Of a DNA stretch of 64,000 nt, positions 1 through 64,000 are shown in pieces. Within the stretch, counting starts at the first letter, position 1, and each line of letters begins with the position of its first letter. The stretch is from Candidatus Saccharimonadota bacterium. Lineage in GTDB: Bacteria > Patescibacteriota > Saccharimonadia > Saccharimonadales > JACDBH01. Position numbers and translations under genes: made by a program. The notes under the pieces were generated by a model. It was not told the DNA's origin. It was given only the letters and a program-made list of their open reading frames with translations, and did no database searches. The DNA is taken from positions 2,015 to 66,014 of the forward strand of contig JAQGGW010000003.1 in assembly GCA_028289135.1 (NCBI GenBank). Reading direction: 5' to 3'.

Positions 1-79
1 TCTTGCCGGTTAGCTCTTTGACAGCAGGAATATAGGCCGCCAATGCTGCTTCAATATCAGAAAAAGTCTTGAGCTCCAT
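1..79 (-). CDS. hypothetical protein, N-terminal fragment (gene runs off left edge)
   Basis: ATG at 79-77 (minus) opens a frame reading MELKTFSDIEAALAAYIPAVKELTGK to the window edge with no stop. Too short to assign a family. Confidence 0.3.
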   Translation of the reverse strand, partial: MELKTFSDIEAALAAYIPAVKELTGK

Positions 80-130
80 CATAACTACTTATTGTACAGA
101 TAAAATGTTAAAATACAGAGGTCATTTTAT

Positions 131-207
131 GTACCCGTAGCTCAGCTGGATAGAGCGCTAGGCTTCGAACCTAGAGGCCGGGGATTCGAGTTCCTCCGGG
201 TACACCA
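131..207 (+). tRNA. tRNA-Arg (anticodon TCG)
   Basis: Cloverleaf read by eye: acceptor GTACCCG/CGGGTAC, anticodon loop CTTCGAA, T-loop TTCGAGT, encoded CCA. Confidence 0.9.
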
Positions 208-212
208 TACTT

Positions 213-413
213 ATGATAGAGATTAGCGCAGATAGAACCCTTGAAGCCATTCGCCGATGCCCCGGAGATTTACAGATCTGCGAAGTCTGGAGAGCTGCAG
301 CAATATTACAGGAAGCTACATTAGATAACCAAAAAGCGCAGGACATACGCGCTGGACTAGCTAAGGTAGCCTGCGGAGAATGCAAAGCAACTTACTTGCC
401 AGACTTCAGCTAA
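213..413 (+). CDS. hypothetical small Cys-containing protein
   Basis: 66-aa ATG ORF directly after the tRNA. It has a spaced Cys pair plus a CGEC motif. No obvious RBS and no recognisable family. Confidence 0.25.
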   Translation: MIEISADRTLEAIRRCPGDLQICEVWRAAAILQEATLDNQKAQDIRAGLAKVACGECKATYLPDFS

Positions 414-478
414 TTTAAAAATTTTAAAGATCAGCCACTCAGCCAGTTTCCAGCTTTAGCTGTTAATAATACCCCGAG

Positions 479-934
479 ATGCGGTATTATTATAAAAAGC
501 TTATGCATAGAACTCATCACAAATTACGAGCTAAAAAGTCAAATATCATTTCGCTGCAGATACCTTCGTGGGCGAGCCGATTATATATTGGTCTGGGCTT
601 AATTTTAGTACCATGGACGGTTTACCTTGGCTCCAGCCTGCCAAGACATTATCTCTTAACCCACTGGGATATAAGCTGGACAGGTTTTGATATAGGCTTG
701 GCTGTCGCTCTTATATGTACGGGCATTTTTGCCTACATTAAATCCGTCTGGCTTATTATTGCCGCTTCAACTGCCGGCAGCCTCCTATTAGTTGACGCAT
801 GGTTTGATGTAATGAGCGAAAAGTCCCCTTTTGTATTGCACCAATCAATTTTATTGGCGCTGGTATTTGAAATCCCCCTAGCGCTCATGAGTTATTATTT
901 AGCGTTTCACACAATCAAGACCAACAAAAAATAA
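479..934 (+). CDS. hypothetical membrane protein
   Basis: 151-aa ORF with 3-4 hydrophobic helices (LYIGLGLILVPWTVYL, IGLAVALICTGIFAY, LIIAASTAGSLLLV). Start uncertain, with an alternative ATG at 503. Confidence 0.55.
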   Translation: MRYYYKKLMHRTHHKLRAKKSNIISLQIPSWASRLYIGLGLILVPWTVYLGSSLPRHYLLTHWDISWTGFDIGLAVALICTGIFAYIKSVWLIIAASTAGSLLLVDAWFDVMSEKSPFVLHQSILLALVFEIPLALMSYYLAFHTIKTNKK

Positions 935-944
935 GAAAGGTGCC

Positions 945-1574
945 ATGCGTATAACTGTTTTGGGAGCGTCTGGGAATATTGGTCAGCGAGTAACTAAGCT
1001 GCTGTTGGAGCATGGACATGAAGTGGTGGCGATGGTGCACAGCAAGGATTTGCCAGGTTTAGATTCTGCCAAACTACACGTCATTAAGGGTGATGTTCAC
1101 AACCCAGGTGATATTAATAAGGCTATTTCAGGAAGCGACGCAGTCGTAAGTACGCTTGGATCGTGGGGCACAAAAACCAAAGATATAGTTGCCGCGGCTA
1201 CCAAAAATCTTATACCTGCCATGCAAAAAGCTGGCATTAATCGGTTTGTATCAATTACTGGCAGCGGTGCCTGTTTGCCGGGCGAGGCAAAGCCAATATC
1301 GCTCGCCTTAACACGTCTTTTGCTAAAAACTCTTCAAAAGCCAGTACTTACTGACGCCGAAAAGCATTTAAGGCTTTTGAATGAGAGCAATTTAGACTGG
1401 ACGGCACTGCGTTCACCCGTTATGACCAACAAAAGTTTGACAAGTTATGTTTTGAGATTAAAGCCATTTTCGCCGCTTGCGAACATTAGCCGCCAAGCAA
1501 TTACGATAGCGCTAGTTGAAGTAATTGAAAAAAATACTTTTAGCAAACAGGCTCCATTTATATCGGCCAAGTAA
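945..1574 (+). CDS. NAD(P)-binding (NmrA/atypical SDR-like) oxidoreductase
   Basis: N-terminal Rossmann motif MRITVLGASGNIGQRV. Length about 210 aa, weak RBS aaagg upstream. Confidence 0.75.
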   Translation: MRITVLGASGNIGQRVTKLLLEHGHEVVAMVHSKDLPGLDSAKLHVIKGDVHNPGDINKAISGSDAVVSTLGSWGTKTKDIVAAATKNLIPAMQKAGINRFVSITGSGACLPGEAKPISLALTRLLLKTLQKPVLTDAEKHLRLLNESNLDWTALRSPVMTNKSLTSYVLRLKPFSPLANISRQAITIALVEVIEKNTFSKQAPFISAK

Positions 1575-1602
1575 ACTTTTGTGTGCTAAACTTCTCCTTG
1601 CC

Positions 1603-1679
1603 GCTCCCGTAGTTCAGCTGGATAGAATGTTGGCTTCCGAAGCCAAAGATCGCTGGTTCGAATCCAGCCGGGGGCACCA
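1603..1679 (+). tRNA. tRNA-Arg (anticodon CCG)
   Basis: Acceptor GCTCCCG/CGGGGGC, anticodon loop TTCCGAA, T-loop TTCGAAT, encoded CCA. Confidence 0.9.
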
Positions 1680-1681
1680 AG

Positions 1682-1705
1682 CCCCAAAAAGCAGGCTTTT
1701 TGGGG
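1682..1705 (+). terminator. perfect 11-bp hairpin after tRNA-Arg (possible terminator)
   Basis: CCCCAAAAAGC-AG-GCTTTTTGGGG. There is no separate trailing T-run, so the terminator role is tentative. Confidence 0.4.
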
Positions 1706-1783
1706 ACCCCAGTTGAAAGTTCATATTATTTTTAAATAATTTACACTTGGTTACAGTCATTTTCACTTTAAGACAGTAAACCT

Positions 1784-2437
1784 ATGAAAAATTTTAAAGC
1801 GGTTGTATTTGATGTAGATGGGACGCTCACGGAAGATAATTCGTGGTATGCCTTTACGCGCAGCCTGGGGGCTTCGGAGGCCGAGCACCTGGCCATTTAT
1901 GAGGGCCAGAGCAGCGGGCAGATTGGGCACGACGAGGCCAAGACAAAAATTCTCGCGCTTTGGCTTGCAACCGGCAAAGCAAGTAAAAAATTTATTGAAG
2001 AAACTTTTAGCAATATCCCTGTGCGCGAAGATGCATATCCATTAATAAAATGGCTCCAAGAAAATAAGTATCCAGTTTGCTTAATCACCGGCTCTTCAAG
2101 AATATATGCGGCTACTATTGCCGAAAAGCTTGGTGTTGAAGAATATTATGCCAATGCCAACTTATTTTTTGACGGGACTGGAATGCTAAAAGGTTTCCAT
2201 TACGACGCTGACCAGGCAAAAATAAAGCTTGAACACCTGGCGGAATTTTGCAAAAAACACGGCATTGAACCCACCGACTGTATCGCGATCGGTGATGGCA
2301 ACAACGACATCGGGCTTTTTAGAATCACCGGAAACGGCATCTTTGTAAAAAACGACAAAGCTTCACCCGAAGTTGAAAAAGCAGCCTGGAAATTGGTCAG
2401 TTCTCTGAGCGAAGTACGTTATTTACTGGAAAGCTAG
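1784..2437 (+). CDS. HAD-superfamily hydrolase (phosphoserine-phosphatase-like subfamily)
   Basis: Motif I VVFDVDGTLT and motif IV GDGNND near the C-terminus. Length 217 aa. Confidence 0.8.
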   Translation: MKNFKAVVFDVDGTLTEDNSWYAFTRSLGASEAEHLAIYEGQSSGQIGHDEAKTKILALWLATGKASKKFIEETFSNIPVREDAYPLIKWLQENKYPVCLITGSSRIYAATIAEKLGVEEYYANANLFFDGTGMLKGFHYDADQAKIKLEHLAEFCKKHGIEPTDCIAIGDGNNDIGLFRITGNGIFVKNDKASPEVEKAAWKLVSSLSEVRYLLES

Positions 2438-2460
2438 AAGCGGAACTCAACTGACAATAA

Positions 2461-2850
2461 TTACATTACTGGAGCTGGCGGAGCGGGTGCAGCTGGCATC
2501 ACTGGTGTTGGGGCGCTCATAGCTGGAGCCTGGGGAGCTGGCATGTCGGCATAAGACGTGTGGCTCGCCATAAACTTATAAGACTTAATAGCAAACCAAA
2601 AGCTGTAAATTCCTAAAGTAACAATAACGAGCAGGATGTTAACAACCAAAAACTTTAATACTTCACCGTAAGTGGCGGTATATTTTACCTTGCGGCCGTT
2701 AATCAGCACGTTATCAGCCAACCACGTGTTCATATAGTTATACCCAATTGGCCAGCCAAATATAGGTATATAGGCAGTTACCAGGCTAATAATACTTGCC
2801 ACAAAATAACCGCCCGGTGTCCCGGTAAATTCGAATTGCTTTAGATCCAT
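2461..2850 (-). CDS. hypothetical membrane protein with Pro/Ala-rich C-terminal tail
   Basis: Two TM helices and a tail APQAPAMSAPTPVMPAAPAPPAPVM. Start moved to the ATG at 2850 (MDLKQ) because GAGGAG lies 4 nt upstream; the ORF track starts at 2862. Confidence 0.6.
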   Translation of the reverse strand: MDLKQFEFTGTPGGYFVASIISLVTAYIPIFGWPIGYNYMNTWLADNVLINGRKVKYTATYGEVLKFLVVNILLVIVTLGIYSFWFAIKSYKFMASHTSYADMPAPQAPAMSAPTPVMPAAPAPPAPVM

Positions 2851-2953
2851 AAAACTCCTCACATTATTGTTTATACTTATGGTTAGACTCTAACACACTT
2901 TAATACAGCCTGGATAGCGGCCGTTTTATTATTGCCTTTGACTGGTTAGCAAA

Positions 2954-3493
2954 CTATTTTTTGTCTTCGTCGGGTTTGGGAGCCGGCAGGTTTTTGGTGT
3001 GAGGAAATTCGGCGGCGGTTTTGATGGTCTGCTGCAGTGTCTCAACGACGCGCTTGGCGTGGTCCAGACTCATCCCAACCCGTGAAACAGCCAGAGGCTG
3101 CCCGTTTTGGCCGGCATTTTGCATAAAGTTCATAACAACCCCGTATTGGTTAATCATAACCTGGAAGGTGTCGCTGTAGACAATCCGCGCGTCCATTGGC
3201 AAAAGCATAATGGCTGGCTGCTGGCCCAGGATCTCTTCCGACGCGCCCTGCTTTTCGTCGTAGCCGGCAAGGTCCCAAAGCTGGTCGGACTCTTCGTCAC
3301 GGAGGTTAAAGTGCGTAATAAGCAGCTGCAAAATGTCTTCGCTAGGGCGGACTTCACCCTTTTCATAGGCCGTAAGGCGATCGTCTGTAATTTCTACAGC
3401 ACCAGACACTTCCGCCAGGCTTTCTTGCATACGCGTCCTAATACGAGCTAGCTCGTCACCAAGGGGTTTAAATGGGGTTTCTCCTCGTTTCAT
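2954..3493 (-). CDS. XRE-family helix-turn-helix transcriptional regulator
   Basis: N-terminal HTH-like segment (LARIRTRMQESLAEVSGAVEITDDRLTAYEKG). 179 aa, divergent from murB with only 23 nt between the start codons. Confidence 0.6.
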   Translation of the reverse strand: MKRGETPFKPLGDELARIRTRMQESLAEVSGAVEITDDRLTAYEKGEVRPSEDILQLLITHFNLRDEESDQLWDLAGYDEKQGASEEILGQQPAIMLLPMDARIVYSDTFQVMINQYGVVMNFMQNAGQNGQPLAVSRVGMSLDHAKRVVETLQQTIKTAAEFPHTKNLPAPKPDEDKK

Positions 3494-3516
3494 CGTATTG
3501 TCTATAATAGAATTTT

Positions 3517-4584
3517 ATGACTAAAAATGCAATCAAACGCGCTATACTAATGCTTATGGATATGCAGGAAAACGTCTCTCTAAGCGGTTATTCGACCATG
3601 CGTCTTGGTGGCAAATCTGACTATTTTGTTGAGGCTAGGACAAAAGAAGACCTTGTAGCTGCGGCGGAGTGGGCAGACGAGCATGCTGTGCCGCTTCGGG
3701 TAATTGGCGGCGGCAGTAACATCATCTGGCGCGACGAGGGCTTTAAAGGTCTTTTGGTGGCAAACAAAATCCCCGGCTTTGAGAAAATAAATGAAGACCA
3801 CATAAGCGTAACCTACACATTTGGAGCAGGCGAAAACTGGGATGAAACAGTCAGAAAAACAGCTGAAATGGGGCTTTATGGGATTGAATGTTTGTCGGCG
3901 ATCCCAGGAACCGTTGGTGCAACCCCCGTCCAGAACGTTGGAGCCTATGGCCAGGACATTTCGCAGACAATGGTGAGCCTTGAAGCTTATGATTGCGTTG
4001 AAAAAAAGTTTGTAACACTCCACGGCGGTGACTGTGATTTTGGATACCGGACTTCACGGTTTAAAGGCGCGGACAATGGCCGCTTTCTAATTAGCTCAGT
4101 CGCCCTAAAACTACAAAAAAATCCGCCGGCGGCATTGTGGTCGAATTCGCTTAAGGACTACCTTGAAACTCATAATATTACCGAGCGCGATCCAATGACT
4201 TTTCGTAATGCTATTATTGCCATCCGCGCCGCAAAGCTGCCCGACCCTGCAGTTGTTGCCAATACCGGATCATTTTTTGCGAACCCGATAATATCAGACG
4301 CTGAGCTTGCCAGGATCTGGGTTAATTTCCCCGACATGCCGGCCTGGGAAGTTGGCAAGGACAGTCAAAAACTATCGGCTGGCTGGATGATTGAAGCCGC
4401 TGGGTTTAAAGGATATAGCGATCCAGAAACTGGAATGGCCACCTGGAAAAACCATGCGCTCGTGATCGTGAACGAACATGCCGAAAGCACCGGAGACCTT
4501 ATGAAGTTCCAACAAAAAATCAAAGACAAAGTCGAAGAGCTGTTTGGGGTTAGGCTAGAACAAGAACCGGAGCTTTTGCCTTAG
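3517..4584 (+). CDS. murB: UDP-N-acetylenolpyruvoylglucosamine reductase
   Basis: YSTMRLGG and VIGGGSNI FAD-binding motifs and a MurB-like C-terminal domain. Start may be the internal MLMDMQ instead. Confidence 0.88.
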   Translation: MTKNAIKRAILMLMDMQENVSLSGYSTMRLGGKSDYFVEARTKEDLVAAAEWADEHAVPLRVIGGGSNIIWRDEGFKGLLVANKIPGFEKINEDHISVTYTFGAGENWDETVRKTAEMGLYGIECLSAIPGTVGATPVQNVGAYGQDISQTMVSLEAYDCVEKKFVTLHGGDCDFGYRTSRFKGADNGRFLISSVALKLQKNPPAALWSNSLKDYLETHNITERDPMTFRNAIIAIRAAKLPDPAVVANTGSFFANPIISDAELARIWVNFPDMPAWEVGKDSQKLSAGWMIEAAGFKGYSDPETGMATWKNHALVIVNEHAESTGDLMKFQQKIKDKVEELFGVRLEQEPELLP

Positions 4585-4620
4585 TTTTACAATTGTAATT
4601 TTTGTTATATAATATTTAAT

Positions 4621-5088
4621 ATGCCCCAACATTCACTTTTGTATTTAGATCCACATAATGCTGAACATACACCCCTTATTGTTAATGGCCTTAATATGGG
4701 CAACGACTGGGATTCCGCTGAACTTGCAGCTGACTACATCGAGCAGGGTGTTAGTAACTTATGCAGGTGGAATGCTGAAGTAATAGTACTACAAGAGGCG
4801 AATGAACCTTTGGCTATGACTGCTTGGTATGCCACAAGAGGCCCCGAGCTCATTGGCTTGGCTAGCATCAACTATGTGTATACTGCTAAACAACAAAGAA
4901 GACTAGGTTATGGCGCTTTAGTGATTCATGCCGCCGAAGACCGAGCACGAGAGCGAGGCTTTCAGCATATATGGTTGTCCTCGGTTAGGTCGGCTGTCCC
5001 GTTTTATGAAGCACTTACTTATAGAGTCCCAGATGGTGAGACTTTAGGAAAAATGCTTACACGAATGACAAAAGATCTCACAGACTAA
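4621..5088 (+). CDS. GNAT-family N-acetyltransferase
   Basis: Acetyl-CoA-binding style motif QQRRLGYGALVIHAAEDRARERG. 155 aa, visibly AT-richer than its neighbours. Confidence 0.65.
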   Translation: MPQHSLLYLDPHNAEHTPLIVNGLNMGNDWDSAELAADYIEQGVSNLCRWNAEVIVLQEANEPLAMTAWYATRGPELIGLASINYVYTAKQQRRLGYGALVIHAAEDRARERGFQHIWLSSVRSAVPFYEALTYRVPDGETLGKMLTRMTKDLTD

Positions 5089-6359
5089 CTAGGCAGCGGG
5101 AAGTCGGCCGCGAACTTAGTTATTTCGCTGTGCAGTCCGGCCAGCTTCTTATCGTCTTTATGGTTCTTGACTGCATCGTTGATCCAGTCGGCGACCATGA
5201 CCATGTGCTCTTCTTTCATGCCGCGGGTTGTCAGTGCTGGCGTGCCTAGACGAATGCCGCTTGGGTCAAATGGTGAGCGCGGGTCAAACGGCACAGTGTT
5301 TTTGTTGACGGTAATTCCAGCAAGGCCCAAAGCCTTTTCGCCCTCTTTGCCGCTGATGTTTTTGTTGTTAAGGTCAATTACCATCAAGTGGTTATCGGTG
5401 CCGCCAGTAACGATATTAAAGCCTCTCTGCAGCAGTTCGGCGGCCAGCTTTTTGGAATTTTTAACTATCTGTTTGCCATATTCTTTAAATTCTGGCTGGA
5501 GAGCTTCGCCAAGGGCAACGGCGATGGCAGCAGTCTGGTGGTTATGCGGCCCGCCCTGCAAACCCGGAATTACTGCACGGTCAATGAGTGAGGGAATGTT
5601 TTCGACAGTTCGCTCTGGTTTCTTTAAAGGGTTAGAAGGGTTCCCGTTGGCCAAAATCATCGCTCCCCGCGGACCACGCAGCGTCTTATGAGTTGTTGTC
5701 ATAATTACATCAACTATTCCTGCCGGACTTGGATGCTCCCCAGCAACAACCAATCCGCTAATGTGCGAAATGTCGGCCGCCAAAAAAGCACCTGATGCAT
5801 CGGCGATCTCGCGCATTTTTTTCCAATCAATAATGCGCGGGTAGGCCGTGGTGCCGCTCATAATTAGCTTTGGTTTGTGCTCCATTGCAAGCTGCATAAT
5901 TGCGTCGTAATCCATAAAGCCGTCTTTGTCGGTTGTATACTGCACAGAGTGGTAGTATGTGCCGCTAAAGTTCACTTTTAACCCATGCGTCATATGCCCG
6001 CCAAAATAAAGCGACATGCCCATGACAGTGTCGCCTGGGTCGACCAACGCAAAATATATGGCCTGGTTAGCCGGGCAGCCAGAGTGCGGCTGGACATTGG
6101 CAAAGCTTACGCCAAACAGTTCTTTGGCCAGGTCGCGCGCCAAATTTTCGACTTTGTCTACTACTTCACAGCCGCCATAGTAGCGCATACCAGGATAGCC
6201 TTCGGAATATTTGTCGGTTAAAATTGAGCCCGAGGCCTCACGGACCGCTACCGAAGAGTGGTTTTCGCTCGGAATCATTTCCAGCCCCTGGCTTTGGCGT
6301 GCCCGCTCTTCTTCGATAAGTTTCTTTATTTGTGCGGTAACATTTTTATCATTTGTCAT
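5085..6359 (-). CDS. glyA: serine hydroxymethyltransferase
   Basis: SENHSSVAVREASGS, YSEGYPGMRYYGG, and the PLP-lysine motif TTTHKTLRGPRG. 424 aa. Confidence 0.97.
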   Translation of the reverse strand: MTNDKNVTAQIKKLIEEERARQSQGLEMIPSENHSSVAVREASGSILTDKYSEGYPGMRYYGGCEVVDKVENLARDLAKELFGVSFANVQPHSGCPANQAIYFALVDPGDTVMGMSLYFGGHMTHGLKVNFSGTYYHSVQYTTDKDGFMDYDAIMQLAMEHKPKLIMSGTTAYPRIIDWKKMREIADASGAFLAADISHISGLVVAGEHPSPAGIVDVIMTTTHKTLRGPRGAMILANGNPSNPLKKPERTVENIPSLIDRAVIPGLQGGPHNHQTAAIAVALGEALQPEFKEYGKQIVKNSKKLAAELLQRGFNIVTGGTDNHLMVIDLNNKNISGKEGEKALGLAGITVNKNTVPFDPRSPFDPSGIRLGTPALTTRGMKEEHMVMVADWINDAVKNHKDDKKLAGLHSEITKFAADFPLPS

Positions 6360-6401
6360 ACTTTTACCCGCTCTTTCCTAGTTTAACGCCCAGTTATTGT
6401 A

Positions 6402-6523
6402 AGGGTTTCGTACTTTAGTGCAGTTTGGCCAAACAATCGAGCACCGGATTCGGAGTGTATACAGAAATACATGTAGAAACGGAGCGGAGATTTTTGGCCG
6501 AAATGTGCAAAGTACGGAAGCCT
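6402..6523. repeat. long imperfect hairpin element, copy 1 (homologous to 37884-38044)
   Basis: The arm at 6402-6430 pairs with 6496-6523, about 27 bp with bulges and G-U pairs. It shares TAGTGCAGTTTG, CGAG[C/T]ACC, AGCGGAGAT and AAATG[T/C]GCA with the second copy. Confidence 0.6.
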
Positions 6524-6641
6524 GCTCAGTTATGTTGCGTTTCATTAGATCATGGGTGTATTGTAGTTGATGTAACGCAAAAAATAAAAAAATCCGGCAA
6601 TATCGACAAAATATACCGTTCTTGATATAGTAAACAAGCTT

Positions 6642-8165
6642 ATGAATACAACCAGCGAGAAAATTGGTCACTTAATTTACCAAGTACGGCAAGAAAAAGG
6701 CCTAACCCAGGCTGAATTTGCCAAACGGCTGAACACATCGCAGTCGGCAGTTAACCGTATTGAACACGGGCACCAAAACCTTAGCATGGATATGCTAGGC
6801 CGGATTAGCGATGTTTTAAACAAGCAGATTATTAGCCTAAACACCAACGCCGTTTCACTCCGGATTGAAGGCGGCCACAAACTAAGCGGTGAGATTTCGG
6901 TTAAAACCAGCAAGAACGCTGCCGTTGGCCTGATCTGCGCTTCGCTACTTAACAAAGGCACGACCAAACTTAAGTCCGTTGCCCGCATCGAAGAAGTTAA
7001 CCGCCTGGTTGAAGTGCTTGAAAGCATTGGCGTAAAAGTCCGTTGGCTGCCCGGAAACGACCTGGAGATCAAACCGCCCGCCAAACTTAATCTTGAAAAT
7101 ATCAACGGTATAGCCGCACGCAAAACCCGCAGCGTTATCATGTTTGTCGGCGCGCTAATGCACGATTATAAAGAATTTAAGATCCCCTATGCCGGCGGCT
7201 GTGAACTTGGCAAACGAACGGTTTTGCCGCACATTTACGCGCTTGAAGAATTTGGAACGAACATCATCGCCAAAACCGGGCATTACAACATTACGTCCAA
7301 GCTCAAACTCCCAAAGCGCGATGTGGTTTTGTACGAATCCGGCGATACAACTACCGAAAACGCCTTGATGGCCGCGGCTGGATTTGAAGGCGAAACGGTT
7401 ATTAAAATGGCAAGCGCTAACTATGCAATCCAGGACATGTGTTTCTTCTTGCAAAAGCTCGGCGTCAAAATTGACGGCATCGGCACGACAACTTTGCGCG
7501 TCCGCGGCCAAAAGCGCATGAAGAAAAACATTAGCTACGCTCCAAGCGAAGACCCGGTTGAGGCCATGACTTTTATTGCGGCCGCGATTGCGACCGACTC
7601 AACGATTACTATCAAGCGCGCGCCGATTGACTTCTTAGAACTTGAACTTTTAAAGCTAGAAAAAATGGGACTGCGCTATGACACAAGCGAAAAATACAAG
7701 GCTGAAAATAATAAAACCGACCTGGTTGACCTAACTATCCACGAACACAATGGCAAGCTGATTGCGCCGGAAGACAAGCTCTATGGCCGCCCTTTCCCTG
7801 GCCTAAACATCGACAACTTACCGTATTTTGTGCCGATTGTAGCTGTTGCCAAAGGCCGCAGCATGATCCACGACTGGGTTTACGAAGACCGCGCGCTGAT
7901 GTTTACCGAAATGAAAAAGATTGGCGTTGACCTGGAGCTAGCCGACCCGCACCGGGTGTTTATTAACGGCCCAACCCGCTGGCGCGCCGCCGATTTAGTT
8001 TGCCCAAGCGGCATCCGCCCGGCAGTTATTATTTTAATCGGCATGCTGGCCGCAACCGGCACCTCCATGCTTCGCAATGTCTACACAATCAACCGCGGTT
8101 ATGAAGACCTGGCCGAGCGTTTGAATTCCCTTGGTGCGCACATCGGCATCGTTCACGAAGTATAA
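6642..8165 (+). CDS. murA: UDP-N-acetylglucosamine 1-carboxyvinyltransferase with N-terminal XRE-type HTH domain
   Basis: Residues 1-65 form an HTH (LTQAEFAKRLNTSQSAVNRIEHG). The rest is MurA/EPSP-synthase fold (GGHKLSGEISVKTSKNAA) with an active-site loop AGGCELGKRTVLPH that retains the Cys. Confidence 0.85.
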   Translation: MNTTSEKIGHLIYQVRQEKGLTQAEFAKRLNTSQSAVNRIEHGHQNLSMDMLGRISDVLNKQIISLNTNAVSLRIEGGHKLSGEISVKTSKNAAVGLICASLLNKGTTKLKSVARIEEVNRLVEVLESIGVKVRWLPGNDLEIKPPAKLNLENINGIAARKTRSVIMFVGALMHDYKEFKIPYAGGCELGKRTVLPHIYALEEFGTNIIAKTGHYNITSKLKLPKRDVVLYESGDTTTENALMAAAGFEGETVIKMASANYAIQDMCFFLQKLGVKIDGIGTTTLRVRGQKRMKKNISYAPSEDPVEAMTFIAAAIATDSTITIKRAPIDFLELELLKLEKMGLRYDTSEKYKAENNKTDLVDLTIHEHNGKLIAPEDKLYGRPFPGLNIDNLPYFVPIVAVAKGRSMIHDWVYEDRALMFTEMKKIGVDLELADPHRVFINGPTRWRAADLVCPSGIRPAVIILIGMLAATGTSMLRNVYTINRGYEDLAERLNSLGAHIGIVHEV

Positions 8166-8170
8166 ATGCT

Positions 8171-9829
8171 CTAGTGGGCGGCTGGAGGGCCGGCGACTGA
8201 TTCATTGTGCTCAATGTGCTTGCCGCCAGGCAGCTGGGTTGAAGCTACGAATGCTAACGCCATAAACACAACCGTATATAAAATTGCGGTTTGTGAAGCG
8301 GATGTTGTTGAAGTGTCGCTTAAAGATTTTATTTCCTGCTTTTCTGCCGGGTTAAGTGTCTGCACGGTTTGCAGCTTGCCGCCGAACTCAACTGCAGATG
8401 ATTGCGCGGACACTTCCTGGGCAATTGATGCCCGCTGCGAACTTGGAATTACCGGACTATTCGAGATGCCGCTTGTTAGATGACCAGAGAGCGTTGTTAG
8501 CAGTACCGCGCCGACGATCGCCGAACCAAGTGAAGACCCGATTTGACGCATTGTGTTGTTAACACCCGATGCTTCACCCGCTTCGTTTACCGAAACGGCT
8601 GACAAAGTCAGGTTGCTTATCTGCGCCATGCCAAGGCCCATGCCGATACCGTATAGTGCCAAGCCTGGCAAAAGGCTAAGCGCGGATGAATGAACAGACA
8701 TTGAAAAGCGGATCAAAATTAACGCGGCAACGTCTAGCACCAGCGCGACCTGGATAATACGCTTAGGCGTAAATTTCTTTGACAGCACAGCGCCCGAAAA
8801 AGGCGCGGCGACTAACAGGCCGACAGAAAGCGGCAGCAACCCGTAACCCGTATGCAGGGCGTCAAGGCCGTGTACGCTCTGAAGGAAAACTGGCACCGCA
8901 AACAACAAGCCAACCTGGCCAAGCGACATTATCATTGTGGTGACCGCGCCCGAAGTAAACTGTTTGTTTTTGAATAGTTTCATTGATACAAGCGGTGTTT
9001 TGTTTCGGCGTACCATGCTCTGTTCCCAGGCTACAAATAGGCTAAGCAGTACCACCGACAAGGCAAGCATTACTGGGACGATAGAAACCGAACCAAAGCT
9101 TATGGCGTGGCCGGCAACAGTAAAGATTTTTTGTGCGTGCAGCCAGCCGTACTGAGCGCCTTCAATAATGGCAAACACCCCGGCCAGCAGGCCGAATGAA
9201 GACAAGAGCACACCCACAAAGTCGATCGTTGGCTTTTCTTCAAGGTCGTGCGAGTCTTTGATAACAACAGAACCGATAAGCAGTAGTGCGGCCACAAAAA
9301 CGTTAATCCTAAAGCCCCAGCGCCAGCTATAGTGGCTGGTCAAAAAACCGCCCACAACTGGTCCAATTGCTGAACCAACCGCTGCCATTCCTCCCCAAAC
9401 ACCAAGCGCAGTCGCGCGGTCATGGCCTTTATAAGTTGCAACTAAAAGCGACGATGTTGCCGGCAGCATAAGCGCCGCGCCGATACCTTCGATGATAGAC
9501 TCGCCGATCAGCAACATACCGACAGAATGGCTAAGCGAAGCCAGCAATGAACCTGCAGCAAAAATAACCGCGCCTGCCATGAACAAGCGTTTACGGCCAA
9601 ACAAGTCTCCCAAACGCCCGCCCGTAATCGTCAGGGCGGCAAGTGTTAGGGCATAGGCGGTAATAACCCACTGGATGGCCTGGATGTTGGTGTGAAGCTC
9701 ACGGATGATTGTGCCAAGTGAAACGTTAAGCAGCGTCGTGTCGATAACGATAATCAAAACTGCCATGCCAAGTACAACCAGCGGCAGCCATTTTTTTAGT
9801 CCTGTTGGTGCGTGTGTTTCCGTGTTCAT
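8171..9829 (-). CDS. MFS transporter, DHA2 (14-TM drug:H+ antiporter) type
   Basis: MFS motif A GGRLGDLFGRKRLF and many TM helices over 552 aa. RBS GGAG lies inside the end of the upstream marR. Confidence 0.85.
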   Translation of the reverse strand: MNTETHAPTGLKKWLPLVVLGMAVLIIVIDTTLLNVSLGTIIRELHTNIQAIQWVITAYALTLAALTITGGRLGDLFGRKRLFMAGAVIFAAGSLLASLSHSVGMLLIGESIIEGIGAALMLPATSSLLVATYKGHDRATALGVWGGMAAVGSAIGPVVGGFLTSHYSWRWGFRINVFVAALLLIGSVVIKDSHDLEEKPTIDFVGVLLSSFGLLAGVFAIIEGAQYGWLHAQKIFTVAGHAISFGSVSIVPVMLALSVVLLSLFVAWEQSMVRRNKTPLVSMKLFKNKQFTSGAVTTMIMSLGQVGLLFAVPVFLQSVHGLDALHTGYGLLPLSVGLLVAAPFSGAVLSKKFTPKRIIQVALVLDVAALILIRFSMSVHSSALSLLPGLALYGIGMGLGMAQISNLTLSAVSVNEAGEASGVNNTMRQIGSSLGSAIVGAVLLTTLSGHLTSGISNSPVIPSSQRASIAQEVSAQSSAVEFGGKLQTVQTLNPAEKQEIKSLSDTSTTSASQTAILYTVVFMALAFVASTQLPGGKHIEHNESVAGPPAAH

Positions 9830-9830
9830 T

Positions 9831-10271
9831 TTATTTCTCCTTATTTTCTGCGATTGTGCTGTTTAGTTTTTTCAAAATACCCAAGAAAGTTTTAAGCTCT
9901 GTGTCATCAAGCGTGCCCATGGTCGACTCAAAACTGGCGAGGTAATTATGCCGCACCTGTTCCACCTGTTCTGTGCCTTTTTTAGACAGCAGAATGTGCA
10001 CAATGCGGCGGTCCTGGGTGTCCTGTTCTCGTTTTACCAGACCAAATGTTGCGAGGCCGTCAACCAGCTGCGTCACTGCACCGCTAGAGATTCTTAGTTC
10101 AGCCGCGATCTCCTTTACCGTTAAAGACTTATGCTTTGAGATTAAAAACAAAAGCTGGCCCTGCGCTGGAGGCACATTTGGCCCAAGCGGCGCCGACACG
10201 GAGTGAAAAATTATCCGCTTTAGTTCTGCGAATTCTCCGGCGACTTCTTCGATTAGTTTGTTCTTTGTCAT
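9831..10271 (-). CDS. MarR-family transcriptional regulator
   Basis: Winged-HTH LTVKEIAAELRISSGAVTQLVDGL...DRRIVHILLSKKG. 146 aa, immediately upstream of the MFS gene. Confidence 0.85.
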   Translation of the reverse strand: MTKNKLIEEVAGEFAELKRIIFHSVSAPLGPNVPPAQGQLLFLISKHKSLTVKEIAAELRISSGAVTQLVDGLATFGLVKREQDTQDRRIVHILLSKKGTEQVEQVRHNYLASFESTMGTLDDTELKTFLGILKKLNSTIAENKEK

Positions 10272-10297
10272 ATTTACTGCCTTAATACTTTAGCTAC

Positions 10298-10323
10298 TTA
10301 ACATATTAGCAGCTAACATATTA
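10298..10323. promoter_or_regulatory. candidate MarR operator (direct repeat TAACATATTA x2)
   Basis: TAACATATTA occurs at 10299-10308 and 10314-10323, 15 nt apart, inside the inverted repeat TTAGCT-N15-AGCTAA. It lies about 30 nt upstream of the marR start. Confidence 0.4.
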
Positions 10324-10413
10324 ATAGTCAACACGTTAAGTATTAATGGGGCAGGGAATTATGCCTCCCGAGTAGGATTTTGAGGACTTTTTCTATATAA
10401 TACCTCTGTTCAA

Positions 10414-10488
10414 GCGGGATTCGTATAGCGGCTAATATATAAGTTTTCCAAACTTAGGAGGAGAGTTCGATTCTCTCATCCCGCACCA
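10414..10488 (+). tRNA. tRNA-Gly (anticodon TCC)
   Basis: Acceptor GCGGGAT/ATCCCGC, anticodon loop TTTCCAA, T-loop TTCGATT, encoded CCA. Confidence 0.9.
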
Positions 10489-10494
10489 AGTCAC

Positions 10495-10571
10495 GCACCC
10501 GTAGCTCAGCTGGATAGAGCAATGGGCTTCTATCCCACAGGTCGGGGGTTCGAATCCCTCCGGGTGTACCA
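10495..10571 (+). tRNA. tRNA-Arg (anticodon TCT)
   Basis: Acceptor GCACCCG/CGGGTGT (G1-U72), anticodon loop CTTCTAT, T-arm GGGGG-TTCGAAT-CCCTC, encoded CCA. Confidence 0.88.
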
Positions 10572-10578
10572 ATAAAAA

Positions 10579-10606
10579 AGTCTCACCGCTAGGTGGGGCT
10601 TTTTTA
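10579..10606 (+). terminator. rho-independent terminator after the tRNA pair
   Basis: AGTCTCACC-GCTA-GGTGGGGCT (9 bp including 2 G-U pairs) followed by TTTTTT. Confidence 0.7.
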
Positions 10607-10610
10607 TTGG

Positions 10611-10824
10611 CCGCGAGGGATTCAAACGCCTTGGCCAAAAAGGTCGGGGTGAAAAATGCCAGTGGCATTTTGCAAGGAAATCTTCACTTGGCAACTTGTT
10701 GCCAAAGCAGAAGTTTCGGGCTCGCCAAAGGCGAGTTGAATCCCTGATTGTTAACCTAAGAAGTTTATAAAAACGAAGTTTCTGGCCTGCTGAAAGCAGG
10801 TCGAATCCCTACAATATGTTCTAA
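10611..10824 (+). repeat. array of short hairpins with two tandem 65-nt-spaced units ending in tRNA T-arm-like GAATCCCT
   Basis: The units at 10710 and 10775 share GAAGTTTC[G/T]GG-hairpin-T[T/C]GAATCCCT. The hairpin stems differ but stay complementary (CTCGCC/GGCGAG versus CCTGC/GCAGG). A third, inverted GAATCCCT lies at 10617-10624. Confidence 0.55.
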
Positions 10825-11261
10825 AGACGGATGGCATCACTAGGAAAGCCTTTTTTCATGGCCTTAACAATTGCTTCTTGGAGCTGAGGAGTCCGGAAAG
10901 CGATTTTGGCAAAGGCTTTTTTGTCTATCCATTGGGGTTTATGGATATTCACAGTTAGTTTGTTAAGCTGTGCTTCTTCGGATGCATCATCGAGCGCAAC
11001 ATCGGCGTGCGGCGCGACTTCGCATAGGTATATATACTGCTCGTTGTACGGCGGCTGGTGGTATTCAACAAAAACTAGCTGCGCCGTAGTGATGCTAAGG
11101 CCTGTTTCTTCCATGATTTCGCGGACCAATGCGTCTTCGGGTGTTTCGCCTTCGGCCACACGGCCGCCGACCAATGTGTAGTATTGGCTGCCTTGTTTGT
11201 TACGGTACATAACTAAAACTTTGTCGTTTTCGATAATAATTGCGCGGCTTGCTTGTCCCAT
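10821..11261 (-). CDS. NUDIX hydrolase
   Basis: Nudix box GGRVAEGETPEDALVREIMEETGL. 146 aa. Confidence 0.85.
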   Translation of the reverse strand: MGQASRAIIIENDKVLVMYRNKQGSQYYTLVGGRVAEGETPEDALVREIMEETGLSITTAQLVFVEYHQPPYNEQYIYLCEVAPHADVALDDASEEAQLNKLTVNIHKPQWIDKKAFAKIAFRTPQLQEAIVKAMKKGFPSDAIRL

Positions 11262-11306
11262 AGTGCCTGTATTATACGATGTTTTAGTATATCTTGGTGT
11301 ATTTAG

Positions 11307-12488
11307 TTATTGTCCTGGGTTTAAAATCCCTGCCTGATGGCCACTGCCCGTCTTTTCATTGGTCCTGTTAAAAATTACCGTAAAAGTAGAGCCTTTTTTG
11401 GGAGCGGAACTTACCTTAATCTCGGCACCGTGCAGCATGACTAATTTTTTAACCCAATAAAGCCCCAGCCCGCTGCCGCCGGCAGTTGTGGTGAGCGGGT
11501 TGTTAATACGCGAAAATTTATAAAATAGTTTTGGAATGTCGCGCTTGCTTATCCCCACGCCGGTGTCTTTGACTGAAACTTTAATTTTTGTTTTGGTCTG
11601 CGTTAGCTTTATGGCAATCTTGCCCTTGTCTGGCGTATATTTGTTGGCATTGCTTAGGAGGTTTTCTAACACCATTCTAAGGTGTACAGGGTCCGCCGAG
11701 TAGATAGCCGACTCAACGTTGTGTATGTAGGTGACTTGCTGCTGGGCGGCATTAAACTTATCATTAAAATCCTTTATTATTTCATCGACAAGCAGCACAA
11801 GATCAACGTCTTCTTTTATAATCTTAACGGCGTTTGCTTCTGCCCGCGCTACCCGCAGCAGGTCATTAATAATATTCAGCTGGCGCTCGTTGTTTTCAAA
11901 CGCAGTAGTTAGCATGACCAGCTGGTCTTCCGTTAGACTGCCGGCGTAGCCGCCCATGACCATACTTAAATATTGCTTCACGATTGTGGCGGGCGTTCTA
12001 AGCTCATGCGATGCAATCGAAATAAACTCATCCTTGGCATTTTCTAGCTCAACTTCACTGGTAATATCACGAAAAACTTCAATGGCGCCAATGGGGCTAT
12101 TATTTAAAAGAATCGGTGAAACCGTAACGGCAACCGACATTTTTGTGCCGTCTTTTCTTAAGTACTTAACTTTGTCAAAAACTGGTTTGCCAGTTAAAAA
12201 AACTTCCAGGTTTGGCCGTTCCATGTTGGGGATCAAGTTGCCGCTTTCATCTTCGGCAACAATGGCTTCGGGGTACCATTTGCCGACAAGTTCGCGGGTG
12301 CTGTAACCCAGAAGCTGCAAGGCGATGTTGTTAATGCGTGAAATATTGCCGTGGTTGTCCGTTACAATCGCGCCTTCGCCGATGCTTAAAAACAGCGCTT
12401 CGGCTTCGGCCCGGCCGCGGCGTAACAGCGCAAGGCTAGCATCTTCGGTTAGCGTATCAATGCTCAGATGATTAGCGGGTTTTCTCAT
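11307..12488 (-). CDS. soluble PAS-domain sensor histidine kinase
   Basis: PAS segment (GAIVTDNHGNISRINN), H-box SHELRTPAT, N-box LLSNANKYT, G-boxes DTGVGI and GGSGLGL. No TM helix. Confidence 0.88.
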   Translation of the reverse strand: MRKPANHLSIDTLTEDASLALLRRGRAEAEALFLSIGEGAIVTDNHGNISRINNIALQLLGYSTRELVGKWYPEAIVAEDESGNLIPNMERPNLEVFLTGKPVFDKVKYLRKDGTKMSVAVTVSPILLNNSPIGAIEVFRDITSEVELENAKDEFISIASHELRTPATIVKQYLSMVMGGYAGSLTEDQLVMLTTAFENNERQLNIINDLLRVARAEANAVKIIKEDVDLVLLVDEIIKDFNDKFNAAQQQVTYIHNVESAIYSADPVHLRMVLENLLSNANKYTPDKGKIAIKLTQTKTKIKVSVKDTGVGISKRDIPKLFYKFSRINNPLTTTAGGSGLGLYWVKKLVMLHGAEIKVSSAPKKGSTFTVIFNRTNEKTGSGHQAGILNPGQ

Positions 12489-12741
12489 CAGACACCGGTT
12501 TACTTACGCCCAGTGACAGTAGATTACTGGTATAAGAAGACACCTCGTGATAGTCGTTAGTCAGCAGCGCGAAGGCAAGTTCGGTCCATTTGGTGAGCTT
12601 TGGCAGATGATTCTTTTTCAAAGATTCAGGGACGATGCCAAGATGCGTGTCAATCTGGCGGCGCAAAAACCGCTCGCCCGCTGGTCCTAAATATTCTTCA
12701 CTAATCTCGACCGCTTGTGTATATATTGAATCTTGGGCCAT
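12472..12741 (-). CDS. hypothetical protein
   Basis: 89-aa ORF whose end overlaps the kinase start by 17 nt. It begins 3 nt after the stop of the upstream membrane-protein gene. No recognisable motif. Confidence 0.45.
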   Translation of the reverse strand: MAQDSIYTQAVEISEEYLGPAGERFLRRQIDTHLGIVPESLKKNHLPKLTKWTELAFALLTNDYHEVSSYTSNLLSLGVSKPVSDEKTR

Positions 12742-12744
12742 AAA

Positions 12745-13653
12745 CTAAACTTCTTCTATGAGTTTTAGTTTTTTAGCGCCGCGGGCAACAAGTCCGAATC
12801 CAAGGGCGTTTAGCGCCACCAAAACGTATACCAATATTAAAATTGGCGTTAGGTTTAAGCGGTTCAGCCGGGCGCTAAGCGTTATAAGAATCTGCGACGC
12901 GACTGACAGAATAATAATTGTCGCAATGCCGGTCGCCAACAGCCCCAGAGACTTTTTGTAGATGACACCGCGGATGTTTTGCTTGTATACAAAGAACTTA
13001 ACGGCGGCCAAGATCCCCCGGCACCATATATACAAATACGGTATAGACAGCGTCGCGAGAATTATCCAGTTTGGCAAATAGTATCCTGTATCCCCTGCCG
13101 CGCTAAATGGTCGCGTGGTGATTAGCCAGGTATAAACGCTTGAAGCGATAATAATCCCCGGCAGCGTTAGTGGCGGCCAAGTTACCGGGCGGATTTTTCT
13201 AAGCGTGCTAATTAGCGCCGATGCGCCTTTGTTAATTGTCAGTAGGCCGGCAGCCGGTAAAATAATGTTAAAATAATTTCTTAAAATAGTTGCCGTACTC
13301 TGAAAATTAGGGTTTTTTACGGTAAAATAACTAAGAACCGCTCCAAATACCGCATTGGCTGGCAAACTAAAGGCAATAAATAAAAGCCCTCTTGAGACAA
13401 GCTTGAATGCAATACCTTCTTTGGTGTCTTTAATTACTTTTGAGTAGTCATGAATCCTGACAGAGCCATATAAAGCTGTCAGCCATATAACAACCAAAGG
13501 CACGACGATGGTTAGGGTAAGAAGACGGATTTGAGATTGGTCAATGTGATATTTTGCCGTCGCGCTTGGGTCAGCCGGCGAAAACATTACTATTGCTACG
13601 TACAGCAGCGTTAAAGCTAGGAAGAAATAGATAGTAAGTTTGTTGCGCTTCAT
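12745..13653 (-). CDS. hypothetical polytopic membrane protein
   Basis: 302 aa with about 8 hydrophobic helices. RBS AAGGA before the ATG. Confidence 0.6.
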   Translation of the reverse strand: MKRNKLTIYFFLALTLLYVAIVMFSPADPSATAKYHIDQSQIRLLTLTIVVPLVVIWLTALYGSVRIHDYSKVIKDTKEGIAFKLVSRGLLFIAFSLPANAVFGAVLSYFTVKNPNFQSTATILRNYFNIILPAAGLLTINKGASALISTLRKIRPVTWPPLTLPGIIIASSVYTWLITTRPFSAAGDTGYYLPNWIILATLSIPYLYIWCRGILAAVKFFVYKQNIRGVIYKKSLGLLATGIATIIILSVASQILITLSARLNRLNLTPILILVYVLVALNALGFGLVARGAKKLKLIEEV

Positions 13654-13848
13654 CTCTTGTCCTTTTTACGGAGTATGCAGGCATTATTATAACCCATGTG
13701 TAAATAGTGCCCAGCATAATCTGCCTAAACTTAGGTTTATAACCATATTTTAGGCGTCGGTATACAGCCCGTTAGTTAGAGAGATGGTTTGTGTTATTTC
13801 ACAGACGCTCTCATTGACATATCCTGTCTATTTTTTAATACTAGACTC

Positions 13849-14343
13849 ATGCCAATAAACAGCTGCCAATTCTGTAAAGCAAACTTCTATGCAAAACCAA
13901 GTCATATAAAAAAGGGCTGGGGCAAATATTGCTCTAAATTGTGCCAGTCTTCGTCAAAAAAGACAGGAAATATGATAGACTGTTTTATTTGCAAAAAGCC
14001 GACATATAAAAATCTAAGAGATCAGCAAAGGTCAGTTAGCAGCAAATTTTTCTGTTCAAAATCTTGCCAAACCATTTGGAGAAACACTCAGTATTCTGGA
14101 GATAAACACAGTAACTGGACGGGAGGTAAGTCTTCGTATAGAGTTGCACTACTACGCAGCAGCTTAAAACAAGCTTGCGGCAAGTGCACGATTACTGACA
14201 AGCGCGTTCTCGCTGTTCATCATAAAGATAAAAATAGATGGAATAATGACCTTTCTAATCTGATGTGGTTATGTCATAATTGTCACTATCTTGTTCACCA
14301 CGATAAGAGAGAGGCTGAAGGCTTTTTGGTGCCTGTAGCTTAG
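13849..14343 (+). CDS. HNH endonuclease with duplicated CxxC zinc-ribbon modules
   Basis: Motifs HHKDKNRWNN...NLMWLCHNCHYLVHH (HNH) plus CQFC...CSKLC and CFIC...CSKSC. ATG chosen at 13849, whereas the track ORF starts at a GTG at 13789. Visibly AT-rich. Confidence 0.75.
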   Translation: MPINSCQFCKANFYAKPSHIKKGWGKYCSKLCQSSSKKTGNMIDCFICKKPTYKNLRDQQRSVSSKFFCSKSCQTIWRNTQYSGDKHSNWTGGKSSYRVALLRSSLKQACGKCTITDKRVLAVHHKDKNRWNNDLSNLMWLCHNCHYLVHHDKREAEGFLVPVA

Positions 14344-14405
14344 CGGTTTAAAGCGTCGGTTTGTGGTACCGAAGATCGAGGGTTCAAATCCCTTTAGGCA
14401 CCCCA
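14328..14405 (+). tRNA. tRNA-His (anticodon GTG) with encoded G-1
   Basis: An extra 5' G opposite discriminator C73, acceptor GTGCCTG/TAGGCAC, anticodon loop TTGTGGT, encoded CCA. The 5' end overlaps the last 16 nt of the HNH ORF. Confidence 0.88.
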
Positions 14406-14412
14406 TATAAAG

Positions 14413-14438
14413 AGTCGGTCACAATGACCGGCTTTTTT
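14413..14438 (+). terminator. rho-independent terminator after tRNA-His
   Basis: AGTCGGTCA-CAA-TGACCGGCT followed by TTTTT. Confidence 0.75.
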
Positions 14439-14452
14439 GTTATCATAACTTC

Positions 14453-14989
14453 ATGCCCCACATCCACACAAAACCTGGCCAGCACGACCTAACAGCAAGC
14501 GCCTACATCGTCAGACTCGACAACGTGGATCCGTCGATCATGCTCCACATGCATAAAAAACTCAAAAAATATATGCAGTTTGGCGGGCATGTTGAGCTGC
14601 ATGAAACTCCTTGGCAGACGATCATCCACGAAATAAAAGAAGAGGCTGGCTACAATATTTCACAGCTTAGTTTGCTTCAGCCCGCAAATTCGCTAGCCAA
14701 AGTTAGTAATTCGGTTATTCACCCATATCCGCTTGCCTTAGCGACTTTCAAGTATGGAGACTTGGACCATTATCATACCGATACTGCCTTTGCTTTTGTT
14801 ACCAAGGAGGCGCCGCACCATAAAATTGAAGACGACGAGTCCAAGGACATCCGGCTATTCACCAAAAGAGAATTACTGAATGCGAAAAACGATCTTGTCC
14901 CGGAAAATGTGAAGGAAGTAGCCCTATATGTTTTGGACCACATATTAAAAAATTGGCAAAAAACTGATGCCAATGACTTTGCCAGTTAA
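14453..14989 (+). CDS. NUDIX hydrolase
   Basis: Nudix box GGHVELHETPWQTIIHEIKEEAGY. 178 aa. Confidence 0.8.
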   Translation: MPHIHTKPGQHDLTASAYIVRLDNVDPSIMLHMHKKLKKYMQFGGHVELHETPWQTIIHEIKEEAGYNISQLSLLQPANSLAKVSNSVIHPYPLALATFKYGDLDHYHTDTAFAFVTKEAPHHKIEDDESKDIRLFTKRELLNAKNDLVPENVKEVALYVLDHILKNWQKTDANDFAS

Positions 14990-14992
14990 AGC

Positions 14993-15553
14993 CTAGTCTA
15001 CAAAACCGAGCTTGCTATAAACAGCGCTAAAAGTTTCATGGTCATAAAAACTGCTGCTGTATGAAGCCAGCAAGATTTTGCTGCTATGACCAGACACCAA
15101 GAACATGGCCGGGACTAAAAATAAATCGCCGTCGATTGTAGTTTGGTTGTAACCGTGTTCACGAACGGCCTGTAACCAGTAAGGTATCTTCGTAATGCTC
15201 CGGGCAGCCGCAATGACCGAATTTTCCACGCCGTATTTTTTATAAGTCACTTTTTGTTGGTCGGCAATAATCGAAAAAGGCGGTTTGCGGGCATGCCGTT
15301 TATAAATATTTTCTTTGACGTTTTCTGGAGTGGACTGGATAAATGCAATGACTTCGCAGTTATTCTTCTTCAAAAGCGGATACTCCATGGTCAGCCGGTG
15401 CAATGCCAGGTTGCACCATGGGCAGCCTGAGTAGCGCAGGAAAACGATCAGCGTGGATTTTGGACGCTGTTTACTGAGTGTGAACTTTTTGCCCATAACA
15501 TCCTGCACGGTAAAGTCGGGTGCAGCCTGCCCGACCTTAAGAAGATGTTTCAT
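14993..15553 (-). CDS. peroxiredoxin-like (AhpC/TSA, thioredoxin-fold) protein
   Basis: APDFTVQD...LIVFLRYSGCPWCNLAL, a CxxC in a redoxin context. 186 aa. Confidence 0.7.
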   Translation of the reverse strand: MKHLLKVGQAAPDFTVQDVMGKKFTLSKQRPKSTLIVFLRYSGCPWCNLALHRLTMEYPLLKKNNCEVIAFIQSTPENVKENIYKRHARKPPFSIIADQQKVTYKKYGVENSVIAAARSITKIPYWLQAVREHGYNQTTIDGDLFLVPAMFLVSGHSSKILLASYSSSFYDHETFSAVYSKLGFVD

Positions 15554-15626
15554 ATGCTTTTAGTATACTTGGCAAAAGAAGTTAACCCTATTTTCTGCTA
15601 TAATATAGTTAAGAAAGAGGTTAAAA

Positions 15627-17477
15627 ATGTTAAAAAAAGTGGCTCGTTTTTTCCGTGATTACAAGCAGTTTGGTTTCGTATTAATTGCAGTTTTAATTAG
15701 CTTGGGGCTCGACCTTGGTGGCAAAGACGTTATTGCGCACTGGATCCTAGCCATTACGGCCGCAATTAGCACTGTGCCGCTTTTATATGGCATGGTCCAA
15801 GACCTCCGCGACGGCAAATATGGGATTGATATTTTGGCGGCCACTGCCATTATCACCTCTGTTATTTTGCACGAATTCTGGACGGGCATTATTATTGTAT
15901 TTATGTTAACCGGCGGCGAATCATTAGAAGATTACGCCGAAAAACGGGCTCGCATTGAGTTGGATTCGCTCCTAAGCCGGGCTCCGAAAGAAGCCCACGT
16001 GCTTCGCGGCCGTAAAGTAATCGACATCGCCATTTCGCAAGTCCATGTTGGCGACAAAGTTATTATCAAGCCCGGCGAGATCGTGCCGGTGGATGGCGTT
16101 ATTTTAGAGGGCGAAAGCTCTTTGGACGAGTCAAGTTTAACAGGCGAAAGTTTGCCTGTCAGCAAAGCCGTTGGTGACCAGCTGCTGAGCGGCGCGCTAA
16201 ACATTGAAGGTGCCATCACCATCCGCGCCAGCCATACCGCCGAAGACAGCCAGTACGAGCAGATTATTAAGCTCGTTAAAAGCGCTTCCAGCACCCAGTC
16301 GCCTTTTGTCCGTCTGACGGACCGCTACGCAATTCCCTTTACCGTCATCTCTTTCGCGATTGCCGGGACAGCTTGGGCCCTAAGCGGCCACGCCCTAAGA
16401 TTCCTGGAAGTTATAGTTGTCGCCACTCCTTGCCCGCTGCTTTTGGCAGCGCCAATCGCACTTATTAGCGGCATGAGCCGGGCCGCAAAACACGGGATTA
16501 TCATCAAGACCGGTTCGGCACTGGAACGCCTTGCCGAAGTAAAAACCATGGCATTCGACAAGACAGGTACGCTTACGCACGGTACCCCAGTTGTTGGTGA
16601 AGTTACAGCCCTCAAGCCGTTTTCTAAGGATGAAGTTTTAAGCAGCGCCGCTTCACTGGAGCAGTCATCCACGCACATTTTAGCCCAGGCAATCGTTGCT
16701 GCTGCGGAGAAAAAACGCTTGCACGTTGTGAAAGCAAAACAAATCCATGAGCATCATGGGCACGGGCTAAACGGCAAAGTCGGCAAACAGGATGTTATCG
16801 TCGGCAAGCTCCAGCACCTCAAAGAACATAAAGTAGAATTTCCTAAAGATTTTTCAAGCGACCTTAAAACCACTGTTACTTTTGTGGCTATTAGCGGCAA
16901 GCTGGCCGGCTACATAAGCTTTAGCGACGAAATCCGTGCCGAGAGCAAACCAATGCTAGACCGCCTGCGCCAGCTTGGTATCAAAAAGTTTTTGATGGTA
17001 ACCGGCGACAACAAGTCCGCTGCGGTTAGCGTCGCTAAACAACTTTCGATTACTGACGTCATTAGCGAGGCATTGCCGGCCGACAAAGTCCGTGCGCTTG
17101 AAGAAGTTTCACCGCGCCCGGTCGCCTTTGTTGGAGACGGCGTTAATGACGCGCCCGTGCTGACTGCATCCGATGTTGGCATCGCGCTTGGCGCCCGTGG
17201 TTCTACAGCAGCTAGCGAATCGGCCGACGTGGTGATTATGCTCGACGATATTGGTAAGGTAACCAAGGCTGTAGAGATTGCCAAAAACACTTTCAGCATT
17301 GCCAAGCAGGCCATTTTGATTGGCATCGGGCTCAGCATTGTGCTCCAGCTGATTTTCTTTACCGGCAAATTTAAGCCAGTTATGGGCGCAATCTTGCAAG
17401 AAGGTGTTGATGTCTCGGTAATATTCATTGCCCTACGCGCCCACGGCAGCTTCAAAAAATCTAAAAGCGGAAAATAG
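15627..17477 (+). CDS. heavy-metal translocating P-type ATPase (P1B) without an N-terminal metal-binding domain
   Basis: Motifs TGES, CPC (ATPCPLLLAAP), DKTGTLT and GDGVNDAP. 616 aa, RBS AGAGG. Confidence 0.9.
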   Translation: MLKKVARFFRDYKQFGFVLIAVLISLGLDLGGKDVIAHWILAITAAISTVPLLYGMVQDLRDGKYGIDILAATAIITSVILHEFWTGIIIVFMLTGGESLEDYAEKRARIELDSLLSRAPKEAHVLRGRKVIDIAISQVHVGDKVIIKPGEIVPVDGVILEGESSLDESSLTGESLPVSKAVGDQLLSGALNIEGAITIRASHTAEDSQYEQIIKLVKSASSTQSPFVRLTDRYAIPFTVISFAIAGTAWALSGHALRFLEVIVVATPCPLLLAAPIALISGMSRAAKHGIIIKTGSALERLAEVKTMAFDKTGTLTHGTPVVGEVTALKPFSKDEVLSSAASLEQSSTHILAQAIVAAAEKKRLHVVKAKQIHEHHGHGLNGKVGKQDVIVGKLQHLKEHKVEFPKDFSSDLKTTVTFVAISGKLAGYISFSDEIRAESKPMLDRLRQLGIKKFLMVTGDNKSAAVSVAKQLSITDVISEALPADKVRALEEVSPRPVAFVGDGVNDAPVLTASDVGIALGARGSTAASESADVVIMLDDIGKVTKAVEIAKNTFSIAKQAILIGIGLSIVLQLIFFTGKFKPVMGAILQEGVDVSVIFIALRAHGSFKKSKSGK

Positions 17478-18102
17478 CCAACATCCCCAACACAGAAAGC
17501 GGCACGGTAATATTGTCGGTTCCTAAGCCGCTGACGTTTTCTAATGCTGCAGTAACTAGCGGTATGGTGATGAGTGCCGGCAAAAGACGGTAAGTACTGC
17601 CAACGTTGTTTAGATCAATAGCAGCTAGCAGGATTATTAGTGAGATTAAGGCAAACGTAGCAGTTCCTAAAACTGACTTATTGTGCCCCAGAACTTTGTA
17701 AAACTTTTTGCTAAAACGCAGGCCAATTAAAGCCGCCAATCCATCACACAATGAAACGTGTAAAATGGCGATAGTAAACAGCCAAGGCGCAGGATGAATT
17801 AGCGCGCAGATGAGTATGCCGCCAGCAAACAGAAAATCGCCGTATGTCTTACGCTTGATGCTCAGGCCGGCTTTAAAAAAATGATAATGGCTGTTGATTA
17901 GACTCAGACAGATGACGCCAACGCTGCAAAATGCAATCCAGTTGTAACTTAGCCAAAACGGTAACGCGGCCGCGATGCTGCCAGCAAGAATATGTATGAA
18001 TTTCCGGGCGGTTTCGCCTTCCAAGCGTTTTGTACGCCATAAATATTCAGAACTGAATAAAATCAGCAGAACGACTACAGTAGCTAAAATCGCATTAATC
18101 AC
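17461..18102 (-). CDS. polyprenol/dolichol/phytol-kinase-like (CTP-transferase 1 superfamily) membrane protein
   Basis: 213 aa with about 6 TM helices and RKFIHILAGS near the N-terminus. GTG start. The 3' end overlaps the ATPase gene convergently by 17 nt. Family assignment is tentative. Confidence 0.45.
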   Translation of the reverse strand: MINAILATVVVLLILFSSEYLWRTKRLEGETARKFIHILAGSIAAALPFWLSYNWIAFCSVGVICLSLINSHYHFFKAGLSIKRKTYGDFLFAGGILICALIHPAPWLFTIAILHVSLCDGLAALIGLRFSKKFYKVLGHNKSVLGTATFALISLIILLAAIDLNNVGSTYRLLPALITIPLVTAALENVSGLGTDNITVPLSVLGMLAIFRF

Positions 18103-18181
18103 TGAATGGCATTATACGCCCAGTTCAAGGTTTGAATATTATAAATTACACACGCTATACGCCGCGTGTTATAATTACTCT

Positions 18182-18622
18182 ATGAATTTAACTTCACGAG
18201 AAATAGTTGCAATAATACTCTGGTGGGGAGAAGGATCTAAATCCCGAAGGGATATAAGATGGAAAAATACATGGAGTTATCCCGTAGAAATCACAAATAC
18301 TAACCCGCTTATAATAAAAATATTTCTAGACTTTCTGCGCTATGATCTTAAAGTTGACGAAGATCGTATTCGCCTTCAACTACAAATCCACCTAGGAGAT
18401 GACCAGGTTATATTGGAAGAGTTTTGGTCCGAACTTACCAATATTTCGTTGGATAAGTTCCAAAAAACAATTGTAAGACCTACCGGCAAGAAGATAGGCA
18501 AAAGTAAAGGAACATGCAAGATTAGGTTTGTAGATAAGGCCGTATATCAGAAATTAGATTTATTGCTTAAACAAGTGCTTATTGAAGTGCAACAGGATCC
18601 TAATCTACTTACAAGCTTATAA
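18182..18622 (+). CDS. hypothetical protein, possibly a LAGLIDADG-like homing-endonuclease fold
   Basis: ATG at 18182 is used because the track extension overlaps the opposite-strand gene. Motifs ILWWGEGSKS, EITNTNPLIIKIFLDFL and GTCKIRF resemble single-motif LAGLIDADG proteins. AT-rich, 50 nt upstream of tRNA-Pro. Confidence 0.4.
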   Translation: MNLTSREIVAIILWWGEGSKSRRDIRWKNTWSYPVEITNTNPLIIKIFLDFLRYDLKVDEDRIRLQLQIHLGDDQVILEEFWSELTNISLDKFQKTIVRPTGKKIGKSKGTCKIRFVDKAVYQKLDLLLKQVLIEVQQDPNLLTSL

Positions 18623-18671
18623 GAATAATCTACTGTTAATTCGCTGTTTAATCTGTTAATATACCGTGGAT

Positions 18672-18748
18672 CGGGGTGTGGCGCAGCTGGCTAGCGCGGG
18701 CGGTTTGGGACCGTCAGGTCGTAGGTTCGAATCCTATCACCCCGACCA
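18672..18748 (+). tRNA. tRNA-Pro (anticodon TGG)
   Basis: Acceptor CGGGGTG/CACCCCG (C1-G72), anticodon loop TTTGGGA, T-loop TTCGAAT, encoded CCA. Confidence 0.9.
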
Positions 18749-18755
18749 TTTAAAA

Positions 18756-18777
18756 AGTCCATCATAAAAGATGGACT
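18756..18777 (+). terminator. hairpin terminator after tRNA-Pro
   Basis: AGTCCATC-ATAAAA-GATGGACT followed by an A/T-rich tail. Confidence 0.5.
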
Positions 18778-18905
18778 ATTTAAATTGCAGGCAAGAATTG
18801 ATAAACCCAGAATCAGAGAGTTAGCTAAGCTTGGGATGATGTAAATAGGCCGTTTTTTACAGAGACCGCTGGATAATTAACACCGGAAATTGTATAATTA
18901 TAGGG

Positions 18906-19064
18906 ATGAAATATATCTCTATCTTCTTTACGATTCTCTTCATCTGGATAGCAGTCATATTTATGGCTTTTACCCGCAACAACACCAACGAGATTTTTGA
19001 CCTGTATCTTGCCGTGATGGCCAGCACCCTAACTTTGTTTTTAATTGGCTTTGCCAAGAAGTAG
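18906..19064 (+). CDS. small membrane protein (52 aa, below the ORF-track cutoff)
   Basis: Reads MKYISIFFTILFIWIAVIFMAFTRNNTNEIFDLYLAVMASTLTLFLIGFAKK with two TM helices. The stop lies 3 nt before the kinase ATG at 19068. Preferred over the antisense 95-aa ORF. Confidence 0.45.
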   Translation: MKYISIFFTILFIWIAVIFMAFTRNNTNEIFDLYLAVMASTLTLFLIGFAKK

Positions 19065-19067
19065 CAT

Positions 19068-20651
19068 ATGAGTACTAAAGCTAAAAAATCTACAACGCGG
19101 TCAACGCACGCTAAAACCATCGCCGCCATCAAGCGCAACCGCACGCGGCGCCTGGCTTCTTTGATTACCCGGTCGTATTATCTCCATAAGAAAAAACAAG
19201 ACGAACAGCTTTATGGCCTGATATGTGAAGAGTTTATGTCCCTTGGCGGCGTCTATGTAAAGTTTCTCCAGGGCGTCCTGCTCCGCTCGCAAATTATGCG
19301 CAAATGGCACAATCCAGAAAAGCTGAATATTTTTGAAAACCTCGACAGCGAACCGATCGACATTATGAAGTTTTTGCAAAACGAACTGCCAAAAGATAAG
19401 CTTTCACAAATTGCCATGATCCAGCCTATGCCTTTTGCCGCCGGAAGTTTTGGCCAGGTTTATTACGGCCAGCTGCGGACCGGCGAACCAATTATCGTAA
19501 AGGTGCTTAGGCCAATGGTTCGCGAGCTGCTTAAATATGACCTAAAGCTGCTCACAACGTTTTCAAAAACCTTTATGGTTAAGCTTAATAAAAACATGAA
19601 CATGCAGATTGGTGACGCGCTTAAAGACTTTAGTGCTGCGACCCTGCGCGAGACCGACTACAAACACGAAGCCGAGTTTGCTAACGAGCTGCATGAAGCC
19701 TACAAAGGCCACAACACGATTGTTATCCCAAAGACTTATCTAGATTTATGCACAAACAATATTATCGTCCAGGATTATGTTGATGGCATTTCGGTGGCGC
19801 AAATTATACGCATGCACGAACAAGGTGTTGACCCGGCCGTATACGTCAAAGAACAGCTTGGCTCCGACCTGATCACGCAGCTGCAAAATTTGGGGTATGA
19901 ATCAGTAATGTCAGTATTTAGGCTTCGCCGCATCCAGGGCGACCCGCATCCTGGCAACATACGCTTGATGCGCAACAACAAAGTCGGCATGATTGATTTT
20001 GGCATTAGCGCCCAGGCGCCAGAGGACAAAAGCGGATTGTTCGGCCTGTTCGAAAGTTATGACAAAGTCTTTAAAGGGTCTCAAACAGCAATTGGCCTGT
20101 TCGAACACAGCATGCGGTTTTTTGTGAGCGACCTATACCGTTCATTAAAACGCCTCGGCGACTACATCGGCAAAAACGACGACCGTGATTATGTAAAAGA
20201 CGTAAGTAAAATTGCCGGTGACGTTTTCCAGCAGGCAACCGGCAGCGACATTATTAATGCCGATTTTAAAAACGACTCAAGCGTGCTGGTGATTATTAAC
20301 AAAATGGTCAACAAGGGCAACCGTTTTGGCCTGGTCATGAAGCTTGAGGCCACTGAAATTTTGCGTGCCACCCAGACGTTTACGTCTATGCTCGGCAGCC
20401 TAGGCCTCTACGCAAAAGTTATGCCTTCGGTAATAGATCATTCCGTCAAAGACATCCGCCGGCTATACCCCGAAGTTATCCAAGACAGCAAAGAAACCGT
20501 TAGTATTGGCGACGCGATCGAAACTGTGGCCAACTGGCTAGAGCGTGTTGCCGCCCGCGACCCGATGCTTTTTAGGCAGCTTTCTGATAAAATTCGTTTT
20601 AATAAGGTTGTCCCCGCAGTGGAACCAGAAGAGGAAGTTCAAACATCATGA
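19068..20651 (+). CDS. ABC1/UbiB/AarF-family atypical protein kinase
   Basis: AAGSFGQVYYG...IIVKVLRP (nucleotide-binding loop plus Lys) and GDPHPGNIRL (catalytic loop). 527 aa. Confidence 0.85.
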   Translation: MSTKAKKSTTRSTHAKTIAAIKRNRTRRLASLITRSYYLHKKKQDEQLYGLICEEFMSLGGVYVKFLQGVLLRSQIMRKWHNPEKLNIFENLDSEPIDIMKFLQNELPKDKLSQIAMIQPMPFAAGSFGQVYYGQLRTGEPIIVKVLRPMVRELLKYDLKLLTTFSKTFMVKLNKNMNMQIGDALKDFSAATLRETDYKHEAEFANELHEAYKGHNTIVIPKTYLDLCTNNIIVQDYVDGISVAQIIRMHEQGVDPAVYVKEQLGSDLITQLQNLGYESVMSVFRLRRIQGDPHPGNIRLMRNNKVGMIDFGISAQAPEDKSGLFGLFESYDKVFKGSQTAIGLFEHSMRFFVSDLYRSLKRLGDYIGKNDDRDYVKDVSKIAGDVFQQATGSDIINADFKNDSSVLVIINKMVNKGNRFGLVMKLEATEILRATQTFTSMLGSLGLYAKVMPSVIDHSVKDIRRLYPEVIQDSKETVSIGDAIETVANWLERVAARDPMLFRQLSDKIRFNKVVPAVEPEEEVQTS

Positions 20652-20833
20652 AAGACTTTTTACTATTTATTAAATACCCGTACACCGCAGGAGTCATTGG
20701 CATTATTTGGCTTGGCAGCGCCGGTCTACTAGCCATAGATAGCCACCTGCCGCTGGTGCGCGTGGTGATTATAAATATGTTTATGAGCGTTATTATTGCT
20801 GGCTTTGGTTTCCGCGGCAAAAGCGAACTATAG
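20648..20833 (+). CDS. small membrane protein
   Basis: 61 aa with two TM helices. The ATG overlaps the kinase stop (ATGA). Confidence 0.5.
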   Translation: MKDFLLFIKYPYTAGVIGIIWLGSAGLLAIDSHLPLVRVVIINMFMSVIIAGFGFRGKSEL

Positions 20834-20844
20834 ACACTTCTTGG

Positions 20845-20963
20845 GCCGACCTAAGCATATTCCATCTGAATGACACTCTCTACGGGGAGCCTAAGGGCTC
20901 GCCCGTGGCGTTTGGCTGGCCGAAGCGGCCACAGTCACCCAGACGAAATATGCTTAGGTCGGC
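20845..20963. other. 119-nt rod-like hairpin in a convergent intergenic region
   Basis: A perfect 17-bp closing stem GCCGACCTAAGCATATT / AATATGCTTAGGTCGGC. Inner pairings are CTG..TGAC/GTCA..CAG, GAGCC-TAAG-GGCTC and GGCCG-AAG-CGGCC. Confidence 0.6.
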
Positions 20964-21012
20964 GCGAACGTGTTTTTTAAGCCAACGTGACTCGCCTGCA
21001 TCTAAGTTTTAG

Positions 21013-21810
21013 CTAAATAATAATTCGGATTTGTTCGATTGATTTTGCGCGGTTTGTTTCGGGGTTGGTTTCGACTAAAACGGCATTAAACTGCATGGCG
21101 CCTTCTGTTTCCAGCACGTTACGGGTTTGGATCCCGTCGCGCCAGCGGGGAAGTACGCTTTCAAACTTTACTCCCAAGGAACTGTCCAAAGAGCCTACCA
21201 TGCCGACATCGGTTATGTGAGCCGTGCCGCCTTTTAACACCCGCGCATCGGCCGTTGGCACATGCCAATGATCGCCAATAACGGCCGTAACGCGGCCGTC
21301 CAGATAGTGGCCAATTACCACTTTTTCGCTGCTAAAATCACCATGAAAATTAACAATAACAGTGGTAAAGTCGCTTATGCTTAACATGTTAAGTATGCCG
21401 TCAACAGAGGCAAGGGGATTGTCGGTTGGCTTGTCAGCGTCTTTGCCTACAATACTGCCCAGCAGGCTGATGAGCAACACTTTGCCCTGGCTAGTTTCGG
21501 CAATCTTGTAGCGCTTCCCTGCTGTGCCGTCTGGATAGTTTGCCGGTCGTGTTACGGCGTGTTCCTCGCCCTCAAGCAGCTCATGGGTTTCGTCCAAGTG
21601 CATTGTCCAGTTGCCGCCGGTGAAGGCCTGCACCCCTGCCCTTTTGAGCCTTTCGTAATCAGCAACAGTTAGGCCTTTGCCTTCCGAAACATTCTCGGCC
21701 TGGGCAATAACAAAATCTACATCTTTTTCATTAACAAGTCCGGGCAAAACTTTTTCAACTGTTTCGATCCCTGCTTCGCCCATTACGTCGCCAATATATA
21801 AAATTCTCAT
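21013..21810 (-). CDS. ymdB: YmdB-type metallophosphoesterase (2',3'-cyclic-nucleotide phosphodiesterase family)
   Basis: MRILYIGDVMG...VIAQAENVSEGKGLT, GGNWTMH and NFHGD motifs. 265 aa. Confidence 0.85.
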   Translation of the reverse strand: MRILYIGDVMGEAGIETVEKVLPGLVNEKDVDFVIAQAENVSEGKGLTVADYERLKRAGVQAFTGGNWTMHLDETHELLEGEEHAVTRPANYPDGTAGKRYKIAETSQGKVLLISLLGSIVGKDADKPTDNPLASVDGILNMLSISDFTTVIVNFHGDFSSEKVVIGHYLDGRVTAVIGDHWHVPTADARVLKGGTAHITDVGMVGSLDSSLGVKFESVLPRWRDGIQTRNVLETEGAMQFNAVLVETNPETNRAKSIEQIRIII

Positions 21811-22409
21811 GCATTCAACCTATCTTTAAAATATTTTGGCAGCGGTATATCAAACTTCACTTCCGGCAGATCACCAACGGAATCACTGTCTTTCATGCCC
21901 TTATACTGGTCCATATATACTATATCTACACTGCCAAACTTTGCATCAACCCAATCAAGTCCAAGTATTTTTGCAACTGCTTGGATCGATGCTTCATCCG
22001 CGCCTTCGATTTCCATATACGGGTTTAGCCATGGCCACTCATCTAATACAACTTCGACATTATTTATTATCCAAGTTTCCCGTTTTGACTCCTGATAACT
22101 AAAATCAATAAGCCCAATAGCTTTAAAGATTGCGATCATATTGTCATAAGAGCCAACGGTCGTTTCTATTTCGCCCACGTAATTAGTTTTGTTTTTTGCT
22201 TTGAAAGTAACCGTAAATTTGTCGCCCTCATCGCGTACACGTAACCGTTTAGGATGGCCATTATTTTGAAAACGCCCATCGGGAAAATCAAAATGCACCC
22301 GGCGCATTATACGCATTGGATGTTCGCAAATAGCGCCAGCTTCTTTAAGCATGGCTCGCATTGCCTCGTGATTTGTATTTAAAAATTTGGCTTCAATTTC
22401 TTGCTGCAT
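21807..22409 (-). CDS. CYTH-domain (triphosphate tunnel metalloenzyme) protein
   Basis: Begins MQQEIEAKF, which carries the ExExK signature. ATG at 22409 lies 1 nt after the upstream stop, so the track extension to 22502 is rejected. The 3' end overlaps the ymdB start by 4 nt. Confidence 0.75.
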   Translation of the reverse strand: MQQEIEAKFLNTNHEAMRAMLKEAGAICEHPMRIMRRVHFDFPDGRFQNNGHPKRLRVRDEGDKFTVTFKAKNKTNYVGEIETTVGSYDNMIAIFKAIGLIDFSYQESKRETWIINNVEVVLDEWPWLNPYMEIEGADEASIQAVAKILGLDWVDAKFGSVDIVYMDQYKGMKDSDSVGDLPEVKFDIPLPKYFKDRLNA

Positions 22410-22410
22410 A

Positions 22411-22941
22411 TTAAAACTCGTACTTCCAGCCCGGTTGGTGGGTAAAGTGTTTTGAGACGCAGTCAATAAGCGGCTCTTTGTTAATAATATGATCCAGCCC
22501 AAAGTGTGTTGCCCGGTGGCCGATTATCATAACCGTTTTGCCGTCAAAGTTTGCCTTTAAGTAATCTAAAAACGAGGCCATACGTTTCATACATTGGTTA
22601 TAACTCTCGCCACTCGGGAAAGGTTCGCTTAGGCGCTTTGAGCGCTCTGTCTCAACCAATTCTTTATCCTTAAGCGTAAAGTCGCCGTAATCGCATTCGC
22701 GCAGCCTATTGTCTGGATAGACTGGTAAATTATGTTGGCTAGCGGCAGGAATAGCAGTCTTAACGGCTCGCTGCAAATCAGACGTAAAGATTATCTCTAT
22801 GCCTCGGCTCTTGCAGCGCTCGACTATCTCAAGCGCATCTCTGTAACCCTTTTCCGACAGGTCAACATCATTCCAACCGCTCGCCCGTTTAGCTTCATTA
22901 TCGGCGGTCGTGGCATGCGGCTCAAACCAAATAGTTATCAT
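22411..22941 (-). CDS. histidine phosphatase (phosphoglycerate-mutase-like) family protein
   Basis: N-terminal IWFEPHATT (catalytic His context), TSDLQRA and IIGHRATH. 176 aa. Confidence 0.7.
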   Translation of the reverse strand: MITIWFEPHATTADNEAKRASGWNDVDLSEKGYRDALEIVERCKSRGIEIIFTSDLQRAVKTAIPAASQHNLPVYPDNRLRECDYGDFTLKDKELVETERSKRLSEPFPSGESYNQCMKRMASFLDYLKANFDGKTVMIIGHRATHFGLDHIINKEPLIDCVSKHFTHQPGWKYEF

Positions 22942-22952
22942 TAAGCTACTTT

Positions 22953-24467
22953 CTACTTCGCGAATTCGATGGCGCGGGTTTCGCGGATGACGTTTACCTT
23001 GATGGTGCCAGGGTACTGCATAGTACTTTCGATCTTGTTGGCAATGTCACGTGCCAGCTTGATGGCGCTAAGATCATCGATGTCTTGCGGACGGACGAAT
23101 ACTCGCACTTCACGGCCGGCAGAAATTGCGTAGGCCTTTTCGATACCCGGGAAAGCTAAGGCGACGTTTTCTAGATCACGCATGCGTTCGCCAAAGTTTT
23201 CGGCCGAGATGTTGCGGGCACCTGGGCGGGACGCGCTGATTGCGTCAACAACACGGACAATCAAGGCTTCTACTGAAGTTGCTTCAACATCATCGTGGTG
23301 CTGCTCGGCGGCCAAAGCGACTTCTTCTGGAGCGCCGTATTTGCGCAACATTTCACCAGAGATGTGGTGATGCTTGCCTTCCATCTTGTGTGTCAGAGCC
23401 TTGCCAAGGTCATGTACTAATGCGGCGTATTTAGCGGTCTTAACATTCGCGCCAAGCTGCTCGGCAATGACGCCGGCGATGTGAGCCATTTCGGTGGAAT
23501 GCTTAAGCACGTTCTGACCGTAGCTGGTGCGGTATTTTAGCTCGCCAAGCAGCTGCAAAATTTCTTTCGGGATTCCAACCACGCCCACCTCACGGGCAGC
23601 GTCTTCAGCTGCGTGTAAAACTTCTTTTTGGACCTGGACTTGGGCTTTTTCAACAACTTCTTCGATTCGTCCTGGGTGAACACGGCCGTCCTTCAAAAGC
23701 ATTTCAAGTGCGATCCGGGCGGTTTCGCGGCGGATTGGGTCAAAGCTGCTTAAGATAATCATGCCCGGCGTATCGTCTACCATAATGTCGACGCCTGTCG
23801 CACGCTGGAGCGCCTGGATGTTGCGGCCTTCTTTGCCGATAATGCGTCCTTTCATTTCTTCGTCTTCAAGCTTCACGGCCGTTACGGTGCGCTCAGAAGT
23901 TACCTCGCTAGCCATGCGTTCCATAGCTTCGGTGATGATGACAGCAGCTTGGTCTTCGGCAGTTTCTTTGGCTTCGTTTTGAAGCTTGTTAATCAATCCC
24001 AGCAAGTCGCCACGGATGTCGCGCTCGGTCATTTTCATAAGTTTGTCAGCGGCTTCTTCTTTTGTCAGCTTGGCGATCTTTTCTAGCTTGTCTTGCTGTT
24101 TTGTCCGGATGGCACGGATTTCGTCTTTAAGTTCCTCGGCTTCTGCTTCAGCCTTGCGCATATTTTCGGCGCGCTTGTCGAGAGTGTCCAGCTTTTTGTC
24201 GATAGATTCTTCTCGGCCCAGTAAACGGGCTTCAATTTCTTTAACTTCGCGGCGGCGGGTTTGTTCGTCTTTGCGTGCCTGTTCCGAAATTTCGGCTGCT
24301 TCGGCGCGGGCCTTACTTAAGCGTTCTTCGGCTTCTTTTTTGGCCTTTTTTAACTCTTTTTCCGCGGCCTCTTCAACAGAGCCCATCTTCTTTTTTGTAT
24401 AAACTGTACTTCCACCAAAACCAGCACCGAGCCCGACCAATGTTAAAACAATGGTTAATGGCAACAT
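22953..24467 (-). CDS. rny: ribonuclease Y
   Basis: N-terminal TM helix, K/E-rich coiled coil, KH domain (GKEGRNIQALQRATGVD) and HD domain (LVHDLGKAL). Start set at 24467, with GGAGG 6 nt upstream. Confidence 0.95.
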   Translation of the reverse strand: MLPLTIVLTLVGLGAGFGGSTVYTKKKMGSVEEAAEKELKKAKKEAEERLSKARAEAAEISEQARKDEQTRRREVKEIEARLLGREESIDKKLDTLDKRAENMRKAEAEAEELKDEIRAIRTKQQDKLEKIAKLTKEEAADKLMKMTERDIRGDLLGLINKLQNEAKETAEDQAAVIITEAMERMASEVTSERTVTAVKLEDEEMKGRIIGKEGRNIQALQRATGVDIMVDDTPGMIILSSFDPIRRETARIALEMLLKDGRVHPGRIEEVVEKAQVQVQKEVLHAAEDAAREVGVVGIPKEILQLLGELKYRTSYGQNVLKHSTEMAHIAGVIAEQLGANVKTAKYAALVHDLGKALTHKMEGKHHHISGEMLRKYGAPEEVALAAEQHHDDVEATSVEALIVRVVDAISASRPGARNISAENFGERMRDLENVALAFPGIEKAYAISAGREVRVFVRPQDIDDLSAIKLARDIANKIESTMQYPGTIKVNVIRETRAIEFAK

Positions 24468-24662
24468 ATAACACCTCCCTACCGGCCCCAAGGTCCTGAT
24501 ATCAGGCGATCACTATCACTTCTTTAGCCTGAAAAATTTCGTCAGTAACCGATATAAAAAATTACGTTTAAGTTAGGATTTTTCCTTTTGTCTCACACAA
24601 TCCTGTATTAAATATATCACAAAACACATACAAAAATAACTTATTGAAAATATATAAAAGCT

Positions 24663-25055
24663 TTATTTTCTAGGCGTTGTAATGTTTGCATCAGCTCCAT
24701 AAAATGGCAAAACAGGAAGATGATTGTTTTTAGCCATGACTAGCTCCAGCCCATCTTTAACCCAGTGGTCGCCTTGGCTGCCAATGATAGGTATTTTTAA
24801 GCTATAACTTAGCGCGTTGGCAACGCTTATCCCAATCCTGAGGCCGGTAAAGGAACCGGGGCCTTCATAGACGACCACGCCCTCGATGTCCTGCCAGCTT
24901 TTGCCATGCTGTTTAAGCAGCGCTTGGATTTTTTTATGCAAAGTCTCTGCCAGCTGGCGGTGCGCCTCCCATTTTTCGTAGGCAATCTGTTTCTCGTCAC
25001 TGTAAATGCCAATTTCAGACTCTGGCTTGTCGGTACGGATGGTTAAGATAATCAT
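24663..25055 (-). CDS. tsaB: tRNA t6A37 biosynthesis protein TsaB (short, N-terminal-domain-only form)
   Basis: VVYEGPGSFTGLRIGISVANAL. 130 aa versus the usual 230 or so. The ATG overlaps the tsaE stop. Confidence 0.8.
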   Translation of the reverse strand: MIILTIRTDKPESEIGIYSDEKQIAYEKWEAHRQLAETLHKKIQALLKQHGKSWQDIEGVVVYEGPGSFTGLRIGISVANALSYSLKIPIIGSQGDHWVKDGLELVMAKNNHLPVLPFYGADANITTPRK

Positions 25056-25537
25056 GAGATATCCTTAAACAAATAATTAAACTTTTCCGGATAGTTAACA
25101 GTTATGGCTCGCGCATCTTCACTATCTGCTTTGCGCTCAATAGTTACTTCAATATGTTCGATTGGCAAAACGCCACTTACAATGTCGCCCCATTCAACCG
25201 CAATTACGGCCTTGTTGTCATTAATTACTTCACTGAGTTCGCGCGCGAGTATCCCGGCCTCTTGCAGACGATAAAAATCATAGTGATGCAATAACAACCC
25301 GTTTCGGCATGCGTATACGCGCTCAACCATAAAGGTCGGGCTGTTTACGACATCCTTTGACCCCAGGCCTTTAGCTAGGCCTTTTACAAAAGTCGTCTTG
25401 CCCCCGCCAATATCGCTTTTTAGCAAAAATATTTCACCGCCCTTACACTTCTGCCCGAGCCGCTCGGCGGCCGCGAAGGTATCGGCGGAGTTGGAAGAAT
25501 CGGTTTGCCACGTCACGTCGGTATTCATATATGGCAT
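25052..25537 (-). CDS. tsaE: tRNA t6A37 biosynthesis ATPase TsaE
   Basis: P-loop SDIGGGKTTFVKGL followed by VNSPTF. 161 aa. The 5' region overlaps the upstream gene. Confidence 0.85.
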   Translation of the reverse strand: MPYMNTDVTWQTDSSNSADTFAAAERLGQKCKGGEIFLLKSDIGGGKTTFVKGLAKGLGSKDVVNSPTFMVERVYACRNGLLLHHYDFYRLQEAGILARELSEVINDNKAVIAVEWGDIVSGVLPIEHIEVTIERKADSEDARAITVNYPEKFNYLFKDIS

Positions 25538-26837
25538 ATGCTACCGCGGCAGCACCCACCCCGGCAAGCACAAGCGGATGTAAAGGTGCCGCGTCATTAA
25601 GATTCGCAGCATCTGCAGACGGTGTAGTGGTGCTAGCTCCGGCAACTTTGCCTGTCGTTTTCTTGGCAGCGGCCGTCTTTTTAGCAGTTGTTGTTTTGGC
25701 GGCAGTGCTGGTTGCAGCCGGGTCAGCCGGTACAATAGCGCTTGGCAAGTTCGCCGCGTTTGGGGTTGGCGTATCGGTCCATTGCCAGCTGTCACCAATA
25801 ATGCTCCAGCTTTGGCCTTCGGGCGCGCTTTCATAGCCGGGTGTTTCACTGATGGTTGTGCCGTCCGGGCTTTGCAGCCGCGCTTGGCCTTCGGTATTTG
25901 AAAGCTGCAAGTTGGTGTCGACAATTGTAAAAGCGGTGTAGGATTTTGGCTGCAGGGTTTCTGACTTAAAGATATAGCCGCGGGAATATGACGTCCCGAC
26001 CTGGACTTGGTAGCCGGACAAGCTAAAAACGGAATCGTTTGGGTTATACAGCTCAATAAATTCATCAGTGTCGTCGCTTTGCGGTGCGGCCGGGTTTGGC
26101 AGTAGCTCAGTTATTTCTGGCGCAACTAGCCCAAGGTTGTTTGCGGCCGTGGTGTCTGGAGTTGGAGCAACGGTCGTAACTTTTTGCGGCGCGTCGGTGG
26201 CAACGGGCGCACTCGGCGTACTGCTGGCGGCAATCTGGGTTTGGAGATCACAAGCATCAGTTGCCGACGGCGTAACACTAATCCATGGGTCGTTGGTGGT
26301 TTTGCTGACACCAGCTACCCACGCTCTTTGCAAAAAGCCGCTGGTTGATGTTGGCAGTGTCTGCACTCCTGTTGGGGTCGTGACGGCGGTTTTTGACCAA
26401 GCTACGCTGTCCAATATGTTTGACGGGCCGTTTTGCGTTACCTGGACCGTCCCGGCGGTTGAGCTAAAACCAAGCGACATCGCGTTAACCATCATTTTGT
26501 AACAAATCGTCATCGCCCCGTCGCTGACCATATAGTAGTTGTGTGATGCCAGCTTGCCGCTGAGCGGGATGTAGCGGCTACTGGTCAACTTTGTACTGTT
26601 CAGGTCGTAGTAGTTATAGTAGGCCAGCTGTACGGTGCTCATGTCGATGTCGGCGCCCGTGTTGTTATAAAGCGAAACAAACTGGCCGTTGCTACTAGTG
26701 ATCTTAATTTGGCCAATCAAAATCGCCGCGCTTGGTGTGCTTTGGCTTAAAGCCCGCACGTGGCCAAACGAAAACAGTCCATAAGTGGCAATAATTGCAA
26801 CAGCTGCAAGCGATAAAACCCTTCTTAGAAATCTCAT
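25443..26837 (-). CDS. membrane-anchored surface protein with lamin-tail (LTD) domains
   Basis: N-terminal signal/TM segment, LTD signature ITELLPNPAAPQSDDTDEFIELYNP, an Ala/Thr/Lys-rich stalk, a C-terminal TM helix and an Arg-rich tail. Confidence 0.7.
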   Translation of the reverse strand: MRFLRRVLSLAAVAIIATYGLFSFGHVRALSQSTPSAAILIGQIKITSSNGQFVSLYNNTGADIDMSTVQLAYYNYYDLNSTKLTSSRYIPLSGKLASHNYYMVSDGAMTICYKMMVNAMSLGFSSTAGTVQVTQNGPSNILDSVAWSKTAVTTPTGVQTLPTSTSGFLQRAWVAGVSKTTNDPWISVTPSATDACDLQTQIAASSTPSAPVATDAPQKVTTVAPTPDTTAANNLGLVAPEITELLPNPAAPQSDDTDEFIELYNPNDSVFSLSGYQVQVGTSYSRGYIFKSETLQPKSYTAFTIVDTNLQLSNTEGQARLQSPDGTTISETPGYESAPEGQSWSIIGDSWQWTDTPTPNAANLPSAIVPADPAATSTAAKTTTAKKTAAAKKTTGKVAGASTTTPSADAANLNDAAPLHPLVLAGVGAAAVAYAIYEYRRDVANRFFQLRRYLRGRRAARAEV

Positions 26838-26964
26838 TGATTTTTACTATACTGAGAGATTTTACAGATGCAATATTTTTGGATACTTTTTTGTTGTAGT
26901 TTTGTAAAATATATTATTTAGCATAAACGTATTGGCCGAGCTTTGTGCCGCCAAATATCGTATA

Positions 26965-27498
26965 ATGCATAGCATGTTACAGCTTGCGAATGCACTGGAT
27001 GGATTAGCGGTCATGAGCCTGCGCACTGGCGGAATGGTAGCGCGCGCCGAGCGGCCGATTATTAACCCCAATAACCTTAAGATTGAGGGCTGGTACTGCC
27101 GCGACCATTTTAGTAAAGAAGAATTGATACTGCTTATCAAAGATTTGCGCGACATTGTTCCGCAAGGTTTGGCGATAGACGACTATGAGGTCCTGAGCAA
27201 ACCGGACGAGCTAATCCGGCTTAAAGACATCTTAGATCTTGATTTCCAGCTCATCGGCAAACCAACGATGACCAACAACGGCCGCAAACTTGGCAAAGTA
27301 AGCGACTTCGCCACCGACATGACATCGTTTTTTATAAAAAAACTCTACGTAAACCAGCCGGTGTACCGCACAATCAGCGGCGGCCAGCTAAACATTGACC
27401 GGACGCAAATTGTCGAGATTACCCCCAAGCAAATTGTGGTGCGCGATGTTGACCAAAAGGTGGGTTCGCCCGTAGCCGCTTTCTTAGGCGTCAGCTAA
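26965..27498 (+). CDS. PRC-barrel domain protein
   Basis: GLAVMSLRTGGMVARAERPIINPNNLKIEGWYC and LIGKPTMTNNGRKLGKVSDF resemble two PRC barrels. Start ambiguous among TTG 26932, ATG 26965 and ATG 26974; no RBS is visible, and a TATAAT at 26961-26966 could give a leaderless mRNA. Confidence 0.55.
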   Translation: MHSMLQLANALDGLAVMSLRTGGMVARAERPIINPNNLKIEGWYCRDHFSKEELILLIKDLRDIVPQGLAIDDYEVLSKPDELIRLKDILDLDFQLIGKPTMTNNGRKLGKVSDFATDMTSFFIKKLYVNQPVYRTISGGQLNIDRTQIVEITPKQIVVRDVDQKVGSPVAAFLGVS

Positions 27499-27513
27499 AA
27501 CTTATAATCCGGG

Positions 27514-28113
27514 CTACTCTTCTGATAGCACTATTTTAATGTCGTCATAACCAAAACCTTGGCGCAACAGGTATTGTTTAAGTTTCATTTCGTCATTTTT
27601 ATAGCGGCTTAGTTTACGCTTTTTCTCGATTACTTCGCGGAGCAAGGCTTGTTCTTGCTCGCTGTCTTTTGTAAGAGTCTCTGCAATGTCCTCGCGGCTA
27701 ACGCCTTTTTTCATAAGTTCATTCTGAATAGCCCGGTCGCTTTTGCCGCCGCGACGGCGCATATCAATCAGCCACTTGGCGAATGTAATGTCGCTTAAAT
27801 AGCCTCTGGCTTGGAAGTCCTCCACTAGGCCAATAATTTGTTCGGGTTCGGCTTTTTTACGGTATAAATAATCTTTTAGCTCGCGGGCTGAACGCGGCCG
27901 GTTGAGGATCCATTCCAGCGCCCTTCCCTTTAGCTTCCCATCGATGGACAATTGCTTTAAACGCTTAAGATCGGCATCATTAATTTCTTGGTTTATTTTA
28001 AGCTTTTCCGTCACAAGTTCGTTTAAACTTAAAGAAAACGAATATTTGCCGTCCACAAACAGGCTGGCCCGCTCTGGGTTTTTGACTTGTTGTTTTATGC
28101 TGGTGATCTTCAT
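27514..28113 (-). CDS. recX: recombination regulator RecX
   Basis: ASLFVDGKYSFSLS...ALEWILNRPRSARELKDYL and three-repeat helical architecture. 199 aa, RBS GAGG. Confidence 0.85.
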   Translation of the reverse strand: MKITSIKQQVKNPERASLFVDGKYSFSLSLNELVTEKLKINQEINDADLKRLKQLSIDGKLKGRALEWILNRPRSARELKDYLYRKKAEPEQIIGLVEDFQARGYLSDITFAKWLIDMRRRGGKSDRAIQNELMKKGVSREDIAETLTKDSEQEQALLREVIEKKRKLSRYKNDEMKLKQYLLRQGFGYDDIKIVLSEE

Positions 28114-28117
28114 ATAT

Positions 28118-28576
28118 CTACCTCTGAGCTAAAATAATTGCGCCCATCGCTACGAACCACGCCCCTTCCACAAACAAACCCTTCGGTGTCTCAGACCACT
28201 GTATCCATTTATGAAAACGTCCGAATGTTCCATAAACTGGCTTTTGCGCTTTAATTTTTTCGAGATATAGATGATAGTAGGCCCACATTAAGTCCGGGAT
28301 GGCTGCGGCGATCATACAGCCCCAAATTAGCCAGCGATGAGACGGAAATAAGATTCCTAAAACAATCATTATGACCACCGCAAAAATAAAGTCGCAAATG
28401 AGCATTGTCGTGAACCTTTTTCCAAATAACTTTTCGCCCGGTTTAAGGCTCCAGCCCCAATGCGGGACTGCGTCGCAAGCAAAATGGCTTAAAAAGCTTA
28501 GTGGGACGGCGAGTGCCGGCTCTTTTACAAGCAGCGCGATTACCGCCCCCGTCATGCCATGGTTTGTTCCGGTCAT
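28118..28576 (-). CDS. membrane protein, possibly YdjM/DUF457-like metal-dependent hydrolase
   Basis: MTGTNHGMTGA...SHFACDAVPHWG with 4 TM helices. Overlaps the upstream NUDIX stop by 4 nt. Family call is tentative. Confidence 0.4.
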   Translation of the reverse strand: MTGTNHGMTGAVIALLVKEPALAVPLSFLSHFACDAVPHWGWSLKPGEKLFGKRFTTMLICDFIFAVVIMIVLGILFPSHRWLIWGCMIAAAIPDLMWAYYHLYLEKIKAQKPVYGTFGRFHKWIQWSETPKGLFVEGAWFVAMGAIILAQR

Positions 28577-29142
28577 AATTTTTGTTTTAAGTAGCTTATG
28601 AGTTGACTATAGTAGCTATCTCCGTGCGGTACAAGTTTGTTTACATGGGTTAATTTGCCTTGCGTAGCCTTTTCTAGGTCATCAAGCGAAATCCATTTGA
28701 CCTCAGCGACTTCACCATCGGCAAACTTGAACAGTTTATTCAAAACTAAGTTGAGCTCATAAGTAAACTGCCATTCATTTTCTATCGCGCCAGAGCCTTC
28801 ATCTGTATAGTCAGCATGAAACACAAACATAGGCGACAGGTCATTTTCTTTAACACTAAGGCCAATCTCTTCAAAAGTTTCGCGTACTGCAGCTTGTCTG
28901 GGCGTTTCGTTAAGGTCAATATGCCCAGCTGCTGAAATATCCCAGTGGCTTGGCCAGGTCCTTTTGTCGCTTGCCCTCAGCTGCAACAAAACCTCTATCG
29001 TATTGTCCTTGTGACGCCAAAGCCAGACCTGTGATGCGGCGTGCAATTTGCCTCCATACGCCTCGGCTCTTGTGAGCCCAACGCCGGCGACAGGCTTACA
29101 ATTTTCATCGTAAGCCTGCCACAGTTCTGCCGGTCCAGACAT
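28573..29142 (-). CDS. NUDIX hydrolase (IDI-like subfamily, lacking the isomerase Cys)
   Basis: LHAASQVWLW...LLQLRASDKRTWPSHWDISAAGHIDLNETPRQAAVRETFEEIG. 189 aa. Confidence 0.75.
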   Translation of the reverse strand: MSGPAELWQAYDENCKPVAGVGLTRAEAYGGKLHAASQVWLWRHKDNTIEVLLQLRASDKRTWPSHWDISAAGHIDLNETPRQAAVRETFEEIGLSVKENDLSPMFVFHADYTDEGSGAIENEWQFTYELNLVLNKLFKFADGEVAEVKWISLDDLEKATQGKLTHVNKLVPHGDSYYSQLISYLKQKL

Positions 29143-29147
29143 TTGTT

Positions 29148-30206
29148 TTAGGCCTTTTTAACTTCAACCGGCTTGTTCGCCTCAATGACCTTTTTAGCGA
29201 TCTCTTCCATGACTTTTGGATTGTCGCGGAGGTACTGCTTTGATGCTTCACGGCCCTGGCCGATTTTTGCGTCATTGTAAGCAAACCAGGCGCCGCTTTT
29301 TTCAACGATTTCTTTAGCAACGGCCAAATCAAGCACGTCGCCTTCTTTTGAAATGCCTTCGTTATACATAATGTCGAACTCAGCTTCTCTAAAAGGCGGC
29401 GCAACCTTGTTTTTTACAACCTTAACGCGGGTACGGTTGCCAATGACGGCATCCCCCGCTTTAATTTGTGAAATCCGTCGGATATCCATACGGAGGCTGG
29501 CATAGAACTTAAGCGCGTTACCACCAGTGGTTGTCTCCGGGTTGCCAAACATAACACCAATCTTCATACGAAGCTGGTTAATGAAAATAACGGTGCTTTT
29601 GCTTTTAGAAATAATAGCGGTGAGCTTACGAAGCGCCTGGCTCATCAGACGTGCCTGGAGACCCATGTGGCTGTCGCCCATGTCGCCTTCGATTTCGGCC
29701 TGTGGAACAAGCGCCGCAACAGAGTCAACCACAATCAGGTCAACGGCGTTTGAACGGACTAAAGTTTCAACAATTTCAAGTGCTTGTTCGCCGTTGTCTG
29801 GCTGTGAAACAAGCAAGTTGTCTAGGTTAACACCAATTTTTTGAGCGTATACAGGATCAAGTGCGTGTTCGGCGTCAATGAATGCCGCTACACCACCGCG
29901 TTTTTGAACTTCGGCAATTGCGTGCAGTGTTAGAGTTGTCTTACCAGAAGATTCAGGTCCGTAGACCTCAATGATACGGCCTTTTGGAATGCCGCCGCCA
30001 AGAGCAAGGTCTAGGCTTAGTGCGCCAGTTGGAAAGGTTTCGACATTAGCGTGGGATGTTTCGCCCAGGCGCATAATTGTACCTTTACCAAATTGCTTCT
30101 CGATAGTTTCTACAGCCAGGCCAAGTGCCTTGCCTTTACCGTCGAGCTTAGCTTCTGGCTCGTCGTGATTTGATGTTGTTGATGCGTCAGCTTGTGCTTT
30201 TACCAT
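29148..30206 (-). CDS. recA: recombinase RecA
   Basis: Walker [20 protein letters not shown] and the L1/L2 loop regions. 352 aa, RBS AAGGGG. Confidence 0.97.
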
Positions 30207-30451
30207 CGCGATACCCCTTTATATATAAGTTATTTGTAGTACAGGATCTTTATAATCTTTTGGATAATAAAATTCCTGTGCAAGTAGTTATATTATACCG
30301 CGCCGTGCAAATGCAAGGCCATTCCAAAAAATTATTGTTGTAGTTTTTAAAATAGATGTCTTAGCATAAGCGTCATTACCGGATATCACATTTCAGTATC
30401 CTTAAGCATATGCATTAAAGATAATTTACTTTATAATCAAGTGTAAGTACT

Positions 30452-32266
30452 ATGCGTATTTCTGATGCACTTGTGAAGGAGTTGTTGCTCGAGGGTAAAA
30501 AAATTACTGCTGAGCAAATTAAAGCCGCCCACGATACGGCTGGTAACGAAAAGCTATCCCTGCAAGAAGCGGTTTTAAAAGCAAATCTGATCAGTGAAAA
30601 AGACTTGACCAAGCTTTACGCCGCCAAAATCGATGTTCCTTATATAGAACTCAATTCCAAAGAAATTAAGCGCGAGCTTCTAAAGCTTATCCCCGAACGT
30701 ATTGCCCGGCAGTATAATGTGGTGCTCTACGGTGTTGAGGCCGACGGCTCCAAGCTACTAGCCATGGATGACCCGGATGATATCCAAGCAGTTAACTTTT
30801 TGAAAAAAGAGCTCGGCAACGAGATCAAAGTCTCGATGGCCACCAAACAGGCTATTTTGCAGTCGCTTGACCAGTACCGAGGCAATATAAGTAGTGAGCT
30901 TACCAAAGTTATTTCGCCAGATGAAATTACCGACGAAGAAGACGAAGAAGTCAGCGAAGAAGACGTTGCCGAGGATTCACCGATTGCCCAAACCGTTAAT
31001 TTGCTTATTGAATACGCCGTAAAAGCTGGGGCATCGGACGTTCATATTGAACCGCGCGAAGGCCACGTTTTGGTGCGCTACCGGGTGGACGGCATTTTAA
31101 AAGAAGCCAACAAGCTGCCCAAAAAAGTCATGAATGCCCTGGTGAGCCGTATCAAAATCTTGAGCAACCTCAAAATTGACGAAAAGCGCGCGCCCCAGGA
31201 CGGCCGTTTTAAGATTGCCGCCAATGGCCAGGTCTATGCGCTGCGTGTCTCAACGCTGCCGATTGTAGACGGCGAAAAGGTGGTTATGCGTATTTTGAAC
31301 GAATCCAGCAAAGCTTTAACGCTTGAGGAGCTGGGATACTGGGGCTATTCGCTAAATGTCGTTAATAAAGCCATCGTCCAGCCGCACGGTATGATCCTGG
31401 TCACGGGGCCGACCGGTTCTGGCAAATCAACTAGCCTGTTTAGCGTGCTGTCGCTGCTAAATAACCCGAGCGTTAACATCTCAACAGTCGAAGACCCGGT
31501 TGAATACCGCATCCCGGGAACCAACCAAACCCAGGTTAACCCTGTAGCTGGCATGACGTTCGTAAACGGCCTAAGAGCCCTCCTCCGCCAAGACCCGAAC
31601 GTCATCATGGTTGGGGAAATCCGTGACGGCGAAACGGCTGACCTTGCTGTCCAGGCTGCCTTAACAGGACACCTTGTGTTTAGCACGCTTCACACCAACA
31701 ATGCCGCCACATGTCTGCCGCGTTTGCTCGACATGGGCATTGAAGCGTTTTTGATTGCCAGCACTGTCCGCTGTGTAGTGGGCCAGCGCCTTGTCCGGCG
31801 CCTCTGTGTGGACTGCCGCGAGAGTATCCAGCCTGATGCCGTTATATTGAAGCGGCTTCAAGAAGCATTCCACCTAGACGAAGCTGGCGGTATGGGGCAA
31901 ATCCATGAGCTTGAGAAGCAAGCGCTGGAAGGCGGGATTGGTAAAACAAACACCTCCACCGTTAGTAAAGCCAGCACGGCCGAGCTAAGTACCACCGAAA
32001 ACAGCATTAACCGGATCTGGAAAGCCCATGATGGAGGCTGCGACGCCTGCAGCCACACCGGCTACAGAGGCCGGATGGGCATTTATGAAGTGCTCGGCAA
32101 CACCCAGACTATCCAAAAACTGATTGTCGGCAACGCAACCAGCGATGTTATACAGGACGAATCCATAAAAGAAGGCATGATTACCATGCAGGTCGATGGG
32201 TTTATTAAGGCTTTGCGCGGGCAGACTTCGATTGAAGAAATTTTAAGAGTAACGAGTGAACGCTAA
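30452..32266 (+). CDS. pilB: type IV pilus assembly ATPase PilB (GspE family)
   Basis: N-terminal T2SSE_N-like repeats, Walker A GPTGSGKST, VGEIRD, and a tetracysteine CVDC...CDAC. 604 aa. Confidence 0.92.
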   Translation: MRISDALVKELLLEGKKITAEQIKAAHDTAGNEKLSLQEAVLKANLISEKDLTKLYAAKIDVPYIELNSKEIKRELLKLIPERIARQYNVVLYGVEADGSKLLAMDDPDDIQAVNFLKKELGNEIKVSMATKQAILQSLDQYRGNISSELTKVISPDEITDEEDEEVSEEDVAEDSPIAQTVNLLIEYAVKAGASDVHIEPREGHVLVRYRVDGILKEANKLPKKVMNALVSRIKILSNLKIDEKRAPQDGRFKIAANGQVYALRVSTLPIVDGEKVVMRILNESSKALTLEELGYWGYSLNVVNKAIVQPHGMILVTGPTGSGKSTSLFSVLSLLNNPSVNISTVEDPVEYRIPGTNQTQVNPVAGMTFVNGLRALLRQDPNVIMVGEIRDGETADLAVQAALTGHLVFSTLHTNNAATCLPRLLDMGIEAFLIASTVRCVVGQRLVRRLCVDCRESIQPDAVILKRLQEAFHLDEAGGMGQIHELEKQALEGGIGKTNTSTVSKASTAELSTTENSINRIWKAHDGGCDACSHTGYRGRMGIYEVLGNTQTIQKLIVGNATSDVIQDESIKEGMITMQVDGFIKALRGQTSIEEILRVTSER

Positions 32267-32456
32267 TTATGACCTATTATTTTTGCCCATTTCTTTGTTG
32301 CCAGCTCCAGTCCGAGATCGTGGCTTTTTCGCAGTGTAGCGGGCTTAGCCCGCTAGCAGGCGAAAAAGAGACCATGTCAGTCGTCGTATTATCAGATACG
32401 CCTCCTTTGCGGGCTTCGCAGGCACCTCGAACTGGACTAAAAATAATAAGTCATAA
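32267..32456. repeat. 190-nt structured element with 18-bp terminal inverted repeats between pilB and pilC
   Basis: TTATGACCTATTATTTTT (32267-32284) versus AAAAATAATAAGTCATAA (32439-32456), 17 of 18 complementary. Nested pairs are CCAGTCCGAG/CTCGAACTGG and TGGCTTTTTCGC/GCGAAAAAGAGACCA, with an apical palindrome TAGCGGGCTTAGCCCGCTA. Confidence 0.6.
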
Positions 32457-32475
32457 AAAGGCTAGGTCATTTTAA

Positions 32476-33702
32476 ATGCCTAAATTTACATATGCTGCAG
32501 TTAATAAAGCCGGTAAATCGATAACCGGAGCTGGCGAGTCTACCAGCCGCGACACCATGGCCGACACGCTTATCAAGCAAGGCCTGCGCCCGGTTACTAT
32601 AAAAGTTGCAAGTGAAAAAAAGGGTTTTAGCTCAAAATTAAAAAACTTTGGAAACAAAGTAAAACTTAAGGACTTGGTTATCTTTAGCCGCCAGATGTCC
32701 ACCATGATCTCGGCTGGCGTGCCGCTGACACGTGCGCTGTCGACCATGCAAACCCAGAGCACCAACAAATACTTCCAGACTGTCATTGCCGGCATCTCCC
32801 ACGACGTCGAAGGCGGTATGTCGCTCGGGGAAGCTTTTGGCAAATATCCCACCGTTTTTTCTGAGATTTATATCAACATGATCAAAGCCGGTGAAGCCGG
32901 CGGTATTTTGGATGACATTATGAAACGTCTGGCCACCCAGGTGGAACAAGACTCAAGCATGCGCAAAAAAGTTAAAGGCGCCATGACCTACCCGATCGTC
33001 ATCCTTACCGTCACTGTGATCGCATTCTTTGGAATCACGATGTTTGTCCTACCAAAAATCGGCAAAATTATCCTAGACCTCGGCGGCCCGAACGCCAAAC
33101 TGCCAATCTACACTGTCGCGATGCTTAACATTAGTGCTTTTATGCAGAAAAAAGGCGTCTTTATTTTTGTATTTTTGGTCATTTTTGTTTTCTTTGGGAT
33201 GAAATATATCAAAACGCCAAAGGGCAAATATAAGTTCCACTATGTTTTGCTAAAGATCCCTGTTCTTAAAGACATTATTATCAAAATTGCGGTTGCCCGT
33301 TTTGCCCGCACTTTTGCTTCGCTCATGACAGCTGGCGTTACAGTACTCGATGCGCTGGAAGTTACTGGCGGCGCCGTGGGCAATAAAGTCATCCAAAAAG
33401 AGCTGATTGAAGCCGCCAAAGAGGTAAAAAACGGTAAGCAGTTAAGTGAGCCGCTGAGCAAAAGCAAGAACTTCCCGCCGATTGTTTCACAGATGCTTGC
33501 CATCGGTGAAGAGACGGGACAGACCGATACAATTCTTGTGCGCGTCGCCGACTTCTACGAAGAAGAGGTTGCAACCGTCATCGACAGCCTGGCGTCTATT
33601 ATTGAACCGATCATGATTATCATTTTGGGCGCCGGCGTCGGGCTGATTGCTGCCAGCGTTATGGGCCCAATCGCCTCCCTGTCTAAAAACATTGGTGGAT
33701 AA
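32476..33702 (+). CDS. pilC: type IV pilus platform protein PilC (GspF family)
   Basis: Two T2SSF repeats (FSRQMSTMISAGVPL... and FARTFASLMTAGVTVL...) and 3 TM segments. 408 aa. Confidence 0.92.
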   Translation: MPKFTYAAVNKAGKSITGAGESTSRDTMADTLIKQGLRPVTIKVASEKKGFSSKLKNFGNKVKLKDLVIFSRQMSTMISAGVPLTRALSTMQTQSTNKYFQTVIAGISHDVEGGMSLGEAFGKYPTVFSEIYINMIKAGEAGGILDDIMKRLATQVEQDSSMRKKVKGAMTYPIVILTVTVIAFFGITMFVLPKIGKIILDLGGPNAKLPIYTVAMLNISAFMQKKGVFIFVFLVIFVFFGMKYIKTPKGKYKFHYVLLKIPVLKDIIIKIAVARFARTFASLMTAGVTVLDALEVTGGAVGNKVIQKELIEAAKEVKNGKQLSEPLSKSKNFPPIVSQMLAIGEETGQTDTILVRVADFYEEEVATVIDSLASIIEPIMIIILGAGVGLIAASVMGPIASLSKNIGG

Positions 33703-33729
33703 ATCTCACCGCTTTTTATCTTTCAAAAA

Positions 33730-33755
33730 GATCCGGGTTTATCCCGGTCTTTTTG
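33730..33755 (+). terminator. putative terminator after pilC
   Basis: CCGGG-TTTAT-CCCGG followed by TCTTTTT. Confidence 0.5.
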
Positions 33756-33850
33756 CCGAAACGATAGAGACTGTAACTCAGTCAAAAAAGATATAGAATT
33801 AAGAAGTACTTGACCCTGGGGTCCCCATGAAACCTGTTTCATGGGGTATG

Positions 33851-33895
33851 GTTATGGGTCCGATCGCCTCCCTCTCCAAGAACATTGGTGGATAA
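33851..33895 (+). pseudogene. orphan second copy of the pilC 3' end (last 14 codons plus stop)
   Basis: 40 of 45 nt are identical to 33658-33702, and all 5 differences fall in codon third positions. Both copies encode VMGPIASLSKNIGG*. Confidence 0.7.
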
Positions 33896-33920
33896 AAAAA
33901 GGCTTTCCCAGAGAAAACTG

Positions 33921-33948
33921 TTGACTAGTGTGAGCTTATGCTTATAAT
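33921..33948 (+). promoter_or_regulatory. sigma70-type promoter for the pilin genes
   Basis: TTGACT-N16-TATAAT lies about 90 nt upstream of the pilin ATG. RBS GGAGG at 34021-34025. Confidence 0.6.
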
Positions 33949-34036
33949 CATGTGCAGATACTTACTGTCTACCCGGATAGTAGGTGGTCAAAGAAAATAA
34001 TTAAAACTCAACCAAATCAAGGAGGGTGGGCCCTAG

Positions 34037-34504
34037 ATGATTTCACTAAAAAATAAGCAATCTGGTTTTACAATCGTAGAACTCTTGATCGTAATTGTCG
34101 TTATCGGTATTTTGGCCGGTCTTGTCATTACGACCTTCAGCGGTATTCAACAAAAAGCTCGCGACACTGAACGCGAAACAGATATTAAGGCGCTACACGG
34201 CCAAATTGAAGCTTTCTGGGCACAGAAGGGTTATTACCCATCTTTGACAGACATGAACACGGCTTCATTCGTATCGACTAACCTCAAGGGCTTGGACGCA
34301 GGTGCGTTTAAGGATCCTAAAGGAAGCGTAAGCACTCTAGCAACTACGGCTGCTGCAAGCGTTTACTCATACGCCGTTACAAACACAGCTGGTACCACCT
34401 GCGAAGCAGATGACACCACTTGTTCCAAGTACGTTTTGACTGCTACCCTGGAAGGTACACTCAACGGTTCTGGCACGTTCGTCAAGAACAGCTTGAACAG
34501 CTAA
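34037..34504 (+). CDS. type IV (major) pilin, copy 1
   Basis: Class III signal MISLKNKQSG|FTIVELLIVIVVIGILAGLV with Glu+5. C-terminal Cys pair CEADDTTC. Has its own terminator. Confidence 0.9.
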   Translation: MISLKNKQSGFTIVELLIVIVVIGILAGLVITTFSGIQQKARDTERETDIKALHGQIEAFWAQKGYYPSLTDMNTASFVSTNLKGLDAGAFKDPKGSVSTLATTAAASVYSYAVTNTAGTTCEADDTTCSKYVLTATLEGTLNGSGTFVKNSLNS

Positions 34505-34517
34505 GTTTAATACTATT

Positions 34518-34565
34518 CCCCAAGCGTGAACCCCTAAAAAGGTATTCACGCTTGGGGGTTTTTAA
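34518..34565 (+). terminator. rho-independent terminator between the pilin genes
   Basis: A 13-bp stem CCCCAAGCGTGAA / TTCACGCTTGGGG followed by GTTTTT. Confidence 0.8.
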
Positions 34566-34584
34566 AATGTAAAAGGCATTATAA

Positions 34585-35058
34585 ATGATTAATCTCAACA
34601 AAAAGCAAAGCGGTTTCACGATTGTGGAACTTTTGATCGTCATCGTTGTTATCGGTATTTTGGCAGGACTTGTCATCACAACCTTTAGCGGCATCCAGCA
34701 AAAAGCTCGCGACACTGAACGCGAAACAGATATTAAGGCATTGCATGGTCAAATTGAAGCATTCTGGGCACAGAAGGGTTATTACCCATCTTTGACAGAC
34801 ATGAACAGCCAGGCTGCTGGCGGGTTCGTAGCTACAAACCTCAAGGGCTTGGACGCGGACTCATTTAAAGATCCTAAGGGCTCTTCGAACGCATTAGTCA
34901 CAGCACCGGCTGCAAATGCATACGCATATGCTGTTACTAACGCTGCTGGTACCACCTGCGAAGCAGATGACACCACATGCGCAAAGTACGTTTTGACTGC
35001 TACCTTGGAAGGTACGCTCAACGGATCTAGCACATTTGTTAAAAACAGCTTAAACTAA
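34585..35058 (+). CDS. type IV pilin, copy 2
   Basis: MINLNKKQSG|FTIVELLIV. Residues 7-74 are identical to copy 1, the middle is variable, and the C-terminus is conserved. Confidence 0.88.
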   Translation: MINLNKKQSGFTIVELLIVIVVIGILAGLVITTFSGIQQKARDTERETDIKALHGQIEAFWAQKGYYPSLTDMNSQAAGGFVATNLKGLDADSFKDPKGSSNALVTAPAANAYAYAVTNAAGTTCEADDTTCAKYVLTATLEGTLNGSSTFVKNSLN

Positions 35059-35077
35059 AGCGCGTTTTTCTTTAGTA

Positions 35078-35110
35078 AACGGGACTTCTTGATGGGGTCC
35101 CGTTTTAAAT
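35078..35110 (+). terminator. putative terminator after pilin 2
   Basis: AACGGGAC-loop-GTCCCGTT followed by TTAAATTTT. Confidence 0.55.
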
Positions 35111-35195
35111 TTTATATACCCCTAACATAAGCAATTTGTTATACTAATAGCAATACTTTACGTGTGGTTACAGAAGGGCACCCTGAACCGATTAG

Positions 35196-36266
35196 ATGAA
35201 CACTCAGAAACTGTTATATAAGGATAAACCACTCTTTGGTTTGGACATTGGTGCCAACAGTATTAAAGTCATGCAATTAACCCATGAGGGCAAGCAAATA
35301 AGCGTTAGCGGCTATGGGGTTATCCGCTTTGAAGAGACTGCTACCGAAAACGGAGCCATAACCGACTACGAAGGTCTTGCCAAAGCGATGCTGGAGCTTT
35401 TTGATAAACATATCAACGGCAAGATTACTACCCGCCGTGTAGCTGCCACCATTCCAGCTTCGAACGCCTATTCACGTGTTATGACCCTGCCCGCTTCGCT
35501 TTCCCGTAAAGAGCTGGATGAGGCTGTAAAGTTTGAAGCCGAGCAATATATTCCTATCCCGCTTGACGATCTTTATATCGACTATTCCTTGGGCACCACG
35601 ACGACAGACACGCGCGATGTCCTGGTGGTGGCCGTGCCTAAAAAAATTATTGATTCCTATACACGCTTCTTTGAACTTGTCGGCCTGGAAGTCTGTTCAA
35701 TAGAAACTACAATTTCCGCCTCCAGCCGCTTGATTGCAGCTACCGACCGTACCGCTCAAACGCCTAGCATTTTGATAGACCTGGGCTCGGTCTCTGTGGA
35801 TCTTAGTATTTATGACAAAATTTTGGTAGTAAACGGAACGGTTCCTGGCGGCGGCGATAACTTTTCGGAACAGATTAGAGACCGCCTGCAAGTCACATTG
35901 CCTGAAGCTAATACCATTAAGATTAACTACGGCCTCGGTAGAAGTAAAAAACAGGATGAGATCCGAGAAGCCCTGCGCGACCAGCTCGACCAGCTTGTCA
36001 AAGAAATCCGCCGGGTCGTGCGTTACTACGAAGAGCGTACCGAAGGAAAAAGTAGGATCGGCCAGATAATAACTATGGGCGGCGGCGCCAATATGCCAGG
36101 TTTGACAGACTTTTTAACCGATACTTTGCGCCTCCCAACCCGTATGTGTAACTTTTGGGGTAATTTTGACCTGCATAAGCTGCCTGTTCCAGATGAAGGC
36201 GACCGCTCAATATACGTAAGTGTGGCCGGCGCGGCGCTGCTTAATCCAAAGGAAATTTGGAAATGA
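35196..36266 (+). CDS. pilM: type IV pilus assembly protein PilM (actin-like ATPase fold)
   Basis: FGLDIGANSIKVMQL... and GGGANMPGL. 356 aa, directly upstream of pilN and pilO. Confidence 0.88.
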   Translation: MNTQKLLYKDKPLFGLDIGANSIKVMQLTHEGKQISVSGYGVIRFEETATENGAITDYEGLAKAMLELFDKHINGKITTRRVAATIPASNAYSRVMTLPASLSRKELDEAVKFEAEQYIPIPLDDLYIDYSLGTTTTDTRDVLVVAVPKKIIDSYTRFFELVGLEVCSIETTISASSRLIAATDRTAQTPSILIDLGSVSVDLSIYDKILVVNGTVPGGGDNFSEQIRDRLQVTLPEANTIKINYGLGRSKKQDEIREALRDQLDQLVKEIRRVVRYYEERTEGKSRIGQIITMGGGANMPGLTDFLTDTLRLPTRMCNFWGNFDLHKLPVPDEGDRSIYVSVAGAALLNPKEIWK

Positions 36267-36892
36267 GCACCCTAAACCTTATGCCGCCCGAGGCCAAGTC
36301 CTCAATTGCCTACGCCCGCCGCAACACACGCCTGGTACATTGGACCATTGGCTGTCTAGTCATAATTGTCGCTATGGCAGCAACTGTCGTCGTAGGCGGC
36401 TTTTATATCGACAACTCCAAGCAAAACCTTGCTTCTTCTATTAGTGCCACCCAAGACACCATCAAATCCCAAAAACTTGATAAGATCCAAGCTGAAGCAC
36501 AAAACCTTTCAGGCGGGGTCAAGCTTATCGTGCAAGTATTGTCTAAAGAAATCCAATTTTCAAAACTCCTCCAGCAGCTCGGCGGCCTGATGCCAACTGG
36601 AGCAACACTGGGGAGCGTACAGCTTTCCAACAAAATTAACGGCGCGCTTGACCTGACAGCAAACGCAGTCGACTACGAATCCGCTACCCAGGTGCAAGTA
36701 AACCTTCAGGATCCAAAAAATAACCTGTTTGATAAGGTCGACACCATCAGCGTTACCTGTAACGACGCTAATGCCGCCGCAAGCACAAGCTCCGTGGATT
36801 CACGCTACAAATGCCAGATAATTATCCGTGCCCTGTTTAAAGCCGACGCGGCTGTTACATTGCTAGCTAGCCCGGCAGGAGCTGCAAAATGA
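36263..36892 (+). CDS. pilN: type IV pilus assembly protein PilN
   Basis: ATG at 36263 overlaps the pilM stop (ATGA), with AAGGA 9 nt upstream. Single N-terminal TM helix and the LNLMPPE motif. The track start at 36257 is a TTG. Confidence 0.75.
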   Translation: MSTLNLMPPEAKSSIAYARRNTRLVHWTIGCLVIIVAMAATVVVGGFYIDNSKQNLASSISATQDTIKSQKLDKIQAEAQNLSGGVKLIVQVLSKEIQFSKLLQQLGGLMPTGATLGSVQLSNKINGALDLTANAVDYESATQVQVNLQDPKNNLFDKVDTISVTCNDANAAASTSSVDSRYKCQIIIRALFKADAAVTLLASPAGAAK

Positions 36893-37542
36893 GTCCAAAG
36901 CGCTTTTTCTTCGTAATGGTCGGCGTGTTTTCACTTAGTATTGTTGGTGGCGGGGCAATGCTTTATTTTGCTAATACAATGCTGCAAAAACGCTCAAGCA
37001 GTGTCGTCGACCTCAAACTGCAAAGCTCAGAAGTCGAGGCCCAGTTAACCGCATATCAAGCGGCCAAAAAAGACGTTCAGCAGTATTCGTATCTTAACGA
37101 CATTATTGCCAGCGCTTTACCGCAGGACAAAGACCAAGCCCGCACCGTACGTGAAATTTTCTTGTTAGCCAACCAGTCTGGCATTGCCATAAAATCCGTC
37201 CAGTTCCCAAGCTCATCACTAGGGGCGGTTGTTGCGCCTGTTGCCGGAGCTACACCTGCGGCCACTCCCGCAACCCCCGTAGCTGCTCCAACACCAGCCA
37301 TCACCCAGGCCAAGCCAGTTACCGGCTTAAACGGCGTATACTCGATAGAGACAATCGTAACGCCGTTTGCCGACGACAAGAACAACAAGGTTACCTATGC
37401 CCAGCTGATCAGCTTCCTGCAAAAGATCGAATCCAACCGCCGCGCCATGCAAGTAGCCAGCATCCAGCTTAACCCGCTCGGTCAAAACACTTCCGATTCC
37501 ATATCTTTCACGCTAACCCTTAATATTTTTATAAGGCCATAA
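36889..37542 (+). CDS. pilO: type IV pilus assembly protein PilO-like
   Basis: N-terminal TM helix, coiled coil, and an Ala/Pro/Thr linker. Assigned from its position after pilM and pilN, with a 4-nt overlap. Confidence 0.6.
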   Translation: MSPKRFFFVMVGVFSLSIVGGGAMLYFANTMLQKRSSSVVDLKLQSSEVEAQLTAYQAAKKDVQQYSYLNDIIASALPQDKDQARTVREIFLLANQSGIAIKSVQFPSSSLGAVVAPVAGATPAATPATPVAAPTPAITQAKPVTGLNGVYSIETIVTPFADDKNNKVTYAQLISFLQKIESNRRAMQVASIQLNPLGQNTSDSISFTLTLNIFIRP

Positions 37543-37554
37543 GGAGGGATAAAT

Positions 37555-37851
37555 ATGAAACTAGAACTTAAACCCCTACTCAAAAAACTCCAGCCATTTC
37601 TTAACTTTTTAAAGAAAGACTCGGTGGCAATATTTTTGGTTATTGTAGCGATTGTATTTGGCTTCTTAATCTGGCGGATCGGCAGCCTGGCCGGAGCCGA
37701 ACCAAGCCAGGACGCACTAGACGAAAGTTTGCTTAAAGTTGTCCGGCCTAAAATCGACCAAGACAGCATTGCCAAAATCAAAGCCCTGCAGGCGCAAAAC
37801 GTCGACATCCAGTCATATTTTGTTGACCGCAACAACCCATTCCAGGAATAA
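37555..37851 (+). CDS. hypothetical single-pass membrane protein, last gene of the pilus operon
   Basis: 98 aa with TM helix VAIFLVIVAIVFGFLIW. Begins 12 nt after pilO. No recognisable family. Confidence 0.5.
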   Translation: MKLELKPLLKKLQPFLNFLKKDSVAIFLVIVAIVFGFLIWRIGSLAGAEPSQDALDESLLKVVRPKIDQDSIAKIKALQAQNVDIQSYFVDRNNPFQE

Positions 37852-37883
37852 ATTCTATCTCCCGCATTAATGCATTGGTGAGC

Positions 37884-38044
37884 TAGGGATTACTTACAGT
37901 AGTGCAGTTTGTTCGAAAAGCGAGTACCGAAGCGGAGATGTACGGAATGGTATATTGAGCATCGGAACACACTCTACCCCACAAAGCAGGCTTTGCGGGG
38001 ACCCTTAGCTTTTCGGACAAAATGCGCACTGTATGTAAGCCCTA
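37884..38044. repeat. long imperfect hairpin element, copy 2 (homologous to 6402-6523)
   Basis: The arm starting at 37884 (TAGGGATTACTTACAGTAGTGCAGTTTGTTCGAAAAG) pairs with CTTTTCGGACAAAATGCGCACTGTATGTAAGCCCTA ending at 38044. Inner hairpin CCCCACAAAG-CAGG-CTTTGCGGGG. Fills a convergent intergenic gap. Confidence 0.6.
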
Positions 38045-38047
38045 CTT

Positions 38048-38680
38048 CTAAAAACCGCCGTGGGCAAGTTCTACGCGCTGCGCAGAACCAAGCCGGCCAA
38101 TCCGCTCAATTGCCCGCTCGTGGCAGTTTATAACCGTCCGGCGGTAAAAATCTGGGTTTGGCGTGTTTGGGAAGGTAAAGTTTTCTTCCTCGCCGGCCGT
38201 TTCAATCGTCATGGTGCCGTAGTTGAAAAATGTCTGCAAAATTCCTTTTTTTGTCACCGATACATCTTCGACGTTGATCATATTCAAATGCCCGACTTTA
38301 TGTGAAAACAAACCAAGCTGGCGCACTTCAATCACATTTTGATCTGTAATTAAAATCCGGCTTTGGTTGTAGATCCAGAGCGTAATAAAGGTGCCAACGG
38401 CAATTAGTCCGGCCATCAGAATAAATCCAAGCGTTACCATGACCTTTAGTTGCGAAGTAAAGCTAACATGTATACCTCTGGTAAGCGAAGGCAAAAACAG
38501 CGCAAAACCAAGCATCAGCAAAATAAGTATGGCACCTGTTAGAATAATAATCGCCCGCCCAAGCCAGTGGCGGCGGACATCGGCATAAAGTTGTTCTTTT
38601 TCGTCATCGGCCACCTCTGGATAAGCTTCCACTAATGGCCTCATTGGTTGTTGTTCAGGTTCCATGTATGTTTTTACCAT
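38048..38680 (-). CDS. membrane protein with bacterial PH (YdbS/YdbT, DUF304-like) domain
   Basis: Two TM helices followed by ITDQNVIEVRQLGLFSHKV...GTMTIETAG. 210 aa. Confidence 0.6.
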   Translation of the reverse strand: MVKTYMEPEQQPMRPLVEAYPEVADDEKEQLYADVRRHWLGRAIIILTGAILILLMLGFALFLPSLTRGIHVSFTSQLKVMVTLGFILMAGLIAVGTFITLWIYNQSRILITDQNVIEVRQLGLFSHKVGHLNMINVEDVSVTKKGILQTFFNYGTMTIETAGEEENFTFPNTPNPDFYRRTVINCHERAIERIGRLGSAQRVELAHGGF

Positions 38681-38691
38681 TTATACGATTA

Positions 38692-39720
38692 TTATATCAG
38701 ACTAGCTTGGCCATTAGACGGCTTTTTACCAAGGTGTTTGTAGGCCTTTTTTGTGGCTTTGCGGCCCCGGGGCGTGCGTTCGATCAGGCCAATTTGCATC
38801 AAATATGGCTCATAAAAATCTTCGATCGTTGTGGCTTCATCACCTGTTAATGCCGCCAAGGTGTTAAGCCCCACCGGGTTTTCCCCATAATTATCAATCA
38901 TATGGGTCAAAAGCTGCCTGTCGGCCGGATCCAGGCCAAGTTCATCAATATCCAACAGCTCCAGCGCCAGATGGGTTGTAGCAACGTCAATAATTCCATC
39001 GCCATTCACGTCGGCATAGTCACGCACCCGTTTTAGCAGGCGGTTGGCAATCCGGGGTGTCAGGCGGGCGCGGGTCGAAAGCAGCTGGGCGGCTTCTGGG
39101 GCAATTTTATTGTCCAGGATGTTGGCAGAACGCATTATAATCTGGCTAATCTCGTCCGGCGTATAAAACTCATGCCGGTGCATCATGCCAAAACGGTCTC
39201 TAAGCGGAGCGGCCAATGCGCCAGTGCGTGTAGTGGCGCCAATTAAAGTAAATTTCGGCACATCCAAACGCATACTGCGCGCACTAGGGCCTTTGCCGAG
39301 CATAATATCAATCTTGTAGTCTTCCATGGCGCTGTAGAGCACTTCCTCTACGCTACGGTGCAAACGGTGGATCTCGTCAATAAACAAAATGTCGCCGTCC
39401 TGGAGGTTGGTGAGCAAACTGGCCAGATCCCCTGCCTTTTCAATTGCGGGGCCTGATGTTATGCGGATCTGGGCGCCCATTTCGTTGGCAATCACGCTGG
39501 CCATGGTCGTCTTGCCTAGCCCGGGCGGGCCATAAAGCAAGATGTGATCAAGCTGTTCACCGCGCTTTTTAGCGGCATCAATCGCCAGTTTTAAGTTTTT
39601 CTTAAGGTGTTCCTGCCCAATATAGCTAGCAAAATCGCGCGGCCGCAGCGTAACTTCAAACTCAACCTCTTCGGGGTCTTCATTGTCTGTTGTTGTGGTG
39701 ATAATTCGCTCAACCGCCAT
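38692..39720 (-). CDS. ruvB: Holliday junction branch-migration helicase RuvB
   Basis: [20 protein letters not shown] and a winged-helix C-terminal domain. 342 aa. Confidence 0.97.
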
Positions 39721-40605
39721 TTATGCCTCCATGCTCGCCGGATAATCAAGCGGCACTCTGTTTGAAACCACTTTTTGGTTTGGAAATTCTTTGGTCAATT
39801 TATCTATATCGTCCGGATCCATTTCCCAGCCAATAGAACCTAAGTTTTCTTTGAGGTGTTCTAAGCTAGTCGTTTTTGGGATGGTGATAACATTTTTCTG
39901 AGCCAGCACCCAGTTAAGTGCAACTTGGTAAGGCGTTTTATGATACTTTTCGGCCATTTTATGCAAGATTTCCGCATCTTCAAGCGCGCCTTTGGAAAGC
40001 GGGCCCCAAGCTACTATAAAAATATCATTTTCCTGGCAATATTCTAAAACGCCCTTTTCGACAATTTCGCGGTACTCAAGACTGTAATGCACTTGGTTGC
40101 AAACAATTTTATTCGTTGTGCATTCCTGTGCAGCCTTAAGGCGCGGTACGGTAAAGTTAGAAACGCCAATATGTTTTACTTTGCCATCGGCAACCAGTTT
40201 GTCCATGGCACGCATTGTTTCTTTTATATCAAGGCCTGGATCAGGAAAACGATGCAGAAGATAGAGGTCAAGGTATTCAGTGCCGAGTCGTTTAAGACTT
40301 TCCTCGCAAGAGTGGAGAACATTTTCATAACTTTGGTTAAAGCCTATTACCTTTGACGTAATAAAAAGTTTTGAACGATCATAGACCTTAATTGCTTCGG
40401 CAATTAGCTCTTCAGCGTGCCCTGCGCCGTACATTTCGGCGGTATCAATATGGGTTATCCCATGCTCAATAGCATTTTTTATTGCTTGGATTTGAGCCTC
40501 ATCTTTGCTATAGTCAGGCTCCATCCGCCCACCCATTTCCCAAGTTCCAAGGCCATATACCGGCAAACTAAAACCACTTTTAAGTGTCTTCAAAGGTATT
40601 TTCAT
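39721..40605 (-). CDS. aldo/keto reductase
   Basis: GLGTWEMGG, IDTAEMYG and LLHRFPD motifs. 294 aa. The stop abuts the ruvB ATG and the start overlaps the ruvA stop by 4 nt. Confidence 0.88.
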   Translation of the reverse strand: MKIPLKTLKSGFSLPVYGLGTWEMGGRMEPDYSKDEAQIQAIKNAIEHGITHIDTAEMYGAGHAEELIAEAIKVYDRSKLFITSKVIGFNQSYENVLHSCEESLKRLGTEYLDLYLLHRFPDPGLDIKETMRAMDKLVADGKVKHIGVSNFTVPRLKAAQECTTNKIVCNQVHYSLEYREIVEKGVLEYCQENDIFIVAWGPLSKGALEDAEILHKMAEKYHKTPYQVALNWVLAQKNVITIPKTTSLEHLKENLGSIGWEMDPDDIDKLTKEFPNQKVVSNRVPLDYPASMEA

Positions 40606-41183
40606 ATGCCGCCCTTTAGCGCTTGTTTGACACGGTTTTCGGTACTTTGGCTTGGGTCAATATTTTTAAGCGCCAGCATGGCGTCAAGTTCGCTGTAGCC
40701 AAGACTCATCAGCGCCTGTGCGGCTTCGTCTTGGGTATCAATGCCGCCGCGCGTCACAATGTCTTCGGCAGAATCTGTCGAGATTAGTCCGACTTTGTCA
40801 CGCAGCTCCACCACAATCTGTTCTGCCGCCCGCTTGCCAACGCCTTTTGCAGTTTGCAGCCGCTTTACGTCGCCGCTGGCAATAGCCGCCCGGACGTCAT
40901 TGGCGCTGCCAATGTCGAGTACACTCATGGCAACTTTCGGGCCCACATTCTTTACACTTAACAGCTGCTCAAAAAGCTTTTTGTCGTCGAGTAGCAAAAA
41001 GCCAAACAAATCGTGCGCTTCTTCTTTAATATTTTCGTGTATATAAAACTTGGTCTTTTCGCCGGTTGTGACTCGGTCGAGGTTATTTAACGTTGTTAAA
41101 ACGCCATAACCAACGCCGGCAATAAGCACCACGGCCTGCTGGCCGATTTTTTCTGAAACAATACCCTCTAAAGTCGCAATCAT
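40602..41183 (-). CDS. ruvA: Holliday junction DNA-binding protein RuvA
   Basis: MIATLEGIV, an OB domain, HhH motifs (VKNVGPKVAMSVL, LQTAKGVGKRAAEQI) and C-terminal domain III. Confidence 0.92.
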   Translation of the reverse strand: MIATLEGIVSEKIGQQAVVLIAGVGYGVLTTLNNLDRVTTGEKTKFYIHENIKEEAHDLFGFLLLDDKKLFEQLLSVKNVGPKVAMSVLDIGSANDVRAAIASGDVKRLQTAKGVGKRAAEQIVVELRDKVGLISTDSAEDIVTRGGIDTQDEAAQALMSLGYSELDAMLALKNIDPSQSTENRVKQALKGGI

Positions 41184-41261
41184 GTACGCTTATTATCCCA
41201 TACTTCTTACCTTGAGAGAAATTGCCTGCTCAAGCTAAAAGATTTTGTAATATTTCCAGTG

Positions 41262-41735
41262 CTACACTGATAGCGTCATCGAATGAGTGATCGCAGTAGC
41301 CAATGCATCCGCCGCATCATCTGGCTGCGGTACTACTTTTAGCTTTAAAATTACGCGCACCATTTCCTGGATCTGCTTTTTTTCGGCCTTGCCGTAGCCT
41401 GTTAAGGCCTGTTTGATTTGCCCAGGTGTATATTCAGAAATCTTAAGCTTGGCCTGCATTGCGGTCAAAAGCACAACTCCCCTCGCTTGGCTGACAGTCA
41501 TAGCTGTCGTGACGTTTTGGCTAAAAAAAAGTTTTTCAACAGCCATTTCACTCGGTTTCGTCTGAGCAATTATATCTGTTAATTCTTCATAAATTGTCAA
41601 AAGCCGCACAGCGTCATCTTCTTTAACTGGAGTACGTATGACACCGGCATCAACCAAGCTAATCTTGCCCTTAACCACGTCCACAATTCCAAACCCTAAT
41701 ATTCCTGTGCCCGGGTCAATGCCAATAATTCTCAT
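41262..41735 (-). CDS. ruvC: crossover junction endodeoxyribonuclease RuvC
   Basis: Starts MRIIGIDPGTGILGFG. ATG at 41735 overlaps the upstream stop (ATGA), so the track extension to 41804 is rejected. Confidence 0.92.
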   Translation of the reverse strand: MRIIGIDPGTGILGFGIVDVVKGKISLVDAGVIRTPVKEDDAVRLLTIYEELTDIIAQTKPSEMAVEKLFFSQNVTTAMTVSQARGVVLLTAMQAKLKISEYTPGQIKQALTGYGKAEKKQIQEMVRVILKLKVVPQPDDAADALATAITHSMTLSV

Positions 41736-42133
41736 AGTCGTTTTTGAATATTCTTTTTCAGCACTGTAAGTACGTAGCCAAGGATAACGGAAGCAACCGA
41801 CCAAATTAACCAGTCCACATAAAACTGCCAGGTTTTAACTGCGCTTTTAAAAATGTTTAGTGCACCTGGGTCTGGTTGTATTGCCAAACAATCAACATTA
41901 CCGATACTATTGCTTACCAGATGAGCCTTTATCGGCAGACCGGCATCCACACGAACGACATCGCTAGTATATTGTTGAGTATTTAAATTTATACCCAAAC
42001 ATATACCTCCCGATATACCGAGGCCATTATCTGGCGCGACGGGTTGAATTGGAGAAAAGTCATTAGAAAAGTTAAAAAAGAAGAGAGTAATCCCTAGCCC
42101 CAAAATAACAGATATTATTACTAATTTACGCAT
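41732..42133 (-). CDS. hypothetical secreted/membrane-anchored protein
   Basis: 133 aa with an N-terminal TM/signal segment (VIISVILGLGITLFFF) and a C-terminal hydrophobic helix. Sits between yebC and ruvC. Confidence 0.5.
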   Translation of the reverse strand: MRKLVIISVILGLGITLFFFNFSNDFSPIQPVAPDNGLGISGGICLGINLNTQQYTSDVVRVDAGLPIKAHLVSNSIGNVDCLAIQPDPGALNIFKSAVKTWQFYVDWLIWSVASVILGYVLTVLKKNIQKRL

Positions 42134-42164
42134 GACTTCACTATAACAGTTTCTACTTTGGAAA

Positions 42165-42878
42165 TTATACAGCGATGTCGAAGTTGGTGTGGGTTGCTGT
42201 AACGTCTTGGAGTTCGTCTAATGAGTCCATTAAACGTTCAATTTTGCCAGCAGTTTCAGTGTCGGTGATTTCAATCGTGTTGGTTGGTTCATAAGACAGT
42301 TCGGCATCGATTACTTCCAGCCCGGCTGCTTTTAACGCGTCGCGGACTTTCGCCAGTTCTTTTTGGTCAGTGTAGATAATAGACTCTTCGCCTGCTTCCT
42401 GGACGTCCTCAGCCCCTGCGTCCAGTGCGCTAAGCATTAAGTCATCACCAGTGCCTTTTACACGGATAATTCCACGGTGGGCAAACTGGAAGGCCACGGC
42501 GCCTTTTTCGGCGATGCTGCCGCCGTGTTTTGAAAACGCAAACTTAACTTCTGGATAGGTTCGGTTTAGGTTGTCGGTTGCGCACTCCACCAAAATCGCC
42601 ACGCCGCCCGGGCCGTAGCCTTCATACATGACTTCCATAAGCTGGGCAGCGCCTTTGTCGGACACGCGCTTTATGGCGCGCTCGATGTTTGCCAGCGGCA
42701 TGTTGGCAGCCTTAGCCTTTTCGATTGCCATGGCAAGGCTCGCGTTCATGGTTGGGTCGGTGCCGCCGCGGGCTGCAACCGCGATTTGATTGCCGATGCG
42801 TGTAAATACCGCGCCGCGTTTTGCGTCCGTTAAGCCTTTGGCTCTTTTAATCGTTGACCACTTGGAGTGTCCGCTCAT
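42165..42878 (-). CDS. yebC: YebC/PmpR-family DNA-binding regulator
   Basis: Starts MSGHSKWSTIKRAKG, with RBS AAGGAG upstream of the ATG at 42878. The track extension is rejected. Confidence 0.92.
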   Translation of the reverse strand: MSGHSKWSTIKRAKGLTDAKRGAVFTRIGNQIAVAARGGTDPTMNASLAMAIEKAKAANMPLANIERAIKRVSDKGAAQLMEVMYEGYGPGGVAILVECATDNLNRTYPEVKFAFSKHGGSIAEKGAVAFQFAHRGIIRVKGTGDDLMLSALDAGAEDVQEAGEESIIYTDQKELAKVRDALKAAGLEVIDAELSYEPTNTIEITDTETAGKIERLMDSLDELQDVTATHTNFDIAV

Positions 42879-43023
42879 AATTCTCCTTATGTGCGCGCCT
42901 TTGTATGCGGCATATTTTGGGCGGATAGCTCCGGGCTTGGCTGCTACGTACTTTCCTGTACGTTTCCGCCGAAGTCCTCGCTCTCCATCCCAAACTATGC
43001 TCGCCCACAAAACCGCTTAACAT

Positions 43024-44484
43024 CTAATTCTGTAGGATCGTTTCAGGATTTACATCTGTTATAGTATCACTTTTGCGATTTTTACGCCAGAGCACGATCA
43101 GAACCAATACCATTGCCGCGTACATAATAATCATACCCATAAGGCTCACTGTGACAGAGATTTTCATATGCGGAACCCTAGCAAACATCGTCGCCATTTC
43201 TAGCAGATAAGTCAGCACCCAACGCGCCGGGAACGCCAGCCAGCCGGCAATTGGCGCAATAAACATCCCGGCCAGCCCGGCGATAAAGCTCAGCAGCATT
43301 GCCAGCGGAATTAGCGGCACGACCAAAATGTTGGCCGGCAGCGCGATAAAGCTGGAAGTCTTAAAAATATATAAAATAATCGGCACCGTCATAATCTGTG
43401 CCGAAAGTGTTTCCATAATAAGCTCACCAATAATCCCTCGCGGCTCCCCGCTAAACAAGCGGTGGCGGACAAGCGGCCCCAAAATTAAAACGCCAAAGAA
43501 TGCGAGGAATGACAAATACCAGCCGATGTCCGACCATATATAAAGCGGATTCCACAGCGCTGTTAAAGCAGCCGCAAACAGAATTAACAGCAGCGGTTTT
43601 ATTGTCCGGCCATAATACCAAGCGCCCAAACTTAAAGAGCTAATTATTGCCGCGCGGACGATCGACGCGCTTAGGCCTGTTACTAATAAAAATCCAAGGA
43701 TTAATGCTTGCGATCCGACAAAAGTTTGGAACTTTGACCAACGTCCAAAAATTTTCTTGCCAGCGCGCATCATAATTGTCAGGTTATAGCCCGACACCGC
43801 GATGATATGACTCAGCCCAACGGCGGCCAAGATTGTCGTAATGGTCGCTGGCAGTGTGTTGCGCTGCCCAATCAAAAGCCCGAGCGCAAAGGATGCCAAA
43901 GGTTCCGGTAAAGTGTTTTGCAACCCCACCGTAAAGTGCCGCGTGATGCTATAGGCAACCGAATGCGACTGCCCGGTTATATTAAAATTTGAGTAGCTTA
44001 AATACGCCACAACCGAGCCGCGCGCCGGATAAAACTTGCCCGTAACCGTAATGTGATCACCTCTAAAGACCATGTTTTCGCCAAAACCAGACACGCCAAT
44101 TTTGCCAACAATATTTTTCTGATACGGCTCCTCCAAATGCAGGTTGCCAACATCAAAACTCAGCTGCGAGTTTTTGCCATACACCCCGTCTGTTAAAACC
44201 GTCCCTGTTACTGTCACGCTACGTTTGCTAAGGCCCGCAAGCTCACGAACATGTGCCATATACACCCCGCCGCGACACCAACCAAGCGTAAATCCAAAAA
44301 TTATAACTGCGTACAAAGAAAACAGCCGGGCCCTGCGGAAGCTTAGCAGTACCAAAGCCGCTAAGATCCATATGTAAACAAAAGAAAGCGCTGGCGCAAA
44401 CCGCGCCCAGCCAAGCCCCAACAAAACCGTGCCAAACAATACTGTTAATCTGGTCGTGCGCCGGTATGTTCTCTGAGCTTTCAT
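43024..44484 (-). CDS. comEC: ComEC/Rec2 DNA-internalisation channel protein (no C-terminal metallo-beta-lactamase domain)
   Basis: Polytopic, with a competence-domain motif AAVGLSHIIAVSGYNLTIM. 486 aa. Confidence 0.8.
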   Translation of the reverse strand: MKAQRTYRRTTRLTVLFGTVLLGLGWARFAPALSFVYIWILAALVLLSFRRARLFSLYAVIIFGFTLGWCRGGVYMAHVRELAGLSKRSVTVTGTVLTDGVYGKNSQLSFDVGNLHLEEPYQKNIVGKIGVSGFGENMVFRGDHITVTGKFYPARGSVVAYLSYSNFNITGQSHSVAYSITRHFTVGLQNTLPEPLASFALGLLIGQRNTLPATITTILAAVGLSHIIAVSGYNLTIMMRAGKKIFGRWSKFQTFVGSQALILGFLLVTGLSASIVRAAIISSLSLGAWYYGRTIKPLLLILFAAALTALWNPLYIWSDIGWYLSFLAFFGVLILGPLVRHRLFSGEPRGIIGELIMETLSAQIMTVPIILYIFKTSSFIALPANILVVPLIPLAMLLSFIAGLAGMFIAPIAGWLAFPARWVLTYLLEMATMFARVPHMKISVTVSLMGMIIMYAAMVLVLIVLWRKNRKSDTITDVNPETILQN

Positions 44485-44553
44485 TACAGAGATAATAAAA
44501 CCTTGAGGCTATAATCCAAAGCATGAGCAAAACAAATTATTTATAACTTCGAA

Positions 44554-45741
44554 CTAATAAGACCAGACAGCAGCCCAATCAACTTCCAGATGTCCGTCTT
44601 GCGTGCACGTCGAAGGCGTCACTTGGTCGCACGTTGTCTTGGTTTCAGTCTGCAACTGCCAGCGTTCAGGCCCTGCCCATACAAAGCTTGTCGAACTGCC
44701 CACCTGTACGCCATCAAGATAATATTTTCTTTGGCCCGGCGACCATTCCTGGGTGTATGTATGCCACTGGGTGCGGTTCGCGCCGATTCCACTAATGGCT
44801 GTTTGATGCGAAGCACCGCCGCCGTCACAATAATGCGCAAAAGCACTAACTGTCGTATTGCCAAGAGCTCCTTCAGGATAGTCACTTTCGGCGCATGAGC
44901 CATTGGAGTTACTGCTCGGCCAAAGCAACCAGGCCTGGTAAAACTCACTTAGGTTTGAGGTTGTAGTCCTAAAGCGGATTTCATAACGGCCATATGTCTG
45001 GTATTCACTGCCGCCAGGCAAAACTGGAGAAGGGCTAGCTCCGGCAGGTACACCATCAACGTTATGCAGCCAAAAATCCAATACCCCATTATGAACACTT
45101 AGCACCTGGTCTGAACGATACTTCCGGCTTTGGTAGGTATCTTTATAGCAAGAAGGGTACGACTTCCACGGTGTCCCGCTTGCCCCCGTATAGTTAATAG
45201 TTGTTGTGCAGGTGGAGTTTCCCCAGGATCCTAATGCAGCATCTTTCGTGAAATTCTCATTAACTATTTGGTGCCACGTATGTCCACTGCTTGAAACATC
45301 ACCCGACGGTGCGCATTGCCCACTTGGGCAGGTCACGGTTGGGGCTGGAGTGGGTACCGGCGTTGGAATTGGGGCTGGAGTGGGTGTAGGAGTTGGGGTA
45401 GGCGTAGTTGAAGGCGCGGGCGTAGTCGTCGTGCCTCCCGGCTGTGAACCAGATCCAGTTGCCGGAGTTGGCGTAGTCGTAGTTTCTTTTTTCTCTGCAA
45501 CCGAACCAGTTGAAGGTTTTGGAGGCGTATTTGCCGTATCTGCCGGTATACCATTTATACCCGATTGCTGCTGTGTAATAACCGACATTACACTTCCGGT
45601 GACACCGCTCATTGATGAAATTAAATGTTTACCAAATAGCGGATATACCAGAGCTGAGGTAATTACTATTAATACAAGAGCCGTGGCCCCTAATGAGAAT
45701 AACCTCAGATGATTACTAACTATTTTTAAATACTTTTTCAT
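44554..45741 (-). CDS. secreted protein with Thr/Pro-rich linker and GH16/ConA-like glucanase domain
   Basis: Signal/TM segment, linker TPTPTPTPTPAPIPTPVPTPAPT, catalytic-type motif AESDYPE (ExDxxE), and YGRYEIRFR. Confidence 0.55.
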   Translation of the reverse strand: MKKYLKIVSNHLRLFSLGATALVLIVITSALVYPLFGKHLISSMSGVTGSVMSVITQQQSGINGIPADTANTPPKPSTGSVAEKKETTTTPTPATGSGSQPGGTTTTPAPSTTPTPTPTPTPAPIPTPVPTPAPTVTCPSGQCAPSGDVSSSGHTWHQIVNENFTKDAALGSWGNSTCTTTINYTGASGTPWKSYPSCYKDTYQSRKYRSDQVLSVHNGVLDFWLHNVDGVPAGASPSPVLPGGSEYQTYGRYEIRFRTTTSNLSEFYQAWLLWPSSNSNGSCAESDYPEGALGNTTVSAFAHYCDGGGASHQTAISGIGANRTQWHTYTQEWSPGQRKYYLDGVQVGSSTSFVWAGPERWQLQTETKTTCDQVTPSTCTQDGHLEVDWAAVWSY

Positions 45742-45822
45742 TTTTATTTTTGTTGTTACAACATATATTATACATTATAATTGCAAGACTTTAAATATCG
45801 CGCATAACTAAAAAGCTTAAGA

Positions 45823-45851
45823 TTGACTTTTTTATCAAAAAAACAGATAAT
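45823..45851 (+). promoter_or_regulatory. sigma70-type promoter upstream of the tRNA-Lys locus
   Basis: TTGACT (45823-45828)-N16/17-GATAAT/ATAATA. It lies about 35 nt upstream of the truncated tRNA copy. Confidence 0.5.
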
Positions 45852-45885
45852 AACCCCTGTATTTCGTATATGGCTAGTCCATTTG

Positions 45886-46008
45886 CGGGCCCGTAGCTCA
45901 GCTGGTTAGAGTGAGAACTGCCAGCGGCAGTTCGGAAACGAATCTTCCGATGAAAACTTGTTTTCAATCGCGAAGTTCGGGGGTCGCGGAACGTGACCCT
46001 GCCTTTTA
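45886..46008 (+). pseudogene. 5' half of tRNA-Lys(TTT) interrupted by an 86-nt structured insertion
   Basis: 45886-45910 matches the first 25 nt of the intact tRNA-Lys, and 45997-46008 (CCTGCCTTTTAA) matches its anticodon stem 5' strand plus loop. Between them lie 4 hairpins. No 3' half follows. Confidence 0.7.
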
Positions 46009-46047
46009 ACGAAATACAATGTACTTTTCCATTAAATCCACTATATG

Positions 46048-46124
46048 TGGGCCCGTAGCTCAGCTGGTTAGAGCACCTGCCTTTTAAGCAGGGTGTCGTG
46101 AGTTCAAGTCTCACCGGGCCCTCC
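46048..46124 (+). tRNA. tRNA-Lys (anticodon TTT)
   Basis: Acceptor GGGCCCG/CGGGCCC, anticodon loop CTTTTAA, T-loop TTCAAGT, encoded CCA. Confidence 0.92.
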
Positions 46125-46160
46125 ACGAAAAAAGACTTATAGCAAGATAGGTCTTTTTTC
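46125..46160 (+). terminator. hairpin terminator after tRNA-Lys
   Basis: CGAAAAAAGAC-loop14-GTCTTTTTTCG, an 11-bp stem with a T-run inside its 3' arm. Confidence 0.6.
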
Positions 46161-46226
46161 GTGAGTAAGAACCGCAAATTACAAATATATATCGGGCAGC
46201 TGCTCTACTTTTGATATACTTATGCC

Positions 46227-46817
46227 ATGCTTTTAAAAATCTATCAAACTGGACAGCCAGTCCTTAGAAATAATTCAAATAAAGTTAGTATAGATAAGCT
46301 TAATAAAAAGGAAACTCAGCAGCTTATTGATTTAATGATTGAAACGCTAAGAGACTCACCGGGTGTAGGTCTAGCTGCTCCGCAAGTTGGAGAACCATTA
46401 AGAATATTAATCGTCGAAGACTTGGCCAAATATCATGAGCAAATACCCATTGATGTTCTTAAGTCCCAAGAGCGTAAACCTGTGAAGCTAAAAGTATTTG
46501 TTAACCCTGAATTAGAAGTTATTGAGCAGGAAGAAGCATTATTTTTTGAAGGCTGCTTAAGCGTAGACGGCTATGTTGCAGCTGTGCCTAGAGCTAAAAC
46601 AGTAAAAATAGATGCCGTCGACCGGTACGGTAAACCTATTAGCTATACTGCAAAGGGTTGGTTTGCGAGGATCTTACAGCATGAATACGATCACTTAAAT
46701 GGCACTCTGATGATTGATCGAATGAAAACTAATAGCTTTATGAACCAAAAGAATTTCAATAGTTTATGGCGTAAGGCTCTGCCAAGTAAAATAAAGAAAG
46801 AATTTGGCAACCAGTAG
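46227..46817 (+). CDS. def: peptide deformylase
   Basis: All three PDF motifs are present: GVGLAAPQVG, EGCLSV and HEYDHLNG. 196 aa. Confidence 0.93.
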   Translation: MLLKIYQTGQPVLRNNSNKVSIDKLNKKETQQLIDLMIETLRDSPGVGLAAPQVGEPLRILIVEDLAKYHEQIPIDVLKSQERKPVKLKVFVNPELEVIEQEEALFFEGCLSVDGYVAAVPRAKTVKIDAVDRYGKPISYTAKGWFARILQHEYDHLNGTLMIDRMKTNSFMNQKNFNSLWRKALPSKIKKEFGNQ

Positions 46818-46887
46818 CTTTTTACTATTATGTATCTGTTAAATTTTACTACTAACACTGAGATGATTTTTGTTTATTAAGATTAAA

Positions 46888-47862
46888 CTACCGGTTAACG
46901 GTCGACATGTCAGGATAGCGCTGGCCAATTGCAAAACCTTTGGGCGCTACTTCATCAATTGCACCCAGCTCATCTTCGGTTAACGAAATTTCGGTAGCGG
47001 CAATGTTATCTTCTAAATAATTTATATGTTTGGTGCCAGGAATAGGCACAATATCTTCGCCCTGGGCCAACACCCATGCCAAAGCCAACTGTGCCGCCGT
47101 TACGCCTTTTTCGTGGGCAATTTCTTGAATTTTGGCCACCACGTCTAAATTCTTGTGAAAGTTTTCGCCCAAGAAACGCGGCCAGCGCCGGCGGCTGTCG
47201 TCTGGTTCCAGGTCATCAATAGTTTTAATCTGCCCAGTTAAAAACCCACGGCCCAGCGGGCTGTAGGCCACAAAGCCAATTCCAAGCTCACGCACCAGCT
47301 CCAGCAATTCGTCTTCCGGCTCTCGTGACCACAAACTGTATTCGGTTTGCAGGGCTGTAATAGTATGGACTTTTGCTGCCCGGCGGATTGTCTCGGGAGC
47401 AGCCTCGCTCATGCCGATATATCGTACCTTTCCTTCTTTAACCAAATCCGCCATAGCCTGGATTGTTTCCTCGATCGGTACGTTTGGATCAACCCGGTGT
47501 TGGTAATACAGGTCAATATGGTCAACTCCCAAACGCTTCAGACTATCTTCGCATGATTTCTTTACGTATTCCGGTTTTCCGTTAACCCCCAAAAATGACC
47601 CATCTTGCCCGCGTTCGTTCCCAAACTTAGTCGCCAACACAACCTCATTACGCCGGTCTTTAATTGCCTTGCCGACCAACATTTCATTTGTAAACGGCCC
47701 GTACATATCGGCAGTGTCCAAGAAGTTAATACCGTGATCCAGCGCGTAAGCAATGGTTTCGAGCGCCGACTTTTCGTCCCGCCCACCATAAAACTCACTC
47801 ATGCCCATACAGCCAAGCCCTATTTCTGATACCAATAGATCGCCCAGTTTTCGTTGCTTCAT
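46888..47862 (-). CDS. aldo/keto reductase (Tas/YghZ-like)
   Basis: [20 protein letters not shown] and YYQHRVDP. 324 aa, RBS AAGGGG. Confidence 0.9.
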
Positions 47863-47947
47863 TCTAAATTCCCCTTACCCTTATATAATACCTTTTCCTT
47901 GTTTTTAAGGAGGCACGATATCGTACACGGACTGCTACAATAGGACC

Positions 47948-48691
47948 ATGAACATCTCTGTTTTGCAGTGGAATATTTGGTACAAAGAAGACGTTAGAAA
48001 AATTGTCGAATTTTTAAAAGAAAATCCAGCGGATATTATCTGTTTGCAAGAACTTCCAATAAACTATGCGACATCGGTAGTTAAAGATAGCCCAGAATAT
48101 ATAGCCCGCGAACTTGGTTATAACTTTTTTTATAAAGATCTGCCTATAGAAGACACTGACGGTCTACACAGAACTCTAGCAAATGGTATTTTTAGTAAGT
48201 TTCCAATAAAAAGTTCACGGTTTGCATGGACGAAGGAGTCAACCGGAAAGCTAGGGTATGATGATGAGTCCAGGGCATATGTAGAAGTCGTGCTGGATAT
48301 TAATGGCAATGACATTACAGTGGGCACAACGCACATGTCATACACGCACGATTTTGCACCAAACGAGAGCAAAAAGAAAGAAACCGACATGCTGCTTAAA
48401 GAACTTAAACAAAAATCAGAAGCATACATATTCGCCGCCGACCTAAACGCCCTGCCCGGTTCCTACACCATAGATTCCATTTCTAACCTCATGCAAAACG
48501 CTAGCCCAAGCCTTGACCAAAAAACCTGGACCACCAAACCATTCAGCTACAACGGCTTTGAAGCAAACTCGCTCGGTTGGCGGCTTGATTATATTTTTAC
48601 GACCAAAGATATTAAGCTCATCGAGAGTAAAATCTTGCATACTGAATACTCCGACCACTTGCCTGTTTTTGCTTACTTAGAAGTAAACTGA
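47948..48691 (+). CDS. endonuclease/exonuclease/phosphatase (EEP) family protein
   Basis: VLQWNIW...ICLQE near the N-terminus and SDHLPV near the C-terminus. 247 aa, AT-rich. Confidence 0.8.
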   Translation: MNISVLQWNIWYKEDVRKIVEFLKENPADIICLQELPINYATSVVKDSPEYIARELGYNFFYKDLPIEDTDGLHRTLANGIFSKFPIKSSRFAWTKESTGKLGYDDESRAYVEVVLDINGNDITVGTTHMSYTHDFAPNESKKKETDMLLKELKQKSEAYIFAADLNALPGSYTIDSISNLMQNASPSLDQKTWTTKPFSYNGFEANSLGWRLDYIFTTKDIKLIESKILHTEYSDHLPVFAYLEVN

Positions 48692-48732
48692 ATTTATTGA
48701 CAGGTACGCACCAAGTGCTAAGCTTACAACAA

Positions 48733-49194
48733 ATGAAACAACCAAAATCCTCAGCAAACTACGTCGTTGGGCCAAATCTTCAAAAATTATTTATCTGGCT
48801 CGCCATCGCAAGCTTTTTATCCGCGATCGCAGTGAATGTTTATATTATTGCGCAGCAGTTGCATTACTTTAATCACCTTAGCAACCTGATTCTTCAAACC
48901 AGTTTCTATACCGTCGGTCCTGCTGTGATGTTTTTTATCGCCTATTTAACCTCAGGCAAAGATCGAAACACCCGTGCATCTATGTTTGAAAATTTTTTAC
49001 TTGTAAGCATAGGTGGCTTTATTTTTGGAGTTTTGAGTGTGTTGCATACATTTACAATACAAAGTTGGCTGAATCATAATAATACAAGCTATGCGATTTC
49101 TGCCCGGTATAGTCTTATCCCTACCTTTTTGACATTATTTTTCTATACTTTAATCATTATAAAATTTAGATCCAGCCCTAAAAAATCAGTCTAA
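48733..49194 (+). CDS. hypothetical membrane protein
   Basis: 4 TM helices. ATG at 48733 is preferred over the TTG at 48697. The stop overlaps the convergent gene by 4 nt. Confidence 0.5.
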   Translation: MKQPKSSANYVVGPNLQKLFIWLAIASFLSAIAVNVYIIAQQLHYFNHLSNLILQTSFYTVGPAVMFFIAYLTSGKDRNTRASMFENFLLVSIGGFIFGVLSVLHTFTIQSWLNHNNTSYAISARYSLIPTFLTLFFYTLIIIKFRSSPKKSV

Positions 49195-49682
49195 TGTTTG
49201 CCCTTTTTGTGATGGTCATCTTTGTGGTGCTTTGGAATAGTCAGCGCCAGAACTAAAAGGCTTGAGACAATCCCAACGACAACAATCAGCTCATAATACT
49301 GGGCAATCAGCGGCCAGCCTGTGCTTGCGGTCAGGGTGTTTTGGAAGGAGCCGCTTAAAAACGGATATACAATTGTCAGGCCAACAAGTGCCGAGCAAAG
49401 CGCCGGAACTACGGCCATAATAAGCAATGGTTTTTTGATGCGTTTACGAAGTAATATGGCGCTAATAATAGCCGGAAACAGCATCACAGCCGCCTGGGCA
49501 ACATTGGTAGAAACCTGCAGCTTGCCTCCCAAAGAGTGCGCCAAAAGGTCGGTGTCCTTACCTGCGGCCGCTACCAAGACACTCCCCGCGCAGACAGCAA
49601 AGAAAACAACCGCCGTGTTGGTACGAAGCAGCAGCTGAAGAGCAACTACAATGGCAATAATGACAATAAGCGCGTAGATCAT
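49191..49682 (-). CDS. hypothetical polytopic membrane protein (last gene of the ATP-grasp operon)
   Basis: 163 aa with about 5 TM helices and a His/Lys-rich C-terminus HHKDDHHKKGKH. Begins 27 nt after the DUF192 gene. Confidence 0.55.
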   Translation of the reverse strand: MIYALIVIIAIVVALQLLLRTNTAVVFFAVCAGSVLVAAAGKDTDLLAHSLGGKLQVSTNVAQAAVMLFPAIISAILLRKRIKKPLLIMAVVPALCSALVGLTIVYPFLSGSFQNTLTASTGWPLIAQYYELIVVVGIVSSLLVLALTIPKHHKDDHHKKGKH

Positions 49683-49709
49683 ACTAACCCTATTCTAGCA
49701 TGAGCGGGA

Positions 49710-50264
49710 TCAGAGATTTATGTGTGAACCCACCGAAAGCCCAGCGCTCTTGGCGACATGGGCATTTACCTCGATTACAAAAAATGTATTATCGGCGCAA
49801 TATTCATTTGGATACGTCTCGGGTTTTAAGCCTTCTTCTAGCTTAACTACATTGCCACGTACATCAAGCCAAGCAATGTCCAGGTCAAAATGCATGTTCT
49901 TCATCCATATGCATTGACGGCCAATATTATCAAAAACAAACAGCATTCCGTGGCTGGACGGCATTGAAGGCCGGTCCGACAAACCATGTTCGCGCGCCGC
50001 CTCGGTATCAACTTTTTCCAAGCTCAAAACGCATTGTTTTTTGCCGATCGGCGTCGATTTGCCACCGTTGGTAACTGTCTCATACTTAATACAAACATCC
50101 GTGCTGGCATTTTTATCAAACACCAGCTGGCGGGCGATTAAAATAACGCCCGCACCCAGCATTAGTATCAAAATCAACGCGGAGGTATTTCGCGGCTTCA
50201 TTTCACCCAGGCCGTTCCACAGCTTTCGTATCATTGCCTTAGTATAGCGCAGCAAGAACTGCAT
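49710..50264 (-). CDS. DUF192-family protein with N-terminal membrane anchor
   Basis: HGMLFVF...IWMKNMHFDLDIAWLD matches the DUF192 pattern as I recall it. TM helix ALILILMLGAGVILIA. The start may be an internal Met. Confidence 0.55.
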   Translation of the reverse strand: MQFLLRYTKAMIRKLWNGLGEMKPRNTSALILILMLGAGVILIARQLVFDKNASTDVCIKYETVTNGGKSTPIGKKQCVLSLEKVDTEAAREHGLSDRPSMPSSHGMLFVFDNIGRQCIWMKNMHFDLDIAWLDVRGNVVKLEEGLKPETYPNEYCADNTFFVIEVNAHVAKSAGLSVGSHINL

Positions 50265-50272
50265 AAAACGCT

Positions 50273-51124
50273 TTAGCCGTGAAAGCTATGTTCAACAAAC
50301 TCAACAATTTTGGCGGCCACATCAATGCCGGTTGCACTCTCCAAAGCTTTGAAACCTGGCGACGAATTAACTTCAATCACCAGCGGCCCGCGCTTGGACC
50401 GTAAAATATCCACACCGCCAATCTTAAGCCCCATGGCGTCGCATGCTTTTACCGCCAATTCTTCTTCTTTGGCTGTGGCTTCAATTGCGTCTGCGTTGCC
50501 TCCAAGATAAACGTTTGAACGGAATTCCCCTTCTTTTGCCTGGCGCTTTATCGCTCCCGCCACCTCTCCATCAATCACAAAAATCCTGATGTCGCTTCCT
50601 GCCGACTCTTCTATAAATTCTTGGGCATAAAACGCTCTTTTTAAACTTTTTAATTCACCCACCAAGCTGTCCAGCTCGGCCATATTTTTTACAAGCCAAA
50701 CGCCATCCCCCTGAGTGCCCGTGAGCGCTTTAATCACGAATGGGAAAGCCAGATCATCTTTATTATTCAAATCCAGCGTCTGCGGAATCGGAACACCTGC
50801 GCTCTGAAGTTTATGCGATGCGGCGGCTTTATCGTGCGAAAGTTCTATGCCATTGGACGAAGTCGTCGAAAAAGTTCCGATTGCCTCAAAAGCTTTTAAC
50901 GTTGTTACGCCGTCTATCGGGGAGCCGGACATTACGCGCGGGATAATTGCGTCAAAATCTGCAAGCGAACGGCCGTGGTATATAACATCCGGCTTTTCAT
51001 TTACAGAAGAGGGCTGGCACTCAGTATAAACAATCAGTTCGGCCGAATGCCCACGCTTAATGGCGGTATCAATAATTCTTTGATTACTATAGCTAGTCGT
51101 TCTAGCAAGCAGCGCAATTTTCAT
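50273..51124 (-). CDS. rimK: RimK-type ATP-grasp alpha-L-glutamate ligase
   Basis: MKIALLAR..., GSDIRIFVIDGEVAGAIKRQAKEGEFRSNVYLGG and GGVDILRSKRGPLVIEVNSSPG. 283 aa. Confidence 0.8.
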   Translation of the reverse strand: MKIALLARTTSYSNQRIIDTAIKRGHSAELIVYTECQPSSVNEKPDVIYHGRSLADFDAIIPRVMSGSPIDGVTTLKAFEAIGTFSTTSSNGIELSHDKAAASHKLQSAGVPIPQTLDLNNKDDLAFPFVIKALTGTQGDGVWLVKNMAELDSLVGELKSLKRAFYAQEFIEESAGSDIRIFVIDGEVAGAIKRQAKEGEFRSNVYLGGNADAIEATAKEEELAVKACDAMGLKIGGVDILRSKRGPLVIEVNSSPGFKALESATGIDVAAKIVEFVEHSFHG

Positions 51125-51153
51125 TTTATTTTCCGTTTGATTCTTTAGAAATA

Positions 51154-52530
51154 TTATTTGGGCAGATTGAATGACTTTTTTATGTCACTGACTAAAAGTT
51201 GGGTTTTAATGCTTAAGTCGTCGTCTTTGGCCATAATTTTGCCAAACTTTGTAACTTTGATAATACGCCTGCCTGTACCAATCAGATCGCCTTTTTTGTA
51301 CCTGCACAAAACCAGTACCATATCTTCGCCTTTTAGATCACTTACAGAGTAGGCGGGCTTTACAAATTCGAGCTTGCCGTCTTTGTAGAGGTAAATACCC
51401 GGATGGATTGTTTCTTTTAGTTCAAAGTCCACTTCAAGCGGGTTGTTAAAAATCATAAACGACACCGGCTTTTTATAGCGGCCGGCACTTGGAAGTTTGT
51501 CAGTGTCTGTTACTTCGTAATCAAAGTTACCCAGCTCCAAAGCGTGCAACAGCAAGAACGGGATCTTGCCTTCGTTCAGCTGCATATCACTAATAAGGTG
51601 CGAATAACCGGTGTGGCGGGCGTTGATTTCAATGGCATAGACTTCGTTTTCTGGTGTTACGATCAGGTCAATCCCAAAGATGCCCTTATAGCCGTGGCTG
51701 GCAAGCTCCGAACCGACTACCGAAGCGATCTCGCGCGACTGGTGCTGCACAATGTCTGGATATTCCACGCCAACTTCACCGCCGCACCACTTTGTCGTGC
51801 CTTCGAGCTTTGGATTGCAAAGATATTTGCTGGTCACGAGCTGGCGCTGGATGCCGCCACTAAAAATACCGTACTTGGTAATGCAAACCTGGATGCTTGA
51901 TGTCTGTCCGGCAACGTAGCGCGAGACAACGACCGAGCGGCCCTGGGAGAATTTCTTAAGCAGCTTAACGGCGTCTACAAATTCATCATAATTGTGGACG
52001 ATGTAAGTCCCGCGTGAACCAAATGATTCTTCGTCCTGAAGCACCATCGAAGTGCCAAGCTCTTCGCGGAGTTCGCGGTAGGATGCAGCCTTGTCGAGTT
52101 CGGAAATATACTTAATTTCGTATTCTGGCATTCGGATCAGGTCGGCAAATTCGTCGCGGAAATAACGCTTGTTTTCGTAGGCGTGCGCGATGGTTGGCGA
52201 GTTCATGAGCAGCGCCAGCGGGTTTACTTTATAAGGCGGATCAACTGGCGAATACAGCAAATACTTGCGCTTTGGCTCGCTTTTAGTTAGTTCAACAAAC
52301 TTCTTTAGCTTAACCAGGCGGGACACACCTTCAATGGCATTAGTTTCCATGCCAAGATCACTAATGCTGCCTTTGAGCGGCAGTTCGTAGAGCCATTCCT
52401 GGCGCTCGCCAGTTACAATTTTAAAATCATCAAAAAACTGGTCGTGCAGCAAGAAAGTAAAGGGGTCGTCGTGAATTGCCCCGACCTGTGTCGAGCGGTT
52501 GTACTGGATCGCGTTTGAGAGTTTATGCAT
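51154..52530 (-). CDS. ATP-grasp domain protein with N- and C-terminal extensions, unknown substrate
   Basis: Central ATP-grasp motifs are SRGTYIVHNYDEF, SRYVAGQTSSIQV and GIFGIDLIVTPENEVYAIEINARHTG. 458 aa. Confidence 0.7.
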   Translation of the reverse strand: MHKLSNAIQYNRSTQVGAIHDDPFTFLLHDQFFDDFKIVTGERQEWLYELPLKGSISDLGMETNAIEGVSRLVKLKKFVELTKSEPKRKYLLYSPVDPPYKVNPLALLMNSPTIAHAYENKRYFRDEFADLIRMPEYEIKYISELDKAASYRELREELGTSMVLQDEESFGSRGTYIVHNYDEFVDAVKLLKKFSQGRSVVVSRYVAGQTSSIQVCITKYGIFSGGIQRQLVTSKYLCNPKLEGTTKWCGGEVGVEYPDIVQHQSREIASVVGSELASHGYKGIFGIDLIVTPENEVYAIEINARHTGYSHLISDMQLNEGKIPFLLLHALELGNFDYEVTDTDKLPSAGRYKKPVSFMIFNNPLEVDFELKETIHPGIYLYKDGKLEFVKPAYSVSDLKGEDMVLVLCRYKKGDLIGTGRRIIKVTKFGKIMAKDDDLSIKTQLLVSDIKKSFNLPK

Positions 52531-52573
52531 TGGTTTACCAGTCTTTCCGTTACGTTACAGAGCCTATCATTTA

Positions 52574-52602
52574 ATTATACCACATTATGTGTTATAAAGC
52601 AA
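52574..52602 (-). promoter_or_regulatory. candidate promoter of the ATP-grasp operon
   Basis: The minus strand reads TTGCTT-N17-TGGTATAAT (extended -10), about 45 nt upstream of the ATG at 52530. One GTGTTATAA motif overlaps the spacer. Confidence 0.45.
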
Positions 52603-52743
52603 TAGTTTTTAGGTGTTATATCAAGAGTTTCAGGCAGGGTCAAAGGTCAAGTTTTTGGTTATCAAACAACTGATAACTCTTCCTTTATAACACCTGTGAG
52701 CAGTTATGTACACTGTTTAATTAACTGTGGCCGTTAGGGTTGT

Positions 52744-52890
52744 TTATTTCTGGGCTTTTAGGACTCTTAGGTAAACTAGCGCCAGCACAGCCGCAAGAAC
52801 CAATATTAGGCATATTACTAGGGTAATAAAGCCTTGCTGGCTAGCCTGTACATCTGATTTTGAGCCCAGTTTTGAGCGAAGCTTACGCAT
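52744..52890 (-). CDS. small membrane protein (48 aa, below the ORF-track cutoff)
   Basis: Reads MRKLRSKLGSKSDVQASQQGFITLVICLILVLAAVLALVYLRVLKAQK. Begins 65 nt downstream of dnaJ on the same strand. Confidence 0.35.
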   Translation of the reverse strand: MRKLRSKLGSKSDVQASQQGFITLVICLILVLAAVLALVYLRVLKAQK

Positions 52891-52955
52891 AATTAGCCCT
52901 AACTATCACGCATATGCTTAGCTTTGTAAAGCGTGAAAAGTGCTGTGCCAAAGGA

Positions 52956-54059
52956 TTATTTGCGGCCAAAAAGGCCGTGCTTGTGTTCGGAGGCGATTTC
53001 AAACTGTTCGAGGAGCTCTCTTTGGGTCTTATTAATGTCGCGCGGGGTTTCAACATTAATGGTCAGGATATGCGCGCCTCTTGTACCGGTGCGAAGGTGC
53101 GGAACGCCGTGGTTAGACAGCTTAAAGTCAGTGCCGCTCTGCGTCCCCGCTGGGATTTTCATTTTAATGTCGCCATCCACTGTAGCTACGTCGATTTCGT
53201 CGCCCAGTGTGGCTTGGACCATAGAGATAGTCTGCTCGGATAAAATCAGGTCGCCTTCGCGCGTAAAGTGCTTGTGCGGCTTGACCTTGATGTTTACGTA
53301 TAAATCACCGCGCGGACCGTTGGCAATTGCTTCTCCGTGCTCACGCAGGCGGATGGTAGCGCCGTCGTCAATGCCAGCTGGGACTTTGAGCGTTACTTCC
53401 TGGTTTTTGTGCTCGGTGCCTTTGCCTTTGCAGACGCTACAGACCATTTCCGGGACTTTGCCGGTGCCGTGGCAGGTTGGGCAGACGCTGGCTTGCTGGA
53501 TATTGCCAAAAATAGTCCGGGTAACGCTCATCACCTGGCCGGAACCTTTACAGGTGCCGCAAGCTTTTAGCTCATGGCCTGGCTCGGCCGTGGTGCCTTT
53601 GCAGTGTTCGCATGGGATGTCCATGACCATGTTCAGCTCGGTTTCGGTGCCAAAAACAGCGTCTTCGAACGTAATAACCATCTCGGTCTCAACGTCACGG
53701 CCTCTGCGGGCACGTGTGCCGCGCTGCTGGCCGCCAAAAAAGCTGCTAAAGATGTCGCCAAATCCAAGGTCGCCAAAGTCAAAGTTAACGTTTTGGCCGC
53801 CCTGGCCTCCAAAGCCAGCAAACGGATCACCGCCGCCGCCACTGCCGCCGACACCGGCATGGCCAAACTGGTCGTAGCGCTGGCGTTTTTTGTCGTCTTT
53901 TAGGACTTCGTAGGCCTCATTAATTTCTTTAAATTTGGTCTCGTCGCCGCCGCGATCGGGGTGGTGTTCGATAGCCGCTTTGCGGTAAGCTTTTTTAAGC
54001 TCATCGGCACTTGCCGACTTATTAACACCGAGTACTTCGTAATAATCACGCTTATCCAT
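52956..54059 (-). CDS. dnaJ: molecular chaperone DnaJ
   Basis: J-domain with HPD, a Gly-rich region, and four CxxCxGxG zinc motifs ([32 protein letters not shown]). Confidence 0.97.
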
Positions 54060-54069
54060 TATGTCTATT

Positions 54070-54096
54070 TTAGCACTTTCGGCCCATGAGTGCCAA
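54070..54096. promoter_or_regulatory. CIRCE operator upstream of dnaJ
   Basis: TTAGCACTT-N9-GAGTGCCAA versus the consensus TTAGCACTC-N9-GAGTGCTAA. It lies 10 nt upstream of the dnaJ ATG. Confidence 0.8.
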
Positions 54097-54171
54097 CATG
54101 AGCGTTATACTTTTTCATAAAAACGCGCCCTGGTTATAGGACGCGTTTTTGCCCGCATGCTAGCTTTTAAC

Positions 54172-54441
54172 TTAGATAGCTGAATTGTGACCACGGCCGC
54201 TAACAGCGCGGTAGATGCCAAGCGCGATGCAAGCGCCAACGACTGCTACGACAACGCTGTAGAGGTTAAATCCTGTGACGCCGTTTTTACCAAACAAGCC
54301 CATAATCATGCCGCCGATAAAAGCGCCGATGATACCCACGATAATGTTCCCGAGTGCGCCCTGGTTTGCGTCGGTTCCCATAATCATTGAACCAATCCAA
54401 CCTGCTAAAGCACCTAGCACGATCCAAGCGATAATTCCCAT
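54172..54441 (-). CDS. GlsB/YeaQ/YmgE-family stress membrane protein
   Basis: Starts MGIIAWIVLGALAGWIGSMIMG with Gly-zipper TM helices. ATG at 54441 with AAGGAG upstream, so the track extension is rejected. Confidence 0.8.
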   Translation of the reverse strand: MGIIAWIVLGALAGWIGSMIMGTDANQGALGNIIVGIIGAFIGGMIMGLFGKNGVTGFNLYSVVVAVVGACIALGIYRAVSGRGHNSAI

Positions 54442-54602
54442 TGTGTTATTCTCCTTACTTTTTACTACTTCACAAGTATCGCAATTGGCGGCTTTTTCAG
54501 ATATGAGATATCTCACGCGCTAGGTGTAGAATTTCTCGGTTGGCCGTTTCGACCCCTGTAAAATTTAATGTTATAAAAAGGTGTTATACTGGATTGTACG
54601 AT

Positions 54603-56060
54603 ATGAAGTTTACGCGCCGCGACTCCGCAACCTTCTTCACTTCTTCTCTCCTGATTGGAATTCTGACCGACATGTTAATCCGCCAACGCATCTTTGGCCT
54701 GAACTTTTTTGTATGGACTGTTGCCTGGACCGGCATTATGCTGCTGGCTGCAATTATGAAGCGGCACATTTCGCGGCGGTTTCTTTTGTTTAGCGGTTTT
54801 GCGCTTTTAAATTCATTTTTGGTTTATGTCCGGATTGAGCCGGTGGTGCAGGCCTGGTCGGTCGTTATTACTTTAGTTTCGCTGACTCTTATGACAGGCG
54901 CATTGTTTGCCGAAAACTTTTTAAATCTTGGGATTACTAACCGGGCTATCGAATTTATTTCGAGCATACCTGGTGTTATAAAGTCTGACGCAAAGCTTAT
55001 GTATAGGCTGCTCAACAACCGGTCTGAGAGCCATAAAAAGACTAGGATAAATGTTGGCATTATTGTGGCCGTAATTCTTGGGCTAATTTTTATCGGTTTG
55101 TTTTCTGGGTCGGACGCAGTTTTTAGGCATCAGTTTAGTTTTATCGGTACGTTTTTTAGTAGCATCGGCAACTGGCTTTCGCACTACAACCTCGCCCGGG
55201 TTTTCTCGATTATTTTCTGGTCTGGGGTTGCTGGCGCTGGTCTTTTGACCTTAGCCGGCAAAGACTCGCCCGCCAAAGAGCTTGTTATGCCTGCCAAAAA
55301 GTACTTCTCGCGTAATGATACCGTCATAATTTTGAGCACGCTGACCGCAGTTTTTGGCTTCTTTATTCTTATCCAGATCAAATATTTGTTTGCCGGCGGG
55401 ACACTGCCAGACGGTTTGACCTATGCCAACTACGCCCGCCGCGGTTACGGTGAACTGCTGCTGGCTACGATGTTGGCATCAGCCGTTATCTACGCCGCCA
55501 TCGCTTTTACCCGCGAAAAAGCCCACACCTTGACCGCCCGCATTTTGTCGAATGTGCTGGTTGTTTTAAACGGCATCGTGGTGCTATCGGCCTGGAAACG
55601 GCTGAGTTTATATGAAAGCGCCTACGGCTGGACGATGACACGCTTTATTGCCCGTCTTGGCCTGATCTGCATTTTGCTTGGTTCGATTTTGCTACTGTTT
55701 TGGGTTAACAAAAAGATTTCTGCCCGGCGTTTGTTTGGTTTTAGCTGGTACGCGGTTGCTGGGGTCTTGATGATTGCAGCGCTATTGAATCCGGTTGGCA
55801 TTATCACCCAGAAAAACATATCCGAGCGCCCGCAGCGCGAAACTAAGCTAGATACTGAATTTATCAGGGGTCTTTCTGCAGACAGCTATCCCGCCCTATG
55901 TAAGTACGCGGCCACACTTAAAAACAAATACCCCGGCGAATATAATTCACTTCAAAACCTTGCGCCAAATGTTAACCAATTTGTTGTCAGCAAAGGCCTG
56001 TCCGCCCACCGTACAACCGCCAAAGCTTACATAGACAAATACAGTAACTGCCTAGAATAA
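54603..56060 (+). CDS. polytopic membrane protein (DUF4153/DUF4173-like)
   Basis: About 12 TM helices. ATG at 54603 (MKFTRRDSATFF) is preferred over the track start. Family call is from memory and tentative. Confidence 0.5.
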   Translation: MKFTRRDSATFFTSSLLIGILTDMLIRQRIFGLNFFVWTVAWTGIMLLAAIMKRHISRRFLLFSGFALLNSFLVYVRIEPVVQAWSVVITLVSLTLMTGALFAENFLNLGITNRAIEFISSIPGVIKSDAKLMYRLLNNRSESHKKTRINVGIIVAVILGLIFIGLFSGSDAVFRHQFSFIGTFFSSIGNWLSHYNLARVFSIIFWSGVAGAGLLTLAGKDSPAKELVMPAKKYFSRNDTVIILSTLTAVFGFFILIQIKYLFAGGTLPDGLTYANYARRGYGELLLATMLASAVIYAAIAFTREKAHTLTARILSNVLVVLNGIVVLSAWKRLSLYESAYGWTMTRFIARLGLICILLGSILLLFWVNKKISARRLFGFSWYAVAGVLMIAALLNPVGIITQKNISERPQRETKLDTEFIRGLSADSYPALCKYAATLKNKYPGEYNSLQNLAPNVNQFVVSKGLSAHRTTAKAYIDKYSNCLE

Positions 56061-56076
56061 TTTGAAAATTATTATT

Positions 56077-56466
56077 TTAGATGATTTCGGTAACTGCAGC
56101 TAACCCTGCTAATATTTTAACTCTAGCTTTTTCAATATCTTCTTTATTATTATCTGCTATCAAAATGCCTTCCTCGAGTTCGACTTCAAATTCATCCCCA
56201 TTGTCCCAGAAAAGAACGATTCTATGATCTGGTATTACTTGGTCATCCAAACTAATAAGCCCAATAAAATCAATAACGTGTACTACTGAATCGACTGCAG
56301 GATCGTATGAATATTTTAAGCGTGATGAGCCCGATACTATTTCTAGGTCAGCTGCATCTTCAGGCGATTCCGGTATATAGTCTGCCCCATCAAAAGCTAT
56401 ATCGACAACATCGCGTATTGCCTCCATCGCTTGGGGGGGAATAGGTATGCAGTATCCGTCTGACAT
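56077..56466 (-). CDS. hypothetical acidic protein downstream of dnaK
   Basis: 129 aa, rich in Asp and Glu. The ATG lies 2 nt after the dnaK stop. Visibly AT-richer than dnaK. No recognisable motif. Confidence 0.55.
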   Translation of the reverse strand: MSDGYCIPIPPQAMEAIRDVVDIAFDGADYIPESPEDAADLEIVSGSSRLKYSYDPAVDSVVHVIDFIGLISLDDQVIPDHRIVLFWDNGDEFEVELEEGILIADNNKEDIEKARVKILAGLAAVTEII

Positions 56467-56468
56467 TA

Positions 56469-58406
56469 CTACTTTTCTTTATCGTCTTTTTCGTTGACAA
56501 CTTCACCTTCTACTGGCTCTTCTTTATCGTCCTTCTTTTCGCTTTCTCCGTCATCGGTTTCAACAGATGCTTCGGCGCTAGCAGACGCGCTCGATGAATT
56601 TTCGTACATCTTGGCGCCAATCGGCATGATCTTTTCGCTGAGTTCTTTGCTGGCGGCTTCCAAAGCTTCTTTGTCGGCAGATTCGTCGGCAGTTATTTTT
56701 TTAGCGGCTTCAATTGCTTCGTCCAAAGTTTTAGCGTCTTCTTCCGAAATTTTGTCCTTATTGTCGGACTTCATTTTCTCGGCTTGGTAGACTGCGCTGT
56801 CAAGAGTGTTGCGCGCATCAACAGATTCACGCTTTTTCTTGTCTTCTTCGGCATGCGCTTCAGCATCTTTTGCCATTTTTTCAACTTCGTCTTTGCTAAG
56901 GCCAGAACTTCCCTGGATGGTAATGCTCTGCTCTTTGCCGGAACCCTTGTCCTTGGCGGTTACATTTAGGATTCCGTTGGCGTCGAGGTTAAAGGTCACT
57001 TCAATCTGCGGCACACCGCGCGGTGCGGCTGGAATGCCATCTAATACAAAGCGGCCTAATGATTTGTTGTCAGTGGCAAATTCGCGCTCGCCCTGCAAAA
57101 CATGGATTTCCACCTGGTTTTGGTTGTCAGCTGCGGTCGAGAAAGTCTCACTCTTAGAAGTAGGGATGGTCGTGTTTCGCTCAATTAGCTTGGTGCTGAC
57201 GGAACCCATAGTTTCGATTCCGAGAGAAAGTGGGGTTACATCAAGAAGCAAAACATCCTTAACATCGCCCTGCAAAACACCGCCCTGGATAGCTGCGCCA
57301 ACGGCGACAACTTCGTCTGGGTTCACGCCCTTCATCGGGTCTTTGCCAAAAATTTTCTTAACCTGGTCTTGGACGGCTGGCATACGTGTCATACCGCCAA
57401 CCAAAACTACGGCGTCAATGTCGCTTGCCTTTAGGCCTGCGTCCTTCAAAGCTTTTTCGCATGGGCCTGCTGTTTTTGTAATCAAATCACCAACCAGGCT
57501 TTCGAGCTTGGCGCGGGTAAGCTTGTGCTCGAAGTGCTTTGGACCATCGGCGTCCGCAGTCAAGAATGGCAGGTTGATGTTAATTTCATTCGCTGTCGAA
57601 AGCTCAATCTTGGCCTTTTCTGCTTCGTCGCGGAGGCGCTGCATAGCTGGCTTGTCTTCGGTAATATCGATGCCGTGCTCTTTTTTAAATTCGTCAGCAA
57701 AATAGTTAACTAAAACACGGTCAAAGTCGGCACCGCCAAGGTGTGTATCGCCGTTGGTGCTCTTTACTTCAAAGACCCCGTCGCCAAGTTCCAAAATTGA
57801 AACGTCAAAGGTTCCACCTCCAAGGTCGTAAACAGCAATCTTTTCGTCTTTGCTACTACCTTTATCCAAACCGTAAGCCAAAGCAGCTGCGGTTGGTTCG
57901 TTGATAATACGCTTTACTTCCAAGCCCGCGATTTTACCAGCGTCTTTGGTTGCCTGGCGCTGTGAGTCGTCAAAGTACGCAGGAACAGTAATTACCGCTT
58001 CGGTAACTGGCTGGCCCAAGAAACCCTCGGCGTCTGCCTTGAGCTTGCTTAAGATCATGGCAGAAACTTCTTCGGGGCTGTATTCTTTGTCGCCCATCTT
58101 AACTTTTACAGAGTTGCCGCTCTTAATAATCTCGTAGCCCATCAGCTTAAGGTCGCGCTGGACTTCTTTGTCGCTAAAGTTGCGGCCAATCAGGCGCTTT
58201 ACTTCATAAATCGTGTTTTTGCTGTTAGTAACTTGCTGGCGGCGGGCAAGCTGCCCGACCAAACGTTCGCCGTTTTTGTTAACAGCTACAACGCTCGGCG
58301 TTGTGCGTGCGCCTTCTGAGTTTGTGATAATTTCAGCTTTACCAGACTGCATAACAGCCATAGCCGAGTTAGTTGTTCCAAGGTCGATTCCGATAATTTT
58401 ACCCAT
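56469..58406 (-). CDS. dnaK: molecular chaperone DnaK (Hsp70)
   Basis: [17 protein letters not shown] and [10 protein letters not shown] motifs. 645 aa, RBS AAGGAG. Confidence 0.98.
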
Positions 58407-58472
58407 TTTTTAATTCTCCTTTTGTCTCCGGGCGGTGCCGGAGTTTTTTATAACTGGTTAAGAGTCGTATTG

Positions 58473-58499
58473 TTAGCACTGCTAGCAATAGAGTGCTAA
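58473..58499. promoter_or_regulatory. CIRCE operator (dnaK-proximal)
   Basis: TTAGCACTG-N9-GAGTGCTAA. Confidence 0.85.
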
Positions 58500-58521
58500 A
58501 ACAATGATACCACAAATAAAA

Positions 58522-58548
58522 TTGGCACTCAAGTACCTAGAGTGCCAA
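58522..58548. promoter_or_regulatory. second, CIRCE-like operator upstream of dnaK
   Basis: TTGGCACTC-N9-GAGTGCCAA is a perfect inverted repeat. On the minus strand a candidate promoter TTGAGT-N17-TATCAT lies between the two operators. Confidence 0.7.
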
Positions 58549-58554
58549 TTTATT

Positions 58555-58812
58555 TTATTCACATATTATTGTTTCTATAAAACCTATAAATTTTCTAAAT
58601 TGTGAGGCTACGTCCTGTTTTGTTCCTTCTGCGGCAACAGCTAAATACTCAGGCTCATTTATAATAATTCCAATATGGAATAAGTCTCCTCTTAAGATAT
58701 CCTCACCATCCTTAACTTCATCTGCCTCAAAAAGATCCAGTAGTCTGTGCATAGATGTAACCCACGTTAAATCTATAGTTCGCAAGAATAACTCTGGTTC
58801 CATTTCTGCCAT
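58555..58812 (-). CDS. hypothetical acidic protein between grpE and dnaK
   Basis: 85 aa, begins 12 nt after the grpE stop. Strongly AT-rich compared with its neighbours. No RBS and no motif. Confidence 0.45.
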   Translation of the reverse strand: MAEMEPELFLRTIDLTWVTSMHRLLDLFEADEVKDGEDILRGDLFHIGIIINEPEYLAVAAEGTKQDVASQFRKFIGFIETIICE

Positions 58813-58824
58813 AAAAATTTGCTA

Positions 58825-59307
58825 TCAGGTCGTTACCTTGACCATCGCGTGGCGCAAAACTTCGTCACCTAGGGTGTAGCCGGATTGTAGTTCTTCGCTC
58901 ACTACTTCTTGGTCGCCTTCGCCTTCTTCCATTGCGACGGCTTCGTGGAGGTTTGGGTCAAATAGTTCACCAACAGTTTTAATCCGCTGGACACCAATTT
59001 TGGCAAGAGCATCTTCAAACTGCTTAACAACTCCTTGGATTCCCTTAATATAGTCGTTTTTCTCAAGGTCCTTTGGCACGTGCTTGAGCGCTCGTTCAAA
59101 GTTGTCGATGGTCGGCAAAAGTTCACGCACAACAGCAGATTTATAAAAACCAGACATTTTGGCTTTTTCTTCTTCTGAGCGTCTTCGGACATTCATAGCA
59201 TCAGCACGTTCACGCTGCAAAGCATCTGTTAAATCAGCAATTTGCTGCTCCAAAACCTGCACTTCTTCGCTTTTTTGACTGATGTCACCTGGCTGTTTTT
59301 TACTCAT
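58825..59307 (-). CDS. grpE: nucleotide exchange factor GrpE
   Basis: Coiled-coil N-terminus, LLPTIDNFERAL, and a C-terminal beta domain ending RHAMVKV. 160 aa. Confidence 0.93.
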   Translation of the reverse strand: MSKKQPGDISQKSEEVQVLEQQIADLTDALQRERADAMNVRRRSEEEKAKMSGFYKSAVVRELLPTIDNFERALKHVPKDLEKNDYIKGIQGVVKQFEDALAKIGVQRIKTVGELFDPNLHEAVAMEEGEGDQEVVSEELQSGYTLGDEVLRHAMVKVTT

Positions 59308-59555
59308 TACAGCGCCTCCCCTATTTCTCTATCCATATCGCGTAGTGCCCATGCTTCAGAGTCTAATTGTGCCCTGCGTGCCTCACCCCGAGCCAATATA
59401 ATTTCAACCATGCTTGCATTAATTCCTAGTTCGGCGGCTCTAATCATAAATTGTTCCGGCGTTATATACTTTTTAGTACCTTCTAATAAGTCTGATGCCA
59501 CACCAACAAGTAAAGCATGTTCAGGGTGTACTACCGGACCATTTTCATTACTCAT
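59307..59555 (-). CDS. hypothetical protein translationally coupled between hrcA and grpE
   Basis: 82 aa from the ATG at 59555 (MSNENGP), with GAGGAGG 6 nt upstream. It overlaps the hrcA end by 8 nt, and its stop overlaps the grpE ATG (TAATG). Confidence 0.55.
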   Translation of the reverse strand: MSNENGPVVHPEHALLVGVASDLLEGTKKYITPEQFMIRAAELGINASMVEIILARGEARRAQLDSEAWALRDMDREIGEAL

Positions 59556-60252
59556 ATAGAGCCTCCTCAAGAGATTTGCCAGCATGCGTTACAAGGCTCA
59601 TAACGTCGCGGTAGCTTTGGCGCGTTGGGCCAAGAATGCCAATGTAGCTGCGGTCGCTGTAGGGGCTGCGGAATTTGGAAATAATAAGCGTACAGCCACT
59701 GTTGCGGCCAATCGGGTTCTCGCGTCCAATATAAACGCTCAGTGGGTCGTTTGGAGCGGCTTCGCGGAGCCATGGCTCAAGGTTGTCGAGCAGCTGGGCA
59801 ACTTCTTGGACTTGGCCGGGGTGCATAAATTCTGGCTGGCCAAATAGGTTAGAAAGCCCCGACATATAGAGCTGGTTGCCAAGAGTAGCCAAACCCAGGT
59901 TGCCCGTTAGGTTTACAAGCGTATCAACGGCGTTCCGGATGGTGCGTTCTGGCAAACCGCCATCAGCCACACGGGTAGCTAGCGCGCGTTCTGCACGGCG
60001 CTCGTCTGGAACTTCCGTAGCTTCGGCAAGGTGGTTAACATAATAGCGGTAGCCTTTGTCGGTGGGGACGCGGCCAGCGCTGGTGTGCGGCTGGCTAATA
60101 AAGCCGTGGCGCTCAAGCTCGGCCATTTCGGCACGAATGGTGGCACTAGAGACATGAAACAGCTTCGCGAGCAGGCTGGACCCCACAGGGCTAGCAACTT
60201 CGGCGTATTCTTCGACAATTGCCAGCAGCAAACTTTTTTGGCGTTCGGTCAT
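59548..60252 (-). CDS. hrcA: heat-inducible transcription repressor HrcA (short form)
   Basis: The N-terminal wHTH is LLLAIVEEYAEVASPVGSSLLAK...SATIRAEMAELE. The C-terminal motif IGILGPTRQSY is present. 234 aa versus the usual 340 or so. Confidence 0.88.
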   Translation of the reverse strand: MTERQKSLLLAIVEEYAEVASPVGSSLLAKLFHVSSATIRAEMAELERHGFISQPHTSAGRVPTDKGYRYYVNHLAEATEVPDERRAERALATRVADGGLPERTIRNAVDTLVNLTGNLGLATLGNQLYMSGLSNLFGQPEFMHPGQVQEVAQLLDNLEPWLREAAPNDPLSVYIGRENPIGRNSGCTLIISKFRSPYSDRSYIGILGPTRQSYRDVMSLVTHAGKSLEEALYE

Positions 60253-60262
60253 GATAATGGTT

Positions 60263-60300
60263 ATTATAGACTTTTAGCACTCGAGAATCAAGAGTGCCAG
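60263..60300 (-). promoter_or_regulatory. hrcA promoter embedded in a CIRCE operator
   Basis: CIRCE TTAGCACTC-N9-GAGTGCCAG at 60274-60300. On the minus strand TTGATT, inside the CIRCE spacer, is followed by N17 and TATAAT (60268-60263). Only 10 nt separate the -10 box from the ATG, so the transcript would be near-leaderless. Confidence 0.7.
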
Positions 60301-60301
60301 T

Positions 60302-60622
60302 TTAATTTCCGAATTCTATATAGCCGTCACCACCTGCCGCTGTATCGCCCTTAACAATCGTCACATGCGCCGGGTTGGTGATTTTACCATTTTCAGCTTC
60401 CACAATAATCCGCTGGCTATCAGCGGTAGACTGGTAAACTGCTGCAGGAATAAAGGCCGCTACAGCTAGCAGCCCTGTTAAAACAAAGGCGATAATAATA
60501 AACCGGTTCCGCTGCACAACATCTTCGTAATGCATTTCAAAATTTCCAGTAATAACAGCCGGCCGGTCAACATGGGCCTGATATTTGTCGGTGCGCTTAC
60601 GTAAGCGTCTTAATGTAGCCAT
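60302..60622 (-). CDS. hypothetical single-pass membrane protein
   Basis: 106 aa with TM helix FIIIAFVLTGLLAVAAFIPAAVY and a short extracytoplasmic tail ending GGDGYIEFGN. Confidence 0.5.
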   Translation of the reverse strand: MATLRRLRKRTDKYQAHVDRPAVITGNFEMHYEDVVQRNRFIIIAFVLTGLLAVAAFIPAAVYQSTADSQRIIVEAENGKITNPAHVTIVKGDTAAGGDGYIEFGN

Positions 60623-60655
60623 AAGCTGTATTATCCCACATTAGTACTATAACGA

Positions 60656-61408
60656 CTATGCTGCAGCTAAGAAGAGCTGTACATCGACCAAAAGCTGTTC
60701 GGCATGATCGCGGCCGAGCTGCTGTTTTTCGCCGTCAAGCTCGCGGCCATTGGCAATTTCGTCAACCGCTTGGGCGGCTTCGTGGATTTCGTGGTTAATA
60801 ACAAACTGGTAATAATCCTTTTTAAGCGCATCACTAATTTCGAGTACCGCGCTTTCTAGACGGCGCCTTAGCTCGGCCGTATCCACATCACCGCGGCGGC
60901 GGATTCTTTGCATCCATTTTTCAAAGCTAGGTGGGAGTAAAAATACACAGAGTGTATCCGGCTTATACATGTGATAGGTGGCAACTCCTTTATTCTCAAT
61001 TTCGCTAATTGCAATCTTGCCGGTTTTCATGGTGTCTTCGAGCCGGGTTATGTTTACGCCAGAAACCTGCTGTTGGTGAATGATAGCGGCTTCAAGGTAT
61101 TTGCCTTCTTTGAGCCCTGTTAAAAATTCTTCTTCATTAATAAACCAGTACTCCGCGCCGTCGCGCTCCATGACATTGTCATTCTTGCGTTTTTTGCGGG
61201 TAGTATCGGATACGACATAGTGGTAGCGGTCAGTCTGGGTAAGCAGCTTAATAAGCGTATTGCGACCGGCTGCAGTTGGACCAGCCAGGATCACAAGGTG
61301 AAGGTTGGCAAGCAGCTCAAGCGTTTTTTCACTTGGGCGATAGTCCTTTAATATATCCTCAAAATCACTCAAATAATGCAATAAAGGTTTTTGTGTTGAA
61401 GTTTCCAT
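60656..61408 (-). CDS. guanylate-kinase-like P-loop protein with atypical Walker A
   Basis: GPTAAGRNT (Arg where the Walker Lys is expected), SDTTRKKR and EYWFINEEEF. N- and C-terminal extensions, 250 aa. Confidence 0.65.
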   Translation of the reverse strand: METSTQKPLLHYLSDFEDILKDYRPSEKTLELLANLHLVILAGPTAAGRNTLIKLLTQTDRYHYVVSDTTRKKRKNDNVMERDGAEYWFINEEEFLTGLKEGKYLEAAIIHQQQVSGVNITRLEDTMKTGKIAISEIENKGVATYHMYKPDTLCVFLLPPSFEKWMQRIRRRGDVDTAELRRRLESAVLEISDALKKDYYQFVINHEIHEAAQAVDEIANGRELDGEKQQLGRDHAEQLLVDVQLFLAAA

Positions 61409-61470
61409 ATTAACCCTTATTTATAACAGATTTACTCCTGTAATACTAGTGTTTATGCTATTCTGGGAAT

Positions 61471-61932
61471 ATGAAACAAGCACCAGACTTTTCTTTGCCT
61501 GACCAAGACGGCGCTATGCACAGCCTAAAAGATTACACCGGGAAATGGCTGGTGGTGTATTTTTACCCCAAAGACGATACGCCTGGATGTACCAAAGAAG
61601 CCTGCAATTTCCGTGACGCGCGTGATGCCATTGCCGAGTATGGCAACGCCGAAGTTGTGGGGATTAGCAAAGACAATGTCCGCTCACACAAAAAATTTGC
61701 CGACAAACACAAGCTAAACTTTACGCTTTTAAGCGACCAAGACCACACCACCATCCAAGCATTTGGCGCATGGCAGCCAAAGAAGTTTATGGGCCGCGAA
61801 TTTATGGGCATAATGCGCAACACCTACCTTATTAATCCAGAAGGCAAAATCGCAAAGTCATACGAAAGTGTCACTCCAGAAAGCCATGCCGGCGAAATAA
61901 TCAGCGATCTTAAAGAGTTGCAAGCAGCCTAA
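61471..61932 (+). CDS. bcp: thioredoxin-dependent peroxiredoxin Bcp
   Basis: APDFSLPDQDG...VVYFYPKDDTPGCTKEAC. 153 aa. Confidence 0.92.
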   Translation: MKQAPDFSLPDQDGAMHSLKDYTGKWLVVYFYPKDDTPGCTKEACNFRDARDAIAEYGNAEVVGISKDNVRSHKKFADKHKLNFTLLSDQDHTTIQAFGAWQPKKFMGREFMGIMRNTYLINPEGKIAKSYESVTPESHAGEIISDLKELQAA

Positions 61933-62609
61933 AGCTCGATTTTGGTCAGCAGGTCAATAGCCACTTCGCGCGCACGTTCTTGGTAAGCAGGATCTTTTTC
62001 TTTGCCGTAGGCAATATTTTGGAACTCTTTGATCGCCATATTTAGGTCGTCATTAACTAAAAAGTTATAGCTCGGTTCACTCAACGCCAATTCTATCGAT
62101 TCTTTGGCTTCAATCAGGCGTTTTTTTACTTCGCCGTCATAGTTATTCTCTGCGCGGCGCATCCACTCGGTGTAGTTGGGCGGCAGGATATATATTGGCA
62201 CGATGCTATGAAATCCAAGGTTATTAAAAAGATTAAGCAAACTTGCAATTAAAGCCAGCGTGCAAAAACCCTCTTTAGGATAAGCGGTGGCTTTTGTGCC
62301 ATAAAACTCAAATGTTTGGCTAACATAATATTGGACAAATTCGCCGTTTTCCAGCTCTGCCCAAAGCTTGTCGTAGTCGGTCCGGAAGTTGTAGTCGACA
62401 CCGTCTTTTTCTTGCCTGCGCGGCTCACGCGTCACATCGCTCAGCACATATGGGATACCGCTGCTTTCCATGAGAGTTGTTTTGCCGGCACCAGTCGCGC
62501 CAACGGTCGCAATCAACTCCAGCTGCGCCAAATGCGCCTTTACCTCCGGGCTACAAGTGTAACGCGCGCTAAGCTCCCAAGCTTTTTGTATAAATGTTTG
62601 TTTATCCAT
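61929..62609 (-). CDS. guanylate-kinase-like P-loop protein (paralog of 60656-61408)
   Basis: GATGAGKTT, SDVTREPRRQEKDGVDYNF and FYGT. It shares the LPPxxxxWMxR and FLVND/FVINH C-terminal blocks with the paralog. The stop overlaps bcp convergently by 4 nt. Confidence 0.65.
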   Translation of the reverse strand: MDKQTFIQKAWELSARYTCSPEVKAHLAQLELIATVGATGAGKTTLMESSGIPYVLSDVTREPRRQEKDGVDYNFRTDYDKLWAELENGEFVQYYVSQTFEFYGTKATAYPKEGFCTLALIASLLNLFNNLGFHSIVPIYILPPNYTEWMRRAENNYDGEVKKRLIEAKESIELALSEPSYNFLVNDDLNMAIKEFQNIAYGKEKDPAYQERAREVAIDLLTKIEL

Positions 62610-62627
62610 TACCCTAATTATACCAAT

Positions 62628-64000
62628 TTAGTCGCGTTTTAGCATGACAGTAAATGCATCCGCAGGTATATCTACCTTCCCAAACCTCTTCATCCGCTCC
62701 TTACCCTTCTTCTGCTTGGCCAAAACTTTTTTCTTTCGTGAGACGTCTCCACCGTAAAGCCCAGTCGTAACGTCTTTTCTAAAGGCAGAAATGTCCGCGC
62801 GGGCAATAAATCTGCCGCCAATGCCGGCCTGTAGCGCCACCTGGAAGTTTTGGCGCGGAATGACTTCTTTTAGCTTTTCAACAGTTTCGCGGCCCAAGCG
62901 GTCGGCTTCGGTTTTGTGCGCCATAACGCTCAGCGCGTCCACCCGGTCACCGGCCACATAAAAGTCGACCCGCACTAACTGTTCGGCGCGGTAATCGTCC
63001 AGCTCATAGTTAAATGAACCGTAGCCGCTAGTGATGCTCTTAAGCTGGTCATAAAAATCGGTCAATAGGTTGGCCAGCGGCGCTTCAAAGCTCACCAGCG
63101 CCAACTGCGCGTCGACATAGCTAACGTTTTTCTGGAAGCCGCGGCTGTTAATAATCAGCTGGATCACCGCACCAACATAATCTTTTGGCGCGACGATTTC
63201 GCCTTTGATCCACGGCTCACGTATCTCGGCGATGCGGGCAACGTCTGGCAGATCGGCGGCGGATTTGATAATTGTTTCTTCGCCGTTTAACAGATGGATA
63301 TGATAATCGGTCGACGGGTTGGTAATGATAATATCGAGTGAATATTCACGTTCCAAACGCTCCTTAACGATGTCCATGTGGAGGAGGCCCAAAAAGCCAA
63401 CGCGGAAGCCAAAACCCAAAACTGGTGAACTTTCGGGTTCGTACACCAAAGCCGAATCGCTAAGCGATAGCTTTTCGATTGCGTCTTTTAGGACGTTGTA
63501 GTTTTCGTTGCTGTCCGGGAACAGGCCTGCGTACACAAATGGCCGGACGTCTTTGTAGCCTGGCAAGGCCTGGGTTGCAGGAGATTTGGAAAGCGTGACA
63601 GTGTCGCCGACTTTTGCTTCGCGGGTGCTTTTGAGGTTGGTTACAACGTAGCCAATTTCGCCGGCGTGGAGTTCTTTGGACGGTGACAAGTTAGGATTTA
63701 GGCTGCCGACTTCAAGCGCCAAGCCGTTCGAGTCAGCCGAGATCATATGGATATGGTCGCCCTTTGCAATCGTGCCGTCAAAAACACGGACATACAAAAT
63801 AACCCCGCGGTAATCGTCATAGTAGCTGTCAAAAATTAGCGCCCTGGTTGAAGCGTCGAGGGTGCCCCGCGGTGACGGCACCAGCTTAACAACCGACTCC
63901 AGCACCGTATCGACGCCCATGCCGGTTTTGGCACTAATGAGTAAAATATCTTCTTTTTTGCAGCCCAGCAGGCTGATTACTTCGGCACTGACCCGCTCCA
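62628..64000 (-). CDS. lepA: elongation factor 4 (LepA), C-terminal two thirds; N-terminus beyond the right edge
   Basis: The LepA-specific C-terminal domain is present (LDDYRAEQLVRVDFYVAGDRVDALS... KKKVLAKQKKGKERMKRFGKVDIP). The frame stays open to position 64000. Confidence 0.93.
   Translation of the reverse strand, partial: ERVSAEVISLLGCKKEDILLISAKTGMGVDTVLESVVKLVPSPRGTLDASTRALIFDSYYDDYRGVILYVRVFDGTIAKGDHIHMISADSNGLALEVGSLNPNLSPSKELHAGEIGYVVTNLKSTREAKVGDTVTLSKSPATQALPGYKDVRPFVYAGLFPDSNENYNVLKDAIEKLSLSDSALVYEPESSPVLGFGFRVGFLGLLHMDIVKERLEREYSLDIIITNPSTDYHIHLLNGEETIIKSAADLPDVARIAEIREPWIKGEIVAPKDYVGAVIQLIINSRGFQKNVSYVDAQLALVSFEAPLANLLTDFYDQLKSITSGYGSFNYELDDYRAEQLVRVDFYVAGDRVDALSVMAHKTEADRLGRETVEKLKEVIPRQNFQVALQAGIGGRFIARADISAFRKDVTTGLYGGDVSRKKKVLAKQKKGKERMKRFGKVDIPADAFTVMLKRD

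Follow-up and report, generated by a model that had tools for sequence, protein, structure and literature searches.

In a soil Saccharibacteria genome, four tightly spaced genes on the minus strand are arranged in the order rny-HP-CYTH-ymdB, with a histidine phosphatase (HP) and a CYTH protein placed between RNase Y and a YmdB-family metallophosphoesterase (Table 1). The rny-ymdB pair is ancestral, and in Saccharibacteria the junction between its two genes looks like a cargo slot that varies by lineage and mostly carries small phosphohydrolases. Because the contents change among relatives, they point to a cargo slot rather than to a proven RNA-repair machine. We tentatively favor the explanation that HP and CYTH are nucleotide or polyphosphate housekeeping enzymes co-expressed with RNase Y; a dedicated RNA-end machine appears less likely. 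Below, "the window" means the whole 64,000-nt stretch of DNA that was analyzed.

Table 1. Features of the rny-ymdB locus and its flanks (positions in the window)
Feature	Position	Strand	Basis
Long imperfect hairpin (inverted repeat I1), 30-nt arms around smaller stem-loops	20845..20963	.	
ymdB-family metallophosphoesterase, 265 aa	21013..21810	-	PF13277
CYTH / triphosphate tunnel metalloenzyme (TTM), 200 aa	21807..22409	-	PF01928
Histidine phosphatase (HP), His_Phos_1, 176 aa	22411..22941	-	PF00300
rny, RNase Y, 504 aa	22953..24467	-	TIGR03319, PF12072, PF00013, PF01966
AT-rich intergenic region/leader upstream of rny, 195 nt	24468..24662	-	sequence
tsaB-like gene (130 aa) and tsaE	24663..25537	-	PF00814, PF02367

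The open reading frames and their junctions agree with the gene order and spacing given in a preliminary description of this DNA: rny and HP are separated by 11 nt, HP and CYTH by 1 nt, and CYTH overlaps ymdB by 4 nt (ATGA). Translation of rny starts at an ATG 8 nt downstream of a GGGAGG ribosome-binding site. The leader is the sole sizeable gap in the array tsaE-tsaB-rny-HP-CYTH-ymdB and probably carries the operon promoter; no consensus sigma-70 match above chance was found in it, and no internal promoter or terminator signals above shuffled expectation were found within the rny-ymdB unit. The four genes form a co-directional unit and are probably co-transcribed. Gaps of 15 nt or less occur in 22 of the 52 same-strand neighbor pairs within the window, and coding density is about 90%; as tight spacing is common in this genome, spacing alone is weak evidence for functional coupling. 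When the four proteins were compared with PADLOC defense-system models, HP, CYTH and YmdB gave no match and RNase Y gave only weak generic matches to HD domains.

Upstream, the tsaE-tsaB-rny order is kept in most Saccharibacteria loci, making the tsa genes conserved synteny partners. Downstream, the hairpin sits between the end of ymdB and a convergent pair consisting of ABC1 and a 61-aa gene. The 191-nt stretch that contains it (20825-21015) folds at -92.5 kcal/mol on the minus strand (z = -8.2), with z = -6.1 on the plus strand. It had no Rfam match and was not found in the related loci searched; it could represent a terminator acting in both directions or a structured RNA of an unclassified kind.

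Domain profiles showed that the four gene identities in the preliminary description (RNase Y, PGAM-like HP, CYTH and YmdB) were correct. RNase Y scored 571 bits against TIGR03319 (cutoff 454), and the RNase_Y_N, KH and HD domains were all found, giving an N-terminal membrane helix and coiled coil followed by KH and HD. YmdB belongs to PF13277 (E = 1.4e-72; 244.5 bits, cutoff 27) and matched the B. subtilis YmdB structure 4b2o (E = 5e-46), with a TIGR00282 score of 203 bits, under the equivalog cutoff of 254. Its metallophosphoesterase motif III reads GNW (in GGNWTMH) in place of GNH. Of 114 Saccharibacteria YmdB sequences, 72 have Trp instead of the GNH His, with no conserved His nearby, and the conserved residues are D8, E39, N40, N67 and the histidines of DHWH. 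The adjacency and co-transcription of rny and ymdB that had been claimed for Bacillus are borne out by the bicistronic rny-ymdB operon of B. subtilis (PMC3328962).

We surveyed gene neighborhoods in relatives. rny and ymdB were linked in all 59 ymdB-anchored Saccharibacteria metagenome loci in which tblastn found rny. Between them, the slot was empty in 18 loci (31%), held CYTH in 14 and held other genes only in 27, with HAD, MBL-fold, NUDIX, bestrophin-like and serine-hydrolase genes among them. Across 91 loci, the slot families were CYTH (47-48), HAD (11-13), serine hydrolase (8), His_Phos_1 (6), MBL-fold (6), NUDIX (4) and bestrophin-like (4), plus singletons. Seven families supplied 38 of 57 slot genes, compared with 12 of 362 flanking ORFs (Fisher p = 3e-29, uncorrected for phylogeny). 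Cargo with no phosphate or nucleotide link comprised bestrophin-like proteins, serine hydrolases, a GDSL lipase, an aldose epimerase and an aldehyde dehydrogenase, and a TPP enzyme, an EamA transporter and a PIN domain were also present. Gene order within the slot differed among loci (HP-CYTH, CYTH-HP or HP-NUDIX-CYTH-MBL). The preliminary description was correct that the pair is expanded by extra genes, and the linkage is not peculiar to this genome, an outcome that it had named as refuting its reading: of 80 CYTH-anchored genomes, 40 had rny-CYTH-ymdB, as did 14 of the 59 ymdB-anchored loci, and 11 of the 13 informative contexts placed HP in the rny operon.

Of the two inserts, HP is the more interesting, forming a coherent subfamily that breaks the signature motif of its superfamily. 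It is a clear member of PF00300 (E = 8e-32; 110.9 bits, cutoff 21.7) and keeps the nucleophile His9 and the phosphate-pocket residues R58, R81, E82 and H142, including the second Arg, the Glu proton donor and the second His. Among 106 subfamily sequences, His9 and R58 are each conserved in 103, E82 in 100 and H142 in 98, and R81 is near-invariant. By contrast, the Arg of the RHG motif is absent: this protein reads E-P-H-A, and the subfamily carries T, V, S, A or P at the site, with R in none of the 106 sequences. The subfamily signature is FEPH(S/A)TTxDNE, with a C-terminal QPGW. In the AF2 model (pLDDT 93), the nearest folds were PhoE, PspA and a riboflavin-pathway histidine phosphatase, all of them small-molecule phosphatases.

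The subfamily comprises 132 clusters at E <= 1e-30. HP adjoins rny even in loci without ymdB, has NUDIX, HAD or CYTH as neighbors in rny operons, and was also found between nusG and rplK and at one unlinked locus. In Patescibacteria, the HP domain also occurs as an in-frame insert in ValRS and IleRS and as an N-terminal fusion to FtsY, the SRP receptor; in the protein P0277, the insert lies between residues aligning to T. thermophilus ValRS 425 and 442. These IleRS and FtsY proteins carry a serine-hydrolase domain as a second insert, and HP is further fused to NUDIX, HD and dCTP-deaminase (DCD) domains. We found no description of this RHG-less subfamily, with its synthetase inserts and SRP-receptor fusion, in the literature searched. 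Its presence in ValRS/IleRS and FtsY, and beside rny without ymdB, hints at a tie to the RNA and translation machinery beyond housekeeping.

The CYTH protein belongs to PF01928 (E = 2.6e-11; 44.1 bits, cutoff 23.2) and has the N-terminal ExExK motif at residues 4-8, R57-x-R59 and E133-x-E135; E4, E6, K8, R57, R59, E133 and E135 are invariant in an alignment of 24 sequences. The C-terminal extension, roughly 50 aa long, is likewise conserved and carries invariant W153, Y165, Y169, F186 and P191. The AF2 model (pLDDT 95.7) has the tunnel fold, and all top Foldseek matches were CYTH proteins. In both sequence and fold, the closest solved relatives are SaTTM and uncharacterized archaeal CYTH proteins; SaTTM, the closest characterized one, is a PPPi/NTP triphosphatase (PMC8233210). 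Vogt et al. 2021 assign triphosphatases by the presence of both xRxR arginines, an intact beta-8 ExE and the absence of an HF or W/Y motif (PMC8233210). All of these features are found here, and on these motifs CYTH is a predicted TTM-type inorganic or nucleoside triphosphatase. Thiamine triphosphatase was rejected since the W/YxRxR aromatic is missing (R55 here; the position differs between homologs and is non-aromatic in 24 of 24 aligned sequences), as was a Cet1-type RNA triphosphatase, because the protein falls in PF01928 with no PF02940 match at E <= 0.01. No RNA triphosphatase occurred among its best 50 PDB fold matches.

The rny-linked CYTH genes all group in one clade, as would be expected after a single insertion event, so that conservation of the linkage may reflect inheritance only. 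In another clade, CYTH has a setting of nucleotide metabolism and follows nrdAB, in the order nrdA-nrdB-CYTH-(zwf or Nramp)-pyrG.

Homologs in NCBI and JGI are named "class IV adenylate cyclase" or "adenylate cyclase class 2", and CYTH usually adjoins ymdB, as expected if a class IV cyclase (CyaB) were paired with YmdB as the matching phosphodiesterase. However, class IV cyclases carry HFxxxxExExK, a small residue in place of the first RxR Arg, and ExA instead of ExE (PMC8233210). In our protein the ExExK begins at residue 4, making an HF motif impossible, both RxR arginines are invariant and the ExE is intact; the TIGR00318 score is 39.4 bits, below the cutoff of 57.95. With all three class IV determinants failing, such a signaling pair is largely refuted by motifs and seems to us extremely improbable, and, as far as cAMP is concerned, the nucleotide-signal turnover raised as an alternative in the preliminary description falls with it. 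The class IV annotation, widespread for these CYTH proteins, is probably wrong.

We infer the substrates of HP and CYTH, and the reason for their linkage with rny, as follows. In a small genome with few promoters, housekeeping enzymes would ride on the RNA-decay operon, and the linkage would reflect shared constitutive expression. The PhoE-like HP is a predicted phosphomonoesterase of small substrates, nucleotide-derived or other, and the single-domain CYTH is predicted to hydrolyze tripolyphosphate or NTP-like substrates at their terminal phosphate by two-metal TTM chemistry. We put this explanation at slightly under an even chance. If the cargo were instead unrelated to RNase Y and to one another, the rny|ymdB and nusG|rplK junctions, a ValRS surface loop and the FtsY N-terminus would simply be permissive, constitutively expressed landing sites in streamlined Patescibacteria. 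Such pure hitch-hiking, which we consider possible but rather unlikely, is favored by the slot cargo unrelated to phosphate or nucleotides and by the heterogeneity of the cargo (from bestrophin-like proteins to the PIN domain), and agrees with the variable gene order, the empty slots, the HP genes at nusG/rplK and at the unlinked locus, the HP and serine-hydrolase inserts in several unrelated essential proteins, and a genome-wide spacing baseline that is itself tight. It accounts less readily for the concentration of the CYTH, HAD, HP and NUDIX superfamilies in the slot (30 of 57 slot genes versus 10 of 362 flanking ORFs), for the HP-NUDIX, HP-HD and HP-DCD fusions, which point to a shared nucleotide theme, or for the position of CYTH directly upstream of ymdB in about three-quarters of the loci with CYTH in the slot.

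The same neighborhoods could also be read as an RNA-end remodeling toolkit, in which CYTH (NUDIX in relatives) would trim 5'-triphosphates for the 5'-monophosphate-stimulated RNase Y, and YmdB and HP would clear 2',3'-cyclic, 3'- or 2'-phosphates from RNA or tRNA ends. RNase Y cleavage leaves 3'-OH and 5'-P ends, so RNase Y is no source of 2',3'-cyclic phosphates for YmdB, and the earlier idea that YmdB clears such ends after RNase Y is weakened. The toolkit draws support from the persistent rny-HP adjacency, including loci without ymdB, from the recurrence of NUDIX both in the rny operon and fused to HP, from the in-frame HP in ValRS and IleRS, enzymes that hold the tRNA 3' end, and from the RNA-end-processing members known in each of the HAD, metallophosphoesterase, NUDIX and TTM superfamilies. 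A nucleic acid has also been proposed as the physiological target of YmdB (PMC6123443). We nevertheless regard the toolkit as unlikely. CYTH is not Cet1-like, and neither its fold matches nor SaTTM suggest an RNA triphosphatase; the closest folds of HP are small-molecule phosphatases; the CYTH linkage appears to have arisen once, and in most loci CYTH is elsewhere or missing from the slot; and the co-inserted serine hydrolase suggests that these sites tolerate insertions, rather than that the function relates to RNA. A bolder form of this reading is, in our judgment, more doubtful still: the Arg-less HP would be a hitherto unrecognized 2'- or 3'-phosphatase of RNA or tRNA ends, repeatedly attached in Patescibacteria to the RNA and translation machinery, and would form with CYTH, NUDIX and YmdB a modular kit that conditions RNA ends for decay dependent on RNase Y, with CYTH as a candidate 5'-PPP to 5'-PP RNA enzyme. 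We know of no enzyme assigned so far to this activity in bacteria.

To our knowledge, how bacteria prepare 5'-triphosphate RNA for 5'-end-dependent decay has been solved only in part. The recurrence of phosphohydrolases between rny and ymdB in this clade offers concrete candidate partners: CYTH, NUDIX, HAD and the RHG-less HP. Even if only hitch-hiking is involved, the locus documents how accessory enzymes are placed inside essential genes and operons of ultra-small genomes.

Compared with the B. subtilis operon, the locus retains both genes, their order, their common strand and the RNase Y architecture. It differs in the two extra genes between rny and ymdB (the junction in Saccharibacteria relatives holds from 0 to at least 9 variable genes), in the upstream neighbors, which are tsaE and tsaB here and pgsA, cinA and recA in B. 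subtilis, and in the Trp that replaces the GNH His of YmdB. HP shares its fold with PhoE/YhfR (1ebb, 1h2e), PspA and other branch-1 histidine phosphatases (TM-score 0.82-0.86) and, like PhoE/YhfR and PspA, retains the nucleophilic His and three pocket residues (second Arg, Glu proton donor, second His); unlike them, it lacks the RHG Arg, is short, ends in QPGW, and has relatives inserted in ValRS/IleRS or fused to the N-terminus of FtsY. The combination of a ribonuclease with a branch-1 domain has a precedent in the bifunctional RNase H / acid phosphatase (NF005567), for whose phosphatase domain small molecules have been proposed as substrates; HP scored 59 bits against its phosphatase part, far under the cutoff of 326, and the nuclease here is RNase Y, encoded by a separate gene. 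The placement of CYTH in the rny operon or after nrdAB is previously undescribed. Although identity is only 18-26% and the C-terminal extension is particular to the Saccharibacteria protein, CYTH has the eight-stranded tunnel fold, ExExK, RxR and ExE in common with SaTTM (Saci_0718), the archaeal single-domain CYTH proteins PH1012 (2dc4) and Pfu-838710 (1yem), and the bacterial tripolyphosphatases NeuTTM, CthTTM and YgiF, and its predicted chemistry is that of these TTM relatives, namely two-metal triphosphate hydrolysis (PMC8233210, PMC4641920).

The domain assignments of the rny, histidine phosphatase (HP), CYTH and ymdB products of this soil Candidatus Saccharibacteria MAG are solid. The preliminary description of their spacing proved exact, with an 11-nt gap between rny and the HP gene, a 1-nt gap between the HP and CYTH genes, and a 4-nt ATGA overlap between the CYTH gene and ymdB. 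The NCBI entry 'JWO47_323' matches the CYTH protein at 100% identity. Gaps of 15 nt or less occur in 22 of 52 same-strand neighbour pairs in the window; close packing is normal for this genome. Scans for promoters and terminators inside the operon gave chance-level matches only. PADLOC gave no match, and a role in defence was therefore rejected. On the same strand upstream, tsaE and a short tsaB precede a 195-nt AT-rich spacer before rny. The match of the tsaB-like gene to the TsaD/TsaB Pfam model (264 positions) is confined to positions 24-86, and this short form is kept across Saccharibacteria loci.

Features of the rny operon in the window and of three related loci
Feature	Sequence	Position	Strand	Length	Description
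rny	window	22953..24467	-	504 aa	TIGR03319, 571 bits vs cutoff 454
HP gene	window	22411..22941	-	176 aa	His_Phos_1 match, 8e-32
CYTH gene	window	21807..22409	-	200 aa	CYTH match, 2.6e-11
ymdB	window	21013..21810	-	265 aa	YmdB match, 1.4e-72
tsaB-like gene	window	24663-25055		130 aa	Short form
Inverted repeat	window	20845-20963			30-nt arms, smaller GC-rich hairpins inside
Folded stretch	window	20825-21015	operon strand	191 nt	-92.5 kcal/mol, z = -8.2
CYTH array	L034	6001-7849			Three tandem CYTH paralogues between rny and ymdB
Serine recombinase	L168	5803-7458			Resolvase and Recombinase domains
HP-like gene	L130	904-1437			Gln for nucleophilic His (LFEIQGQT)

The 3' side of ymdB is occupied by a long hairpin, lying between the ymdB stop codon and convergent genes (a 61-aa gene and ABC1). 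It matched no Rfam family, and neither related loci nor the rest of the window contained a copy. This element could serve as a terminator in both directions or represent an unclassified RNA.

In B. subtilis, rny and ymdB form a bicistronic operon (PMC3328962). To survey the neighbourhood, we ran a CYTH profile against one genome per GTDB species and obtained 80 loci, nearly all from Saccharibacteria. On the same strand, rny lay upstream of CYTH in 40 of these, most of which had ymdB downstream; the linkage is thus not unique to the window's genome. An independent, ymdB-anchored scan of metagenome contigs yielded 59 loci showing both genes, with rny upstream of ymdB in all 59; the junction was empty in 18, contained CYTH in 14, and held only other genes in 27. 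For the full set of 91 loci with both rny and ymdB, the junction genes were CYTH (47-48), HAD hydrolases (11-13), YdeN-type serine hydrolases (8), His_Phos_1 (6), MBL-fold proteins (Lactamase_B_3; 6), NUDIX (4), bestrophin-like proteins (4), and GDSL lipases (2), plus singletons (aldehyde dehydrogenase, TPP enzyme, EamA, aldose epimerase, PIN, DUF2690, and unknowns). These results indicate that rny-ymdB is a conserved frame and the junction a variable cargo slot. Seven families made up 38 of 57 slot genes vs 12 of 362 flanking ORFs in the ymdB-anchored loci (Fisher p = 3e-29), a comparison that ignores shared ancestry and gives no count of independent events. Several of the flanking matches lie directly after ymdB and are therefore part of the same array.

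When 98 CYTH sequences were arranged in a neighbour-joining tree, every rny- or ymdB-linked copy fell into one contiguous clade, so a single ancestral insertion, later inherited, is the best explanation. A second clade has the arrangement nrdA-nrdB-CYTH-(zwf or Nramp)-pyrG, and the other contexts are miscellaneous. CYTH directly follows the ribonucleotide reductase genes nrdA-nrdB at L032, L044, L051, L054, L055, L057, L058, L060, L062, L075, and L077; on the 3' side of such copies come glucose-6-phosphate dehydrogenase or Nramp and then CTP synthase. The AF2 model of the CYTH protein is confident (pLDDT 95.7), and its best PDB neighbours were uncharacterised archaeal CYTH proteins, the triphosphatase SaTTM of S. 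acidocaldarius, class IV cyclases, and thiamine triphosphatases. Membership of the Cet1-like RNA triphosphatases was rejected, with no Cet1-type enzyme among the top 50 neighbours. According to Vogt et al. 2021 (PMC8233210), class IV adenylate cyclases need HFxxxxExExK, with ExA in place of ExE and RxR without its first Arg, and W/YxRxR marks thiamine triphosphatases. In our protein ExExK starts at residue 4, the W/Y position carries a non-aromatic residue, and R57, R59, E133, and E135 are all invariant; by these rules it is predicted to be a triphosphatase of the triphosphate tunnel metalloenzyme (TTM) type. Its TIGR00318 score was below the cutoff, and the motifs led us to reject an adenylate-cyclase assignment. 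In public annotations, NCBI names homologues 'class IV adenylate cyclase' and JGI uses 'adenylate cyclase class 2'; the former label is probably wrong, as the published motif criteria contradict it.

HP is PhoE- or PspA-like in alignment and fold, and carries F-E-P-H-A-T-T at the position of the superfamily's R-H-G signature. Searching 1.84 billion cluster representatives with an HP profile returned 132 clusters at E <= 1e-30. Among 106 full-length sequences, the position of the RHG Arg was T, V, S, A or P, never R, with H9, R58, R81, E82, and H142 conserved and a C-terminal QPGW motif typical. The CYTH-anchored scan had placed a slot HP in L034 only, as if HP were near-unique to the window's genome; this picture was rejected as a sampling artefact once protein search and contig look-ups turned up true orthologues. 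The L034 phosphatase, which precedes the tandem CYTH genes, has a canonical RHG and 23% identity to the window's HP, and is not an orthologue; the superfamily seems to have entered the slot independently at this locus. The HP-like protein in the slot of L130, judged by its altered nucleophile, may be a catalytically dead copy.

Contig look-ups of orthologues (56-72% identity), together with the ymdB-anchored metagenome locus L110 (53%), gave 13 informative HP contexts, 11 of which were rny operons. With ymdB present, the orders were rny-HP-CYTH-ymdB (the window), rny-NUDIX-HP-CYTH-ymdB, rny-x-x-HP-CYTH-ymdB, rny-HP-NUDIX-CYTH-MBL-ymdB, rny-CYTH-HP-ymdB, and rny-HP-ymdB; with no ymdB, they were rny-HP-CYTH-x, rny-HP, rny-HP-DUF4352 (twice), and rny-x-HP-HAD-DUF4352. 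Outside the rny operon, HP occurred in secE-nusG-x-HP-x-rplK-rplA and at one unlinked locus. The recombinase gene of L168 directly follows rny-HP-CYTH-183aa at a locus missing ymdB, which suggests rearrangement at the operon end. A further rny-HP contig (L167) comes from the MAG that contains L168 (GCA_040384045.1), reflecting two copies or a mixed bin.

More distant HP members are fused to other proteins. The domain sits in-frame inside ValRS or IleRS in six Patescibacteria clusters (P0259, P0275, P0277, P0278, P0289, and P0307), two of them named 'class I tRNA ligase family protein [Patescibacteria group bacterium]' by NCBI. Residues 10-439 and 635-1059 of P0277 align to T. thermophilus ValRS 3-425 and 442-862, with HP between the two parts as a clean insertion. 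A ValRS protein with an HP insertion is MDD5109856.1. In seven clusters (P0286, P0296, P0304, P0306, P0316, P0326, and P0338) HP is N-terminal to the SRP receptor FtsY. Other partners are HD (2 clusters), NUDIX (2), GNAT (3), and dCTP-deaminase-like (DCD), alpha/beta-hydrolase, cupin, DUF2007, and MDMPI_N domains. One IleRS (P0307) and one FtsY (P0304) also carry a co-inserted serine-hydrolase domain.

On these data, the rny operon is probably co-transcribed, with lineage-variable cargo dominated by phosphohydrolases. We tentatively favour, as the most likely reading, that in a streamlined genome nucleotide and polyphosphate housekeeping enzymes would be co-expressed with the genes for RNA decay. 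Pure hitch-hiking of cargo at permissive sites, which we consider rather unlikely, accounts for the unrelated slot cargo and the serine-hydrolase co-insertions, but leaves unexplained both the phosphohydrolase bias of the slot and the HP-NUDIX, HP-HD, and HP-DCD fusions. The RNA-end remodelling module proposed in the preliminary description, with triphosphate removal feeding RNase Y and cyclic-phosphate clean-up by YmdB, is supported to some extent by how persistently HP accompanies rny, by the repeated occurrence of NUDIX, and by the insertion of HP in ValRS and IleRS. It is nevertheless improbable, being weakened by a CYTH protein that is not Cet1-like, by the resemblance of HP to small-molecule phosphatases, and by RNase Y itself, which is not known to yield cyclic phosphates. 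Synthesis and degradation of cAMP by the operon is essentially excluded by the motifs.

Each protein family and the rny-ymdB pair are already known. What appears to be new is the slot with variable phosphohydrolases in the rny operons of Saccharibacteria, the motif-based placement of the CYTH protein of this group among triphosphatases, not cyclases, and a phosphatase subfamily without the RHG Arg, inserted into essential translation proteins. The searchable literature held nothing relevant on CYTH with RNase Y, on Saccharibacteria RNase Y, or on histidine phosphatases fused to or inserted in Patescibacteria aminoacyl-tRNA synthetases, and no paper found covered the slot, the CYTH reassignment or the subfamily. 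At residue 68 of the window's YmdB, the His of the metallophosphoesterase motif III (GNH) is replaced by Trp, as in 72 of 114 Saccharibacteria YmdB sequences (loci L001-L173), among which no compensating His is conserved nearby. B. subtilis YmdB has GNH, whereas the YmdB of the window has GGNW.

Follow-up and report, generated by a model that had tools for sequence, protein, structure and literature searches.

In the 64-kb stretch of Candidatus Saccharimonadota DNA that was analyzed here (hereafter, the window), pilB (30452–32266, + strand) encodes a type IV pilus assembly ATPase of 604 aa and ends with a TAA stop at 32264–32266, and pilC (32476–33702, + strand) encodes an intact platform protein of 408 aa, the same length as PilC in relatives. 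Pfam assigns T2SSE (1.8e-126) and MshEN to the PilB product and T2SSF (1.2e-59) to PilC, and the PilB homologues in Candidatus Saccharibacteria carry the name PilB or GspE. Two pilin genes and then pilM follow 3' of pilC, and recA lies 5' of pilB on the opposite strand. The window's PilB is 100% identical to a protein from a Candidatus Saccharibacteria MAG. Saccharibacteria depend on type IV pili for attachment to their bacterial hosts, and the pilus operon is essential for episymbiosis (PMC9894109, PMC11623550). Here, pilB and pilC are separated by a gap of 209 nt (32267–32475), and the nature, origin, and potential effects of the DNA that occupies it are the subject of this analysis.

Empty sites in related genomes and borders of the insertion

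We compared the junction with 13 pilB–pilC loci from 10 distinct relatives (L002–L009, L133, and L209–L213), whose PilB proteins are 85–93% identical in amino acids to that of the window (93% for the nearest), with 75–80% DNA identity. An earlier reading of the window from its letters alone (hereafter, the sequence-only reading) had stated that pilB and pilC are normally tightly linked and had proposed such a comparison of spacers, and the relatives bear it out: their spacers range from −1 to 9 nt and none is near 209 nt, with eight loci overlapping as TAATG, four spaced by 1–2 nt, and one (L133) by 9 nt. In more distant Saccharibacteria-like loci (PilB identity of ~61–72%), the spacer ranges from −1 to 10 nt. 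Since the two genes overlap or are spaced by 1–9 nt in 13/13 related loci, all of which lack the block, and since the 209-nt gap was found only in the window lineage, the block is a lineage-specific insertion.

The L133 locus allows the borders of this insertion to be placed almost to the nucleotide. In L133, the pilB stop TAA is followed by TTATTTTAA and then by ATGCCTAAATTT, and the empty-site junction sequence is TAATTATTTTAAATG; in the window, TAA is followed by TTAT-GACC...GGTC-ATTTTAA and then by the same ATGCCTAAATTT. The 9-nt spacer of L133 equals exactly the left flank TTAT plus the right flank TTTAA of the window, which by this comparison are the left (32267–32270, + strand) and right (32471–32475, + strand) remnants of an ancestral 9-nt spacer. 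Against the L133 spacer, the left flank can be matched over 4 nt and the right flank over 7 nt; AT is shared by both flanks, and because of this 2-nt overlap the net insertion amounts to 200 nt, the inserted foldback element (32269–32470) measuring 202 nt when both AT are counted. The empty site thereby sets the borders at 32269/71 and 32468/70, that is, within 2 nt. Two parses of the junctions are available: either 198 nt (GACC...GGTC) were inserted and AT (2 nt) was duplicated, or the insertion comprises 200 nt (TGACC...GGTCA) and nothing was duplicated. Under either parse, the inserted DNA has (AT)GACCTATTATTTTT at its start and AAAAAGGCTAGGTC(AT) at its end, and since both share these ends, the 16-nt inverted repeats that lie there (ATGACCTA... 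at the left and ...TAGGTCAT at the right) are the physical ends of the insertion. As the empty site fixes the border at 32468–32470, the true right end is 32470 and not 32456, the position given by the sequence-only reading, which falls 14 nt short.

These junctions, which can be written TT[AT]{...}[AT]TTTAA, would accommodate a direct repeat of AT (2 nt). The AT at 32269–70 may thus be the left half of a target duplication, or it may open the terminal repeat as its first two bases; AT being self-complementary, a duplication is indistinguishable from a longer inverted repeat. Duplications of this size are typically left by IS630/Tc1-mariner (TA) and by IS30 (2–3 bp), which offers a lead rather than a test. 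As for L133 itself, the tree of the relatives is a star-like radiation (~75–80% DNA identity) in which no sister of the window lineage stands out, and consequently L133 may hold either the ancestral empty site or the product of a precise excision. Each of these scenarios implies a discrete mobile block.

Repeats and predicted RNA fold of the element

The left 16-nt terminal inverted repeat delineated by the repeat finder, ATGACCTATTATTTTT, lies at 32269–32284 (+ strand) and has two counterparts at the right end, both on the − strand: an inner, subterminal copy at 32439–32454 (AAAAATAATAAGTCAT), complementary to the left repeat at 15/16 positions, and an outer, truly terminal copy at 32455–32470 (AAAAAGGCTAGGTCAT), complementary at 13/16. 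The inner and outer copies abut as a 16-nt tandem, so that the terminal motif occurs three times in all, the outer copy being the third. This arrangement clarifies the 18-bp terminal inverted repeats of the sequence-only reading, which are present as 18-nt arms at 32267–32284 and 32439–32456 (17/18 complementary; TTATGACYTATTATTTTT is the arm sequence that served as a query): their right arm is a real repeat, albeit the inner member of the tandem and not the terminus. Dinucleotide shuffling of the gap yielded an inverted repeat of this length (18 nt, one mismatch or none) in 0/1000 cases.

Between these repeats, the repeat finder also recovered the nested complementary segments and the 19-nt palindrome listed by the sequence-only reading. 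Subterminal segments at 32306–32316 (left arm) and 32426–32436 (right arm) pair with each other at 10/11 positions (91%), and a central imperfect palindrome extends over 32314–32378, with 32-nt arms that are 75% complementary. Within the latter, the 19-nt sequence TAGCGGGCTTAGCCCGCTA at 32337–32355 forms a perfect hairpin, TAGCGGGC-TTA-GCCCGCTA, which is flanked by a T-run on its 5' side and an A-run on its 3' side.

At the RNA level, either strand of the gap is predicted to fold as a rod from which a single side hairpin branches. On the + strand (MFE −76 kcal/mol, z −4.7), this hairpin is a small CGUAUU-AUCA-GAUACG structure at 32385–32400 (+ strand) that appears in both the MFE and the centroid structures. 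The − strand RNA reaches an MFE of −80.9 kcal/mol (z −5.3), and 0/200 shuffles fold as well as the native gap RNA, in agreement with the former proposal that the whole gap can fold as a single rod. In the predicted ensemble, the left repeat pairs with the inner right repeat with a probability of ~1, forming a basal stem of 18 bp with one bulge (probability ~1 as well), and the outer repeat is predicted to form a small hairpin with the pilC AUG, whose probability of being unpaired is only 0.07–0.28.

A MITE-like reading of the insertion and its rivals

By a working definition, prokaryotic MITEs are 50–800 bp long, have TIRs of at least 10–15 bp and TSDs of 2–10 bp, and come without a transposase (PMC11602168). 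Copy numbers down to one per genome are documented, and ORFs without homologues are common on these elements (PMC10969869). Here, the insertion measures 198–202 nt relative to the empty site; 16-nt repeats stand at its very ends (13/16, the inner copy being at 15/16); it encodes nothing recognizable, its sole ORF, of 68 aa, having neither a Pfam match nor a homologue; and the site is polymorphic, being filled in the window lineage only and empty in 13/13 related loci. Because this anatomy fits the MITE definition in size, TIRs, and lack of a transposase, with a possible 2-nt TSD, and is accompanied by a filled/empty polymorphism, we favor a transposase-mediated insertion, and we give a probability of about 0.6 to the element being a solitary MITE-like foldback insertion, or the relic of one, once mobilized and non-autonomous. 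Its transposase would have been supplied in trans by an IS outside the region in view, which would have mobilized the element once. Membership of a MITE family, with multiple copies and a parent IS, is a candidate assignment and unproven.

The sequence-only reading had suggested looking for further copies, and none was found in the window, in the relatives' loci, in JGI metagenomes, or in IMG/VR. Within the 64 kb of the window, other matches to the terminal repeats are absent when 3–4 mismatches are allowed (16- and 18-mers) and by blastn; over ~1.08 Mb of the relatives' pilus loci, a second copy is absent by blastn, nhmmer, and a fuzzy scan for inverted pairs. JGI metagenomes and IMG/VR gave 0 matches to exact two-arm patterns, which diverged copies would escape, and IMG/VR gave 0 matches to the central palindrome. 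Distant blastn against phages and plasmids returned only a 30-nt chance match. A scan of GTDB genomes with the single arm TTATGACYTATTATTTTT produced at least 119 single-arm chance matches in unrelated phyla, and among the matches listed none extends past 20–32 nt (local blastn). The MITE option raised earlier thus stands as to the insertion and its anatomy (empty site, border repeats) and falls short as to a second copy and a parent IS. No transposase lies near the element in the window, from which Y1 transposases are likewise absent. Y1 transposase genes occur in two relatives (L211 and L212).

We rejected an element derived from IS200/IS605 (PATE) and a REPIN. The marks of these are the lack of TIRs, a subterminal hairpin at each end, a duplication-free insertion 3' of a fixed tetranucleotide, and a Y1/RAYT transposase. 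Here, the ends pair with each other instead of forming local hairpins, and the window is without Y1; the duplication-free parse of the junctions is possible but not diagnostic of PATE or REPIN.

Two other origins have to be weighed against a MITE-like insertion. The block could have arisen without any transposon, through a replication or repair event such as a template switch or a snap-back palindrome, or through the microhomology-mediated capture of foreign DNA, in which case the AT overlap would be junction microhomology and not a target duplication. Such an origin would accommodate an element that is single-copy in all the sequence searched, a junction overlap of only 2 nt that is self-complementary, and the fact that the entire element is an imperfect palindrome. 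It fits poorly with inverted repeats located exactly at the insertion borders, with the two tandem 16-nt motifs at the right end, which look more like a series of binding sites than the outcome of a snap-back, and with arms that are unequal (79 vs. 110 nt) around a centre only 75% complementary; no donor sequence, moreover, was found in the window or in the relatives. We regard it as unlikely. The other origin is technical. The block is known from one organism and palindromes can confuse assemblers, so one might suspect a chimera or a misjoin in the MAG. However, pilB, the gap, and pilC are reproduced at 100% in a separately produced Logan contig (run SRR13312994) that is identical across the whole junction, so the block does not stem from an error of a single assembly; pilB and pilC are each intact, and the empty site agrees cleanly with the borders, which leaves an assembly error hardly credible.

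Saccharibacteria have genomes of ~1 Mb in which mobile elements are very few, and our search of the literature found no description of MITEs in this group. If the block is the MITE-like insertion we favor, a clean filled/empty pair in the pilus operon would indicate that small foldback transposons do reach Saccharibacteria genomes.

The 68-codon frame and the pilB–pilC transcript

The gap contains an ORF of 68 codons (32269–32475, + strand) that starts 2 nt past the pilB stop, its ATG coinciding with the opening ATG of the left repeat, and that ends with a TAA abutting the pilC ATG, so that it spans the element exactly. No other frame is open throughout the element; only 2.8–3.2% of shuffles are open in the frame of the ORF, a post-hoc observation of modest significance. 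This frame, open over the whole gap from 2 nt past the pilB stop to the pilC start, might be taken for a genuine small gene, whose 68-aa product would be a functional protein encoded between pilB and pilC. Against this, the peptide matches no Pfam family and has no homologue in two exhaustive protein searches (1.84 billion representatives gave no HMMER match, and among 5.8 billion clusters there were too few shared words for scoring); the ORF was not called by the gene caller on the Logan contig and is absent from relatives, and its sequence is dictated by the inverted-repeat structure. A genuine small gene is thus very improbable, in line with the earlier view of the peptide as an artefact of the element, which the lack of homologues supports, even though the frame spans the element exactly.

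The stop/start overlap in relatives implies that translation of pilC is coupled there to that of pilB, and the insertion would have destroyed this ancestral coupling by overlap. We infer that it was tolerated because the outer repeat supplies Shine–Dalgarno (SD)-like motifs before the pilC AUG, AAAGG and AGG, placed 14 and 9 nt upstream: the anti-SD duplex at pilC is predicted at −7.3 kcal/mol, as compared with a median of −3.85 for 40 window genes and −1.9 for random sites. A second possible reason for this tolerance is that ribosomes leaving pilB could restart 2 nt further on, read the 68 codons, and stop at the pilC AUG. Be that as it may, the locus suggests that an insertion abolishing a stop/start overlap can be tolerated.

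As the operon holds no terminator at this position, the element is probably transcribed within the pilBC mRNA, where it would form a long rod. Indeed, no terminator-like hairpin with a U-run was found on either strand of 32267–32475. The central hairpin, with its T-run 5' and its A-run 3', does not qualify as an intrinsic terminator whichever strand is transcribed, and an intrinsic terminator or attenuator was rejected given that no G+C-rich hairpin is followed by a U-run in this interval. Scans for promoters detected no promoter-like site at threshold on the + strand of the element. By eye, AATAAT at 32442–47 matches a −10 box at 5/6 positions, with a poor −35, and on the − strand weak promoter-like matches (9/12) occur in both AT-rich ends. 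At the gathering score, Rfam 15 reports only tRNAs in the window, and at E-values up to 10 its hits across the element are noise, the best having 17 bits for a threshold of 249. 6S RNA, retron msr/msd, attC, and ribozymes were likewise discarded, with no model match, no reverse transcriptase, and no counterpart in relatives. The suggestion of the sequence-only reading that the gap might be an RNA element is not supported in the sense of a conserved regulatory RNA: relatives lack the element, no Rfam family matches it, and it contains no terminator. The hairpin, if co-transcribed, may have a side effect at the RNA level, and an effect on the PilB:PilC ratio, for instance through RNase III cutting of the 18-bp stem or through a 3' hairpin stabilizing the pilB segment, would then be a by-product of the insertion.

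The closest parallels for such a situation come from palindromic elements of other bacteria, to which the pilB–pilC element is likened here from its sequence alone. The Correia elements, which are MITEs of Neisseria, are similarly ~100–200 bp long, bounded by TIRs, and non-coding; they often insert beside transcription units or within them, duplicating 2 nt (here only possible), and form a long co-transcribed hairpin (here predicted). RNase III cleaves this hairpin at the TIRs, and promoter or RBS-like signals can be present at the ends of the elements (PMC10969869); by analogy an RNase III-type cleavage of the 18-bp stem is possible in the pilBC transcript. The differences are nonetheless clear, since Correia elements are present in more than 100 copies per genome, duplicate TA, have 26-bp TIRs of unrelated sequence, and contain an IHF site, when the pilB–pilC element is known in one copy with AT as its possible duplication. 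The ERIC/IRU of enterobacteria are also imperfect palindromes of 100–200 nt in transcribed intergenic regions, and the rod formed by their RNA can alter how stable the neighboring cistrons are (PMC10969869); unlike the element described here, with which they share no sequence similarity, they occur in 30–700 copies and are conserved across genera. With Rickettsia palindromic elements (RPEs) and other MITE insertions that preserve ORFs, the inserted DNA survives in a compact, reduced genome because a frame stays open through the palindrome (PMC10969869), as may also be the case in the window, with the difference that RPEs lie inside genes and are translated within the host protein, whereas a separate cistron of 68 codons, of conjectured translation, is at stake here. 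MITEAba12 shows that an element of this kind can be single-copy in a genome (1–22 copies; PMC10969869), but its family and its 9-bp TSD are established and it has a candidate parent IS, in contrast to the pilB–pilC element.

Intercistronic stem-loops and REP sequences, such as the one between malE and malF in Escherichia coli, stabilize upstream mRNA segments; these elements are conserved and were shown experimentally. The resemblance lies in a stable hairpin that separates two genes of one transcript, the products of which are required in unequal amounts; compared with the malE–malF type, the pilB–pilC element is lineage-specific and its hairpin is predicted only.

A rival reading is that the rod, whatever its origin, is now kept as an intercistronic RNA device that sets the PilB:PilC ratio, be it as a target of RNase III or another endonuclease that separates the two cistrons, as a hairpin that shields the 3' end of the pilB segment, or as a control of access to the pilC start. 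The very stable folds on both strands (z −4.7 and −5.3), the 18-bp basal stem predicted at a probability of ~1, a pilC AUG mostly paired with the outer repeat, and the precedents of Correia elements cut at their TIRs and of ERIC elements altering mRNA decay (PMC10969869) would all suit such an exaptation, as would the strongly structured spacers of distant lineages described below. However, all close relatives lack the element and yet make pili with overlapping pilB and pilC, no Rfam family or terminator was detected, and any inverted-repeat insertion gives structure without selection; covariation is not assessable from one sequence, such that selection on the rod is neither shown nor refuted. 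We hold this exaptation to be a doubtful, though not far-fetched, rival of the MITE-like reading.

A more specific version, which we consider improbable, combines a relay function for the 68-codon ORF, for which the rod would be kept as a means of retuning pilB-to-pilC coupling, with a convergent function of hairpins across lineages. On the relay side, ribosomes stopping at the pilB UAA would restart at the AUG of the terminal repeat, melt the rod, and end at the UAA that abuts pilC. On the convergent side, foldback pilB–pilC spacers would have arisen independently in L144, L153, L172, L173, L207, and L178, as a recurrent device setting the ratio of ATPase to platform protein. If either the relay ORF or the RNA-processing idea were true, the locus would offer a compact natural case of a selfish insertion rewiring the expression ratio of two components. 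As things stand, it is one more MITE-like insertion whose function is not demonstrated.

The comparative data behind the convergent scenario come from gene-free spacers of at least 45 nt in distant lineages, 5/7 of which are strongly structured, with z from −3.3 to −5.4 (L144, L153, L172, L173, and L207); the 444-nt spacer of L178 (z −8.2) is counted apart, its gene content not having been checked. For the window itself, the background is 5/31 intergenic spacers with z below −3. These structured spacers may just reflect palindromic mobile DNA enlarging intra-operon junctions, and the simplest reading is that such DNA is usually what enlarges them. Several of the structured distant spacers carry inverted repeats near both ends, as in L153 (GTTAGAAATTTT...AAAATTTCTAAC).

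Structured spacers between pilB and pilC in distant lineages

Among the pilB–pilC loci of more distant lineages, strong structure was found in almost all spacers of 64–444 nt separating the two genes (L144:4235-4312, L153:5862-5972, L172:5042-5105, L173:3671-3816, L207:5046-5188, and L178:2346-2789, the last possibly gene-bearing), with fold z-scores against shuffled sequence of -3.3 to -8.2. Several of these spacers also carry inverted repeats close to both of their ends, and sequence related to the L173 spacer recurs downstream of pilB in two further loci, L190 and L194.

The 3' end of pilC and the pilin genes

The terminal 46 nt of pilC, stop codon included, are present twice in the window (33658-33703 and 33851-33896, 89% identity), the second copy sitting 193 nt downstream of the first. 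The two copies enclose a block of 147 nt (33704-33850), within which lies a bidirectional, terminator-like hairpin (33733-47) and part of which is common to the sequence downstream of pilC in the relative L002/L003. The whole spacer between pilC and the pilin genes measures 334 nt here, as against only 125–160 nt in other relatives. Beyond it lie two tandem pilin genes with an N_methyl motif (34037-34504 and 34585-35058), which share about 82–86% DNA identity and are separated by 80 nt with a fold z-score of -5.0. Where the contigs of relatives extend over this stretch, L209 likewise has two pilin genes and each of the others has one.

Further hairpins and transposase genes

A 119-nt intergenic hairpin on the forward strand (20845-20963; 30-nt arms, 87% complementary; z-score -8.65, MFE -74.3 kcal/mol) lies between the convergent ORFs 19068-20651 (+) and 21013-21810 (-). 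No Rfam match was found for it, nor anything similar among the fetched loci of relatives, and it could be either a structured RNA of an uncharacterized type or another foldback element. Y1_Tnp genes (IS200/IS605- or RAYT-like) are located between ruvA and ruvC in two relatives (L211:15735-16364 and L212:19693-20193); none like them was found in the window.

A smaller hairpin motif, CCCC-N6-CAGG-N7-GGGGACC, occurs three times in the window (1682-1708 and 37977-38003 on the forward strand, 33820-33846 on the reverse), when 0.14 copies would be expected by chance. The stems of the three copies vary through compensatory changes, and the spacer housing one of them (37852-38047) has a fold z-score of -8.4; these copies could form a small REP-like or terminator family.

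tRNA genes and start-codon contexts

Seven tRNA genes are dispersed over the window (including 131-204, 1603-1676, 10414-10568, 14329-14402, 18672-18745, and 46049-46122). The 5' part of the last of these is repeated, at 94% identity over 31 nt, 162 nt upstream of it (45881-45911), and this copy may be a tRNA fragment or the remnant of an attachment site. Finally, several genes of the window display a TATAAT-like box some 6–12 nt from their start codon and lack an SD sequence (boxes upstream of the ATG at, e.g., 3517, 6642, 26837(-), 38680(-), 60252(-), and 62609(-)), a combination which suggests that leaderless or very short-leader mRNAs are frequent in this genome.

Follow-up and report, generated by a model that had tools for sequence, protein, structure and literature searches.

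In Neisseria gonorrhoeae and N. meningitidis, short tracts are transferred non-reciprocally between pilin copies (pilE/pilS) in a RecA-dependent process; the pilS copies are many, truncated at their 5' ends and never translated, and a G4 element upstream of pilE is required. Duplicated bacterial genes such as tufA/tufB undergo concerted evolution by gene conversion. Tandem pilin paralogs, pilA1/pilA2, are found in Kingella kingae and Synechocystis. The pilA2 and pilA1 genes of Legionella pneumophila are likewise tandem type IVa major-pilin paralogs, about 72% identical with differences along the whole protein, and Legionella species carry one, two or three homologs (PMC13170364). In the second type IV pilus (T4P) locus of Nanosynbacter lyticus TM7x, recAX, pilB2, pilC2, pilM2, pilN2 and pilO2 accompany a single pilin, PilJ, which was called an orphan, has a GAST content like that of cytoplasmic proteins and could not be deleted (PMC11623550). 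When we searched the literature for tandem pilin genes undergoing gene conversion, nothing specific emerged. The CPR 'Pam' pilus described in a preprint was considered as a counterpart and set aside, as it is an unrelated donor-strand-exchange pilus.

Here we describe a T4P assembly operon in which the structural pilin gene is duplicated as two tandem full-length paralogs. It lies in a 64,000-nucleotide stretch of DNA (the window) from the MAG of an uncultured member of Candidatus Saccharibacteria, a single assembly. In common with the Legionella pair, both paralogs are complete, lie side by side on one strand and encode a class III signal peptide; their number varies among relatives, here from one to three, and one copy is apparently the main subunit. 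Unlike that pair, they combine an identical N-terminal half and a sharply bounded variable middle with statistical evidence of exchanged tracts, and their host is an ultrasmall CPR/Patescibacteria episymbiont. TM7x and this host are both Saccharibacteria, and by gene content the locus can be likened to TM7x locus two, with a recombinase gene beside pilB, pilC, pilin, pilM, pilN and pilO and without a retraction ATPase; it differs in having two pilins, with 39-41% GAST and strong expression signals. As in tufA/tufB, some segments are closer between paralogs than between orthologs, and the apparent tracts are short and homology-dependent. Homogenisation here is only partial, however: one segment has been spared, leaving two surface variants on one conserved scaffold.

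Results

A pilus assembly operon with two pilin genes

The genes are ordered recA, then pilB-pilC-pilin-pilin-pilM-pilN-pilO, with recA divergent from the pilus operon (Table 1). In L081, L083, L084, L089, L092 and L093, the ORF syntenic with recA contains the Pfam domains RecA_N and RecA_C. By gene content and Pfam, no retraction ATPase gene was found within this T4P locus. Just upstream of the pilin promoter lies a relic of the pilC 3' end, 89% identical to 33658-33703, in which each of the five differences affects the third base of a pilC codon; it is probably a recombination scar. The adjacent recA and this relic are both consistent with a capacity for recombination at the locus.

Table 1. 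Features of the pilin locus (positions in the window)
Feature	Position	Strand	Evidence or remark
recA, divergent neighbour of pilus operon	29148..30206	-	RecA by ORF translation
pilB-type assembly ATPase	30452..32266	+	Pfam T2SSE E=1.8e-126, and MshEN
pilC-type platform protein	32476..33702	+	Pfam T2SSF E=1.2e-59
Relic copy of pilC 3' end, 46 nt	33851..33896	+	
Copy 1 promoter, sigma-70-type, TTGACT-16-TATAAT	33921..33948	+	11/12 consensus positions
Copy 1 mRNA 5' UTR stem-loop	33957..33989	+	within minimum-free-energy fold
Strong Shine-Dalgarno and conserved spacer, AAGGAGGGTGGGCCCTAG	34019..34036	+	nearly invariant, 9 species
Pilin copy 1, type IV major-pilin-like, 155 aa, MDB5182552.1	34037..34504	+	Pfam N_methyl E=1.8e-8
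Exact 41-nt tract, codons 39-51	34151..34191	+	equals 34699-34739
Exact 46-nt tract, codons 60-74, ending at ...GACATGAACA	34214..34259	+	equals 34762-34807
Variable middle of copy 1, residues 75-117	34259..34387	+	65% nucleotide identity to copy 2
Exact 32-nt run, additional to the initial annotation	34388..34419	+	equals 34945-34976
3' third of copy 1	34388..34498	+	88% to copy 2, <=82% to any ortholog
Intrinsic terminator after copy 1, G+C-rich hairpin 34517-34558 and T5	34517..34563	+	-30.7 kcal/mol, z = -5.7; inverted repeat
Weak SD-like AAAAGG	34571..34576	+	8 nt before copy 2 ATG
Pilin copy 2, full-length paralog, 157 aa, MDB5182553.1	34585..35058	+	Pfam N_methyl E=1.7e-8
Intrinsic terminator after copy 2, hairpin 35077-35105	35077..35118	+	-18.1 kcal/mol
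Extended -10 element of separate pilM promoter, TTTGTTATACT	35135..35145	+	conserved 3' of last pilin copy, 9 loci
pilM, pilN, pilO alignment-complex genes	35196..37542	+	Pfam PilM_2 E=1.2e-38; PilN/PilO matches weak

Both proteins score above the curated cut-off of Pfam PF07963 and carry the prepilin motif KQSG followed by FTIVE, that is, a leader-final Gly, Phe at +1 and Glu at +5. The residues G10, F11 and E15 are invariant across 68 relatives, and two cysteines seven residues apart, C122 and C129 in copy 1 numbering, are conserved in at least 90% and 100% of relatives, respectively, and are a candidate pair for the C-terminal disulfide bond typical of such pilins. An AlphaFold2 model of copy 1 (pLDDT 89) has a helix at 13-64, short loop helices and strands at 109-115, 131-142 and 145-151; the predicted fold is that of a lollipop pilin, with a long N-terminal alpha1 helix and a globular alpha-beta head. 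When the PDB was searched with this model, only type IV pilins and pseudopilins gave meaningful matches, with TM scores of 0.4-0.53; these matches are weak, and no close structure was found for the head domain. Profile matches to pilins span the helix only. Major pilins have a GAST content of 38-47% (PMC11623550), and with 41% in copy 1 and 39% in copy 2, together with strong expression signals, both copies look like major pilins. With about 15 billion proteins clustered at 90% identity, each of the two is a singleton.

Copy 2 is complete, with its own start codon, leader and transmembrane helix. Between the copies, codons 7-74 contain 22 synonymous and no non-synonymous differences, and dN/dS is about 0.04 in both flanks of the middle segment. 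These values show purifying selection on copy 2, which we judge to be functional.

Expression signals favour copy 1

Both promoter hexamers of copy 1 are conserved in 9 species, and the 5' UTR stem-loop shows compensatory changes in six pairs across the same number of species; Rfam gave no match at E <= 1 for the 5' UTR or the intergenic spacer. The AAGGAGG at 34019-34025 is found upstream of copy 1 only. Copy 2 starts 80 nt downstream of copy 1, and a search for a promoter of its own found no promoter-like site on the + strand of 33949-35242, between the copy 1 promoter and pilM. The initial annotation had given each gene its own terminator, which we confirm, and a clear promoter and ribosome-binding site to copy 1 alone; this also holds, with the nuance that a weak SD-like motif precedes copy 2. 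The second copies in L083 and L100 are preceded by comparable motifs, AAAGGT and AAGAGGT. A leaderless start for copy 2 was considered and rejected, because an AT-rich hexamer abuts the ATG.

The strong conserved promoter, the 5' stem-loop of mRNA-stabilising type and the strong ribosome-binding site suggest that copy 1 is the main subunit. Copy 2, with a strong intrinsic terminator in front of it and only a weak Shine-Dalgarno sequence, would depend on read-through of that terminator and be produced in smaller amounts.

The two copies form a synonymous-site mosaic

Overall, the copies share 80.7% nucleotide identity over 462 aligned positions. As first described from the sequence, residues 7-74 are identical and the C-terminal parts nearly so, with two differences across the last 38 aligned residues, and a divergent middle lies between them; the net length difference of two residues is made up of a three-residue indel after about residue 76, minus one extra C-terminal residue in copy 1. 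The initial annotation was also right that the conserved N-terminal half is a mosaic at the DNA level and that it contains exact runs of 41 and 46 nt. Codons 7-74 include 66 degenerate codons, of which 22 carry synonymous differences that fall in clusters (runs test, z = -2.6). By permutation over the same codons, the longest clean run has p = 0.026 and the two longest jointly p = 0.0006. The GENECONV analysis proposed at the outset gave a divided answer: in a GENECONV-like test the pair reaches p = 0.0065, and this significance is lost after correction over 105 pairs. The 22 nt between the 41- and 46-nt tracts hold five differences, and it is solely on these five that a choice between two separate exchange events and a single tract of about 109 nt with patchy repair would turn.

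By the joint permutation result, chance does not account for the patchwork. We also rejected three forms of constraint. Slow synonymous evolution does not account for the patches, where ortholog variability is 0.44 as against 0.40 in the transmembrane codons (9 orthologs); indeed, a permutation weighted by the synonymous variability of these orthologs still gave p = 0.0006. Codon-usage selection on a highly expressed copy was discarded, as the two copies have CAI-like values of 0.66 and 0.68 and the differing codons split 11/11. RNA structure was discarded too: the 41-nt run folds no better than shuffled sequences in either copy (z = 0.2 and -0.1).

These results bear on the reading that there was no recombination at all, and that duplication and plain divergence under uneven mutation or selection, or a chimeric metagenome assembly, produced the pattern. 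The runs are short, the helix-coding part is highly conserved as protein in all relatives, and the source is a MAG, in which near-identical tandem copies pose difficulties for assembly. Against divergence alone, however, the patches are as variable at synonymous sites as the neighbouring codons, codon bias is alike in both copies, RNA structure is absent, and the discordance described below is reciprocal and significant at synonymous sites. Against an assembly artefact, tandem arrays whose intergenic terminators are distinct recur where different samples were assembled independently (L083, L088, L090/L091/L096, L100), and, as an argument from length, the runs of 41-46 nt are much shorter than the genes, which would speak against collapse or joining through them. 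We consider this reading highly improbable. Recombination between the copies best explains the patchwork, as far as the sequences allow us to judge, because synonymous differences are clustered, the patches are not slower-evolving, codon bias and RNA folding fail as explanations, and different segments have conflicting relationships.

Segments of the pilin gene have conflicting relationships

Synonymous sites give conflicting trees along the gene. Uniform divergence once orthologs are aligned, which the initial annotation had named as evidence against conversion, was not seen; the segments are discordant (triplet max-descent test, p <= 1e-4). In the first 52 codons copy 1 is nearer to an ortholog from another species than to copy 2, and in the last 38 codons it is nearer to copy 2 than to any ortholog (Fisher tests at synonymous sites, p = 3e-5 for the 5' region and p = 4e-4 for the 3' region). 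Thus the identity of copy 1 to the ortholog L081_1 falls from 98-100% in codons 1-51 to 75% in codons 118-155, whereas its identity to copy 2 rises from 79% in codons 9-38 to 88% in codons 118-155. There are, then, segments in which paralogs are closer than orthologs, with significant discordance, which is the mark of concerted evolution.

The direction of transfer can be approached in the same way. Copy 2 stands apart in the adjacent codons 9-38, where its identity to all compared sequences is 73-81%, while first copies are 91-98% alike. In the two patches of complete identity, by contrast, the sequence common to both copies follows the consensus of first-copy orthologs, with 93-97% identity to them. 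For this reason the tracts likely moved from copy 1 to copy 2, homogenising the conserved helix.

The similarity of the copies might instead reflect donors outside the genome, the mosaic arising mainly between lineages as pilin alleles or fragments of other Saccharibacteria enter either copy by natural transformation. Several observations are consistent with such exchange. Over the first 52 codons, pS between copy 1 and L081_1 is 0.08, as against 0.69-0.75 for the flanking pilB, pilC and pilM of the same genomes, and the near-identity continues through about 45 nt of the 5' UTR. Several lineages share 91-98% identity at the 5' ends of their first copies, the 'SQAAGGF' loop type of copy 2 is promoter-proximal in L164 and L166, and the pilC-end relic beside the promoter resembles an import scar. 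Saccharibacteria are reported to be naturally competent (PMC10187176). Yet the 3' third is closer between the two copies than to any sampled sequence, the two patches are 100% identical only inside this genome, and the paralogs of L083 and L088 likewise group by genome. As the main source of the mosaic, import from other lineages is therefore unlikely in our view. It is compatible with intragenomic conversion, and both can act together: the 3' third and the two patches favour an intragenomic origin, and for the 5' end of copy 1 the signs are of inter-lineage exchange. The proposal of gene conversion between the copies thus stands insofar as recombination is the best explanation, with the proviso that part of it may be exchange between lineages.

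Copy number and mosaic pattern vary among relatives

Relatives hold one pilin copy at the locus (L081, L084, L089, L092, L093, L002, L164, L166), two (L083, L090, L100) or three (L088), and the mosaic pattern is peculiar to each array. In L083, pS between the paralogs is 0.08 in the 5' half and 0.55-0.58 elsewhere (Fisher p = 6e-8); copies 1 and 2 of L088 have a 410-nt identical run in common; and the L100 copies show patchy identity. In the quartet W_1, W_2, L083_1 and L083_2, grouping by genome has 37 sites in its favour, grouping by position 7 and the remaining arrangement 4. Concerted evolution could be mimicked if each lineage had duplicated the gene separately and then taken in outside alleles; the only hints of an old duplication are the seven sites grouping by position and the leader type found in second copies.

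Among 80 GTDB species representatives, where a second pilin follows pilC it is mostly of an unrelated minor type, with 17-33% identity to the first, so the near-identical pair appears to be confined to close relatives, which were found via protein look-ups. A metagenome scan for strain-level relatives of copy 2 gave a best match of 85% identity.

The variable middle segment lies at the predicted surface

The middle segment had been described as a variable surface segment. Across the 68 relatives it is indeed the variable and indel-prone part of the family, with an entropy of 1.16 bits compared with 0.41 in helix alpha1 and indel hot spots after residues 76 and 95-100; in the AlphaFold model of copy 1 it maps to the alpha-beta loop and the first beta strand. 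Between the two copies, pN is 0.21 in this segment and 0.02-0.04 in its flanks. With pS at 0.75, synonymous sites are saturated, beyond the range in which dN/dS or positive selection could be estimated for the middle; this divergence argues against a recent transfer of the variable part, and none is visible.

A variable middle between conserved tracts is the geometry needed for cassette exchange, and the initial annotation had likened the locus to pilin variation systems. On a Neisseria-like reading of programmed antigenic variation, copy 2 would be a cassette that donates its variable segment at high frequency to the expressed copy 1. The locus shares with pilE/pilS the apparent non-reciprocal transfer of short tracts, with a presumed role for RecA, the flanking of variable stretches by conserved ones, and a promoter-less copy downstream, here behind a strong terminator; recA is adjacent, and related MAG contigs often break inside the pilin gene, as heterogeneous populations would predict. 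Unlike pilE/pilS, however, there is a single extra copy, which is complete, is preceded by an SD-like motif and experiences strong purifying selection as a protein. Searches by blastn and tblastn for silent cassettes detected nothing else resembling a pilin, as DNA or as protein, across the 64-kb window, and no G4 motif (G3+N1-7 x4) was present on either strand of it. Moreover, the middles are saturated at synonymous sites and show no recent transfer, the direction suggested for the short tracts runs from copy 1 to copy 2, and a single cassette gives a repertoire of only two. Antigenic variation of this kind is very doubtful, and the likeness to Neisseria-type systems is not upheld. Nor is the idea that exchange diversifies the expressed gene borne out, since the likely direction homogenises the conserved helix.

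Discussion

We think it probable that the locus encodes tandem pilins with the same core and distinct surfaces, between which short tracts have been exchanged by homologous, non-reciprocal recombination, with copy 1 as the main subunit. Because helix alpha1 is identical, both copies should suit one assembly machine and one filament core, and they would differ at the filament surface, in the alpha-beta loop and first strands. Gene conversion, presumably RecA-dependent, would have moved at least two tracts of about 41-46 nt in the part coding for alpha1-C, copy 1 being the most likely donor and copy 2 the recipient, and would have exchanged much of the 3' third as well, while the surface-coding middle stayed distinct. 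The one to three copies and differing mosaic patterns of relatives suggest that duplication, loss and conversion, and probably also import of alleles from other lineages, are ongoing at the locus.

Pilin-paralog recombination is long established elsewhere. The pair is a new example of a known mode of pilus evolution, extending known biology to a new group rather than adding a category. A more speculative scheme, to which we give little credence at present, is that the major-pilin arrays of environmental Saccharibacteria, with one to three copies, constitute a built-in form of pilus variation: read-through would set the subunit ratio, conversion would keep the core compatible, and conversion and natural transformation would reshuffle the alpha-beta-loop surface, tuning host attachment or escape from phage. 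If true, this would be a strategy of pilin variation distinct from the silent cassettes of Neisseria and operating in CPR.

Saccharibacteria live on other bacteria, to which they attach, and the few strains in culture require type IV pili to bind their hosts, to compete and to move (PMC11623550, PMC9894109); genetic tools for the group are available (PMC10633639). The tendency of related MAG contigs to break at the pilin gene means that pilin content is probably under-counted in genome surveys of CPR, and the pilin locus could be of use as a marker at strain level. Should the surface of the pilin be what changes fastest here, through copy number and both routes of exchange, it would be a candidate for what determines host range across a large group of uncultured bacteria.

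Tandem Pilins and Their Expression Signals

The two pilin ORFs encode the prepilin methylation motif (Pfam PF07963, E ~2e-8) and are type IV pilins by all features examined. In their locus recA lies divergently upstream of pilB, and pilB and pilC are followed by the two pilins and then by pilM, pilN and pilO. All results are based on a single metagenome assembly, a Candidatus Saccharibacteria MAG. Relatives' loci with the arrangement recA / pilB pilC pilin(s) pilM N O were found in many assemblies by protein look-ups and scans, and all are from Saccharibacteria/Saccharimonadales MAGs. More distant Saccharibacteria (L005, L010, L015, L019, L020 and others) have a pilin after pilC and then unrelated pilin-like genes of ~130-140 aa and ~240 aa. 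These share 17-33% identity with the first pilin, probably encode minor pilins and are absent from the window locus.

Features of the pilin region (window coordinates)
Feature	Position	Strand	Description
Pilin copy 1	34037-34504	+	ORF, 155 aa; MDB5182552.1, annotated 'fimbrial protein pilin'
Pilin copy 2	34585-35058	+	ORF, 157 aa; MDB5182553.1, annotated 'fimbrial protein pilin'
Near-consensus promoter	33921-33948		upstream of copy 1 only
Stem-loop	33957-33989		upstream of copy 1 only; six compensatory pairs, nine species
AAGGAGGGTGGGCC	just before copy 1 ATG		almost invariant; upstream of copy 1 only
Identical run, 41 nt	34151-34191 = 34699-34739		exact match between copies
Identical run, 46 nt	34214-34259 = 34762-34807		exact match between copies
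Identical run, third, 32 nt	34388-34419 = 34945-34976		exact match between copies

The initial annotation gave each gene its own terminator, and this was confirmed: a strong one lies 3' of copy 1 (-30.7 kcal/mol, T5) and another downstream of copy 2. Its assignment of a clear promoter and ribosome-binding site to copy 1 only was also borne out, although a weak AAAAGG does stand 8 nt ahead of the copy 2 ATG. In other genomes, second and third copies share the signal layout of copy 2. Despite these weak signals, copy 2 is under strong purifying selection; we infer translation of this copy, with read-through transcripts as the probable template.

The leader region (33921-34036) is strongly conserved in nine species (the window, L081, L083, L084, L088-L090, L092 and L093), the conserved parts being the promoter hexamers, the stem-loop directly after the likely start site, and AAGGAGGGTGGGCC. 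No Rfam family matched this region, which may stabilise or regulate the mRNA. After the last pilin terminator, pilM has its own promoter-like element (TTTGTTATACT, extended -10, 35135-35145), of a type conserved at the corresponding site of 8 other loci, so that the pilin gene or genes make up their own transcription unit within the pilus locus.

A 46-nt relic of the pilC 3' end (33658-33703) lies at 33851-33896, 193 nt downstream of the real pilC end and ~24 nt ahead of the -35 box of the pilin promoter. It encodes VMGPIASLSKNIGG followed by a stop and is 89% identical to the original, all five differences falling at third codon positions. Because the real pilC stop of L083 and L084 lies at the relic's distance from the promoter, the relic looks like a recombination or insertion scar at the pilC/pilin boundary.

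Patchwork Identity Requires Recombination

Codon alignment agrees with the original description of identical residues 7-74 and a divergent middle of unequal length. The copies are 80.7% identical over 462 nt: 79% over codons 9-38, 100% in the 41-nt and 46-nt runs, both found where first placed, 65% in the middle (copy 1 residues 75-117, where a 3-residue indel follows residue ~76), and 88% in the 3' third (codons 118-155).

Codons 7-74 contain 22 synonymous and no non-synonymous differences. When differences were shuffled among degenerate codons, clustering was supported at p = 0.026 on the longest clean run alone and at 0.0006 on the two longest combined; a runs test gave z = -2.6. Synonymous constraint on the patches was rejected, as change among nine orthologs from other genomes was 0.44 in patch codons and 0.40 in transmembrane codons; weighting the permutation by ortholog synonymous variability still gave p = 0.0006. 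Nor do the copies differ in codon usage (CAI-like values 0.66 and 0.68; differing codons 11 versus 11), and RNA structure was rejected for the 41-nt run, which folds no better than shuffled sequence.

The closest genome, L081, has flanking genes with 79-82% nucleotide identity to those of the window and essentially saturated pS (0.69-0.75; pilB, pilC, pilM). Set against this, the pilin is mosaic: copy 1 is 98-100% identical to the L081 pilin over codons 1-51 (pS 0.08 for the first 52 codons, 34037-34192 against L081 4001-4156) and only 75% over codons 118-155, where its identity to copy 2 exceeds that to any ortholog (maximum 82%). A 3SEQ-like triplet test in which copy 1 joins a 5' part resembling L081 to a 3' part resembling copy 2 gave p <= 1e-4, and Fisher tests on synonymous sites gave 3e-5 (5' region) and 4e-4 (3' region). 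A GENECONV-like permutation, the kind of analysis proposed initially, gave a divided answer: p = 0.0065 for the two copies, sound if the pair is pre-specified but lost on correction over 105 pairs. The mosaic and the discordance tests mean that recombination is required, whatever the order of events.

The near-identical 5' end shared with L081 suggests either that lineages have exchanged sequence or that some unknown constraint acts on the 5' coding region. The 5' ends of first copies are 91-98% identical across several lineages, and codon bias does not account for this. Exchange between lineages probably also contributes to the mosaic and is not fully separable from exchange between copies.

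Likely Direction and Recurrence of Exchange

Within the two patches, the sequence common to both copies matches first-copy orthologs at 93-97% identity. Over codons 9-38 first copies are 91-98% alike, and copy 2 is the outlier, 73-81% identical to all sequences compared. These identities are most simply read as copy 1 sequence having replaced short stretches of a more divergent copy 2. Such transfer would homogenise the conserved helix; it would not diversify the expressed gene.

Copy number varies among relatives. One pilin is present in L081/L082, L084-L087, L089, L092, L093-L095, L002 and L164-L166, two in L083, L090/L091/L096 and L100, and three in L088. Between the L083 copies, pS is 0.08 across the 5' half but 0.55-0.58 in the remainder (p = 6e-8). 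In L088 (2283-3862), tandem copies 1 and 2 have a 410-nt identical run in common, and copy 3 matches copy 1 at 73% identity; copies 1 and 2 are unlike at the leader, where copy 2 as called begins MKKNQSGF. The L100 pair shows patchy identity, and copy-to-copy comparison found no homogenisation in the L090 and L098 pairs. In the quartet of both window and both L083 copies, the paralogs are grouped by genome at 37 informative sites, by position at 7 and in neither way at 4. The leader ends in KKQ in second copies of three genomes versus KNKQ in first copies, a thin hint of an old duplication followed by concerted evolution.

Compared with the intact protein P0004 from another contig, the first of the two L100 copies (163-630, Ga0207703_10291565) is frameshifted within its variable middle, through either sequencing error or pseudogenisation of that copy. 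Related MAG and metagenome contigs often stop inside or beside the pilin (L001, 99 nt into it; L106, L151, L155, L157, L161). Such breaks would be expected where tandem paralogs or strain variants disrupt assembly, and MAGs therefore probably under-count pilin copies.

The Variable Middle

Residues 75-117 have a mean column entropy of 1.16 bits over 68 relatives, compared with 0.41 in helix alpha1, and indels concentrate after residues 76 and 95-100. In an AlphaFold2 model of high confidence (pLDDT 89), residues 65-108 make up the alpha-beta loop and 109-115 the first strand, a region exposed on the filament surface in solved type IV pilins; a PDB search with the model returned only weak matches. 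Between the copies, the middle has a pN of 0.21 and the flanks 0.02-0.04, but positive selection cannot be claimed because pS is saturated. Loop types have been shuffled among the positions: the 'SQAAGGF' loop of copy 2 is also that of the single, promoter-proximal gene in L164 and L166. No recent transfer of the variable part between copies 1 and 2 is visible.

Relation to Known Systems

Neisseria pilE/pilS variation is defined by truncated silent cassettes and a G4 motif. Neither was found in the 64-kb window, so the proposed likeness to pilin variation systems fails for the Neisseria type. Tandem major-pilin paralogs such as Legionella pilA2/pilA1 come closest; they too are full-length and vary from one to three copies among species (PMC13170364). 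The second type IV pilus locus of TM7x has, by description, the same gene order and a single pilin, PilJ (PMC11623550).

The initial observations hold, and the core of the gene conversion proposal is supported, but without a cassette-type system and with a probable contribution from lineage exchange. The locus looks like a case of partial concerted evolution that spares the surface segment, rather than a cassette-type variation system. Recombination between pilin paralogs is already known; what is new is an instance in a CPR episymbiont, and the interest of the finding comes chiefly from that setting.
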